NCBI GenBank assembly: GCA_051313645.2
Contig: JBNRSN020000010.1
Location: 66,650,001-66,714,000, forward strand
Source of the DNA: Centroscyllium fabricii
Lineage: Eukaryota
Direction: 5' to 3'
DNA length: 64,000 nucleotides
Under the pieces are notes generated by a model that had not been told where the DNA came from, ran no database searches, and saw nothing but the letters and a program-made list of their open reading frames with translations. The position numbers were made by a program, and so were the translations under genes. Shown piece by piece: positions 1-64,000 of this stretch (within the stretch, counting starts at the first letter, position 1; the number at the start of each line of letters is the position of its first letter).

Positions 1-2564
1 CAAGAGGGTCATTCTTGGAGGTTCGGACATATCTTCGGAGCAATACGGGCCCTGGAGTGGTCAGCCACGAAGGGAGTGATGCTCTGTACGATGAGCGACG
101 CTGGAAACTGAAGAACCGTTCATGAGGCGTCGTGTTCGTGGCGGTGGAAAGCAAGGACCGTATGGAGTGTAATGCATCTGGTAACACCATCTCCCATTGC
201 TGGTTGGATAGACCCTGGGATTTTAGGGCAAGGCGTACCGAGTTCCATATGATGCCATTATACCTTTCTACCTGGCCGTTACCGATGGGGTGGTATGATG
301 TCGTTTTGCTTGTCGCGATGCCTCTTTCCGAGAGGTAGTCCTTAAGTTCAGTGGACATGAAAGATGGACCCCGATCTGAATGGATGTAAGCTGGCATGCC
401 ACAGAGCGCGAATATCTGCTCGAGACAATTGATTACCGTAGAAGTCAGCATATTCGAGCAGGGGAAGGCGAATGGAAAACGTGAATATTCGTCGACCATT
501 GTAAGCAAATATACCTTCCGAGTGGACGAGGGTACTAGGCCCTTAAAATCAATGCTCAGTCGTTGCATTGGTTGTGTCGCAGGTATAAGTACACCATCCG
601 GGGGCCGGAAAAACTGAGGTTTTAGCTCAGCACAGGTTCTGCATTCCGAACACATTTTCTTGATGTCTCCGGTTGAGAATGGGAGATTTTGTGACCTCAC
701 AAAATGTAACATACGTGTCACACCAGGATGACATAATCCATCATGGATATCTGCGAGAGTGGAGCATGATGCAGCAGAGCAGAATGCTCGTGTAAGAGTA
801 TCCGGTGCCACATTATCTTTACCAGGGCGATAGCGAATAGTATAGCCAAAAGAGGCCAATTCCATCCTCCACAGTTGTATCTTATTATTCTTGACTTTGG
901 TTCTTTTTCGGTTGTCAACCATGAAAGCGACTGATCGCTGGTCCGTTATCAATGTGAAGTGCTGGCGAGCTAAAAAATGGTTCCATTTTCGTACAGCCTC
1001 AATGATGGCCGTAGCTTCTTTTTCCACCGGTGGGTAGTGTACTTCAGCACCCTGTAGGGTCCTAGACATGAAAGCTACAGGGCGACCTTCCTGATTGAGT
1101 GTAGCCGAGATTGCCACCTCTGAAGCGTCGCATTCAACCACGAATGGGAGGTTCTCATCGATGGAGTGGAGGGTTACATTCTCCAAATGCTGTTTAAGAG
1201 TATTAAAGGTTGTAATAGCAGTTGTTCCGAATGGAAATGTTCTGGCATTCAACAAAGGTTGAATTTTGTCAGAAAAGTTAGGAATCCACTTCGCATAGTA
1301 GGCAAATAGGCCGAGGGCCCAACGCAGAGAAGCACGATTGTTAGGTGGAGGAAGCTCCTGGAGGGGGCAAAGTCTTTCCGGATCAGGCTTGATGATGCCG
1401 TTACCCACACAGTAGCCGAGAATGTTAATGGTTGGCTGTGATTCTACAGATTTGGATTCGTTTAAGGTCAGGTTGCGACGATAAAGTGCATCCCAAAATC
1501 TTCGAAGGTTGTCGTCATGTTCTTGCTGGTCATGGCCAGCAACAGTAATGTTGTCGAGATAAGGGAAAGTGTCCCTCAAGCCGCCTTGCTGCACCAAGCC
1601 ATCCATGGCTCGTTGAAAGACGGCTACTCCGTTGGTGACTCCGAATGGGAGACGGCAAAATTGATACAATCGTCCGTTAGCCTCAAAGGCTGTATATTTT
1701 TTATCCGAGGCCCGTAGGGGTACCTGATGATGAGCACTCTTCAGATCCAAGGAGCAAGCCAGGTCGAAAGCTTTTTGCAATTCTAGGGTCTTACTCTCCA
1801 GTAGACGCTGGCGTATCAGTGGGGAGGAAATCCCGCTGATGAAGGCATCGCGGATCATTTCCTCACAGTAAAGCTCAGCTGAGGCTGCCTTAAAGTTACA
1901 GTTCGTACTGAGCCTGCGCAGTTCTTGCAGGAATTCACTGATAGATTCCTCTGGCCTTTGCCGGGCTGTGGCCAGTAAATGTCTAGCGTAAACCTCGTTG
2001 GGTGTCTTCGTATACAGTTTTTTAAGAGTTTGGATTGCTTCATTAAAGTTATCCCATTTGTCCAGATATTCATATACGTTAGGGGATACATAGTTTACCA
2101 GTAGCCGGAGTTTAGCAGTATCGCCCGCATCACATTCTGCAAGGAAATTTTCAAAAGTATGGTACCAGTGCTTCCATACCTTTGCGGCTGATGGCGAGTT
2201 CGGATCCAGGTCAAGAGTTATGGGTTTGAAGAGGCTCTCCATGATGGGTGTTTCCCTGGGGTCCTCAGTTCCTTGTTGTCCGAAGGTTTCAAAATTTTGA
2301 GCGTAGTAGTTGATTAAATTGATGTGACGAAAGAGACCTACACATCAATAACTCTAAGCAAAGCTTTAATCAACTATTTACAGAGTTAAGTTTCACATGC
2401 TTACAGGGGAAGCATCATCCCAGACTGGATAGCAGCAGAACTTATACCACTAGACCGGACGTGACGTATATACAGGAAGTGACATGTGAAAAGGAAATGA
2501 TATCACAGGAAATACATATGCAGAGTTCATTAGACTTTCTGCCGGAAGTTTCAATATCACCACA
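1..2564 (-). mobile_element. Gypsy (Ty3/Metaviridae) LTR retrotransposon A, decayed, internally deleted, runs off the left edge
   Basis: Minus-strand translation gives gag (ATG 2242, MESLFKPITLDLDP..., RHLLATARQ), RT (LDLKSAHHQVP, PFGVTNGVAVFQR, PYLDN), RNase H (VECDASEVAISATLNQEGRPVAF) and integrase (IDFKG, VDEYSRFPFA, IHSDRG). It has frameshifts and stops. Confidence 0.93.
2320..2564 (-). repeat. 5' LTR of Gypsy A (245 bp, TGTGG...CA on minus)
   Basis: Starts TGTGG like the LTR of Gypsy C, ends CA, contains TATAA and ATTAAA, and lies directly upstream of gag. The partner LTR is outside the window. Confidence 0.75.
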
Positions 2565-3960
2565 CTCTCACCTCGCCATATTTGGACCATGGCTTTAATG
2601 AGGTCGGGAGCCAATTGGTCTTGGCGGAACCCAAACTGGGCAGGTTATTGGTGTGTAAGTGCCTCTTGATAGCACTGTCGATGACACCTTCCAGCGCTTT
2701 GCTGCTGATTGAGAGTAGACTGATGGTAATTGACCGGATTGGATTTGTCCTGCTTTTTGTGGACAGGACATATCTGGGTAGTTTTCTACATTGTCAGATA
2801 GATGCCAGTGTTGTAGCTGTACTGGAACATCTTGGCTAGAGACTCGGCTAGTTCTGAAGTAGAAGTCTTCAGCATGATAGCCGGGATGTTGTTGGGGCCC
2901 ATAGCCTTTGCTGTATCCAGTGTGCTCAGCCATTTCTTATCAGGTGGAGTGAATCGAATTGGCTGAAGAGTGGCTTCTGTGATGGAGCAAGGAGCGCACG
3001 TCAACCCAAGCACCCCACCCACCCACCCCCTCAGGCGGAGGCCGATATTGATCATCCACTCGGCACTTTGAGTATGCAACCATGTTTAGCCTTGTCTTTT
3101 GCACTCGCGTGCTGGGCTCCACCATCATTGAGGATTGGAATATGCATGGAGCCTCCTGCTCCCGTTAGTTGTTTAATGGACCACCACCATTCATGACTGG
3201 ATGTGGTAGGACTGCAGTGCTTTGATTGGATCCATTGATTGTGGGATCGCTTGGCATGTCTATAGCATGCTGCTTCCACTTTTTAGCATGCACGTAGTCC
3301 TGTGTTGCAGCTTCTCCAGGTTGGCACCTCATATTTAGGTACGCCTGGTGCTGCTCCTCGCATGCTCTTCTACACCCCTTATTGAACCAGGGTTGATGGT
3401 GGAGTGAGGGATATGCCGGGCTGTGGTGGAATATAATTCTGCTGCTGACGGGACTTCGTCTCCACAATGACTGCTACCAATACTGTCACGGACAGATGCA
3501 TCTGTGACAAGTTGGTGAGGACGAGGTCAAGTAGGTTTCTCCCCTCATGTTGGGTTTCTCACCATCTGTTGCAGGCCCAGACTGGCAGCTATGTCCTTCA
3601 GGATTCAGCCAACTCGGTCAGTAGTGGGGCTAGCGAGCCACTCTTGGTGATTGACGTCCCTCACCCAGAATACATTCTGTGCTCAGAGTATTGATTCACC
3701 TGAAGCCATGAGACTTCATGGAGTCCAGAGTCAATGTTGAGGACTCTCAGGTGCCGACTGTATACCACGGTGTTGCCACCCCGTTGATGGAGGAGTTTGG
3801 GACATTCTGTGAGTATGACCATGTCAGGCTGTTGGGACAGCTCTCCCAATGGCACAAGGCCCCAGATGTTGATGAGACCTTTGTGGGGCCGACTGGGCTG
3901 GGTGCCGTTGCCGTGTCTGTAGCCGCTGCCTGTGCCGATGCCGGGTGGTCCGTCCAGTAA
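2565..3960 (-). mobile_element. Degraded CR1-clade LINE fragment (family distinct from the HER1-like copies)
   Basis: Frameshifted endonuclease/RT-like peptides: KAMGPNNIPAIMLKT..ELAESLAKMFQYSY, QPWFNKGCRRAC, EWWWSIKQL, QFGFRQ. Confidence 0.75.
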
Positions 3961-4006
3961 AATTCTTATTACACTATTGTGTTTTGTAGCGGTTTCATTA
4001 CTGATA

Positions 4007-4335
4007 CAGGTTGAGCACCGTTAATCCAGCACCCTCGGGACCAGGCCGGTGCCGGACCACTGAAAATTCCGAACCACTGAAGGTTCGGGGGGAGTGCGCG
4101 GTAGAACACTCCCCGGGGCCCAGAGCGCGCGGTAGAACACTCCCCGGGAGGGAGCCCGGGGATAGAATACTTAGAAGACCTAAAAAACAGAAACCCAAAT
4201 GCCCGACACCTGCGGCGCTCGGTCACCCTTCCCAGGAAACAGTGGCGCCGCCGAGTGGCTGCTCTGCAAAATGAAGAGCGCCGGTTTCCAATCATGCCGG
4301 AACCATCGGGTGCCGGATTACCGGTGCTCAACCTG
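4007..4335. mobile_element. Tc1/mariner (Tigger/pogo-like) MITE, copy 1
   Basis: TIR CAGGTTGAGCACCG...CGGTGCTCAACCTG flanked by TA on both sides; no coding capacity. Confidence 0.85.
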
Positions 4336-5302
4336 TACTAGCTTTTTATTCCAGATTAACTGAATTTAAATTCCCCAGTTGCCGTGGTGGGATTTTAACT
4401 CACGTCTCTGGATTACTAGCCCAGTGATATTATCACTATGTTACTGTGAGTTGGTAGCTAATTCAGATCTTTTCCGGAACTTATAGCGGTTCGGATAATA
4501 TAAAATTGTAAGCTGATGTGTAGTCTCATTCCTTCAGATTTTAGTTATTGTTGGAGATTTTTTTTTAATGTATTTGTTTAAAGCTTTTTCTTTGTTTCTT
4601 ATCTCCCTCTCTTAATCCAATCTTTCTTTCCCTCTCTTTATTTCACTTTCTGTACCTGATTTGATATTGAATTCACTATTCTGACTGACACTTGCTGTTT
4701 TAGACTCGGCGCTGATTGGTTAAGGAGATGCACATGCCTTGTAGAGGATACTGCATGGTTTGGAAGTCTGGCTGACAGTAACTTGCCATGTAAAACCCCA
4801 TGGAAAGTCAAATGGCAAATGGCAATCTAACGTTTGCTGCTCACGGCAAAATCTGGACTATTCTGATTAGAGCAGGACCACGAGAGATTCTAATACATGA
4901 GGTGCATCTGAATATCACTTCACACACAGCTTATGCCTATTCATCTCCAACTCTTGAAAGCAGAAGATCAAAAAATAGAGTTCATCATCACTTACTGAAC
5001 CAGTGTAGCTGGAGCTGTGTGAAATCGCTGACTTCTTTGTTGGTATCCCAGTATGATTTCTACAGGTCTCTTTGTGCTTCTGGCAATCACCAGCATTACT
5101 GTTCTGGTTATACTTTGTTGTGCAATCTTAAAAAAGAATGAAAGATTCCACGTTGCACTTTTGAGATTCACATGACCAATATTGAAACATTGGTAGGATC
5201 TTCATGTATTCATTCTCATGTTGTATATTGTTATTGATTGTGATACACTGACATCTTCATGAAAGCTAATTTAATTTAAACGTTGCTTTATTTTAGATTA
5301 TA

Positions 5303-5470
5303 ATGGACATTGTCAGAGGCCAGCTTGATGAGATTTCACGCCCAGCATCTGGTTCTCGAACTCGCCCTGGGAGCCGAGTGGCAAGTGGTCCTTCACCAGA
5401 CAGGCGAAGATCGAGTGTGCACTCCTCGGGAGCTATGGTGGTTTTAACTCCTGAACCAAATTTATCCCAG
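5303..5470 (+). CDS. FSIP1: FSIP1 coding exon 1
   Basis: MDIVRGQLDEISRPASGSRTRPGSR...VLTPEP resembles the FSIP1 N-terminus as I recall it ([25 protein letters not shown]...VLSTEP). Acceptor ttttag ends at 5296; donor CAG|GTAAAA at 5470/5471; phase 0. Confidence 0.9.
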
Positions 5471-6257
5471 GTAAAATACACGATGTTTGGAAAATCAACT
5501 ATTTTTCCCTCTTTCTGAATTGTTATTTCAGACAATCTCATAATCTGAATTTGTAAACATTCAACTAATAATTTAACCATTGCTCTACATATTGTTTCAA
5601 AATGGAAATAGAGAACATGGTGGTGATGGGGCGGGGGGAGGCGAGAGTGTTCATTCCGAGTTGGAAGGTCCGCAAGAGCTGCAAGACACTGCCTCCTGGC
5701 AGTGAAATTAGCAGTGTTCAAATGTTGGGCGGGTTTGTTTTTTAGAAAAATTATAAAGGCTAAATTACTTCTAAGTATTTGGTGAAATTGTCAGCATATG
5801 TTTAAAATACATTCAGACTTTGGGTGTTAGACATTTATGGGTAAGTAGTTCTTCAGACTGGAAGAAGCTCAGACTTTAGTGAAATAAACTGATGAAACTA
5901 TTTTAACAGCTCCTCACAAATCCATAATAATGAAAGCTGACTCTATTTGGGTACGAAATTTGAAGTCCCATGATTTAAAAGTAAAGTCACAGAATAAAAT
6001 ATATAATCATACGAGTTATAGTGGTTGTTTTTTTTAAAACTTGGTAAACAGAATTAAAAATATTAACACTATTTAAACTGATGACAATTTACATTAAGCA
6101 GTATTGTTGCCTGGTAGGAAACTGGTAAATGTTTTGTCTCTTTACAAATATACAATGTGATGGCATAATTCACAATGTGATGGCATAATTCAATCATGAT
6201 AATATTATCCTGTTTTGGAAATCTCATTGCATTTCTTACGTGTGATGCCGTCATGGC

Positions 6258-9200
6258 TGATAGGCCATCAATAATCCAAGCGAGAGGTTCATCAATAATC
6301 CAAGCGAGAGGTTCAAGGACTTAAAGTCGGGGCAAGATGGCGACCAAGATGGCTGCCCCCACTGCACGCACGCGGCGGTGGAGGAGCTGGAGGCGGGATT
6401 CCCTCTGCAGACCTTGCCGAAGTGCCCTTTCTTCCCGCATCTGAAACAGGTGGTGCCTTTCGCTGGGCACAGAAGCTTCGAGTGCCTGTCCTGACCGCAG
6501 AAGTAACATTTCGGGCCCCGATGCATCGCGGCAGTAGTGGGGCTCCTGGGTGGAGGCTGGGGCTCCGATGGTGCTGCGCTGGCCTGAAAACTGGGAGGCG
6601 AAGATTGCTGCCCCCACGGTGCGCACGAGGCGGGTGGGCCGCGTGGTCTGAGGAGTAAGACTCAGCGTTCCTCTGGGCCATATCTAGCGATCGCGCTATG
6701 TCCATTGCTTGCTTTAAATCTAGCTTCTCTTTCTCGAACAGCCTCTGCCTAATGTAATTCGAGCTGACGCCTGCGATAAAGGTGTCACGGATCAGCTCCT
6801 CTGTGTGCACGGTGGCAGACACAGCCTTGCAATTACAGTCTCTGCCCAGTACTTTTAGGTGCAACATAAAATCCTCCAGTGACTCACAAGGCCGCTGCTT
6901 GCGGTTAGTTAGAAGATGTCTGGCGTATACCTCATTCACTGGCCGCATGTAGTGGGCCTTCGGGGTGGTGCAGGCATCTTCATAGCTGGGGGCATCCTTA
7001 ATGAGGGTTGAGACCCGATGGCTCACCCGATTCTGTAGGATACCCAGTTTCACGTCCCCGGTGGTGGTCGCCGATGCTATCGTGGCGGCGGAGGTTTCCA
7101 GAAAAAATTCAAAGCACTGGAACCAGTATTCGAACTATGTAGCGGCATCAGAGGCATGGGGGTCTAAATCTAAGCGCTCTGGTATCAGGAGCCGATCCAT
7201 CTCGATGTTTTAGTTATTAAAATTGATAGGCCATCAATAATCCAAGCGAGAGGTTCAAGGACTTAAAGGTAGGCTTTTAATAACTAAGAACTGTGGGGAA
7301 CATGGAGATGGCAAAAGCATTAAACGAATATTTTGTATCAGTCTTTACCGTAGAAGACATTAAAAATATTCCAACGCTGGATAAACAGGGGGCTATAGGA
7401 ATGGAGGAGCTAAACACTATTAAGATCACTAAGGAGATGGTATTAGGTAAATTAATGGGACTGAAGGTGGATAAATCCCCTGGGCCTGATGGATTACATC
7501 CAAGGGTCTTGAGAGAAATAGCGGTGGGGATTGTGGATGCATTGGTGATAATTTTCCAAAACTCCCTGGAGACAGGAAGGGTCCCGGTGGATTGGAAAAT
7601 GGCTAATGTAACACCTATATTTAAAAAGGGAAGTAGACAGAAGGCTGGTAACTATAGACCGGTTAGTCTAACATCTGTGGTGGGTAAAATGTTAGAGACC
7701 ATTATTAAAGAAACACTGACGGGGCACTTGGATAAACATGACTTAATCGGACAGAGTCAGCATGGTTTTACGAAGGGGAAGTCATGTTTAACTAATTTGC
7801 TCGAATTCTTTGAGGAAGTAACATCTCGGGTGGATAAAGGGGAACCGGTGGATGTGGTATACTTGGACTTCCAAAAGGCTTTTGACAAGGTGCCACATAA
7901 GAGACTATTGCTTAAAATAAAAAATTATGGGATTGGGGGAAATATATTAGCATGGGTAGAGGATTGGCTTTCAAATAGGAAGCAGAGAGTTGGGATAAAT
8001 GGTTCATACTCGGGATGGCAATCGGTGACTAGCGGTGTTCCGCAGGGGTCGGTGCTGGGACCCCAGTTGTTTACAATCTACATAAATGATTTGGAGGAGG
8101 GGACCAAGTGTAATATATCAAAGTTTGCAGATGACACAAAAATGGGAGGAAAAGCAGGGAGTGAGGAGGACAGAAAAAGCCTGCAAAAGGATATAGATAA
8201 GCTAGGTGATTGGGCAGCAACCTGGCAGATGAAATTTAATACTGACAAATGTGAAGTTATACACTTTGGAAAAAAAAATCATAGGGCAAGTTATTTTCTA
8301 AATGGGGAGGAGCTGCGTTGTAATACAACGCAAAAGGACCTGGGGGTATTAGTGCATGAATCACAAAAAGTTAGTATGCAGGTGCAGCAAGTGATTAGGA
8401 AGGCCAATGGAGTCTTAGCCTTTATTGCTAGGGGGATAGAGTATAAAAACAGGGAGGTCTTGCTGCAGCTGTACACAGTATTGGTGAGACCACATTTGGA
8501 ATACTGTGTGCAGTTTTGGTGTCCATACTTAAGAAAGGATGTACTTGCCCTGGAGGCAGTGCAGAGAAGGTTTACACGGTTAATTCCAGCGATGAGGGGG
8601 TTGACATATGAGGAAAGGTTAAGTAGGTTGGGACTCTACTCTTTAGAGTTCAGAAGAATGAGAGGCGATCTTATTGAAACGTATAAGATCGTGAGGGGCC
8701 TTGATCGGGTGGATGCGCCAAGGATGTTTCCAATGATCGGGGAGACTAGAACTAGGGGGCATAGTCTTAGAATAAGGGGGGGCTCTTTTAAAACTGAGAT
8801 GAGGAGAAACTTCTTCACCCAGAGGGTGGTTAATCTATGGAATTCACTGCCCCAGGGAGCTGTGGAAGCGGGAACATTAAATAAATTTAAAACCGAAATA
8901 GACTGTTTTTTAGCTGACAAGGGAATTAAGGGTTACGGGGAGCGGGCAGGGAAGTGGACCTGAGTTATGGTTAGTATAGTAAGACCTGAGTGATCTCCTG
9001 GACAAGTTTCGATCGCCTGGATTGGGGTCGGAGAGGAATTTCCCGGATTTATTTTCCCAAATTGGACCTGGGTTTTTATCCGGTTTTTCGCCTCTCCCAG
9101 GAGATCACACGGTTCTTTGGGTGGGAGAAGGGTGATAGTGGTACGAAGGTTAGGGTAGGATCAGCAACGATCTTGATGGGGAGGGGGCGGGCTCGGGGGG

Positions 9201-9572
9201 CCGATTGGCCTACTCCTGCTCCTATTTCTGGGGTTCTAGTGTTCTTGTGTTCCTGTGTTCTTGTGTCTTCTGTTCTTGTGCTATTGTGTTGTGTTCTTGT
9301 GTTCAGCCATGAACGTATTGAATGGCGGTGCAGGCTCGACGGACCGAATGGTCTACTCCTGCACCTATTTTCTATGTTTCTATGTTTCCCACACTGAGTT
9401 CTCCAGGTCGAATGGCTCAAGCCACTCTGGAGTCCTCTGTATAACAAAAGACAAGGGCGGAGCCCGACATATACAATAGACAAAGGTGGGCGGTACATAC
9501 ATTTCATACATTCCTAGCACAGGCAAGTCCAGGTGAAAAGCACAGTCTGATGAACATACATATTTCATCACA
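6258..9572 (-). mobile_element. Gypsy LTR retrotransposon B, non-autonomous (gag only), with its 5' LTR split by a CR1 insertion
   Basis: 5-bp TSD ATGGC at 6253-6257 and 9573-9577. Gag from ATG 7200 (RHLLTNRKQRP, IRDTFIAG, two zinc-knuckle motifs). LTR-end sequence TGATAGGCCATCAATAATCC appears at both 6258 and 7224. The 5' LTR is 7224-7292 plus ~9388-9572; pol is absent. Confidence 0.88.
7293..9387 (+). mobile_element. Young 5'-truncated CR1 (HER1-like) LINE with an uninterrupted RT ORF
   Basis: Open 556-aa ORF 7293..8963 with [45 protein letters not shown] and RPHLEYCVQFW. The 3' UTR ends in a (TTCTATGT)n tail. Confidence 0.96.
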
Positions 9573-9689
9573 ATGGCAATAATGCTGCTCTTAACATAGG
9601 AGTGGCGATCACAAGAATAAGAATAATAACTAGCACTTTTATTGCATTTTCACATGCTGAACATGTTTATAGTGAGGAAAGGAATATTT

Positions 9690-9840
9690 GTCTCATTGGC
9701 AGCACTCTCACCTCTGAGTCAGAAGATTGTGGGTTCAAGTCCCACTCCAGAGACTTGAGCACACAATTGAGGCTGATACTCTAGTGCAGTGCTGGGCATG
9801 CTACACTGTCAGAGGTCCTGTCTTTTGGATGAGACGTTAA
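9690..9840 (+). mobile_element. tRNA-derived SINE fragment (SacSINE/Deu-like)
   Basis: TGGCAGCACTCTCACCTCTGAGTCAGAAG...GGGTTCAAGTCCC (B-box-like) followed by a typical SINE body. Confidence 0.65.
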
Positions 9841-9943
9841 AGAGGGCCCATCGGAGGAGATGACTGGCTTGAAGGGGTGATAGAAGGTAAGCTGCAGAGA
9901 ATAAAAAAGATTAATGGAGGAAGATGCAAGATTGGGAGAATAT

Positions 9944-10725
9944 GGGGGGGATTTTGCCGGAAGTGCGGGAACCTGGCGGGGATTGGTCTGGGCGGGTTCC
10001 TGTCCCGCCCACCCAAAGAGCTGGGAAGCCCACGCAATTTTAATTTAATTGAGTTGTTAAATCCCCGCCGGCGGCAGCTGGTGGTAATTAACTCAATCGA
10101 GTCGGGCTGCAGCGGGGCCGCGAGCAGTTTGATTGACAGTTCCAGCACTGGTTGTTGACAGTTCCCATGGAAACACTCCACTGTGACATCACAGTCGAGT
10201 GGAGCCAATGGGAAAGGTCAAGTGCTGGTGACTGACAGGCGGGCTCCGAATCCTTGACAGCTCGCACCGGCTGTGAGCAAATGTGCAAAGCTGAGATTTC
10301 TCAGTTTTTGCTCACAGCTGGTGCAGCAACTACGGAGTAACTTACTCCTTTCAGGTGCTGGAGGCATGCCAAGCATTTGGCAGCATGTCCTTCACAGCTT
10401 GAAGGAGAAAATAATGACTAGTGCTGAGCTCCCGCTGGGTGAAACCCAGCGGGGTTTAAGGTGATGGGGTTAGGGTGGGAAACAGCTCCAAATGGCTGAG
10501 GGCCCTTAAAATGGCATTAAACATGCCAATTAAGGGCCCTTAACGAGGTGACAACCCATCCTCACCGGTCGGTGGCAGGAAGGTTTCGGGGCGGGGAATC
10601 AGGGCGGGGGAAAATGATAAAGCGGCAGGGTTCCGGCGGGGGGGGGGGTCGCAACCCACTGGTTGCGCTATTTTGCCGGCCGAGCCGCCAAAAACCCCGC
10701 CTCACGGGGACATGAAAATTCCCCC
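9944..10725. mobile_element. Non-autonomous DNA transposon (Harbinger-like MITE), copy 1
   Basis: Termini GGGGGGATTTT...AAAATTCCCCC. An inverted homologous copy lies at 61963-62797. Confidence 0.75.
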
Positions 10726-10726
10726 T

Positions 10727-11230
10727 GAGAGTGGGTCGGAGGGCTGCCGGACTAGGCCACACTGTGGATGGCCTTGATTTTGGACACACAAAAGTTCAGA
10801 TATTCCTTCCTTTTTGAGTCTTGGATGGAGGTGGGAGGCGTCTAAAAAGGGGTTAGTGGTAGAGCAAACAAATGAGGAGTTCTTGCTGCTCTGACAGTTT
10901 AAGATGGCCCAGTTATAGCTGTCCATGGACACCAAAGCCAAAGCAACAGCATGGTCATTCAAGCTGATGGCCTGCTGATTTGAGGCTGCAAAGGTGGCTG
11001 TATACCAGGAGACCATACGGAATTTGAGGGGAGTGAGGGTGTTGAAGGGTAGCGAGAGAGTTCGGGAAAAAATCGACAAGAGATGGTACTGTCATCTCAA
11101 GTGGCAAACTCGAGATGGCAAAGACCATAGTTTGTGAGCAGTGGAACATTTTGCAGGGCGATGTGGAGAATGGCCAAACATGTCATTGCATGGGTCGTGG
11201 AGGTTGGGGTCAGAAATGCAGAGGTTTAGA
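10727..11230 (-). mobile_element. Degraded L2-type LINE fragment
   Basis: Decayed sequence resembling L2 ORF2; no intact ORF. Confidence 0.4.
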
Positions 11231-11685
11231 AGATTGGTTCAGCGGGAGTGAGGTGGCAGAAAATGTGAATGAGGCAGATAGGTTGGTTACTAAGGTAGAG
11301 CTTCTGGTGAGTGCTATGGTAGTTGTGGCAGTGGATGCCTAGCTTGAGGCAGAAAGAGGCTGTATGTCAGTCTGGGAGGGACAGGAGCTGAGGCAGAGGG
11401 AGAGGGAGAACACTTCAACAAAAGTGTAGCAAATGATTGGGTGGCAGAGTACAGAGCACAAGGGAGCTAGTGAGGAAGAGTTGATCAGGAAGTGAAGAAG
11501 GTAGCAAGTGGGTTGAAACGTGTAGAGGGAGAAGGGGGCAGGATTGGAAGACTTTCACCCCAATCTAGATAACTGGCAAAAACTGGCCCGATAGCTTCAA
11601 ATAAGGTTGACCCCAAAAAAAGCTGACAAACATAAATACTGGCTTGTGAAGTCAATGAATTGGACTGAAAACCCATTGTGACATG

Positions 11686-11934
11686 CGCAAGAAGTCACAC
11701 AACACCAGATTATAGTCCAACAGTTTTATTTTAAATCACAAGCTTTCGGAGCTTCTGCCCCTTCGTCAGATGAAAGAGAGACTGACTTTCATCTGACGAA
11801 GGGGCAGAAGCTCTTTCATCTGACGAAGGGGCAGAAGCTCCGAAAGCTTGTGATTTAAAATAAAACTGTTGGACTATAATCTGGTGTTGTGTGACTTCTT
11901 GCATTTGTCCACCCCAGTCCAACCGGCACCCCCA
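11686..11934. mobile_element. Penelope-like element remnant: inverted pseudo-LTR pair
   Basis: 92-bp perfect inverted repeat (11687-11778 / 11811-11902) flanked by the 12-bp direct repeat CATTGTGACATG (11674-11685, 11935-11946); contains hammerhead cores. Confidence 0.8.
11816..11853 (+). ncRNA. Minimal type-I hammerhead ribozyme motif (mirror copy on - at ~11736-11773)
   Basis: UCAU-CUGACGA-A-GGGGC-AGAA-GCUCC-GAAA-G-CUU-GUGA: CUGANGA and GAAA cores, stem II GGGGC/GCUCC, stem I UCAU/GUGA, palindromic AAGCUU stem III. Confidence 0.7.
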
Positions 11935-12979
11935 CATTGTGACATGGACTGACATAACTTAAGCTGCAGGGATACCTAGCATTCCATCACTTTTAATGCA
12001 GGAGAAAAAATCTGAAGTACAAAAAAGTGCATTTTTTAGCATTGGTCAGTTTAGAACTTACTGAAGGGAGGCCCGAGTGCTGGAGGAATGAAGTTTATTT
12101 TCCCCGGTAACGTAGGGGAAAGCCAGAAAATTTTGATTTGTGACAGTTTATTTCATGTTGTTTTGGAGTTGACAGTAATTCTACTTTTCAATCCAAAAAT
12201 TGTTTCTCCTGGAAGGATTACGGATTTTAAATATGAAAACAAAAATAGCTGTCTGGGCTTTACTACAACTTTTGCAGAGTTTCCTAAATCTGTCCCTGAT
12301 TGCATCATGTTAATTTGTAAACTGAAATGTTTTACAACACACGGCTATAATAATCCTAAGCAGCAATGTATTCTACTCGCACAAAAACTTGCTCATGACT
12401 TCATCTGTCCCTGTCCCAAACCCCATGGCAGCTCAGAGGCAGGCAGAGGATGCATGAATTCAGGGCGGGCTGATTAAACTATTTTAAAAACATGCAACTT
12501 TTATGTTTAATTAACTTCAGCAGGAATAAGGTTGTCAGTATCACAACAAAACTGTCAAGCAAAGTTCTCATGAAGGGTTACACTCAACATTCATCTGTTT
12601 TTCTTTCCTTTTCTGTGCTGATCAATTTTCTGTGCTTTTCAAACAAGTTCTAACACGCAAAGCCAGAAATCACTGTTAGGTGGTAATAGCAGACAAATGC
12701 TGAACATGTTTGTATTACATTCCTCTGTCTGCTTTTTAACCTGTTATTTTAACCTATGTAAAATAATTGAGTTAATGCCTTCCATTAAAATAGAGGACAG
12801 TGGAAAGTAATTGAAACATGTTAAGCATTTATCTGTTATTATCGCTGGCAGTAAATTTATAGCCTAAATTGCTCAGGAAGTTTTATTTTCTTAAAATCAT
12901 AGAATCATATATTGATACAGCACAGAAGGAGGCCATTTGGCCCATTGGTAGAGCCATCCAATTAATCCCACTCCCCAGC

Positions 12980-13627
12980 AGGTAGTTAACAGGCAGTTAA
13001 GAGGGTTATCCCCATTTTTCCACCAGAGGCGGGCTTCCCAACGTCGGGGAAACCCCACCAGGGACACTGAGGCGAGCAGTGGGTCTGCGGGGGGACTGCG
13101 GGGTGCAAAAGTGCACTGTGGAGGTAAGTGATGGATGCAAGTGTGGAGAGGTGAGTATGTGAGGTGAGTGAAAAATGATAGAAAATGTTTACTTACCTTT
13201 GCTTCTTCCTGCAGGCTTCAACAGTTGGGAAACCGGTGACCCTCGCATCTCACCGGCAGAGATGACAGATGGCTGCTGCATTCTCTGATGCAACAGCCAT
13301 CTGATTTCTGCTCACAAAAGAGGTTTGATGAGTCTTGAATACAAGGGCTCATCAAACAACAGAGAATGTCGGTGTTTGACAGCTTCACAGAGCTGTCAAA
13401 CGGTGACAATTCATCTGTCAAAAGTTTTTGACAGATGGAACGTCATACGCTGACGTTCTCTGTAACCAGCTTTCCCTTAATTGGCCTGCTAAGCCCGGTG
13501 GGCAGGCTTAACAAGGTCAATCAAGGAAAAATAGCATGGGTTGGCCCCAAGTCGATGGAGGCAGGACTAAAACCCGACCAGTAGCAGTCCCGCCTCGAAC
13601 GTGCCCCCATTGGCAAAATCACCCCCT
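12980..13627. mobile_element. Partial non-autonomous DNA transposon (Harbinger-like MITE)
   Basis: GC-rich block ending AAAATCACCCCC. Its internal TGACAG/CTGTCA motifs are shared with the 37548-38349 element. Confidence 0.45.
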
Positions 13628-14006
13628 AAAACGCTTCTTAAAAAAAAATCAACTTTTTTCTGAATTAATTTTCATCAGCAAAATAAACATCAGAACTTGA
13701 TTCCACCTTCTGCCCTGCCTATTTTGTCCTTCATATTTTAGACTAGATGTGGCTAAAGGTGATGACTCTTGTATTTGCAGAGGAATTAAAATGATTACCA
13801 GTGTCCCACTCTGGTAATGAATGGCTTTGTAGTTAATGTATTACTTTCTGTGTAGCAGATTTGAAAATGTTCAATTTGGGTAAATGAAAGCCACTCATTT
13901 GTAGAAATGCATTCTGATTGCACCTTTTTCTGATCCTTCGGATAGCCATATTAACTCTATTAACTGGTTTTGGAGATTCCATGATCGTGCATATTGTATC
14001 TTGCAG

Positions 14007-14187
14007 ATTGAGGGAACCGCAACTAATTCTTGCTTTGAGAATTTGGACAGTGAACATAAAATATTTAGTGAACAAGATGGAGTGAACACCTTGAGTACTG
14101 ACAATAAAGATACTGGAAGACAGTATGATTCTCAACAGGAACATATCAATTCCATAATACTGGAACTGCAGATTTCAGACAAATCAG
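14007..14187 (+). CDS. FSIP1: FSIP1 coding exon 2 (poorly conserved, predicted)
   Basis: Acceptor tcttgcag|ATT and donor CAG|GTATC; open frame IEGTATNSCF...QISDKS. Phase 0 to 1 exactly bridges exons 1 and 3. Confidence 0.65.
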
Positions 14188-16161
14188 GTATCATAACTGC
14201 GATAGAGTGATAAGTTAGAATTTTAACACAATCATTATTGACTTTTTTTTATAACTGCAGTCTATTTTGCTTCGTTAATTTTAATGCAGGTAAGGGTCAG
14301 GAAGAAATGTCAGAATTATCATCCTTGCCTGTGGCTATTTGGTTCCCTTGTGAACTGGTTTTGGAGATTCCATGATCATGCACATTGTATCTTGCAGATT
14401 GAGGGAACAAGCAATCTTTTCTCATTTCATACTTTCATATCAATTCTATGTAATTCTACAAGCTCATTGAGTTGGAGGATGTGCTGCTTTATAGGTACAG
14501 TAATGTTCTATCATGTAATGCAGAAGGTACTATTTTATAATACAGTATATACAGGAAGCTTATAGACAGTAAATATATTATAAATTGATCTCTTATGATC
14601 ATGGGAAGAAAACATCTCTCCTGCTTTAACTCTTTGTTTCTTTTTCGCTGTGTAATACTTTTCTGTTCCTATTCTTCCTCTTTCTTTGCCTCACTGGCCG
14701 GAATTTTCCCTTTTTAAAAAAAAAAAAAGGGTGGCTTTGGAGTGTGGGGGCAGTTAAAGTGTTATAAATGGGATTCCCGAACTGATCCCACCTCCAACTC
14801 ACCCACTTCTGGTTTGGGGCGGGGGGGCAACCAACCTGTTCCCAGGGGGCATTACCTCAACTGAAATATTGTAATGAGACTGGAAGCCTCTATTTTTCCC
14901 CTCCATTTTGTTTTTAGCTGCAGGGGGACGGCTTTCACACAATTCGTGAAACCCGATAGTTAAATTGAGACGGGGCCTGCTGCATCAAGGAGGTAAGTGG
15001 CTTTATACCTACCTCCTGGATCCAACCCAGCCCCCGCGATCAGAGCCTTGCTCACGAGGCCTCCGATCACCTTCTCAGGCCTACTCCACCCCACCCCTCC
15101 AAATGACGATGCTGAGGCCGGCCCCGATTCTCTCTGCCTCCTTGCCGATCCCCGACTCCATCCCCGATCCCTGACATCCCCGATCTCCTGCCAATCTCTG
15201 ACCTGGTGCAAGGGTCAAGGATGTATCCGAGTGGCTACAGAGCATTTTGGAAGGGGAGGGTGAACAGCCAGTTGTTGCGGTGCATATAGGTACCAACGAT
15301 ATAGGTAAAAACCGGAATGAGGTCATAAAAGCTGAATATAGGGAGTTAGGAGATAAATTTAAAAATCGGACCTCAAAGGTAATAATCTCAGGATTGCTAC
15401 CAGTACCACATGCTAGTCAGAGTAGAAATAGAAAGATATTCAAGATAAATATGTGGCTAGAGGAATGGTGCAAGGGGGGGGATTCAAATTCCTGGAACAT
15501 TGGAACCGGTTCTGCGGGAGGTGGGACCAGTACAAAATGGATGGTTTGCACCTGGGCAGGACTGGGACCGATGTCCTAGGGGGAGTGTTTGCTAGGGCTG
15601 TGTGGGAGGGTTTAAACTAAAATGGCAGGGGGTTGGGAACCTGTGCAGGGAGACAGAGGAAAGGAAAACAAGGATAGAAGCAAAAGACAGGAAGGCGAAA
15701 AGCAAAAGTGTCAGTCTGAGAAATCAAGGGTTTAAATCAAACATGGCCATAGTAAATAATAATTCTAAAAGGTTTAATAGTGTTAAAAAAAACAAGTCTG
15801 AAGGCTTTGGGGGAAAAATTGGGTATCTCCACGTTTGGGGCGCTATAGTTGGCGCAGCACTAAATTTAGCGCCTGACGCAAATTATCGCCACCAACAGCA
15901 AACTTGGGTTTTCTCGCCCCTGGAAGTGATTGCAGTGCAAAATCAGGCGCTGCACACCTGTCCTAAGGCGCAAAGGCCGAGAACTGAGGTGCGACCTCCG
16001 AGCGCGGGCGTAGCGCTGGTGCTGTCAATTACTGACTAAACAGACACATTGGCGCTGACCAAGTCTTAAAGGGGGAGTGTCGACCTCGCTCTCCAGCCAT
16101 ACCCTGCTCATTGGAGCCTTGATTCTCGGCCTGGACAGACCTGCGACTACACTTTGCAGCC

Positions 16162-17955
16162 ATGGAGAGGACCAGGGAGCGAGCGCAGCGCTTCACCGAA
16201 CGGGCCTTGGAGGTTCTGGTTGGCGCAGTGGAGCGCAGAAGATCCATTCTGTTCCGAGAGAGTGGCAGGAGACCTGTGCCACGCGAATACAGAAGAGTGT
16301 GGAGGGAGGTGGCTCAGCTCGTCACCTCCAGGAGCATGGTCCTCAGGACCCACATCCAATGTAGGAAAAAGTTCAACGACCGCACTAGGGTCGTCAGGGT
16401 GAGTGGCATTTTGTCAACACCTCTCCATCTCAACCTCACTCTATGGCCAGAGGGTCTTAAACCCCAATGCCCAACATTCATCCAGCACCTATGGCCCTTT
16501 TATCAAACACACATGCACATTCCACACTTTGCATGCAGTAAGGGCTATGCAACCATGGGAGGTACATCAGATGACATTGCTGTAAATTGGAAGGGCTATT
16601 CAACCATGGGAGGCGCATCAGATTACAACATTGCTGTCTTTTTACTCAGATGCCGTCCTTTTTCTTCCAGGCCAAACTGTCGCACAATAGGCGACAACAG
16701 CAACGGACGGGTGGAGGGTGGCTTCAGCTCCAACCCCTCAGCGATCTGGAGCTGCGCGTTCAGTGGATCGTGGGAAGCCGGGTGATTGTTCCCGTCGCCA
16801 CTGGAGATGCCAACCCCGTTCTGGACAGCAATGGTGAGGTCATCACCTTCTTGTCCTCTCTCCTTCCTCTTGTTCTTCACAACACCAGCCTTTGTCACTT
16901 TCCATTCAAATAACTATTTGGCTGCACTCATTGCTCCCTTGCTGCCACCCTGTCCTCACGCTGAAGCCACTCTTGTACCTCCCTGCTTTCAGATGGTGAT
17001 TCACCAGGTGAGGAGACGGGCCCTCAAGCTGCCAGTGGGAGAGAAGCTGAAGGCGAGGAGGAAGAGGAAGCCGGAGCATCACCGCCACCCTTTCCCGAGG
17101 AAGTCCATGCCCACACTGGAAATACGCCTTCCCTGGAGGGGAGCAGGGGGAGAATGCCCTGATGAGGTGGATGCTCCAGGCCCCAGTGGGCTGCAGCAAT
17201 GCGATGGGGGTAGGGAATCTCAGGACCTTTCTCCCCGGAGGGAGAGTGGGTCATCGACTCCTGCTGCACTGACTGCAGAGGAGGAGCAGGTCCTCGCTGA
17301 AATGAGCGCTGAGGCGGGGCAAAGGCACACTGAGCTCATGGATGCAGTGGGAAGGTTGCCTGAATCCATGGAGTTAATGGCAAGGAGTCTGGAGCACTTC
17401 GCTGTAGCACAGGCGGATGCCATGTAGATGCTTAGTGCTGCAGTGCAGTCAGTGGGTGCTGGCATGCAGCCACTCGTTGAGGCCATAAGAGAACTGACTG
17501 GTGCCATCCTGTCTGAATCGGGCACAATTACCCGGGGCTCTCAACGCGCCGCAGCAGGCCAGCAATCTGTGCTCGAGCAGATTGTTCCGGATGATGAGGC
17601 ATGGGCCCGTGGGAGTGCCAGTATGTTGGTCGAGCAGGGAGGTGCTGTCCTCTCTCAAGATGACGGCATTCCTGCTGCCACCACTGTCATTTCTCCATTG
17701 CACTTGCCCCCGCCTGTAAGACAGACTGCTGCCGCCCATTCAGAGTTGGAGCAGTCTGCAGCCGGGCCCTCCAGGCCCAGAGCTGGTCGAGGACGACCTT
17801 CAAAGGCATTGGCAGTCTCCGGGTCGGACAATCAGCAGCCTTCCACCAGCCTTGCTGCAGCCACTGGGGTCCCATTACAGAGGAGTGGGAAGGGGGGGAT
17901 GTTCGGAAGGGAAGGAGATTCCCGTCGAACGGCAAAAAGTAGGAGGTGTGAATAA
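16162..17955 (+). pseudogene. Harbinger Myb/SANT-like DNA-binding protein gene, 3 exons (16162-16398, 16671-16833, 16993-~17955)
   Basis: RAQRFTERALEVLV...WREVA...RTHIQCRKKFND, then AKLSHNRRQQQRTGGG; GT-AG introns. The last exon has a frameshift and a stop. Confidence 0.85.
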
Positions 17956-18229
17956 ATGTGGTTCATTGTTTTCTTAGAGGCCAAGGTTCGTGGTCACAAG
18001 TGTTTTACTGTTTTGGGCATGATCTACAGGTTGTGAGAGCCAGTTATGTTAATTACTTTTTGGGGGGTTTCTTTCTATTATTTTGTCATGCGGAAAGCTG
18101 ACAGAGTTTGTAAAATAAATACTTTTTAAAATCAAAATGTACATGTTTGGTGTTTGCCATCATTGATGCCTTGACCGGCTTAGGGGTTGCGGGTTGGTTT
18201 CCTTCAGGTTGTTCTCAATGGCAGGGGTC

Positions 18230-20363
18230 TTTTCCTCAACAGGGGCCTAGAAGCGGCTTGCTATGAGCCTCTGATGGACGGCCCCTCCAGTTTCCACATC
18301 CCTCCCGCCTTGGTGCTGCTGCTGCTGATCCTCCCCCTCCTCATCATCCTCCTCCTCCTCTGGTGGTGCTGCAATACCTGGTGCCATTGGCTGGGTCCTG
18401 AGGATTGCAATGTTATGCAGCACACAACCACGAAGCAGGAGACTCGTGGAGGGAATGGTCCAGACAGCGGAACCGTTGTTTCAGCACGCCAATTGTGTGC
18501 TCAGTGATGTTCCTGGTAGCCTGATGTCTCTCATTGTATCGCAGCTCAAGTTCAAGTTCAAGTTTATTGTCACATGTACTAAATACAATTTAGACAGTGA
18601 AATGCTTACTGCTACCCGAACGCACCGCGCAACAACTGCGCAACAAGGACATTAAGCTGCCCGGCACGCACGAGCCCGCAAGACGTCAGCCATTCTCCGG
18701 CGCCATCATCGTGGGTCCCGTTCCTGCTCTGGCTACTCAGTTCGGTGTTAATTGTCCTCTGTTAACTTGCTCTGCCGCTGTTTCTTCCATGGTTACTCTT
18801 CACTTGACTCCATTTCTGCCCGACACCATGCCGGCTCCCCCGAATCCACGGAGCTCCGAACTCCGGGTGCAGCGTCATGAGGCCTGGGGCCTAACTTTTG
18901 TCCAAGTGCCATTCCGACTTCCCCGAACTCCGGACCAAGGCCTGGGGCCTAGCCTGGCTCTCCTCCAGGTGCCCAATCCCGGCTTCCCCGAGCTCTGAAC
19001 TCCAGACCAAGGCCTGGGGACTAGCTCGCCTCCAGGCGCTCAATACAGGCTTCACGGAGCTCCAAGCCAAGGCCATCCCGACTCCCTGGAGGTCCGAACT
19101 CTGGACTGAGGCCTGGGGCCTAGCATGCGGCCCGGCACCCGTCCCGGCTCCCACTGAGTCCTCTGAGCTCCCCGCTCACTCCCGTTGGCCGAACTGCACC
19201 CCGCATCTTACCGGGCTCCTTCCCGGCGTTGCTGATGTCAGATGGCGGGCGATTAAAGTAAATTAACTTCACGTAGAGGTGCGGCCGCTCCAGCCAGGAC
19301 CGGAGTAAGTTCGTACGTGGAGCGATATGCTCAGTTCCAGACTCTCTAATGGTTGAATAAACATCTCTTGGTTTCATACCTTGAAGTCTAGTCTGCTGTT
19401 ATTACAGATTGATAGCATGGACATAACACACAGTCAAGGTGTGTAGCAGCCTGTTAACACAGCACCAAGCAGAGCTGAGCTGCTGAGAACCTCACAGCCT
19501 GTGTGTCTCCACATTTTTCGGTTTTTCAAAAAAAAAGCTCAGCAAGGGTGTTGGGCGTACGGAACGGTGCCATCAGCCAGGGGCTCAGAGGATATCCCTT
19601 GTCCCTGAGAAGCCATCCACCTGGGTGATTCGGTGCCTGGAAGAGTCTGCCACAGAAGTCTGGTGCAGTATGAGGGCATCGTGGCTGCTGCCTGGATAGT
19701 GGGCATTGACAGCGAGTATCAGCTGTCTGTGGTCACACACCAACTACACGTTTAGGGAATGGAAGCCCTTTCTGTTGTGGACATCCTCGGCATTCTGATG
19801 CGGCGCACGCAAAGCCACATGCGTGCAGTCAATGGCGCCTTGGACCATGGGGAAGCCCGCTATCCTCGCAAAGCCCATTTCGCGTTCTTGCTGCTTGTCT
19901 GGGGTCATGGGGAACGATATATACTCTCGCCTCCTTTTTAAAGAGGGCATTTGTCACCTGACGGATGTAGCAATGCACCGCAAACTGGGAGATATTAGCT
20001 ATGTCCCCGGTAGTTGCCTGAAATAAGCCGGTGGCATAGAAGTTCAGAGCCACAGTTAGCTTCACTGCCACCGACAGAGACGTCCTGGTCCTCCGTTGAG
20101 GCTGCAGATCTGGCTGAAGCAGTTGGCAGAGCTCAGTGACCACCTCCTTCCTGAAGCGCAGCCTGCGCAAATACTGCTCCTCAGACATATTAATATATGA
20201 GAATTGCTGGCGAAATACCCTCGGAGAGTAAGATCTCCTGTGCAGACGCCTGTTGGCCCTCCAACGCCTGGCCATGATTGCTACTCTCTCTTAGCGTCTC
20301 TGTGCCCTGTGAATATGATAGAGCAGGATGACGGCCCCATCCATTGCAGCTGCCATAGTCTTG
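18230..20363 (-). pseudogene. Harbinger (HARBI1-like) DDE transposase, frameshifted and interrupted
   Basis: [72 protein letters not shown]. Confidence 0.9.
18548..19535 (-). mobile_element. ~1-kb non-coding retroposon-like insertion with AATAAA+(CTTGAA)n tail
   Basis: TSD AGCTC at 18543-18547 and 19536-19540; removing it restores the transposase frame NTLAELRYN. A related tail occurs at ~24106. Confidence 0.7.
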
Positions 20364-20539
20364 AGGCAAGCAAAGCAGTGAAGGCCAAAAATCAACAGTA
20401 CCTGAAAAGTTATGAGCAGAAGCCCAAAAAACAGCAAACTCTTTGGTATCCGGCATCGACGGGACTGAGATGGTGCCGATTGATTACAAATTCCAGATAA
20501 CGAAGAAGGGACATGGAGTGACAATGGCCCAAGGTACAA

Positions 20540-20660
20540 GAGCCCCGTTCCACAGCCCCGGGTGCGGGAGCCCCGTTCCACAGCCCCGGGTGCGGGAGCC
20601 CCGTTCCACAGCCCCGGGTGCGGGAGCCCCGTTCCACAGCCCCGGGAGCCCCGTTCCACA
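20540..20660. repeat. 28-bp minisatellite (GAGCCCCGTTCCACAGCCCCGGGTGCGG) x~4.5 inside Harbinger 1
   Basis: Direct tandem copies at 20540, 20568, 20596 and 20624, plus a partial copy. Confidence 0.95.
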
Positions 20661-22485
20661 GACACAGGTACTGGGGACCAGGTTACACAACCAGAGGTGC
20701 AGGAGCCATGGTTACACGGCAAAAGGTACGAGAACCCCGGTTATACAGCCACAAATGTACAGTATATGGAAGCCTCAAAACCTACTCCAGAATTTTGCCG
20801 GTTATTTGAGAATTCTGATAAATAGGTGCCGTTTAAACGAGAGTTTCCTGTACCTCAAAGCGTTGAGTCAAAGAAGAAGTCTCTCTTTCTCTATCCAACT
20901 CTCTCTCTCTCCGACCGAGTGGTACAAAAATGGCTACCACACCAAATCCAGGAAGAGGCCCCTTAAAATAGTTCCCCCCACAGCTCCACAGCGATTGGGA
21001 TGCATTCCATTCTACCTGTCATTGGTAGCGCGGGGCGGAAAGGAGGGGGGTGCCACTTAATTTCCGGTCCAGGGCACACCAAGGGCGTTGCACTCTCGAA
21101 TGACATCAAGATCTGCGTGCGCAGGAGATCACGCGCTAATAGAAGATAGGAATCATAGAAGATAGGAGCAGGAGTAGGCCATTCAGCCCTTCGAGCCTGT
21201 TTAGTGCCGCTGCCGAGCACCTAGTCAATTTGCCGAGCAGCGCTAAACTCGCTGCGCCCAGGCGCTAGTTGATTTGCGCCCCCATTAGCGCCTTCCTATT
21301 GGGTGGCGCAAACAACCGAATTTTTACCCCATTGTGTCTTAGTGCGAGGAGCATTCGTAATAAGGTGGATGAATTAGCTGCGCAAATAGAGGTAAACAAT
21401 ATGATTGGGATTATGGAAACATGGCTCAAGGTGACCAAGGCTGGGAACTAAACATCCAGGGATATTCAATATTCTGGAAAGATGGACAAAAAGGAAAAGA
21501 AGGTGGGGTGGCATTGTTGGTTAAAGAGGGGATTAACACAATTGTAAGGATGGATATTAGCTTTGATGATGTGGAATCTGTATGGGGAGTGCTGAGAAAT
21601 ACCAAGGGGCAGAAAACGTTAGTGGGAGTTGTATACAGACCCCCAAACAGCAATGCTGAGGTTGGGAATGGCATTAAACGGGAAATTCGAGACGCATGCA
21701 ATAAGGGCACAGCAGTTATCATGGGTGACTTTAATCGACATGTAGATTGGGCTCACCAAATTAGTAACAATACTGTGGAGGAGGAATTCCTAGAGTGTAT
21801 ACGGGATGGTTTCCTGGACCAATATGTCGAGGAACCAACGAGAGATCAGGCCATCTGAGACTTGCTATTATGTAATGAGAAAGGATTAATTAGCAGTCTT
21901 GTTGTGCGAGGCCCCTTGGATCGGAGCAATCATAATATGATATAATTCTTCATTAAGATGGAGAGTGAAGTCGTTGACTCCGAGACTAGGGTCCTGAATT
22001 TAAATAAAGGGAACTACGATGGTATGAGGCGTGAGTTGGGTAGGATTGATTGGGGAATGTCACTCAAAGGGTTGACGGTGGATAGGCAATGGCAAATATT
22101 CAAAGATCGCATGGATGAACTACAGAATTTGTTCATCCCTGTTTGGCATAAAAATAAAACAAAAGTGGTGATTCAACCGTGGCTAACAAGGGAAATTAGG
22201 GATAGCATAAGATCCAAAGAGAGGACATATGAATTGGCCAGAAAAAGTAGTAAACCTGAGGATTGGGAACAGTTTAGGATTCAGCAAAGGAGGACAAAGG
22301 ATTAATTAAGAGGGGGAAAATAGAGTATGAGAGTAAGCTTTCAGGGAACATAAAAACTGACTGTAAAAGCTTTTATAGATACGTGAAGAGAAAAAGATTG
22401 GTCAAGTCAAGCGTAGGTCCCTTGCAGTCAGAATCAGGGGAATTTATAATGGGGAACAAAGAAATGGCAGACCAATTGAATATAT

Positions 22486-23622
22486 AGAGTCATAGGGTAA
22501 TACAGCACAGAAAGAGGCCCTTCGGCCCATCGCGTCCGTGCCGCCCATCCAGCCCAGTCTATACTGGTCCCATTTTCCCGCATTTGGTCCGTAGCCTTGT
22601 ATGCTGTGGCATTTCAAGTGCTTATCCAAATGCTTTTTGAATGTTGTGAGGGTTCCCACCTCTACCACCCTCTCAGGCAGTGAGTTCCAGACTCCAACCA
22701 CCCTCTGGGTGAAAAAGATCTTCCTCACATCCCCACGATACCTCCTGCCCCTCACCCTAAAACTATGCTCCCTAGTTATTGACCCCTCAACCAAGGGAAA
22801 AAATTCCACTCCATCCACCTTATCTATTCCCCTCATAATTTTGTATGCCTCAATCAGGTCCCCCCTCAGCCTTCTCTGCTCCAAGGAAAACAACCCCAGC
22901 CTGTCCAGTCTCTCTTCATAGCTGAGGCTCCCCAGCCCAGGCAGCATCCTGGTGAAACTCCTCTGCACCCTCTCCAAAGCTATTACATCCTTCCTATAGT
23001 GTGGCGACCAGAACTGCACACAGTACTCTAGCTGTGGTCTTACCAGCGTTTTGTACAGCTCCATCATAACCTCCCTGCTCTTATATTCTATGCCTCGGCT
23101 AATGAAGGCAAGTATCCCATATGCCTTTTTAACCACCTTATCCACCTGTCCTGCTGCCTTCAGGGACCTATGTACCTGCACACCAAGGTCCCTCTGCTCC
23201 TCTGTCTTCCCTAGCGTCCTACCATTCATGGTGTATTCCCTTGCCATGTTAGACCTACTGAAATGCATCACCTCACACTTTTCAGGATTAAATTCCATTT
23301 GCCACTGTTCCGCCCATCTGACCAACTCATCTATGTCGTCCTGCATGTTGCGGATTTCCTCCTCAGTATTTACCAACCCCCCAACTTTTGTGTCATCTGC
23401 AAACTTACTAATCATGCCTTTTACATTCATATCTAAATCATTAATATAGACTACAAACAGCAAGGGACCCAACACCGATCCCTGCGGTACCCCACTGGAC
23501 ACAGGCTTCCAGTCACAAAAGCAACCTTCGACCATCACCCTCTGCCTCCTGTCACTAAGCCAGTTTTGGATCCACTGTGCCAAGGTACCCTGGATCCCAT
23601 GGGCTCTTACCTTCTTGACCAG
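22486..23622 (-). mobile_element. Young 5'-truncated CR1 LINE inserted antisense into the older CR1
   Basis: Open ORF 22444..23583(-) with GVPQGSVLGP, FADDTK and RPQLEYCVQFW; 3' tail at the left end. Confidence 0.95.
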
Positions 23623-24372
23623 TCTCTGGTTCTCTCTTCACAAAGGAGGACACAAATAACCTCCCAAAGATGTCGGGGAACATAGGGTCTAATGAGAGGG
23701 AGGAACTGAAATAAATCAGTATTTGTAGGGAAACGGTGTTTGGAAAATTGACCGGTTTGAAGGCTGATAAATCTTAAGGAAGTGGCCCTGGAAATAGTAG
23801 ATGCATTGCTGGTCATCTTCCAAAATTCGATTCTGGAACAGTTCCCATGGATTGGAGGTAGCTAATGTTACCCCACTATTCAAAAAAGGTGGTAGAGAGT
23901 AAACGGGGAATTATAGACCGGTAAGCCTGACACTGGTAGTGGGGAAAATGCTAGAGTCCATTATAAAAGTTGTAATAGCAGAGCACTTCGAAAACAGTGA
24001 CAGTATCGGACAAAGTCAAAATGGATTTACAAAAGGTAAGTCGTGCTTGACTAATCTACTGGAATTTTTTGAGGATGTAACTGGTAAAATAGATAACGGA
24101 GAACCAAGTTCAAGTTTACTTTATTTGTCACATACATCATTATACATGTACAAAGTGCAGTGAAATGCTTAGTCGCAAGCTCCATGTCTGTGCTCTCCGG
24201 ATAACAATAAATACAAATAATAAATGAGTAATTCTAAGAAGAAAAGGCATTGAATCGTCAGTATGCCGACCCTTGGCAGTGTATTCATTTAGGATCCGGA
24301 TGGCTTGGGGGTAAAAGCTCCTCCTAAGCCTCTCTGTGTTTGTCTTAATGCTACGGTAGTGTATGTGGTCTA

Positions 24373-25035
24373 CAGGTTGAACACCGTTAATCCGTTAACC
24401 GTTAAGCCAGTAGCTTCAGTCGTCCGGCATAAATTGCCCCGACTGCCCTGCGCATGCGCAAAATGGCCACAGCGATTGATGCTTGGTGGCGCTTGCCTGC
24501 CTATGGTCAGGTGGTTGTGTGAGATGGGCTGTGATTGGTGAGATTTGCCTGTCAGGTGGTGTGTGAGGAGCAGCCCGGGTCTGTGATTGGTGGTCTGGGG
24601 GTCAGGTGGTGTGTGAAGCGCAGCCTGGGGCTGTGATTGGAGGTCTGGGGGTCAGGTGGTGTGTGAAGCGCAGCCCGGGGCTGTGATTGGTGGTCTGGGG
24701 GTCAGGTGGTTTGTGAGGCTCAGCCCGGGTCTGTGATTGGTGGTCTGGGGTCAGGTGGTGTATGAGGAGCAACCCGGGACTGTGATTGGTGGAATCCACC
24801 TGTCTAGGATCAGGTGGTGTGTGAGCTGGGCTGTGATTGGTGGAGCTTGCCTGTCTAGGGTCAGGTGGTGTGAGAGTCCGGGGGCTGTGATTGGCTGCAG
24901 CCGCTGAGTTTAAACTTCCGGCGGCCATTTTGAATGATCTGCGCATGCGCTTGCCGTGGCTTCAATCAGTCGGCATTTTCAACAATCCGGTAGGGTGCTG
25001 GTCCCGACCCTGCCGGATTAATGGTGTTCAACCTG
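24373..25035. mobile_element. Tc1/mariner MITE, copy 2, with an internal ~50-bp minisatellite
   Basis: TA|CAGGTTGAACACCG...TGGTGTTCAACCTG|TA; tandem GTCAGGTGGTGTGTG...CTGTGATTGG units at ~24505-24895. Confidence 0.85.
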
Positions 25036-26759
25036 TATTTGGACTTTCAGAAGGCTTTCGATAAGGTCCCGCATAAGAGATTAGCGTGCAAAGTTAAGGC
25101 ACATGGAATTGTGGGCAAGGTACTGACTTGGATAGAGAACTGGTTGGCAGACAGGAAGCAAAGAATTGGAATAAACGGGTCTTTTTCCGAGTGGCAGGCA
25201 GTGACTAGTGGGGTACCACAGGGATTAGTCCTAGGACCCCAGCTATTCACAATATATATTAATGATCTAGGTGGGGGAACTAGATGTAATATCTCCAAGT
25301 TTGCAGACGACAGAAAGCTGGGTGGGCGTGTGTGCTGTGAGGAGGATGCCGAGAAACTGATTTGGCCAGGTTGGGTGATTGGGCAGAAGCATGGCAGATG
25401 CAGTATAATGTGGATAAATGTGAGGTTATCCACTTTGGTGTCAAAACCAGGAAGGCAGATTATTATCTGAACGGCAATAGATTGGGAGAAGGGGAAGTGC
25501 AAAGAGACCTGGGTGTCCTTGTGCACCAGTTGCTGAAGGTAAGCATGCAGGTGCAGCAGGCGGTTAAGAAGGCAAATGGTATGTTGGCCTTCGTAGCGAG
25601 AGGGTTTGAGTACAGGAACAAGGATGTCTTGCTGCAGTTGTACAGGGCCTTGGTGAGATGACATCTTGAGTATTGCGTACAGTTTTAGTCGCCTTATCTG
25701 AGGAAGGATGTTCTTACCATGGAAGGAGTGCAGCGAAGATTCACCAGACTGATACCTGGGATGGCAGGAATTACGTATGCGGAGAGACTGGGTCGATTGG
25801 GTTTATACTCGCTGGAGTTTAGAAGAATGAGAGGGGATCTCATTGAAACTTTTTAAATTCTAAAAGGACTAGACAGACTAGATGCAGGAAGGATGTTCCC
25901 GATGGCCGGGGAGTCCAGAACCAGGGGTCACAGTCTAAGGATAAGGGGTAAGCCATTTAGGACAGAGATGAGGAGAAATTTCTTCACCCAGAGAATGGTG
26001 AACCTGTGGAATTCTCTACCACAGAAAGCAGTAGAGGCCAATTCATTAAAACTATTGAAGAAGGAGTTAGATATATTTCTTAAGGCTAAATGGATCAAGG
26101 GATACAGGGAGAAAGCAGGGACAGGGTACTGAATTTGGGTGATCAACCATGATCTCATTGACTAGCAGAGCTGGCTCGAGGGGCCAAATGGCCGACTCCT
26201 GTTCTTATCTTCTGTGTTTCTATGACCTGCCCGATCCCTTGCTGATCCTCCAACCCACCCCCCCGCCGATCCTCTCTCTTTCCCCCCCTCTCCAATACCT
26301 TGCGATTCTTCCCCCCCAAACCGAACCCTCTCTCCCTTCCCGTATCTGCAGGTTTACCTGCCCGCAGTCAGCCAGCCTCTCAATCTGGCTGTCTGCGGGC
26401 AGGAATCCGAGGCGTCACATTCAAATCAGGCCCTGCCGATAAAGTCGGCAGGGCCTCTGGAAACCCAGCCTCCCTGGTTTCCCCGCCCGCATCGGAGGCC
26501 CCCACCCCCAATCCGCCTACCCGGAGAAAATTCCGGTCTCTTTATCTGTTCTATTTTGCATTTCATTTTTTTTTCACCCTGTGTATAGCTCTTTCACACC
26601 TTTCTGTTTGTGGTGGCTAATTCTGTCTTTTTTATCTTGACACTCTTTGAGCCCTAGTGTCTCTTTTCAGTCTCCTTTCTCATCTTCTGTATGTCTTCCA
26701 ATAGCTTTGCATGATTTATTTACACTTATTTACTGATGGTCTAGATTTCTTTGTTTTGT

Positions 26760-27200
26760 CTTATTTGACCCTGAACTGAGCTTCGAACTCCATACCCTCT
26801 CCATCATCAAGACTACCTATTTCCATCTCTGTAGCATTGACTGTCTCTGCCCATCCGCTGCTGAAACTCTCATTTGTGCTTCATTATCGCCAGAATTGAC
26901 TTTTAATGCTGTTGTGGCCAGCCTGCCATCCTCCATTTTCTGTAAACTTCAGGTCATCTAATACTCTGCTGCCCGTGTTCCATTGTGCATCAAGTCCTGC
27001 TCACCCATTACTCCTGTCCTCGCTGATCTACATTTGCTCTCGGTCCCTCAATGCCTCAAGTTTGAAATTCTCATCTTTGTGTTTAATTGGCATCAAGGCC
27101 TTACCCCTCCTCATTGTTATAACCTCCTCCAGCCCTGCAACCCCCCTTCAGAACTCTTTGTTTCTCTGAAGTTGGCCTTTTGTACATCCCCCTCCTCCCT
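26760..27200 (+). mobile_element. Degraded L2 LINE 3' fragment
   Basis: Decayed L2 C-terminal motifs (SPITPVLADLH, KFEILIFVF). Confidence 0.65.
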
Positions 27201-27297
27201 TGCTCTAAAACGGTGGGTATATGAGCCTACAATTGTTTTTCTTTTGATACTCTACTGGTTCAGAACCCTCTTCTCCTCTATCTGTGGTCTTCTGTAA

Positions 27298-27974
27298 AGC
27301 CCCGCTTTCACTGGAGGCTACGAATTGCCGAATCGTCCCGAATCTGAAATTTGTCCGATTCGTGGGTAATTCTTGCAATTCGTAAACGATTCGTGGTTGA
27401 TTCGTAGATGATTCGTAGCGGATTCGTAGAGTTCGCGTGATTTCTTTGATTTTTCAAGAAAGTTTTTGTTTGTCAAAAAATTTCGTGGGAGGGTTAACGA
27501 ATGTCCAATTCGTGATAGATTCCTAAACAATTCGTGACCCTTTCTTATCGTTCTTAACCCTTTCTTATCCTTCTTAACCGTTTCTTAATCGCTTCTTCTG
27601 CATTCTTGTCTATTCTTGGGCATTCTTGACTCCCTCAAATTCGTGGACCCACGCCGAATACATCACGAAACAGGCACGAATGTCCACGAATCAGGTACGA
27701 ATCAAGTACGAATCGGTCATAGTGGATTCGTACAGTAATTCGGCACATTCGTAAGTGAGTTCGTTAAATTCTTACCTGATTCTTTGAATTCGTACTTGTT
27801 TCTTAAACCTTTCTTAACGATTCGTGGTTGATTCGTAATCAATTCGTAGTGGATTCGTAGCTCCTCCCGAATCCACCACGAATTTTCACATTTTTTTGCC
27901 GAATCGCCACGAATTTCGATACGTGACGATTCTTGATATTCTTGATATTCTTAGCCTCCAGTGAAAGCGGGGCT
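27298..27974. mobile_element. PIF/Harbinger MITE with TTCGT/ACGAA-rich interior
   Basis: 23-bp perfect TIR AGCCCCGCTTTCACTGGAGGCTA; TSD TAA on both sides. Confidence 0.9.
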
Positions 27975-28152
27975 TAAGACAGCGCAGTTCTGTTTTGTCT
28001 CACCCCAACATTTGAATGCCAACCGTGGTAAGCTGTAACATGTTCTAACATTGGTCTCAAGTATGGGATGCAGTTCATATGATTGCTCTGGAAACCAGCC
28101 CAAATGTTGCAGCTTCTCAGACATTCTCACTGAAAGTTAATGGAAACATCAA

Positions 28153-28880
28153 GGAGGAAAAATTGGGTTGCGTGCGCCAGCCGTTAGCACCCCAAGGGCT
28201 GCTAATGGGGCGCAGGGCATCTAGCGCCTGGGCTGGCGTCTCCCGTGATATCCAGCGGGGCGCTGGCGGCGGTGGTAGCCGTTAGAGCCCTGTGGCACTG
28301 CGCCGCCGGCGATGACGTCATTGTCGTGCGCAGCGCCTCGCTTGCGCTCCGGCCGCGAACTTCAGTCACACCCCCTGACGTAGCGCCGGACGCTGTCACC
28401 GACAGGGCCAAGGGGACACAGTTGCAGCCGGGCCAGCGCTATTTAAAGGGAGGAGGATGCCGGGCGGCCATTTTTCTTGCTGGCCGCCTACCAGCACCTG
28501 CCCCCTCTGCCGTCCCCGGCCTTCCCCGATGCCCCCCCCGCGGAGTGCTGGCTGTGCTCCGTGAGCCCGGCACTTCCCTCGCGTGCAGGGCTCCTTTGGC
28601 GGCACTCTGATTTCTGTCAGTCCAGCGGGGCTCCGGGCTGCGCCACGCTAGGCCACTCCCCTTTAAGAAGAGGAAGGAGGCCTGCAGTACCGCGGTGCGG
28701 CGTGCTGCAGAGCGTGGCGCAGCGACACATAGTGGCCCGAACTTCAGTTGTTGCGCCCAAGGAATGAGGTGGGGCGCCTGCAGTCGCGCCCCACCTCCTA
28801 CTTGCGGCACTAAAACCCAATTTATGGCAGAACGGCGCTAACCTTTTTGGGGCGCTACTTTCCGAGGCAATTTTTCTCCC
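28153..28880. mobile_element. GC-rich Harbinger MITE (family matching the ends of Harbinger 1)
   Basis: TIR GGAGGAAAAATTG / CAATTTTTCTCCC with TSD CAA. A close inverted homologue lies at 54279-55025. Confidence 0.85.
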
Positions 28881-29398
28881 CAAGAGAATTATGGTAGATT
28901 TTACAGAAAAGTTTTACTGCAACTCACAGGAAACTATGTGTATTGTGAGGGCCAGTTTTCCAGGCCCAAGTATGCTCATCAAGAAAAGCTACAAACACTT
29001 GTCGAGGAAACAGAAACGGTGCTATCTTCCAAGCAAATTTCATGCTAATGTAACAAATAGGTATGCTCTGCCCAGACGTCAGATATCAGTGAAAAGCACC
29101 AAAGGCTTTTATCCAGCCAGAAATAATTTTATTGCACTAAGATGGTGAGCCACTCATTTTCTTTTGATTTGCTTTCATCGGTAAAGGATGTCAATATTGG
29201 TGAATCGAATAATTTCCTATTTCAGTGCTGGCACTGAAGGCTAACATGTCAAGTGATGACTATCCGCTGCAGTACTCGTGTCCATTTTTCCCCATTTCCC
29301 ACCTGGCATCTTTTGAGACCTTTGAGTGAGATTGCCAATGGGTGTCATTTTGTGCTGTAGGCCTGCATCCACTCTTGGGTACGAGATAAGTCTCTTCA

Positions 29399-31137
29399 CG
29401 ATCAAAATCACTAAGGAAGTGGTACTCGGTAAATTAATGGGGCTCAAGGTGGATAAATCACCTGGACCTGATGGCTTACATCCTAGGGTCTTGAGGGAAG
29501 TGGCGGTAGGCATTGTGGATGCATTGGTAATAATTTTCCAAAAGTCCCGGCAGACTGGAAAACTGCGAATGTAACACCCTCATTTAAAAAAGGCAATAGA
29601 CAAAAGGCTGGAAATTATAGCCTAACGTCTGTCGTGGGTAAAATTTTAGAGTCCGTTATTAATGAGACAGTAACAGGACATTTTGATAAACTTAATTTAA
29701 TAGGACAAAGTCAGCATGGTTTTACGAAGGGGCAGTCTTGTTTGACAAATTTGTTGGAGTTCTTTGAGGAAGTAACATATAGGGTGGATAAAGGGGAACC
29801 AGTGGACGTAGTATATCCAGACTTTCAAAAGGCATTTGACAAGGTGCCGCACAAAAGATTACATAAAAAATCACGGAATTGGGGGTAATATTCTGGCATG
29901 GATAGAGGATTGGCTATCTAACAGAAGGCAGAGAGTTGGGATAAATGGGTCATTCTCAGACTGGCAATCGGTAACTAGTGGTGTTTCGCAGGGGTCAGTG
30001 CTGGGTTCCCAACTCTTTACAATTTATATTAACGATTTGGAGGAGGGGACCGAGTGTAACATATCAAAGTTTGCAGATGATACTAAGATGGGAGGAAAGT
30101 GGTGAATGAGGAGGACATAAAGAACCTGCAGGGGGACATAGACAGGCTAAGTCAGTGGGCAGAGATTTGGCAGATGGAGTACAATACGGGAAAGTGTGAG
30201 GTTATGCATTTTGGCAGGAAAAATCATAGAGTGGATTATTATCTTAATGGCAAGAAACTGGAAAGTACTGCAGTACAAAGGGATCTGGGGGTCCTGGTGC
30301 ACGAAACTCGAAAGGTTAGTATGCAGGTGCAGCAAGTAATTAAGGCGGCCAATGGAATGTTGGCTTTCATTGCTAGGGGGATAGAATATAAAAATAGGGA
30401 GGTATTGCTTCAGTTGTACAAGGTATTGGTGAGACCGCACCTGGAATACTGCATACAGTTTTGGTGTCCATACTTAAGAAAGGACATACTCGCTCTCGAG
30501 TCAGTACAAAGACGGTTCACTCGGTTAATCCCAGGGATGAGGGGTTGGACATATGAGGAGAGGTTGAGTAGATTGGGACTCTACTCATTGGAGTTCAGAA
30601 GAATGAGGGGAGATCTTATTGAAACATATAAGATTGTGAAGGGGTTGGATCGGGTGGATGCGGGCAAGATGTTCCCAATGATGGGTGAAACTAGAACTAG
30701 GGGGCATAAACTTAGAATAAGGGGCTGCTCTTTCAAAACTGAGATGAGGAGAAACTACTTCACTCAGAGCGTAGTAGGTCCATGGAACATGCTGCCCCAA
30801 AAAGCTGTAGAAGCTACTTCATTACATAAATTTAAAACAGAAATAGACAGTTTCCTAGTAGTAAAAGGGATTAAAGGTTAAGGGGAGCGGGCAGGAACTT
30901 GGACATGAGTCTAGGTTCAGATCGGTCATGGCCCTGTGGGTAGTGGAGCGGGCCCAGGGACCGTGTAGCCTGATCCTGCTCCTATTTCCTGTGTCGAATT
31001 CTGTTCGATGCAGGAGATGCTTCTGTGATAGTAGGTTGGTTGTTAGGATCAGATCAGCCATGATCTTATTGAATGGCGGGGCGGGCTCGAAGGGCCGATT
31101 GGCCTACTCCTGCTCCTATTTCTTATGTTCTTATGTT
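29399..31137 (+). mobile_element. 5'-truncated CR1 LINE, frameshifted
   Basis: RT peptides in ORFs 29326, 29634, 29836 and 30099; (TTCTTATG)n tail at ~31120-31137. Confidence 0.93.
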
Positions 31138-32108
31138 CACTCTGCTGGATGCCAAGGAGCTAATGCCAAATTAATTTCATATGGGTTTCATGCAGTCAGC
31201 AAAGGGATTGAAAATAGCAGTTTGTGTTGAAATTCCTGAGATAAAAGTGTACAATGCTAAGCCAATGCACTGTCCAATCTCCAGCGTCTCATACAATAAC
31301 GTTTTTTCCTGATCCTAATACTGTAACTTGCCTCTAAATAGTTTTGTAGGTCAGCAGTTTGAGTTCACAGACTGTCTGTTTGATTTGAGTTATTAAAGAC
31401 GACAGTTGTTAAGGATCTGCCAGAAACTCTGTACAATAGAATTACTTAGCGAATTTCAGAAGCTGTTTTGTGAAAAATATAATGGGAAAAATTCGGTGTT
31501 GCCCCAGCACCCCAGAAAGGTTAGCGCCCCGTAAATTCAGTGGTAGCGCCCTAAGCAGGAGGCGGGGTGCTGCTGGAAGCGCTCCCCCGCCTGTCTGGGG
31601 CGCTACCACTGAATATCGCGGCGCTGCGTGCAACAGCGCCACACGTGTCAGCACGTAATGCCATGGTATTGCAGGCCTCCCTCCCTGATTAAAGGGGAGG
31701 GGCCTAGCGTTGCATGCACAGAGACCCTGCTGGACCACCGGGGAGTGGGGTGCCGGGAAAGCAGCCCAGCACTCAGAGTGCCGGGCTGAGCGATTTTGCC
31801 GGCTCCCCGATTAGAAGAGGGGAACGGGGCAGGTGCTGGCAGGCAGCGCGGCTGCACAAACGCCACCCTGAACCTGTCGAACATATCATTGAGCGATAGG
31901 TCAGGGGCACAGCCGAAGTTTGCGGCCAGGGCATGAGCAGGGCGCTGCGCACGGTGATGACTTCATTGCTGCAGGCGGAGCACCGCGGGGCGCTACCGGC
32001 TACCACCGCTGCTAACCTCCCGCTGAATTTTACAGGAGGCGTTAGTGGCACTGCGCCCGGGTGCTAGGGGCTTTGTGCCCCTGGGGAGCGCTAACGGGAG
32101 GCACAAAG

Positions 32109-35100
32109 TGACGTATCGTCAATCAAGACACGAAAGACGAGTAGTTACCCAAACTACAGGCTTTTATTCACTTATAATGGAGCTAGTCTCCTGTCGAGTT
32201 CAAGGCGAGAATGAGCGGTGGCAGGGCGGCCCTCACCTATAAGCTCCCACCTGAGGGGAGGGGTTAGAGGTGTGGCCGACCTGGCCTTACACATAATGTA
32301 CAGAGTTGGAGGTGAATACATCCATATATATACACACAATGTACAGAGCTGCCGATGAACACATTCCTATATAGATACTGGTAATTACGGTTGCCACATT
32401 CACCCCTTCTTTAAAAACAAGTCCGGCGGGGTGAACGATAGAAGAGAGAGCAATAACAAAAAAAATGTCAAAGTGTCCGTTAGACGCAATCAGCACTGCG
32501 CTATCAGTCTCTCCGGCGGTCGCGTCTGCCTCGAGGACCGCCGGGGTGCCGGTAACGGTGGTGGTGCCGGTTGCAGGGCCGGGATTGGGCTCTCTGCCAA
32601 CGGTGCCGGCGGTGCGGTGTCCGATCCTGGGTCGTTGATCGGTGTAGTTGAGTGCCCCGGTGTGTGTATGTACGGGGGCCAGTATTCGGTGGGTGGTGGC
32701 TGGTCGGGCTGAGGCTCGACCGGGGGATCTGCCCTAGTGCTCCCGGCGGGCGCCAGGTCCCTGATCGAGACCGTGTCCTCGCGCCCGTCCGGGAATGTCA
32801 CATAGGCATACTGCGGGTTAGCGTGGAGCAGATGCACCCGTTCCACCAGGGGGTCGGTCTTGTGGCCGCGGACATGTTTTCTAAGCAACACCGGCCCCTG
32901 CGCTGTGAGCCACAGCGGGAGTGCTGTCCCCGAAGTCGACCTCCTGGGGAAGGAAAATAACAGGTCGTGAGGTGTTGAATTGGCAGCGGTACACAACCGA
33001 AAGCAAATGGCATGGAGCGCGTCTGGGATGACCTCCTGCCAACGGGAAACTGGAATGCCTCTGGACTTCAGGCCCAGGTTGACCGCCTTCCTGATAGTCC
33101 CGTTCTCTCTTTCTACCTGGCCGTTCCCCCGGAGGTTGTAACTGGTCGTTCTGCTTGAGGCAACCACTTTCTGAAGCAGAAACTGACGCAGTTCGTCGCT
33201 CATGAACGACGACCCCCGGTCGCTATGGATGTAGCTGGGGAGATCGAAAATGGCGAACAGCGTGGTGAAGTGCTTTATCACCGTTGCGCTCGTCATGTCT
33301 GGGCAGGGGAAGGCGAAGGGGAAGCGTGAGAACTCGTCTATGACCGTGAGAAAATACGAGTTGCGGTCAGTGGAGGGGAGGGGGCCTTTGAAGTCCACGC
33401 TCAGACGTTCAAAGGGACGGGTGGCCTTGATGATGTGCGCCGTGTCTGGCCTGTAAAATTGGGGTTTGCACTCGGCACAGACAGGTCACTCTTTGGTCAT
33501 AGCCTTTATCTCCGTGATGGAGTAGGGGAGGCTACGGGATTTGACGAAGTGGGCAAGTCTGGTGACACCCGGGTGGCAGAGGCGATCGTGGAGTTCTTTC
33601 AGCCGGTCCAGCTGGGCGGTGGCGCACGTTCCCCTGGACAGTGCGTCCGGGGGTTCATTGAGTTTGCCTGGACGGTAAAGAATGTCGTACTCGTAAGTCG
33701 AGAGCTCGATCCGTCACCGCAAGATCTTATCATTCTTGATTTTACCCCGTTGTTTATTATTAAACATAAACGCTACTGACCGTTGGTCGGTGAGCAGGGT
33801 AAAACGCTTACCGGCCAGGTTATGATGCCAGTAGCGCACTGCCTCCACGATGGCCTGGGCCTCGTTTTCCACTGCTGAGTGGCGAGTTTCGGGTCCCTGT
33901 AGGGTCCGGGAGAAAAACGCTACGGGCCTGCCTGCCTGGTTCAGGGAGGTGGCAAGGGCGAAGTCCGAAGCGTCACTCTCCACCTGGAATAGGATGGACT
34001 CATCAACGGCGTGCATGGTCGCCTTGATGATGTCTTCCTTAATCCGGGCGAATGCCGTTTGGGCTTCTTCCGAGAGGGGGAAGACGTGGGCCTTGAGGAG
34101 AGGTCTGGCCTTATCCGCGTACTGGGGGACCCATTGCGCGTAATAAGAAAAGAACCCTAGACATCTCCTCAGGGCTTTGGGGTTGTGAGGTAAGGGCAGC
34201 TCTTGTAAGGGGCGCATATGCTGTGGGTCGGGGCCGAGGACCCCGTTTTCCACCACGTATCCGAGGATAGCAAGCCGATCTGTACTAATGACACACTTGT
34301 CTTTATTGTACGTGAGATCCAGCCGTTTCGCCGTGTGCAGGAATTTGGCGAGGTTGGCATCGTGGTCCTGCTGGTCGTGGCTGCAGATGTTCACGTTGTC
34401 CAGGTAGGGGAAGGTGGCCTGCAACCCGTTCTGGTCAACCATACGGTCCATCTCCCTCTGGAACACCGACACTCCGTTGGTCACGCTGAAGGGGACCTGG
34501 AGGAAGTGGTAGAGCCGGCCGTTCGCCTCGAAGGCGGTGTACTGGCGGTCGGATTTCCGAATGGGGAGTTGGTGATACGCCGACTTGAGGTCGATTGTTG
34601 AAAAGACCTTGTACTGGGCGATCTGGTTTACCATATCCAAGATGCGGGGAAGGGGGTAGGCATCGAGCCCGGTGTAGCGGTTAATCGTCTGGCTATAGTC
34701 GATGACCATGCGCAGTTTCTCGCCCATCTTAACCACTACGACCTGGGCCCGCCAAGGGCTGGAGCTGGCCTCAATGATCCCTTCCTGCAGCATACGCCTG
34801 ACTTCCGACCTGATAAACGCCCGGTCCCCTGCACTGTAACGCCGACTCTTAGTAGCAATGGGCTTGCATCTGGGGTCGAGGTTGGCGAACAGTGAAGGGG
34901 GGGTCGACTTTCAAGGTCGATTGGCCGCAAGTCAAGCTCCACTTTAAGTAGTGATTGTCCCGGCTACTGACGGTGAGGGGGGCCAGGGTCCCACCGAAAT
35001 CCATTGTCACGCTCTTCAGGTGGCACTGGAAATCCAGTCCCTGTAAGACTGGGGCGCACAACTGCTGGAGGATGTACAAATTAAAGTTGCGATAAACGCA

Positions 35101-37268
35101 GTCCCTGATCGTGAGCGTGACAATGCAGTAGCCGGTGATGTCCGCCGTGTGGGACTTTGAGGCAAGGGAGATTTGGTAGTGCGTGGGCTGGGTCCGCAGT
35201 GCGTAGCGCCGCACTGTGTCGGGGTGTATAAACATAGAAACATAGAAACTAAGCGCAGGAGGAGGCCATTCGGCCCTTCGAGCCTGCTCCGCCATTCAAT
35301 GTTCAATGAGATCATGGCTGATCATCCAAACACAGTACCCCGCCCCTGCCCTCTCCCCCGATCGCTATATCGACACATATCCCACCCTATCCCCGTAACC
35401 CCACATATTTAATGCCCCTAACACTAAGGGTCAATTTATCCTGGCCAATCAACCTAACCCGCACATCTTTGGACTGTGGGAGGAAACCGGAGCACCCGGA
35501 GGAGACCCACGCAGACACGGGGAGAATGTGCAAACTCCACACAGATCGTACCGGAGGCTGAATTTGAACCTGGGTCTCCAGTGCTGTGAGACAACAGTGC
35601 TAACCGCTGTGCCACCGTGCCGCTCTCTGTGCTACCGGTGTCGAACAGGCAGTTAGTGATGTGCCCGTCCACCTTAATCCCCATCATGGAATTGGACAGG
35701 GTGTGCGGCCTAGCCTGGTCGACAGTGGCTGAGGCCGAGGTGTGTGTGTATAAGTGGGGGCCCTCCGCTAGCTGGGGCCCCAGCCGGGGCAGTTGGCAAG
35801 ATGGCCGCTCGTAAGATGGCGGCGCTGGCAATGCGCTCGAGTCCGGCTGCTGTGGACAAGATGGCGGCGCCCGTGGTTCGCACGCGGCCGACCGCGGTGG
35901 ATAAGATGGTGGCGCCCGTGGTTCGCACACGGCCGACCGCGGTGGACAAGATGGCGGCGCCGGGGGGTCGCACATGGCCGGCCGCTGAGGATAAGATGGC
36001 GGCGCCGGGGGGTCGCATATGGCCGGCCGCTGTCGCTTTTGGAGTGGCGGCGCCCGTCCTCCGCCGTACAGTTAGGGGGGACTGAGGCGCCCGCGATTTA
36101 CCCCCGGCTGACCGCTGCTGGGTCGCGCTGCAACACTGTACCTTCGGCCATGGAATGGCATTGTTGTTTTCGCAGGCCGCGCTGTTGGGTCTGGAGCTGG
36201 ATGCTGGGTTGGACTTGCACACTCTTGCGTAGTGTCCCTTCTTCGCGCACCGCTCGCAGGTCATGTTCCTCGTGGGGCACTGCGTTCGCGGGTGCTTCCC
36301 CTGGCCGCAGAAGTAACATCTGTGCCCCGCCGGTGTCTTCGCAGCCGCCGCTGCCATCGTGGGGGTCTCGGCCTGTCGCGGTGCCGCCCAGGTGTCCAGG
36401 GTATCGTGTGGGCCGTGGCCTCCATACGCCTCCAGCTTTCAGAGCGCTCCATCCACCGCATTCGAAAGGGTTATTGTGTCCTCGAGCGACAGAGTGTCCT
36501 GTTCCAGCAGCCGCTGGCGAGCCTGGCTGGACCTGATTCCAGCCACATATGCATCCCGTATTAGGAGGTTCGCTTCCTCCTGCGCCGTCCTTGGCTGGCA
36601 GTCACAGGCCCGTGCGAGGGCTTGAAGCGCCAGTAAGAATTGTTCATTGGACTCACCGAGTCGCTGTTGTCTGGTCGCCAGAACATGCCTGGCATAGACC
36701 GAGTGGGCCGGGCGCATGTAGCAGTCCTTTAGTTTTTTCACCGCTTCCCCGTACGTCTTGAAGTCGCGGATAAAGGAATACGCCCGACCGCTGATCCGTG
36801 ATGAGAGTACCTGGAGTTTGTCCTCATCACTTGTTGCCTTTACGGCCTTCATGTAGGCCTCGACCAGGCCGAACCAGTGTTCAAAATTGTTAGCAGCATC
36901 GGGTGCCTGAGGATTAATATCGAGGCGATCCGGTTTCACTGCGTTACTCTCCATGTTTTAAATTTAAGTGAATAAAATTGACGTATCGTCAATCAAGACA
37001 CGAAAGACGAGTAGTTACCCAAACTACAGGCTTTTATTCACTTATAATGGAGCTAGTCTCCTGTCGAGTTCAAGGCGAGAATGAGCGGGGGCAGCGCGGC
37101 CCTCACCTATAAGCTCGCACCTGAGGGGACGAGTTAGAGGTGTGGCTGACCTGGCCTTACACATAATGTACAGAGTTGGAGGTGAATACATCCATATATA
37201 TACACACAATGTACAGAGCTGCCGATGAACACATTCCTATATACATACTGGTAATTATGGTTACCACA
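32109..37268 (-). mobile_element. Gypsy LTR retrotransposon C, full length but with frameshifts, stops and a SINE insertion
   Basis: Two 290-bp TG..CA LTRs (32109-32398, 36979-37268; 9 mismatches by my count); TSD CAAAG; polypurine tract AAAGAAGGGGTGAA next to the 3' LTR. Domains: gag (ATG 36954, two zinc knuckles), protease LFDTGS, RT SSSPWRAQVVVV/YLDN, RNase H ESDASD, integrase DFKGPLP/HSDRG/GQVERENG. Confidence 0.97.
35229..35620 (-). mobile_element. HE1-like tRNA-derived V-SINE inserted in the Gypsy C protease
   Basis: tRNA-like head GCACGGTGGCACAGCGGTTAGCAC, V-domain GTGTGGAGTTTGCACATTCTCCCCGTG, CR1-like 3' tail; splits DTGSTES|FIHPD. Confidence 0.9.
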
Positions 37269-37547
37269 CAAAGCAACCCAATATTTCCCCAAATCTGCTC
37301 TGCAGAAGTCTCAAAATAAAAAAAGTATTAGTTAAATTTTCAATGCTGATTAAACCGAACTGACTCTGTCATTTTAGCCACAGCTACAGCTGCTTAAAGT
37401 TGTGCTGCCTCTTCACTCTCTTTTGGGCAGCATATTGGCTTTTAAAGAAATGGGTTTCTGAAAAGTTGCCTTTTAAATGAAAGAGCAAGGAAAGCACTTG
37501 CAATATATTGTGCCTTACCACATCCTCAGGAAGTCCTAAAACACACA

Positions 37548-38349
37548 GGGCTGGATTTTCATTGAAAAGTCGGGTCGGAGGCGGGCCCACAACTTTCGGG
37601 GTTGTAGTCCCGCCTCCATCGAGTTCTAGCCAACCCATGTGATTTTGACTTGATTGACCTTGTTGAGCCCGTCCACTGGGTTCAGTATATCAATTAGGGG
37701 CCACCCGGCAACAGGTAATGTCATAGATTGATATTTCATCTGTCACGACCTTTTGACAGATGAAATATCAGCGTTTCACAGCTGTTTGAAGCTGTCAAAC
37801 ACTGACAATCTGTACTCTAAGTTAATTCCTTCCTCTCAGGATGATTTAGAGATCTTCCCAGAACAGAAAGCTGAATGCTGCAATTTTTGACAGCTCGCAG
37901 CCATTCTGCTTTCTGTGCGGGTGAGATGAGTGACTCCCAAGACCTGAAGGAAGGAAGGCTGTAAAGGTATGTAAAACGTATTTAAACACTTTACACACAC
38001 CAAACACACTTACCTTTGCACTCATGCACCCATCACTCACCTGAACACCGGACATCTCGAACCCTCCAAGCCCTTCATCCCAATGGTCCGCCTCCTCTAA
38101 CTTTGCATGGTTTGGAGCCGTCAAGAATCCCACAGTTCAACATTAAAAATAGGGATTAGGCTAAAAACTGCCTAATAATCCCCTTCCCTCCTCGGAGGCC
38201 GAGTCCCAGTGCGGGGCAGGAACCCGCCTCCTTTGAAACTGGCATGGAGGTGGGTTGAGGGCAGGATGGGTTCGGGGCCCCCGATTTCAGGATTTTAACC
38301 ACCCGCATGCCTCCAATCCCACCTCTACGGCCCAATGAAAATCCTGCCC
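37548..38349. mobile_element. Harbinger-like MITE inserted in an old SINE
   Basis: TIR GGGCTGGATTTTCATTG / CAATGAAAATCCTGCCC. Confidence 0.75.
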
Positions 38350-39164
38350 TTCATGTCCATTTAATTTTTTTTGAAGTGTCGTCAATGCCGTATTGGAAAA
38401 TATGGTATCCAATTTGCACAGAGCAAGGTCTTTCAATCAGCAAATGAGATGAATCACCAGTTAAACTGTTTTTCAGGTGTTGGTTGAGTGTTCAATGTTG
38501 GCCAGAACACTAGATGACCTCCCTGTTTTCCTTTGAATAGTGCTGTAGAATCTTTTACATCTAACTGAGCAGGCAAACAGAGCCTTGGTATAATGTCTCT
38601 CATAAAAGTCTGCATTTCTGAAACATAGCTGTACTGAAATGTCAGCCGATATGATATGTTCAAATGTGCAATTCAACTCCAGAAAATAGGCATCATTACA
38701 TATCTTTAGTAATTGTATATGATGCTGGTTTCTCAAACCTTTTGCAAAACTAAAATATGTAGCCTTTCAGTTACACAAGGATGGGTGAGCAGTGTATCAG
38801 ATGAGGAGAATGGGAGGGTTTCTCATTGTCTGAGAAACCTTGTGTTAACATGGGCAAAGCCCTTGCGACAGTTCAGTTCAATTTTGGAACCTTTTGTTCA
38901 TCTGCTCTGCATCCTAATCTGCTGTTGTGAATTTAAGAATATTACAGATGGCAACTGAAGATAGAAACATTTCATATAGCCATAATGTCATGGCAGTAAT
39001 GAATTTAATTTTAATTCAATTTTCTTGACATTGTAAAGTGAACAAACACGATACAACGGAATGCAAACTTGCAAACTCCCAAGAAACGATGCAGATATTA
39101 AAATGTCCTCTCCTGTAAGTCCCAATCTGATCCATTCCATCTGCCCCCTGGCCGGCGATGTCAG

Positions 39165-39785
39165 CGACGCCGACCCCGGTGCTCCGACCACGCTGACTCC
39201 GGTGCTCCGATCACGCCGACCCCGCTGCTCCGACCCCGGTGCGCCGACCGCGCCGACCCCGGTGCTCCGACCGCGCCGGCTCCGACCGCGCCGACCCCGG
39301 CGCTCCGACCGCGCCGACCCCGGCGCTCCGACCGCGACGGCCCCGGCGCTCCGACCGCGACGGCCCCGGCGCTCCGGCGCTCCGACCGCGACGGCCCCGG
39401 CGCTCCGACCGCGACGGCCCCGGCGCTCCGACCGCGACGGCCTCGGCGCGCTGACCCCGGTGCTCCGACCGCGACGGCCCCGGTGCTCCGACCGCGACGG
39501 CCCCGGTGCTCCGACCGCGACGGCCCCGGCGCTCCGACCGCGACGGCCCCGGCGCTCCGACCGCGACGGCCCCGGCGCTCCGACCGCGCCGGTCCCGGCG
39601 CTCCGACCGCGCAGGTCCCGTCGCTCCGACCACGCCGACCCTGGCGCTCCGACCACGCCGGCCACGGCGCGCCGACCCCCGTGCTCCGACCACGCCGACC
39701 CTAGTGCTCCGATCACGGAGACCCCAGTGCTCTGACAACGCCGGCTCCGGTGTGCCGACCCCGGTGCTCCGACCACGCCGGCCCG
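39165..39785. repeat. CpG-rich 23-bp minisatellite (CTCCGACCGCGACGGCCCCGGCG)n
   Basis: More than 20 tandem units, homogeneous in the centre and degenerate at the edges. Confidence 0.95.
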
Positions 39786-40679
39786 CCGTCCCCTCCGAGC
39801 GAACAGACCCGGAACCAGTACGGGAACAACCAGTGGACAGCATCATCCTGGGAGACGCAAAGCTGTGGGCGTCTATGCGCGTCGCCATCTTGGTTCTTGA
39901 TTGGAAGTTTCACAGTTTAGCCCTCTTTTATGACAAGGCTTTGCCTCGTGCCAAAATGATCACTACTTGCTCAAGCCCCACAATAAATTCCAGATTAATT
40001 TATAAAGATGAATCAGTTTCTCCCTCCTTCACCTTTCTACATAACTTTACTTATATTTGGAATGCAGACAAGTGCTGTCTGCCTTGAGTCTGTTCCATGG
40101 TTAGTAACAGTATGTGCGAGAGATTGACTTTCTTATATGAAACAAAACACACATTGCTACTGGACAGCTTTCTTAATTGTCTGTTTGAAGAGGAATTAAT
40201 GGTTTAATGTTGCATTCTGTGTACAATCATAGAATCATTTTTCCGTAAACTAATCAGTTGATTACTACAACCAGGAAAGTCATTGATGCCTGAAAAACTC
40301 TGCCATTATACTCACTCCTCTGCCTGCTCTTGCAGTTGTCTGCTCATTTCCACGCTTCTACTGAGATCTTCCCATGCACAGTCTTGCTGTCTCAGCTGTG
40401 GCCTTTCAGATGGTCTCATCCCATTAGGGACCAATTCCATCATCATCTGATGGTAGTTAAAATAACACAGTAGTTCTGAAAACTCTTGTGACAAATCTGA
40501 AGCATTTATGTCCAAGACAGGCCAAACAGCCTCCTTCTGTGATTCTATGGTATTTACATAAGGGGTTATAAACTAATTTCACTCGGAAATTAGATCCCTG
40601 CTTAATTTGACAATTGTTGGAATTTAGTTTGTACCTAATATCTAACATAGGTGCAAAGGCATTTAATTCAAAAACAATC

Positions 40680-41080
40680 AGAGTCATAGAGTTATACAGC
40701 ACAGAAAGAGGCCTATCGTGTCCGCGCTGGCCATCAAGCCCTGTCTATTCTAATCCCATTTTCCAGCACTTGGTCCGTAGTCTTGTATGCTATGGCATTT
40801 CAAGTGCTCATCTAAATGCTTCTTGAATGTTGTGAGGGTTCCTGCCTCTACCACCCTTTCAGGCAGTGAGTTCCAGATTCCAACCACCCTCTGGGTGAAA
40901 AAGTTCTTCCTCAAATCCCCTCTAAACCTCCTGCCCCTTACCTTGAAACTATGCCCCCTGGTTATTGACCCCTCTACCAAGGGAAAAAGTTCCTTTTTAT
41001 CAACCTTATCTATACCCCTCATAATTTTGTACACATCAATCAGGTCCCACCTCAGCCTTCTCTGCTCCAAGGAAAACAAT
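40680..41080 (-). mobile_element. CR1 3' fragment (same subfamily as 22486-23622)
   Basis: ORF 40750..41079(-) FSLEQRRLR...NFFTQRVV, plus tail. Confidence 0.92.
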
Positions 41081-41200
41081 CATCATGCGGGTTTTATTCA
41101 AATGTGTTGAATTGTAGCTGCTTTTCAATTTAATCTGTTTGGTCTTGGTCACTTTTTTCTCCCAAATTATTTATCAGCCCAAATTGTTTAAATCAGTGAA

Positions 41201-41938
41201 TGGCCCAGAAATTCCATTCCCAATGTGTGAGTACGCGCTGGGTACTCACCCGTAGGCCTGTCCGAAGTGCCGGTTTCGTGCATGCACAGCGCATGTGCGC
41301 AAAATCAGCGCTTCCAATCCCCTGACCGAAGGGGTCAGGGGTCGGAACGTGTGCACGTGCGCAATGGACTTCTGATTTTTTTTTTACAGTTCTGTGTACG
41401 GGTAAGTATTGGAAAAAGTTACGGCTCCTATGTTCATGCGCAAAGACCCCTTTTCAGAAGGTAAGTGGTGAATTAATTCAATTAAAAACAATTTTTCCAC
41501 AGGTTTTTTATTTTTAAATACTTTAAAGAAAGGTAAGTTTATTTTTAGTCCCGTTAAAAGCTTTAATTATTTTTTTCAAAATTTTTAATTTTTGTTTAAA
41601 ATAGCTAATTTATGTAATTGATAGTTATTTTTAAAAATGTGTTTTTTTTAAAATTTAGATTTTGGGGCTTGTAGTGTTCATAAGTTTGACAGGTCTTCCT
41701 GTCAAACTTATGAATGGAGCATTCTGTGCTCCGATTGGCTCTCCGTGGCTCACGTGATCCCGCACGATCCCTCGCACTAACTGCGCCGCTTGGATCCGGG
41801 AGCGCGGCGCGCCGGCATTTCAGGAAGGCCCCGCATCGGGATTCCATGCGGGGGCACAGCTTAACGGCTGGCGCGCTAGGTAAGTGTAGGTTGGAGTCTT
41901 GCACACGCGGGAAGCCTCCAACCCGAATATCTGGCCCA
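41201..41938. mobile_element. Probable non-autonomous DNA transposon
   Basis: Imperfect TIR TGGCCCAGAAATTC / GAATATCTGGCCCA. Confidence 0.5.
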
Positions 41939-42015
41939 ATCTGTCTGTGGCCTTTAGAGGTGACCAGGCAAGATAGCTTTCACAGCAGGAAAAGAACTGC
42001 TACATAACAGTACTA

Positions 42016-42443
42016 CAGGTTGAGTACCGGTAATCCTTTACCCGAAACGCTGGCAACTTCAGTGGTCCGGTATAAATCGCCTCGACTGCCCTGCGCATGC
42101 GCAAAATGGCAGCCGCGATCGAGGCTTCGGCGAATGATCTGCACATGCGCCGCCGGACGGCGAGCGCATGCGCAGATCAATCAAAACGGCCGCCAGACGA
42201 GCCGGGCCTTCCATGGTGAAGCGCGCGGTTCCCTGGAGCAGCTTGCAGGCCGTCATCAGGAAACACAAACCGCAGCTGAGACTCCGCAAGGACGTTCGGC
42301 GGCCATTTCCAATATTGTGCGTGTGCGCACGGCCATTTTGAATGGTGCACGCATGCGCACTGACCGACTTCATTCTACCGGTTTTTTCACTTTCCCGGCA
42401 CGGGCCAGGTCCCGCCTGTGCCGGATTACCGGTGCTCAACCTG
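42016..42443. mobile_element. Tc1/mariner MITE, copy 3
   Basis: TA|CAGGTTGAGTACCGG...CCGGTGCTCAACCTG|TA. Confidence 0.85.
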
Positions 42444-42543
42444 TATTTATATCCTAATTTAGCACAGCAGTTGCAAACTATTATTTTTCACTATATAATG
42501 GTCAAACTAGGCTTAACTAAGGTAAAAATATAGTTTGTTACTA

Positions 42544-42974
42544 CAGGTTGAGCACCGTTAATCCGGCACGGGCGGGACCAGGCCCGTGCCGGGAAAGTGA
42601 AAATCCCGAACGATTGAAGCTTCAGCGAGCGCATGCGCAGACGATTCAAAATGGCTGCCGCGAAAGGCCGGCAGCCATTTTGAGTGATCTGCGCATGCAC
42701 TTATCATTTGGGAAGTCCCGGCCCGGCCCGCGTTCGGGGAGTCCCGGCCCAGGCCGCGTTCAGGGAGTCCCTGGCCTGGCCCGCTATCGGCTCGGCGAGA
42801 CCATTGTGAATGATCTGCGCATGCGCTTGCCGTTCGGCGGCGCATGCGCAGATCATTCGCCGAAGCATCAATCGCGGCGGCTATTTTGCGCATGTGTGGC
42901 GCAGTCGGGGAAATTATTGCTGGACATTCGAAGTTGCTGGGTTTTCGGGTAATGGATTAACGGTGCTCAACCTG
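42544..42974. mobile_element. Tc1/mariner MITE, copy 4, inverted relative to copy 3
   Basis: TA|CAGGTTGAGCACCG...CGGTGCTCAACCTG|CA; interior is reverse-complement-similar to copy 3. Confidence 0.85.
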
Positions 42975-43363
42975 CATTACTATTCACCTGTTCCATTACT
43001 ATTTAATAAATATATTTGGGTTAAAAAATTTAATTTCTACTGTTATGATCTTCTGCCATCTTCTGAAGCAGAGAAGAATCATTTGATTAAAGCAGTAACT
43101 GAAATAAACTAAAGACATTTTCTCTGTTTAATCCTGAGAACTCTATTGGATATGTAAGCGAGCCAAAACCTTTTCCCTGGGATCTAGGGAGCTAACGCTC
43201 AACTACAAGTGTAATCTGAAACATGGAACGTGGAAGCCAAAATATCTTGAGTAAGAAGAGTAAAGACAACCTATGAACACAATGTGATTGTTGGAACTGT
43301 GTGGTACAGTAATAGAAGAAAATACCATTAAGATTGTCTTCATGCCTCTTCTGTTTCTTTCAG

Positions 43364-43453
43364 GAATTCTTTCTACTCCAGCTGATTCAGAAGAGGACTT
43401 GGAGGATCACTTATCTACCCCAGATCAGACAAAACCATTGAAAAAAGAGTCTG
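43364..43453 (+). CDS. FSIP1: FSIP1 coding exon 3
   Basis: Strong acceptor ctgtttctttcag|GA and donor G|GTAGG; 90 nt, phase 1 to 1. ILSTPADSEEDLEDHL resembles the acidic FSIP1 SDEDLD segment. Confidence 0.8.
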
Positions 43454-44058
43454 GTAGGAATATTTATTCAATACTGGAAATTGAACATAATTTAATCAAT
43501 TTACTGGTGTTTGGCTCATTTTACCTATGTTGTAAAGAAACCTAATCTAGGTTGATATCCACCCTTGCCTGCTATAATTGTTCTGCATGAAATTTCTACA
43601 GGCAGTCTAAATTCAATTTGTGGTGCATTCACAAAACTGCCACTAAATTGACAGTTGACTTTGGCTTTTTTGAATAACTGGTAAAGGAAATGGAGAAATT
43701 AACATTAGTGTGCGTGCACGTGTCCAAATAAAGTACACACCATGAATTCTGCATTTTGTTACCACTTGTTTAGACAGTCTACTAAAGAAAAATTGAAGCT
43801 CTTATTGAGATCCTGTTAACATAGTAATACTGAGCTGTTTTCTTGACAATTACAATGTGAAACTGCTCTTCATTACTGTCAGAATCCACATTTACTACCA
43901 CAGATAGGAGCCTTTGAGGATCGTGACCAGTTGCAGTAACTCAAAAGAATACTGGGAAAGAATTGGGAAAACATCTCCTTATCCCCAGCATTTCATTTGA
44001 AGTCTTCAGGCTTTTATATCCACAGAATTAGTAGTTCTGACAGTAGATCTGGCGACCT

Positions 44059-45705
44059 ATAAGAACATAAGAAATAGGAGCAGGAGTAGGCCAATCGGCC
44101 CCTCGAGCCTGCTCCGCCATTCAGCAAGACCATGGCCGATCTGATCCTAACCTCAATTTTATTTTTACTCTCCATCCCGCCCAAACCCATGTGATCACCC
44201 GGGAGAGGCGAAAAACCAGATAAAAAACCCAGTGGCCAATTTGGGAGAAAAAATCTGGGAAATTCCTCTCCGACCCATCTAGGCGATCGAAAACTGGTCC
44301 AGGAGATCACCTGGGTGATCTGAACCTAGCCTCATGTCCACTTACCTGCCCGCTCACCATAATCCCTAATTCCCTTTAAGGCCCTGTCACACCTAGGCGT
44401 TTTAGCCAGCGTATGCAAATTTGGCTAAAACGCTGAACTTTTGACTTTTTTTCAGTTTTGGGCGTATAATAGCGTATTCATAACGTATGCATAACGTATT
44501 AGTAACGTACACAGAACGTATCGATAACTTACAGATAACTTATACCAACGAATGCTTAGCGTGTTGTCGGCGTTCTCAACTTATGCCCAACGATAGTCTA
44601 ACGTATGCATAGCGCGCGGCAGCGTATTGCCGACGTTTTAGATAAATGTTGATACGTTGGCATACAAAATCGTCAAGGTGTGACAGGGCATGACAGGGGC
44701 ACAGGTAAGGTGTGTTCAACGATCGCCTAACGTGCCTACAACGTATGGCCAGCGTATGCGGAACGTGTGAGTCATACGCTGGATAAGTTGAGATTTTTTG
44801 TGCATGCTCAAAAATTCTCGACTTACTCGAAGTACAACGACGTATGCAACGTATGCCCAGCGTATGCCCAGCGTTCTCGTAACGTATGCATAATGTACCC
44901 ATAACGTATCCGACGTAACCCAGCGTTTTAGCCAAATTTGCATACGCTGGCTAAAACGTCTAGGTGTGACAGGGCCTTTACTTTCAAGAAACTGTCGATC
45001 TCTGTTTTAAGTTTATTCAATGTGTGGTAGCTTCCAAAGCTCTCTGGGACAGCAAATTCCACAGCCCCACCATCCTCTGAGTGAAGAAGTTTATCCTCAT
45101 CTCAGTTTTGAAATGGCAGCCCCTTATTTTCAGATTATGGCCCCTAGTCCTAGTTTCACCCACCATTGGGAACATCCTCACCGCATCCACCCGATCAAGC
45201 CCTCTCACAATCTTATATGTTTCAATAAGATCGCCTCTCATTCTTCTGAACTCCAATGAGGAGAGGCCCAATCTACTCAACCTCTCGTCATATGTCAGCC
45301 CCCTCATTCCCGGAATTAACCTAGTGAACCTTCTTTGCACTGCCTCGAGAGCAAGTATGTCCTTTCTTAAATATGGATACCAGAACTGCACGCAGTATTC
45401 CAGGTGTGATCTCACCAATACCCTGTACAACTGCAGCAAGACTTCCCTGTTTTTATACTCCATCCCCTTAGCAATAAAAGCCAACATTCCGTTGGCCTTC
45501 CTGACCACCTGCTGCACCTGCATACTAACTTTTTGTGTTTCCTGCACCAGGACCCACAGATCCCTTTGCACTGAAGTACTTTCCAGTTTCTTTCCATTTA
45601 GATAATAACTCGCTCTCTTATTTTTCCTGCCAAAGTGCATAACTTCACACTTTTCAGTATTATATTCCATCTGCCAAATCTCTGCCCACTCACTTAGCCT
45701 ATCTA
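44059..45705 (-). mobile_element. 5'-truncated CR1 LINE with structured 3' UTR module, split by a MITE
   Basis: ORF 45017..45670(-) is the CR1 C-terminus; 3' UTR 44059-44345 is homologous to 8964-9240. Confidence 0.93.
44379..44977. mobile_element. PIF/Harbinger MITE (ACGTAT-rich), copy 1
   Basis: ~58-bp TIR AGGCCCTGTCACACCTAG...; TSD TTA on both sides. Confidence 0.9.
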
Positions 45706-46387
45706 TGTTCTTTTGGTAAATTTGGCAGGACCTCCATGTGCCTGGCCTTGCCGGGTTTCCCTTGCGTTACGGTGCTCCCCAACACCCTCCCCGTAAATAT
45801 CTCGGAAGAAATGCTGTGTACTGCAATCTAGACCAAAAGACAAAAACAAAATTAAAACTTTATTTCTGCTTTTTCTGTGCTTCTGATAAAGAACAGGCAT
45901 CTGTTCCACTAGAAAGGGATTCTGATACTATTTAAGAGGAAGATTTAAGATTATGCTAAGTCAGATATTGCACACCTCCCTCCAGGCCTTGCTGTGCTGG
46001 GTCCCATTGCACTTCCATAATGTAGAGATGCAGAAAGCAAAATGACAGAATCTCCATGGAAAGCGTATCCCCAGTATGAACATTTGTAGTATGTTCCCCC
46101 AACTATGCACTTACTATTAACTTTAAAAGGAATTTTTTCAGATGAAAAAAAATCTAACATGAAGTACACAACAGAACCTGGTGGTTTACTAACAGTAAAT
46201 GCCGTACAGTAAACACGCTCTTTAGACTTGATTCAATTCTTTTGTTTATACTATATGTTTGTTTAATGACTTTTATTTTAACTAACCATTGTTTTAAAAT
46301 AAATCGATGTTGCACAGCGAGTAAATAAGATTATATTACTTATAAATCCTAAGAAATTATTATAACATAAAAATTATCCTTTAATAA

Positions 46388-46621
<234 letters not shown>

Positions 46622-47899
46622 TAATATCAAGTAAACAATGGGTGCAACATGCTAATGCAATTTAAGTTTTTATGAAATAATTTTTTTAATTATGTAGTTT
46701 TATTTGGTTGAGCTGAATCCCTCAAAGTTGCTTTGACAAATAAAAAGTAATTACTGCTGTCTTTTCTGTCATGATGAATGTGAACAGCAATTTTTAGCTG
46801 TTTGCTAATATGTACACATTGCATTGAAGTTGCCATCTACATATTCATGCTTTCTATAGCAATTTCTAATATGTAACCATTTCTGAAGTTGAAAGAAAAA
46901 TGAACGCTGGTCATTGAAATTAAAATGCACAAAAGTTACGGACTGAAATTTCATGCTTAATATCTTTGAATTCTCTGGTTGGGGTCGGTGCTGGTGATTT
47001 TACATGTGGCGTTGATGATGAAAACTAAGACTCAAGGATGAAAGCTTCCTTTCATTTATAGATCATTCAAATTTTCTGTAATAAGGATAATTGAACAGTG
47101 GGTACTTTGATTGTTTCTGGTTTTGAAGCAGTCCTTTTAAGAACCAATAGCCATCCTGTATGTTTGTTTATAATTTTTTGTTCTTGGGATGTGGGTAATG
47201 CTGGCAAGGCTGCATTTATTTGCCCATTCTTGCTTGCCTTGAGAAAGTGGTGTTGGGCAAGTGGTGTTGGGCTTTCTCGTTGAGCCGCTGCAATCCTTGC
47301 AGTGACGATGGTCCCATGATGGTGTTAATTAGGGAATTGCAACATTTTTACCTAGGGATAATGCAGGAATGGTGCATTTGTCCAAGCCAGGATGGCATGT
47401 GATTTGAAGGTGATGGTGTTCCCATGATTTGTTGCTATTTTCTTTGGTGTTCGAGTAGTTCATGAAACTATTGTGGCTATTCTAGCAGCTGTCACAAAAC
47501 CTGTGTCTATCATTGTTTTAAAATGAAAATTGGAGCTACACTATTGTAGCCAATTTTTTTTATCAGTGCCACTTTTGAGTGCTGTTTCCCCACTGGGGTC
47601 TGTGATTGTGGAATTAAATCTCATGTCTTACTACCCACATAGCAATGTCTTCTCTCTATTTTTATAGACTGTGAATTAATTTCTCTCAGTTTTATCATTA
47701 TTGCTCTTTATTCCCTGTGAACCAATCCCCACTCCTTTTAATCTCTATCCCCCCTGTCTAAACTTAACCTCTCAATTGTTTTGTGTGTCTGTTCCCGTAT
47801 TGTGTTTATGCCGAGGTTACAACACTTTGGATTTTGAAATGGAAGTTAAAACAAAATCAGAGTGATTTTCCTTAACAGGAGAAATTGTTTGGTTGGTAA

Positions 47900-48461
47900 A
47901 GGCCCTGTCACACCTAGACGTTTTAGCCAGCGTATGCAAATTTGGCTAAAACGCTGGGTTACGTCGGATACGTTATGTGTACGTTATGCATACGTTAAGA
48001 GCACGCTGGCATACGCTGGCCATACGTTGCATACGTCGTTGTACTTCGAATAAGTCGAGAATTTTTGAGCATGCACAAAAAATCTCGACTTATCCAGCGT
48101 ATGACTCACACGTTCCGCATACGCTGGCCATACGTTGTAGGCACGTTAGGCGATCGTTGACACACGTCGACACACGTTACTTGTAAGTTAGTCATAAGTC
48201 AAAAGACGTCGAGATAATTTCTAAGCGTACCCGGAACTTATTTCTAACCTATGATTAACGTGCTTTGAACCTATGTGTAACGTATCTCCAACGCATATTG
48301 ACGACCACAGAACTTACTGAACGTGTTTGCTACCGTATAATACGTTATGCATACGTCCAACTCATTATGAATACGCTATTAAACGCCCAAAGTTCAGCGT
48401 AACCCAGCGTTTTAGCCAAATTTGCATACGCTGGCTAAAACATCAAGGTGTGACAGGGCCT
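47900..48461. mobile_element. PIF/Harbinger MITE (ACGTAT-rich), copy 2, inverted relative to copy 1
   Basis: Same TIR AGGCCCTGTCACACC; TAA/TTA flanks. Confidence 0.88.
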
Positions 48462-50749
48462 TTAGTTTGAGACAGCCGACGTGAGGTGATAGTGAAAATG
48501 AATAACGAAGGCAAGAAAGTATTGGAGAATTAAGTGAAAAGGAATGTTTCAACATAGATTTGGAAAAGAGAAAGCTAAATCTTGGTAATAACTTTAATTA
48601 TACAAGAAGGAAATGGGAATGAAAGGATAGAAAAAGGTATTAAACAAGAAAAATCATGCGATAAGCTTGGGAAAAGTACTGGCATAGGAAACTGAAGTAA
48701 ATAGAAAAAAATTGAAGTTGAATTGAGAAGAAACAAAAAGTAGAAATAAATGAGTAAACTTTAAACCAATAAAAAAGGAAATAAACAAGGATATGGAAAC
48801 AAACCGCAAGGTTGGAAATTAAGGAACAGAATGTAGCAAAGTCTCAGATTAATGAAGAGCAGCACATTAAATGAAAGAAAAATGATGCAAGAAAATACGT
48901 AAAAATTTTCATCATCACTGCCTGGACAGTAATTTGGCAGATTGGATCGTCTGCCTGTTGTAGGACCTGCCCAATTTCCATTCTGGAATGAAAACCATGC
49001 AGGTTCTACAACGGGTGGGTGATTTGCTCTACCAGTTTACTGGCCAAACAAACTATGATGAAAATTTAGTCCGTAAAGTGCAATTAAGGAGAAGAGTGAT
49101 GATAAAACAATCAGAAGAAAAAGTGAAGAAAACATCAGAAAGCAGGAATATGTGAAGGAACTGGAAAAGCTCAAAAGACAATAGAAGACTAAAGTAGAGA
49201 TAGATATACTAAAGTTTAGTGTAATGCAAAGTGTGTTCATTCAGTACAGATTATGAAAATGTATAGTACCCTTTTACTAAGCAAGAAGTCCTGATCATTT
49301 GGTAGGAAAAGATTAAGAAAGAGACTCAGAAGAAAGCAAGCATCAGGAATGTGAATACTGGAATCTCTGTTGCAGAAAAAGTAAGTTCTGGGGAAACAAT
49401 TCCATGTAAAATTTTTATTGTAGTTGCTAAGTACAAATGTGCAATTGTAAAGACAGGAAGTACCCTGTATAGCATTAATCATTTAAAATCTAATTCTTCT
49501 TCACTTGTTCAACCGTGGGATATTACCATTATGTTGAGTGTGGTGGGGGAAGGACAGTGGCCTTTTAAGAAGTTTGTACCAAGTTATTAGAATCCTGATC
49601 AGTTATTCTGTTGTGTAAGAAAACTCATTCTGAACGGCACCTTTAGATAATTTCTTTTGCTGTTTTTGGTATTAGCCTTGCTGTTCACCACCACACAGTC
49701 CAAATTAGTTTTAGACCTTTTTTCCATTGCTGTAGATCAGTGCTATTTGCTGTTCACAGTTCTAAAAATAGTCCTGTGACCGTTCCTTAATTTTTCAGTA
49801 AGTATTACCAAGTATTTCAGTATTGCTCTCACACAACTGTTCTACAGTATTTTGTTATCACCAAGTATTTCACTGTTGCTTAGTCATCAATACCATTTTC
49901 TTCAACTGATAGATTTTGTGCCTCAGTATTGGCACATTGGGCTACCAAATGAAATTGCACATTTCATGATGAAATTTAATTGAAATCTGTAAGCGGATTT
50001 CTTCCCATAATTATTGTCGCAATATAGGGTTGTTAGTCTTTCAACAATAACTTCCGCGTGATTCGGGCCCAAGTGGTTTTAAACAACAAACTTTAATATA
50101 TTGACTAATAACAGTATTGCTCTTGCAGTGCTGTAGAACAGTTGTGTATTAAATAAAGCAATTAATACAACCTGGTATCCCCGCAAGCGGACTTCAAGGT
50201 GATCGACTGCTTTATTCTTCAAGCACATCTCTCTGTCCTTATCTCGTAATCAATAATTATCACACTAAGCTGATGCCTCGTTAACAACTCAAGATGAGCT
50301 GTTTTATGTAGTGTCCTAATCACCTCAACCCCATCTCTGTCTCACAAGCTGTTATTATTCTCCTGGAATGTGTAGGCTCTCCGTATCTGTGTGTTGGCCT
50401 CCCTAATTCTGACTGCCTTACCAGCCTTCCAGTGCTATCAGTTGCTGTGGTATGTTGGTGTCTCAACAACTGCATCCCTTTTTTGGTGCCTGATTATCAT
50501 GCCCAACTCATTTGGTTTACACACAGACAAACTCTGCCCCCCCTCCCCCCAGCTCCCACCCTTTTGCTAAAATGCTTGGAGCTATGCGAGATGGGGTGCT
50601 TGATTATATTCTAAAAATATTTTAATTTACTTTCTACCTTGTCTAATTCTAGTAATTTATCCAAATAAGTCATGGGTTCTTCCTCTGTTATCAACCAGGA
50701 GACTAAAAGAGCCCTAATCTTCTTCCAAAGGTAGAGAGTACGCTAGGAA

Positions 50750-51210
50750 TTAAATTACATAGAAATATATAGAAATAATAGAAGATACAACATGGAAGCA
50801 GGTCATTTAGCCCAACCAGTCTGTCAGCATTTACCTTCCACATAAGAAAATAGTTCTAATCACATTTACCCACCATATTCCCATATGCCTTCAACCCCTT
50901 TTGCTATATCCACCTATCGAATCTAATCCATTTTAACAAGAAAAGACCCAATTTTTCAAATCTGTCTTCATATTTGTAGTTCTTCATATCTGTGAATCTA
51001 CGCTGTGCTCTCTAAATTGCCTCAACATTCTTCATATAGTGCGGAACCTAAAACAGCACACACTGCTAAAATTGTGGTCTAAAAAGGATTTACCATTACA
51101 TTTCAGCTTTTGTAGCCTATACATATTACCATAAGACCCAGTGTTCCATTTGATTTTTTTTTATGGCCTTGAAGTGCTCCTTTTAATGTCTTGTGAACTT
51201 GAACCCACAA
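50750..51210 (-). mobile_element. Highly degraded CR1 fragment
   Basis: Tail-like ATAGAAATATATAGAA plus decayed CR1 3' sequence. Confidence 0.5.
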
Positions 51211-51878
51211 ATCAGAATGTGATCTGCCATGAGGACACTTATTTTTAAAAATAAGGTAGTTATAATAATTTTTTGTGTCATATCCCTTGTGTTAATTTTT
51301 GAACATGAGAGCTATTAGCTTGAAATAGTTAGAGTAGAGTTACTTCAGTAGAAATGATCTTGGGGTGTTTTAATATCAATTGTAGTAATTAAAATCATTC
51401 AAACTGTCTTTAAAATCCTTTAAACACACCCTTCCAAATATCGCTTTCTTCTGCTCAGTGTTAATTTTTGTCTGATTATGTCTCTGAAGTGTCTTGGGAC
51501 CTTTTTCCACATTGAAGGCCTTGTCTGAATACAAATTGTTGTTGTTGTCAGTGTTAGTGATCCTTTCAATGCAGCATTATCTGTGATATCAGCGTTGAAA
51601 CAAGGATATTGGAGGTGATTATAGTCTTTGTAACAGTCTGATTTTTGAAAGGTGTTTGCTGGTTAGATACTCTTGAAGGATCTGTGATCACAGGAGAAGA
51701 ACAGTAGAATTTTGTTGAAAGAAACAAGAACTACTATTGATAAAGATGATAAATGAGAACGCTTCATTTATGTTTGAAATCACACACTCTGATATAAATC
51801 TAACAGTAAAATTGTATGTTAGAATCAGAAAGTTCCAGCTAACGTGAGAAATTAAGTAATGATTTTCTTTTTTTTCAG

Positions 51879-51963
51879 AGTGCAAACCCTGAGGGATTTG
51901 TGGAGTGCCCTGAGGTGGCAGAAAATACAATGAGATTTTTAGCTCTTTCACCAGCTAGAAATG
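51879..51963 (+). CDS. FSIP1: FSIP1 coding exon 5
   Basis: ttttcttttttttcag|AGT...AATG|GTGAGT; SANPEGFVECPEVAENTMRFLALS resembles FSIP1 SAK...EEMENTKKFLSL; phase 0 to 1. Confidence 0.9.
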
Positions 51964-53199
51964 GTGAGTGGAAGGAAACCCTGATGCTGGTTAATTGTAC
52001 AAAATAATGTGAAGAAACAAATGGAATTATTGTAACCACACTACATCCTCGTTCCAAGTATTCTTTGGCATTAAAGCACAGGTTAGCGGGAATGTGATAC
52101 ATTGGCAAATCTTTGATACTTTTTCATGTTTAGAACAATTTGACATAACATTGGCCAAACCCTTATTATGTGAAATCTATTTACATCAGCCTTTAAGTAT
52201 AAACATACAATTAGGCCATATTCAAGCATACAGTTAGGCCATATTCTAACACACAGTGAAATTCAAATAAGGTCTAGAAGCAAATTTACAAATTGGGGAA
52301 TTTGTATGGCATGGTTTATCTTGCTGCTTGAGACATTTTCTAAATGTTTTTCGTTCTGAAACCTTTCTCCATCTTCTCTTGAAATTGTTGACTCCTTGCT
52401 GGTTACAGTTCCGTGGTACTCCTTGTCCAAATGGCCATTATTAATGTGTGTGCCTTGACAGTGAGCATCGGAAGCTATTTTTCTGTAGGGGCATTACAGT
52501 GGTGCCCGATCTTGTGTCATCTAACATCACGACAAACTATTTCACTTGTTCAGGACAGAAGTACCAGAGGACACAGTCTGCGCTTGAAGGGGAGTAAATT
52601 CAAAATTAATCTGCGAAACCATGGGCGGAATTTTCTGTACCAGGGCGGGTCGGGTGTGGGCGGTCGGCGTGGTGGGTCGTGACCCTGTTCTTCAGACCAC
52701 GCCGCTCCTGAGATTGACTTTCCGTTAATGGGGCCTATTAAGGCCATCCTGTGTGTTTTCAGCCAGGGTATTTAGTGGAGCCATGGCCATATTGCATTTG
52801 AAACTTCATCTAAGTGTGTGCAGGCAGCACACTGCACAATTGAATTGCTGCAAAAAGTGCCAAACATGACTGCACTGAGACAGACGGCTGCACCAAGGTT
52901 CTCCGATGACTCTCTCCATCTGCTTGTGGAGGGAGTGAGAGCCCGTAGGGAGGTCCTCTTCCCTTCTAATGGGCGGAAGAGACCTCCTCCAGAGACAAAA
53001 GAGTCTGGCTCCAAATAGCAGAGGAGGTCAATAGCAGGATGTGGTCAGGAGGACCTGGGTGCAGTGCTGCAAACGTTTCAATGATCTCATTAGATCAGGA
53101 AAGGTGAGTGGAAAACCACAGTCAACTTCATCCTGCAGTGCTTCTCATCACATCCCCGACACTCTGCCTTCCCAACCCTGCTCCTGCACATTGGGACGA

Positions 53200-53553
53200 C
53201 ACAGTGGCACAGTGGTTAGCACTGCTGCCTCGCAATAAGGAGCTCCTGGGTTTGAATCCTGCTTGGCCTGGGACACCTCTGCATGGAGTTTGCATATTCT
53301 CCCTGTGTTCATGTGGGTTTCCTCCAGGTACTCCGGTTTCCTCCCACCATCCAAAGACATGCAGGTTAGGTGAACTGGAGATAGGAAAAATTGCCCATGA
53401 GTATGTGTGTGAGATATAGTTCTTAGAGTTAGGGGTGTCTGGGGAGAGGGTAGGAGGGTTTGCTGGGTTTGGATGATCAGCCATGATCTCATCGAAAATG
53501 GCGGGGCAGGCTCGAAGAGCCGAATGGCCTACTCCTGCTCCTATCTTCTGTGT
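53200..53553 (+). mobile_element. HE1-like V-SINE
   Basis: tRNA-like head, V-domain and CR1-like tail. Confidence 0.85.
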
Positions 53554-54278
53554 ATCCCTGCACTAACATACCTTGCACGTCCACCCATCCCCCTCTCTCT
53601 ATCTATATACTCACATCGCCATCTGACGAGCCACCCCTCACACTCACCCTCATCCTAATACAATCATACGAACTAACAACACACAATGAGGCCACTTGGC
53701 ATTTCCACCCCACTCCATCATAGTCACCCTCTAAAGATGTAAGCCATTCATTCCTTACAGTCATTTCATCAGTCTCACTCAACCTTCTCCTCTTCCCTCC
53801 TTACAAGAGAGCCCACAAGGAGAGGGAGAGAACCGGTGGTGACCCTCCATCATTGGCCACTCTAACATCAGCAAAGGAGGCTGCCTTGGAAGTGTCTGGA
53901 GTTGCCGAACAGCTGGAGGTGGGAGACAGAGAGAGGGGACATCTTGGCAACCTGGTGACAGAATTACATCTCATACAGCCACGTGGCATGCAGCAGTCAC
54001 TCATATGGTGACTGATGTCAGCAGCCAGTGAATGTTCATCATGTGCATAATGATATCTGTCCCCATTCTTCATATGACATATCTAACTCATCTCTTTACT
54101 CTCCCACAGCTTCATCAAGAGCCCCCCCCCCCCCCAACCCCCCCACACTGTCCAGTAGGAAGAGGAAGACGACTCCTCAGAGCAGCCTCCAGCCTCTGAG
54201 GGTGCACTGTTACCAGGCATAAGCGCACCCAGCACAAGTGCAGATAGTAACGCCAAGGTGGGTTCCACGCAAGATTAT

Positions 54279-55025
54279 GGGGGAGAAATTGGGTTGCGCC
54301 CCGTTTGGGGCGCTAACCTCGGAAATTAGCACCCCGAAAAAGTTAGCGCTGTTCCACCGTAAATTGGGTTTTAGTGCCCCAAGTAGGAGGTGGGGTGCTA
54401 CTGCAGGCGCCCCACCTCGTTCCTCGTGCGCAACAACTGAAGTTCGGGCCACTGTGTTGCTGCGCCACGCTCTGCAGCACGCTGCGCCGCGGTACTGCAG
54501 GCCTCCCTCCCCTTCTTAAAGGGGAGTGGCCTAGCGTGGCACGGCCTGGAGCCCCGTTGGACCGCCGGGGATTGGAGTGCCGCCAAAGAAGCCCAGCACT
54601 CGAGGGAAGTGCCAGGCTCACGGAGCACAGCCAGCACTCTGCGGGGGAGCATCGGGGAAGGCCGGGGACGGCAGAGGGGGCAGGTGCTGGCAGTCGGCCA
54701 GCAAGAAAAATGGTCGCCCGCCACCCCCCCCTTTAAATAGCGCTGGCCCGGCTGCAACTGCGTCCCCCTGACCCTGTCAGTGACCGCGTCCGGCGCTAAG
54801 TCAGGGGGCACGACTGAAGTTTGAGGCTGGGGCGCGAGCGAGGTGCTGCGCATGGCAATGACATCATCACTGGTGGCGCAGTGCCACGGGGCGTTACCGA
54901 CTGCCGCCGCCAGCACCCCGCTGAATTTCATGGGAGGCGCCAGCCCAGGCGCTAGGTGCCTTGCGCCCCATTAGCAGCCCTCTTAGGGCGCTAACGGCTG
55001 GCGCAAGCCACCCAATTTTTCCCCC
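54279..55025. mobile_element. GC-rich Harbinger MITE nested in Harbinger 2
   Basis: GGGGGAGAAATTGGG...CCCAATTTTTCCCCC; reverse complement of the 28153 element. Confidence 0.85.
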
Positions 55026-55925
55026 GTAATGTTGTTGTCACCTGATGTCTCAAGTCATAAGTGAGCAAGAGGAAATGGTGGGGCCAGGGACAGCAGTGGC
55101 GACTTCTTGCCGGAAGGTGCTGGACGCTCCCAGCTCTGCTCAGCTGCATGCAGTCGCTGAGCCTTGGGGACCATCCAGAAAGAGGGCGATCCTGGAGATG
55201 TCGCAAGAAGTGCAGGAGGCTTTGACAGGTTTTGCGACCGCGATGTCTGCAAATTTCCAGAGAATGGAAGACTCTATCTCCAACATGAGCATCACTGTGT
55301 CACAGGCAATGGCGACTAGGCTCTTCCATGGATAGGATGACCAACTGCATGGAGCAGCTAAAGCACCACTCACAGGAGCACATGGTCTCTATGGAGAATA
55401 GATGGCTATCTGTGGAGAATGGATGACAGAGGCTTATAGACGTTCTCTCAAGGAGTGATGTCAACATATAAGTAAGTGGGTTCTCCTGGCCCCACTGCTA
55501 TGCAGCAAGGTGCTTTCCAGCTTCTTGCTAGCAGGGAACTGCGTATGATGATGGTGAGAGGGGACATGCAAGTCGGGATTCCTCTCAAAGCGTTCACACT
55601 TCTCCCCCATTGCTTCCCCCCCCCCCCCCACCCCCAAAGTCAGAGCCCCAGACGCCTTCTCGGATCGTGATGACTGAGTCTTCCCTGCACAGTTTTAGGA
55701 GGAGCAGATTTTGGCCGGGCTGTCACAGGCTCCAAAACCCTGAGGACGTCCGGCAAAGATGTCTATGCAGTTGCAGCAGGGAAGTGAGCAGACTGCCTCT
55801 ATCTCTGCTGAAGCCACAGGGGTAGTACCTCGTAGAAGCACGCATAAGAGAAAGATGGCACACAATGAGAGTCACAAGGTAGCCACTTGGGTGTTTTATT
55901 AAATGTTTCTGTAAAGTTTCCGTTA

Positions 55926-56260
55926 CACAGAAACACAGAAGATAGGCGCAGGAGTAGGCCATTCGGCCCTTCGAGCCTGCTCCGCCATTTTGATGAGATC
56001 ATGGCTGATCATCCAAACCCAACACCCCCTTCCTACCCTCTCCCCATATCCCCCAACTCTAAGAACTATATTTCACACACACATACGTTAGACCTGCATG
56101 TCTTTGGGTGGTGAGAGGAAACCGGAGTACCCGGCGGAAACCCACATGAACACGGGGAGAACATGCAAACTCCACGCAGAGGTGTCCCGGGCCAAGCAGG
56201 ATTCGAACCCAGGAGTTCCTTATTGCGAGGCAGCAGTGCTAACCACTGCGCCACTGTGGC
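55926..56260 (-). mobile_element. HE1-like V-SINE
   Basis: Reverse-complement homologue of 53200-53553. Confidence 0.85.
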
Positions 56261-56436
56261 GTCCAAATCTTATTTTCACCACTTTCTGGTCATGGACACA
56301 TTTGTAATTACCTTTGGAAGTGGCTTAGTGAGATGGAGTGAATGATGTGACATAATGTCACCTCCAGCAATGGTGGTCAGTGTGAAAGGAATGGCTTGGT
56401 CAATACAGGGATGCTTTATGGTGTTACTGTGGGGTT

Positions 56437-57660
56437 ATGCCAACCTGGCGCAGCATGTGGCAGCCATATGGGTGTAATGCATAAAGTTAAGTAATTCTGG
56501 CCATGATGAGGCCATCGCTGGCCTCCCGGACAGCAATGTGCTCAGGTGCTGGTGGTATCTGGACAGCAGGTTCCTCCAGCACCTGCTCCTCCTCGTCTTC
56601 CAGCTGATGCTCCTCCTACTCCTCCTTCTCCTCCTCTGAAGAGGCTGTGCGCTCAGGGCCTTGCTCCTCATGCAGCGCCAGTCCTCACTGCTGCACTATG
56701 TTGTGCAGGGTGCAGCAGACCATGATGATTCTGGAAACCCTGACTAGTGTGTACTGAAGGGTTCCTCCAGATCTGTCAAGGCATCTGGAGTGCATTTTGA
56801 GTATGCCTATTGTCTGCTCTATGACACATCTGGTGGAAATGTGGCTTTCATTACATCTCTCCTGGGCCGCGTTACTTGGCCTCCTCAAGGGTGTCATGAG
56901 CCACATCTTCAGTGGATAGTCTTTGTCACCAAGCAGCCAGCCAGAAAGTCTGTTTGGCAGAGCGAAGAGCAGAAAGAGTCATGGCAGCTGGCAGGGAATT
57001 TGGCGCACACATGCATGATGATCTTTCTATGGTTGCAGACGACCTGCAGTGGAAGCCCTTGCGGTTGACAAACACTCCTGGATGATGATGGGGTGCCCTG
57101 ATGGCCACATGCGCGCAGTCGATGATGTCCTGCACCCATGGGAAGCCAGCCAGAGTGGCAAGTCCAGCGACTGCTCAGTAACACTGGCTTCATCAGTGGC
57201 AAAGTTGATATAATTGGCTGACTTATCGGTGACCTGGGTGATGCACCTGTTGGCGTCCTACTGCGAGATGCCACAAATGTCCGCTGCAGATCCCTGGAAG
57301 GAGCCTGCGGCGAAGAGGTTGAGGGAGCTGGTGACTTTGACAGCCACTGGTAAGGCATGTCCAACCGCTCCTCTGGGCTGCAGGTCTTGCTCCAGCAATG
57401 TGCAAATGTCTGCAATGACCTGACGTGATAGCCTGAGCCTCCTTTGGTACTGCTGCTCCGTCATGTTGAGGAAGCTCATCCTCTGCCTCTATACCCTCTG
57501 TTGGGGGTATCACCTCTGGCACAGTGCAGCCCTGTGCTGATGCCCTCTGTCCAGTGCAGCATTAGGTGGTTGAGGAGAAGGTTGGTGGTGCTGCTGGTGT
57601 TGGGGCTCAACATGGTCTGATTCTGAAGACTAAGGTGAGACAGCATAAATGGCACCCATG
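56437..57660 (-). pseudogene. Harbinger 2 DDE transposase remnants
   Basis: [72 protein letters not shown]. Confidence 0.9.
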
Positions 57661-59040
57661 CTGATGTAATAGATGGCAGGTCAAGTAGAGATGACTGAAG
57701 CAATCTGTCAATGGTGTGATAGGTTCTACCAATCAAGTCATGGTGGATGCCGATTTTGCTGGAAACACTTGCAACCTCTAGAAAGCTAAATCTGTGCTCA
57801 CAATGGATTCAGCAACAGCATCTACCTTCGGAAAGTGATCAGCTGTGAGGTGGGACTTTTTATTGTACTTTTCACGCTATGCACTAATGAGCTGCATCAA
57901 TGGCCACTCCACTTCCGCTTCAGATTCACAGATGTGGTTCCTGAGCTGCGTGATTCCCGTGCTCATCCAGGGAAATTTGAAAAGTAGGGTTAAAAAGGCG
58001 CTTAAGCGTCTGACAAGTACCTAATAATGGTTTAAATTGGCTTGCCCGCCTCTGCCATTCGGTCGCTGCTGCACTGCCAAACGCGCCCAAGGGAAAGGCG
58101 CGTGGGGGTGGGATGATGGCAGTTTCACGACCCGCTGTAAGATATTTCAAATTTCCCACCTGACCTGCCTCCTATCACGCCCGCACAGACACCAGAAAAT
58201 TCCGACCCATATTTCAGTTAGCGACTGGTCAATCTATGGAACATGCTCCCTCGGGAGTTGGTGGAAGCAGTTAGTATTGATTCATTAAAATGCAAATTAG
58301 GTAGATTTCTTCCAGAATATAACATTTTGGGATACAAGAGTAATTTAAGATATGACATATGGTCTTTATAGCCTACTTAGGAGGAACAGATGGCTTTGGA
58401 CCTATGGTTCCTAAAACTCTCCACTACTGGCTCTTCCTTGCATCATGTCTGGGACTAATTGATAAAGATTGATTGCTGTGATTAGTGAACATCTCTATTA
58501 TCATTGTATCATGCGAGTATCCGGATGGTAGAAGGTGAACTAGATGGATCTTGATCTTTTTTTCATCTAGCAGTTCCCATGTTCCTACATATGCACAGAT
58601 CCAACAAAAGCCATCTTCCCCCATCCCTCCACCATGTGCTCTCAACCAGAGGTGTTGGAGCCAATTGAAACCAGTCATCAAAACTTGCTTCTGCATTGGG
58701 GATAAGGTATTTTTAATGATTTAAAATAAATAAAGTTTAAGTTGTAATTTGAAGCAAACTTGTAATCTGAAAATCTTTACAGGTGTCGGTATGGCACAGT
58801 GAAACACTAACCTTAATTTCAGTGAATTGGGGTTGTCTGTCCTCATGAACTCATACAAAAAAAAGAACAAATACCATCCAGTTCATTAAACCTGCCCATC
58901 CAAACATGGTACAGCCATGTAGACCATTGACCACCCTTTAGTCACACAATCTGCTGGGAGAGGGAAGAAACCTGAGGCCAATTTAAGCAAAATTCTGGGA
59001 AATTCATGTCTGACTCCAAGGCAGTTAATCAAAACCCAAG

Positions 59041-59343
59041 CTGTTAAAAAAGCATACAGATGTATTGGCTTTATAAATAGATGAATAGAGTACAAAAGCA
59101 GGGAAGTTATGCTAAATGTTCATAAATCACTGGTTAGACCTCAGCTAGAGTATTGCGCCCAATTCTGGGCATCACACTTTAGAAAGAATGTCAAGGCCTT
59201 GGAGAGGGTGCCGAGGAGATTTACTAGAATGGTACCGGATATGAGTGGTTTCAGTTATCTGGAGAGACTAGAGAAACTGGGATTGTTCTCCTTAGAGCAG
59301 AGAAGGTTAAGGGGAAATTTAATTGAGTTGCTTAAAATTATGA
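59041..59343 (+). mobile_element. CR1 RT C-terminal fragment
   Basis: LVRPQLEYCAQFW...GLFSLEQRRLRG. Confidence 0.85.
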
Positions 59344-59349
59344 GCCATG

Positions 59350-59500
59350 ATGTGGAGGTGCCGGTGTTGGACTGGGATGGACAAACGTAAGAAGTCACAC
59401 AACACCAGGTTATAGTCCGACAGTTTTATTTGAAATCACAAGCTTTAGGAGCGCTGCTCTTTCGTCAGGTGAAGTGAAGAGATGTATCTCTTTACTTCAC
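59350..59500 (-). mobile_element. Penelope-like pseudo-LTR, second copy
   Basis: Homologous to 11811-11934 in reverse; hammerhead core CUGACGA...UAAA (GAAA mutated). Confidence 0.7.
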
Positions 59501-59523
59501 AGACGCAGCGGCTTTGCTGGACT

Positions 59524-59922
59524 CTGGTGGCATAGTGGTTAGCGCTGTTGCCTCACAGCACTAGAGTCCCGGGTTCAAATCCAGCCTCGGGTACTATCTG
59601 TGTGGAGTTTGCACATTCTCCCCGTGTCTGCGTGGGTTTCCTCCGGGTGCTCCGGTTTCCTCCCACAGTCCAAAGATGTGCGGGTTAGGTTGATTGGCCA
59701 GGATAAATTGACCCTTAGTGTTAGGGGCATTAAATATGTGGTGTTACAGGGATAGGGTGGGATATGTGTCGGTGCAGGCTCGATAGGGATCGAGGGATAT
59801 GGGGAGAAGGCAGGGACAGGGTACTGAGTTTGGATGATCAGCCATGATCTCATTGAATGGCGGAGCAGGCTCGAAGGGCCAAATGGCCTACTCCTGCTCC
59901 TATCTTCTATGTTTCTATGTTT
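59524..59922 (+). mobile_element. HE1-like V-SINE
   Basis: tRNA-like head, V-domain and (TTCTATGT)n tail. Confidence 0.9.
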
Positions 59923-60009
59923 CTTGGGAGCTTGCAAGATCACATTTCGTTGTTCATGTACTTGTACATTGTATAATGACAATAAAGTTGAATTATTATT
60001 ATTATTATT

Positions 60010-60278
60010 TCGGCCCATCGAGCCTGCACCGACACATATCCCACCCTATCCCCGTAACCCCACATATTTAATCACCCTAACACTAAGGGTCAATTTATCC
60101 TGGCCAATCAACCTAACCCGCACATCTTTGGACTGTGGGAGGAAACTGGAGCACCCGGAGGAAACCCACGCAGACACGGGGAGAATGTGCAAACTCCACA
60201 CAGATAGTCACCCGAGGCCGGATTTGAACCCGTGCCCCCGGCGCTGAGACATCAGTGCTAACCACTATGCCACCGTGC
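60010..60278 (-). mobile_element. HE1-like V-SINE, inverted relative to 59524-59922
   Basis: Reverse complement of the preceding SINE's head and V-domain. Confidence 0.9.
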
Positions 60279-60764
60279 TGATTGGTACAGTTCAATCAGA
60301 AATGACACGACAATACTTGTTTAAATACAGGCACATTTTGCCAAACATTTTACATAGAATTTCACAATGCAGAAAACAGGCCATTTGGCCCAACAGCTTT
60401 TTATGCTTGTTTAGCTACTTGTTCTTTGACAACATATAAATCACATTACAAATTTTGGCGGTCAAGCAGTTTTTGAAGAATATTTAAAAAAAATATTTTA
60501 TCATTTTGATGGTGATTCAAATGTGTTTGAAGCAGATGTATTAAACCACACATCTGTACCTTGCCAGAATGGATCAGTAGTTGGAAAGATTATGAAGAGT
60601 GATTTCTTGGCTCATTATTGCTTTGTAGATAAAATGCACAAAAACAAAAGTAAACTGTAACAACGTGAAACCACACATTTTCATTTCTAACTTCTGTGCA
60701 CATTTTAAAATATTCAGCTGTGGCGATGATCACATGATCTTTCCTTTTGCTTTATCTACATCAG

Positions 60765-60848
60765 GTGAAGATCTGGTGGTTACATCTATATTCCACACCC
60801 AGCTCCCTCTGGAGGAATATGAAAGAGGCAACAGTGAAAGATACCAAG
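60765..60848 (+). CDS. FSIP1: FSIP1 coding exon 6
   Basis: ctacatcag|GT...CAAG|GTAAG; EDLVVTSIFHTQLPLEEYE resembles FSIP1 SSVFHTQIPPEEYE; phase 1 to 1. Confidence 0.9.
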
Positions 60849-61129
60849 GTAAGAATTTAGCAAGTGTACAAAATCTCATTACAGTGGGATCTTTTCAGCA
60901 TTATCTCCTATTTACTCTGACAAATTTGAATATAACCAACAGCTGTCTGGCTGAGCGACTGACTTTAATAAAGGTAAGAAAGCAGCAACTTCCAGTTGCC
61001 ATAAATGGGTAGGCTTTTTTTTTTGCTAACCATTCGTCTAAATTTTAGGTAAGAATTTCTTTGTATTTTGCATATATTTCAGCACTTGAAATCTGGGTCC
61101 TTTTTGGTTGATCCCTAATCCATTTCCAG

Positions 61130-61362
61130 TCTGCTACCATGCTTTTCCTCCCCTTGCCTATTCACTCTACACTCTGCTGCCATGCTTTTCCTCCCCTTGC
61201 CTATTCACTCTACACTCTGCTGCCGTGCTTTTCCTCCCCTTGCCTATTCACTCTACACTCTGCTGCCGTGCTTTTCCTCCCCTTGCCTATTCACTCTACA
61301 CTCTGCTGCCGTGCTTTTCCTCCCCTTGCCTATTCACTCTACACTCTGCTGCCATGCTTTCT
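61130..61362. repeat. 43-bp tandem repeat x~5
   Basis: Unit CTCTGCTGCCGTGCTTTTCCTCCCCTTGCCTATTCACTCTACA. Confidence 0.95.
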
Positions 61363-61494
61363 CCACCTACCACCCCCCCCCCCCCCCCAATCCCACCCGT
61401 ACTCTAATTTTGCTGTGCTTAGCTCGGTTCTCAGTTGGTAGCACTCTCGTCTCTGACTCAGTAGTTAGTTCAGAAGTACATAAGTTTTTTTTAC

Positions 61495-63080
61495 ATAGGA
61501 TTAAATAGGATATACGGCACAGAAACAGGCCATTCGGCCCAACCAGTCCATGCCGGTGTTTATGCTCCACACAAGCCTCCTCCCGTCTTTCCTCATCTAA
61601 ATCTATCAGCATAACCCTCTATTCCCTTTTCCCTCATATGCTTGTCTAGCCTCCCCTTAAATGCATCTATACTATTTGCTTCAGCCACACCCTGTGGTAG
61701 TGAGTTCCACATTCTCACCACTTGTTGGGTAAAGAGATTTCTTCTGAATTCCCTGTTGGATTTCTTGGTGACTGTTCATCCTTTACTGATATGTATACCC
61801 TCGCATTTCTGGTATCATCGTTGTAATCTTCTCTGTACCCTCTCCAGTGCATCTGTATTCTTTTTAAAATATGGCAACCAGAACTGTATGCAGTACTCTT
61901 AAGTGTGGTCTAACCAAGGTTCGATACAGGTTTAGCATAATTTCCCTACTTTTCAATTCTATGGGGGGTATTTTCATGTCCCCGTGAGGCGGGGTTTTGG
62001 GCGGCCCGGCCGGCAAAATAGCAGAACCGGTGGGTCCCGCCCCTTCCCGCCGGATCCCCGCCGCTTTCTAATTTTCCCGCCCCCAGATTCCCCGCCCCGA
62101 AACCTTCCCGCCGCCGATCGGCGGGAATTGGTTGTCACCTCGTTAAGGGCTCTTAATTGGCATCTTTAATGCCATTTTAAGGGCCCTCAGCCATTTTGCG
62201 CTGTTTTCCGCCCTTACCCCGCCACCTTAAACCCTGCTGGGTGAAACCCAGCGGGAGCACAGCGCTGGTTATAACTTCTGGACTATAACCTGGTGTTGTG
62301 TGAGTTCCTGAATTTATTACTTTCTCCTTTAAGGTGTGAAGGACATGCTGCCAAATGCTTGGCATGCCTCCAGCACCTTAGAGGAGATAGTAACTCCGTC
62401 CTGCCTTCAGTATCAGCTGAGACCAGAAACTGAGCAATCTCAGTTCTCACAATGGCCTCACAGCTGGTGCGAGCTGTGAGGGATTCGGAGCCCGCCAGCC
62501 CAGCTGTCAGTCACCAGCACTTGGCCTTTCCCATTGGCTCCACTCCACTGTGATGTCACAGTGGAGTGTTGCCATAGGAACTGACAACAACCAGTGCTGG
62601 AACTGTCAATCAAAGTGCTCGCAGCTCCGCTGCAGCCCGACTTGATTCACCTAATTACCTCCCGCTCCCGCCGACAGGGATTTAACAGCCTCATTAACCT
62701 AAAATTGCGTGGGCTTCCCAGCTGTTTGGGCGGGCGGGACCAGAAGCCGCCCCGACCAATCCCCGCCAGGTTCCCACCCTTCCGGAAAAATTCCCCCATC
62801 TCTAGAAATAAACCCTAGTGCTAGGTTTGCTTTTTTTTATGGCCTTGCTAACCTGTGTCACAACTTTTAGTGATTTGTATATTTGTACTTCGAGATCACT
62901 TTGTTCCTCTACCCAACCTAGACTCGCACCCTCCAAGTAATAAGTGACCTCCCTATTCTTCCTACCAAAATCACGTTTATCTGTGTTGAACTTCATTTGC
63001 CAATTATATGCCCATTCTGCAAGTTTATTAATGTCCTCCTGTAATTTGTTGCAGTCCTCCTCAGTGTTGACTATCTGCAA
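61495..63080 (-). mobile_element. Degraded CR1 LINE, split by the MITE at 61963-62797
   Basis: LQEDINKLAEWAYNWQMKFN, EYCIQFW; 3' tail at ~61495. Confidence 0.85.
61963..62797. mobile_element. Non-autonomous DNA transposon, copy 2 (inverted homologue of 9944-10725)
   Basis: GGGGGGTATTTT...AAAAATTCCCCC; colinear reverse-complement similarity to copy 1. Confidence 0.8.
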
Positions 63081-63256
63081 ATTTAGAAATTATGGGGGGG
63101 ATTTTTACAAAGGTGTGTGAAGCTGACAGGTTTTGGGTGGGTCAGCTTTCTGTCCCGCCCGCCCAAGGACCTGGGAGGCCCGAATTATTTTGCCTCAAGT
63201 GGCCAATTAAATCCCCGTCGGTCTGCGCCGTTTTCAATACACACTTCTCAGTCAGA

Positions 63257-63657
63257 AAACATAGAAACATAGAAGAGAGGAGCAGGAGTGGGCTATTCAG
63301 CCCTTCGAGCCAGCTCTGCCATTCAATGAGATCATGGCTGATCATCCAAACCCAGTACCCTGTCCCTGCCTTCTCCCCATATCCCTCGATCCCTATCGAA
63401 CCTGCACCGACACATATCCCACCCTATCCCCGTAACCCCACATATTTAATGCCCCTAACACTAAGGGTCAATTTATCATGGCCAATCAACCTAACCCACA
63501 CATCTTTGGACTGTGGGAGGAAACCGGAGCACCCGGAGGAAACCCACGCAGACATGGGGAGAATGTGCAAACTCCACATAGATAGTACCCGAGGCTGGAT
63601 TTGAACCCGGGTCTCTAGTGCTGTAAGGCAACAGTGCTAACCACTATGCCACCGTGC
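63257..63657 (-). mobile_element. HE1-like V-SINE
   Basis: Near-identical in reverse to 59524-59922. Confidence 0.9.
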
Positions 63658-64000
63658 CGCCTGGGCTGTCCTTGTAGATTCTGAATGACCGAGCGGGCTT
63701 TTGATTGACCGGCCTGAAGAGTTGTCGTAGCTCAGAAACCACAATACCCGATAGACAGTTCTGAAGTGGTTGTTCTGTTTCAATGTTGACAGAGGATTGT
63801 GCCCTCACAGTCCAAAGCAAACCTTGAAACCACAAAGCAAACACTTCAAGTGGTTCACTGTTTGTTTGTGGTTTCAATGGAATGTAAACAGAAACTGATC
63901 CCCTGGGTGATTGACAGCTTGCTTCATAGACAGTGCTGGCAGTGTGATCTCTGTGAATGGCTGGGACGCAGATGAAGGTGAGTGATCTCTCCTTTTTAGG

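Follow-up and report, generated by a model that had tools for sequence, protein, structure and literature searches.

An ENE-like three-way-junction RNA module in the 3′ UTRs of CR1 retrotransposons of Centroscyllium fabricii

A module of 119 nt lying behind ORF2 of CR1 retrotransposons is a real, selected structured RNA of CR1 3′ UTRs, and is apparently undescribed. It was analyzed in a 64,000-nt stretch of Centroscyllium fabricii DNA (the window) and in copies collected across the genome. Judged from its sequence, the module is best called an ENE-like variant, and by analogy with known elements we lean, with modest confidence, toward its being an ENE-type stability element that captures poly(A) in a triple helix. 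Should the ENE reading fail, a conserved undescribed structured RNA remains. Also new are the transfer of the module between CR1 lineages and its invariant bulged-G hairpin and apical loop. Neither an ENE nor this fold was found in CR1 in the literature searched, although the supplementary lists of the primary ENE surveys, which lay outside the search, could include it. As far as the available portions of two reviews go, ENEs occur in viruses, in MALAT1/NEAT1 and in transposons of plants and fungi, with only stickleback retroviruses named among vertebrate mobile elements (PMC7583470, PMC13541005); the fish cases of the ENE survey are, per review, stickleback retroviruses. CR1 is described in an excerpt of PMC13343379 as the dominant retrotransposon of most vertebrates.

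Position and fold of the module

The module occupies 8990–9108 on the plus strand, as delineated by a pairing check, the minimum free energy (MFE) fold and alignment, and in this copy it starts 26 nt past the ORF2 stop. Features of the host element are present on both sides. Upstream, the open 3′ part of CR1 ORF2 (7284–8963, plus strand, stop at 8961–8963) encodes the reverse transcriptase (RT) and C-terminus, and its frame matches Pfam RVT_1 with an E value of 1.7e-33. Downstream, the CR1 terminal hairpin region followed by tandem repeats (9150–9237, plus strand) is common to LINE and SINE tails that carry no module, and is presumed to be the RT-recognition site. We take the element to be a CR1, following the first-pass annotation, and presumably a HER1-like one. 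A second CR1 tail, of an older type, stands in tandem behind the first (9300–9388, plus strand). Two different terminal hairpins in tandem, with short tandem repeats between them, are seen in lineage-A CR1 copies (window 9150–9388; L044:2293–2501).

The whole module is a three-way junction closed by P1, a 12-bp helix (8990–9001/9097–9108) in which 12 of 12 pairs are Watson-Crick. An 8-nt linker (9002–9009) leads from P1 to P2, a hairpin at 9010–9030 (strands 9010–9017/9024–9030) that the alignment shows to hold an invariant U·G pair and a bulged G9015; the letters G9015–C9017 are invariant in all 22 aligned copies. The remaining arm (9031–9096) is ENE-like. It is built from P3 (9031–9036/9091–9096), a lower U-rich loop (9037–9042/9084–9090), the 6-bp spacer duplex P4 (9043–9048/9078–9083), an upper U-rich loop (9049–9055/9073–9077), P5 (9056–9059/9069–9072) and an apical loop (9060–9068) whose TTGG-like core is conserved in the alignment; all of these features lie on the plus strand. 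The first-pass annotation had proposed a multibranch fold of about 120 nt just past the ORF2 stop, and its five helices were all located where it had placed them. The MFE fold of the window copy gives the same helices at −55.3 kcal/mol (z −3.6, with 1 of 200 shuffles equally good). The pseudoknot suggested along with them, AAUUU with loop AAAUU, fared differently: the pairing is possible, but 0 two-sided changes were seen in 22 sequences, and 500 of 500 shuffles did equally well.

A structured RNA in the 3′ UTR is in itself familiar from stringent LINEs such as CR1 and L2, for which a terminal 3′ stem-loop is described in the available parts of PMC5135761 and PMC3747384. That stem-loop is separate from the module, lying about 45 nt downstream of it, and is common to LINEs and SINEs without the module.

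Copies, lineages and transfer between CR1 clades

The 7.2-Gb genome contains at least 42,515 copies of the module, counted by an exact pattern for the 5′ half, while the reversed control pattern gave 0; copies were gathered by sequence patterns since similarity search skips very common words. In 264 kb of DNA (the window and 200 kb of its neighbors), 10 intact modules were found, all between the CR1 stop and the terminal hairpin. The same 264 kb holds 38 tail matches, 10 directly after a module and 2 as second tails of such copies, and the remaining 26 belong to LINEs or SINEs without the module. Because these 26 related tails do without it, mobilization and RT recognition can also do without it, and the earlier view of a modular cassette distinct from the terminal RT-recognition hairpin is upheld.

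With looser patterns, 165 distinct copies were collected and sorted by their flanks, a set that is not a random sample. They fall into lineages A (23 copies), B (56), C (31), D (13), E (20) and F (13), and 9 lie outside these, one of them a false match. By loose motif matching, 128 of the 165 adjoin a CR1 stop region or tail in sense orientation, and 13 further copies have CR1 3′ UTR flanks. The modal position in four lineages is 21–28 nt past the ORF2 stop and 96–118 nt ahead of the point where the tail motif ends. A module-bearing CR1 3′ UTR fragment with neither ORF nor tail, and with AATAAA about 55 nt downstream, was also noticed inside a composite repeat of about 49 kb. This repeat forms tandem arrays at several places and contains Gypsy-like and CR1-like open frames (G000:C1:111.72–112.03 Mb and others); the module fragment occurs in a 3.25-kb tandem unit as well (loci L124–L131, L133–L143, L205–L210).

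Within the window, the second copy of the module (44190–44314, minus strand; blastn range 44187–44310) belongs to lineage B, lies in a CR1 3′ UTR between two duplicated segments of about 25 nt, and is 88% identical to the copy at 8990–9108 by blastn. It had been said to keep all helices while swapping a pair in P4. The swap from G-C to A-U is present; P1, however, has a U·U mismatch and a U·G wobble, one pair is lost at the top of P2, and the MFE fold of this copy refolds P2. The ORF2 end of this CR1 is interrupted by a MITE-like element of about 600 bp (44378–44978) with 58-nt terminal arms that are 98% complementary. An old copy, recognized earlier near 58946–59040, was recovered at 58945–59052 on the minus strand both by blastn (67% identity, E 0.006) and by a covariance model whose training set did not include it (E 7.6e-4). 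It is a decayed copy of an older CR1 lineage and no longer folds by itself (z +1.9). The CR1 ends at 22486, 26222 and 31137 do lack the module, as had been noted, and the covariance model gives no match at them. The last of these (30895–31137, plus strand) has a duplicated tail in the module's place; the duplicate tail is decayed, and a few letters resemble the 3′ end of the module. In the tree of ORF2 ends the 31137 copy groups with lineage B, weakly (80/79), and judging from its sequence it may have lost the module secondarily.

The module is 82–90% identical between the majority sequences of lineages A–D, whereas their 40-nt flanks are 48–70% identical (shuffled sequence, 49%) and their ORF2 ends 45–75%. 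For the sister pairs A-B and C-D, the identity of the module is 89% and 88% against 73% and 75% for the coding end. The module is more conserved than the neighboring coding DNA. Contigs of two other organisms, labeled C and D, cover the module, and coverage is lost about 10–25 nt beyond the module ends. In a tree of 22 ORF2 ends, C/D/E separate from A/B at 100/100, and A/B fall among elements without the module; four rows of the tree are long-branched and unreliable, probably because truncated copies contributed unrelated upstream DNA. The module is present in two deeply split CR1 clades. From the sequence comparisons it is probably native to the C/D/E-side clade and was moved into the A/B clade of the window by recombination. 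The simplest history would be a capture from the C clade through template switching. The lineage B module sits between two copies of a segment of about 25 nt. In two chimeric CR1 copies (L027 and L055), the module stands between an ORF2 end of C type and a tail of A/B type. The description of the module as optional has to be refined, since the module is native to a second clade, was probably recombined into that of the window, and may have been lost secondarily from the 31137 copy.

Covariation and distant homologues

That the structure itself is selected, as first proposed, is supported by covariation, by conservation and by homologues found with a model. Among 22 aligned copies, 89.9% of the cells pair, while controls slid along the alignment are 33–55% paired, and RNAalifold recovers P1–P4. 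Both sides have changed at 12 of 35 pairs, a number reached by 0 of 500 shuffles, although this set includes four closely related metagenome rows that represent one or two events and supply most of the covariation. In the genome copies alone, two-sided changes occur at 5 of 36 pairs, and 67 of 500 shuffles were as high; the fraction of paired cells and the covariation score of these copies lie above every shuffle. The cleanest covariation within the genome is that of P4, with two independent swaps and a two-pair extension in lineage F. One swap, G-C for A-U, separates lineage A from B and C, and its paired changes G9045A and C9081T also occur in contigs of organisms A and D. The other, U-A for G-C, is found in lineage D (2 of 18 rows, plus 2 with G·U). 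On the sense strand, G·U outnumbers A·C by 53 to 20. The C-G to U-A changes in P2 of old copies count weakly because CpG decay can mimic them and one search pattern selected for them. A loop-loop contact between the GCC of P2 and the GGC of the apical loop is possible, and showed no covariation in the 22 copies.

Building a covariance model from genome copies, a check proposed along with the original observation, led to distant homologues. One metagenome scan gave eight loci, of which four (L070, L072, L073, L075) were chance matches and were used as controls. The other four, on vertebrate-like GC-rich contigs, score 33–39 bits (E 2.6e-8 to 5.9e-7) with a model made from the genome copies only, whereas chance loci with the same pattern score at most 13.6 bits with that model. 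In the homologues, junction, bulged-G hairpin, lower U-loop and apical motif are preserved. These four loci swap two pairs of P3, rebuild P1 and P4 with other letters, and have no upper loop; P1, though of other sequence, still pairs. No CR1 ORF was detected near them by tblastn on 0.8–1.5 kb (best E 2.3). The metagenome variant of P3 was sought in the Centroscyllium genome, giving 16 matches, all of them decayed copies of the usual form, and the fully compensated form of P3 gave 0 matches there. A scan of viral contigs yielded one match (L067), by chance. At three of the metagenome loci (L068, L069, L071), one or two more degenerate units follow the full homologue and retain mainly the U-loop hairpin; these loci resemble a repeated GC-rich gene or repeat family.

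U-rich loops and the competing readings

The arm contains two stacked internal loops in which U faces U, each closed above by C-G pairs, with the 6-bp duplex between them. At the lower loop, three positions per side are U in 66/66 and 64/66 cells of the 22 copies, the flanking helices are 97% and 85% paired, and the C-G pair closing the loop on its upper side is kept in 21 of 22. Both loops are present in genome lineages A, B, C and F and are less clean in D, and the metagenome homologues have one loop only. The P4 spacer varies by compensation while the loops stay U-rich. An ENE-like descriptor run over 264 kb matched ten times within modules, hitting 6 of 11 of them, and a single time outside, against 0–2 matches in ten shuffles, although it was written after the module had been seen and misses the MALAT1 ENE of the host and 5 of the 11 modules.

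Two U-rich loops separated by a short duplex define the double ENE, or dENE (PMC13541005 and PMC7583470, in the portions available). The dENEs of plant and fungal transposons, for example that of the rice hAT element TWIFB1, share with the module the two-loop arm, the C-G closure, the interrupted lower stem, and a setting behind the ORF, close to the 3′ end of a transposon RNA that has no introns. The differences are several. The host of the module is a vertebrate non-LTR element, while the reviews, in the sections available, name plants, fungi, slime mould and stickleback retroviruses. The arm belongs to a three-way junction whose bulged-G hairpin and apical loop are conserved. Its lower-domain stem is interrupted and the 3′ bulge has 1–2 nt, against the 3–4-nt bulge and interrupted A-minor stem given for the dENE lower domain in an excerpt of PMC7583470. 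A conserved adenosine triad and a 3′-end pocket motif are also ascribed to dENEs in the available text of PMC13541005. The module is not filed as a dENE member, its bulge being different and its triad, pocket, tail and triplex hypothetical. A further precedent is the ENE of the Arabidopsis Copia93 element Evade, whose loop, according to PMC12501189, engages oligo(A) in a triplex, depends on its U's and on the adjoining G-C pairs, and increases both RNA level and mobility. It is the same kind of U-rich loop in a retrotransposon 3′ UTR, between ORF and 3′ end; Evade, however, is an LTR element whose poly(A) tail is known and whose function has been tested, while the module belongs to a LINE ending in tandem repeats and is known from sequence.

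We chose the poly(A)-clamp reading because of the double-ENE loop architecture, the Evade precedent, the MALAT1-like 3′ strand and the descriptor matches. In such a mechanism, the intronless Pol II transcript of CR1 would be polyadenylated somewhere beyond the terminal repeats, and its poly(A) tail would fold back about 100–150 nt into the U-rich loops to form U·A-U triple helices, with 3–4 triples in the lower loop and 4–5 in the upper. The clamped tail would slow deadenylation and nuclear decay and raise the yield of retrotransposition-competent RNA, and this gain may have driven the capture of the module by the CR1 clade of the window through template switching. The first-pass annotation had listed a stability element among its candidates, which by analogy fits the double-ENE-like architecture, and had not singled out the two U-rich loops. 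If true, a CR1 poly(A) clamp would show how an intronless LINE RNA escapes nuclear decay, would bear on whether stringent LINEs that leave no genomic poly(A) use a poly(A) tail at all, and would seed a genome with potential stability elements by the tens to hundreds of thousands. Natural CR1 lineages with and without the module allow a direct comparison.

Several observations sit less well with the clamp. At about U3 × U3, provided that the AA/UU pairs form, the lower loop is short. On its lower side, two A-U pairs and a bulge precede the G-C pairs; the lower-side neighbors of both U-rich loops are A-U rather than G-C, and at the lower loop only an AA is conserved. Poly-pyrimidine runs also grow by slippage. 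No conserved A-tract was found downstream, the longest A run within 120 nt being 2 in 23 of 23 lineage-A copies and 4–5 only in lineages B and F. An A-rich stretch containing AATAAA does occur in lineage B, about 30 nt past the module and upstream of the terminal hairpin (44150–44165, minus strand), and such a stretch is absent from lineages A, C and D. Canonical CR1s have no genomic poly(A) tail, Zenon being the only element of the CR1 group with one in the portion of PMC13343379 available. The bulged-G hairpin, the three-way junction and the conserved apical loop are not explained by an ENE. The module could instead be a protein-binding platform, recognized through these same three features, that serves to export the unspliced RNA from the nucleus, to translate ORF2 or to assemble the RNP, with the U-loops as flexible hinges. 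The most invariant letters are indeed not confined to the U-loops and are found in P2, at the junction and in the apical loop; the GCC of P2 and the TGG(C) of the apical loop are conserved together and, in most lineages, could form a loop-loop pairing, and the module is intact in homologues that have no upper U-loop. The loop-loop pairing, however, loses one pair in lineage A1 besides its lack of covariation, no export or translation element of Rfam matches, and the strict U identity of the loops and their C-G closure are left unaccounted for. We regard this alternative as rather improbable, yet keep it in serious consideration because of the missing A-tract and genomic poly(A), the short lower loop with its A-U neighbors, and the invariant hairpin and apical loop.

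A self-cleaving ribozyme of new or variant fold, trimming the 3′ end of read-through CR1 transcripts, is very unlikely, and the ribozyme candidacy raised at first is not borne out. The compact conserved multibranch fold with invariant unpaired letters would suit it, ribozymes are reported to occur in other non-LTR elements (PMC8501958), and the minus strand has GAAA in 22/22 and GGCGAA in 11/22 copies. For the known self-cleaving classes (hammerhead, HDV-like, twister, pistol and hatchet), however, Rfam gives nothing even when the E limit is relaxed to 10, and the core motifs are absent or mis-arranged: the hammerhead CUGANGA is missing from both strands in 22/22, and the GGCGAA of the minus strand has the partners of both its flanking helices on the downstream side, which differs from the HDV topology. 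The wobble asymmetry points to the sense strand, and a cut here would sever the terminal hairpin, which lies about 100 nt further on and is retained in every intact copy. Rfam gave no relevant family for the whole window at gathering scores, for the module at E ≤ 10 or for the homologous loci at E ≤ 1, while the mascRNA of the host was recovered as a positive control. Still less credible, and largely refuted, is a passenger origin, in which a MITE-like inverted-repeat insertion hitchhikes on a successful CR1 lineage and folds as a by-product. In lineage B, P1 does lengthen into a near-perfect terminal inverted repeat of 16 bp, and the module there lies between the two copies of the segment of about 25 nt; that duplication, however, is accounted for by recombination between CR1 clades. 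The copies are confined to CR1 3′ UTRs or their fragments (10 of 10 intact ones in 264 kb), P1 still pairs with different sequence in the metagenome homologues, and conservation exceeds that of coding DNA. UCON3 and SINE body domains were weighed as identities by description and set aside. A SINE middle body is described in an excerpt of PMC7245038.

Returning to the ENE-type stability element, a bolder generalization is that poly(A)-clamping triple-helix elements form an ancient, jawed-vertebrate-wide class that is set in a three-way junction with an added regulatory hairpin, passes between CR1 clades as a fitness cassette, has also been taken up by other repeats and by host loci, and is perhaps the source pool of the MALAT1/NEAT1 triple helix; we consider it unlikely at present. 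The 3′ end of host MALAT1, with ENE, A-rich tract and mascRNA, was located at L211:1420–1557 (G000:C768:456735; RF01684, 66.4 bits). Of the module covariance models, one hit it at E 6.9 on the wrong strand and the other gave no match. In MALAT1 the loops are longer and broken by C and G, the A-rich third strand is encoded in the genome, and a tRNA-like element follows downstream; the module has none of these, and the window contains no mascRNA match. The 3′ strand of the MALAT1 ENE is nevertheless built like that of the module, with GG, a U-tract, a bulged G and then a CCUUC pyrimidine lower stem.
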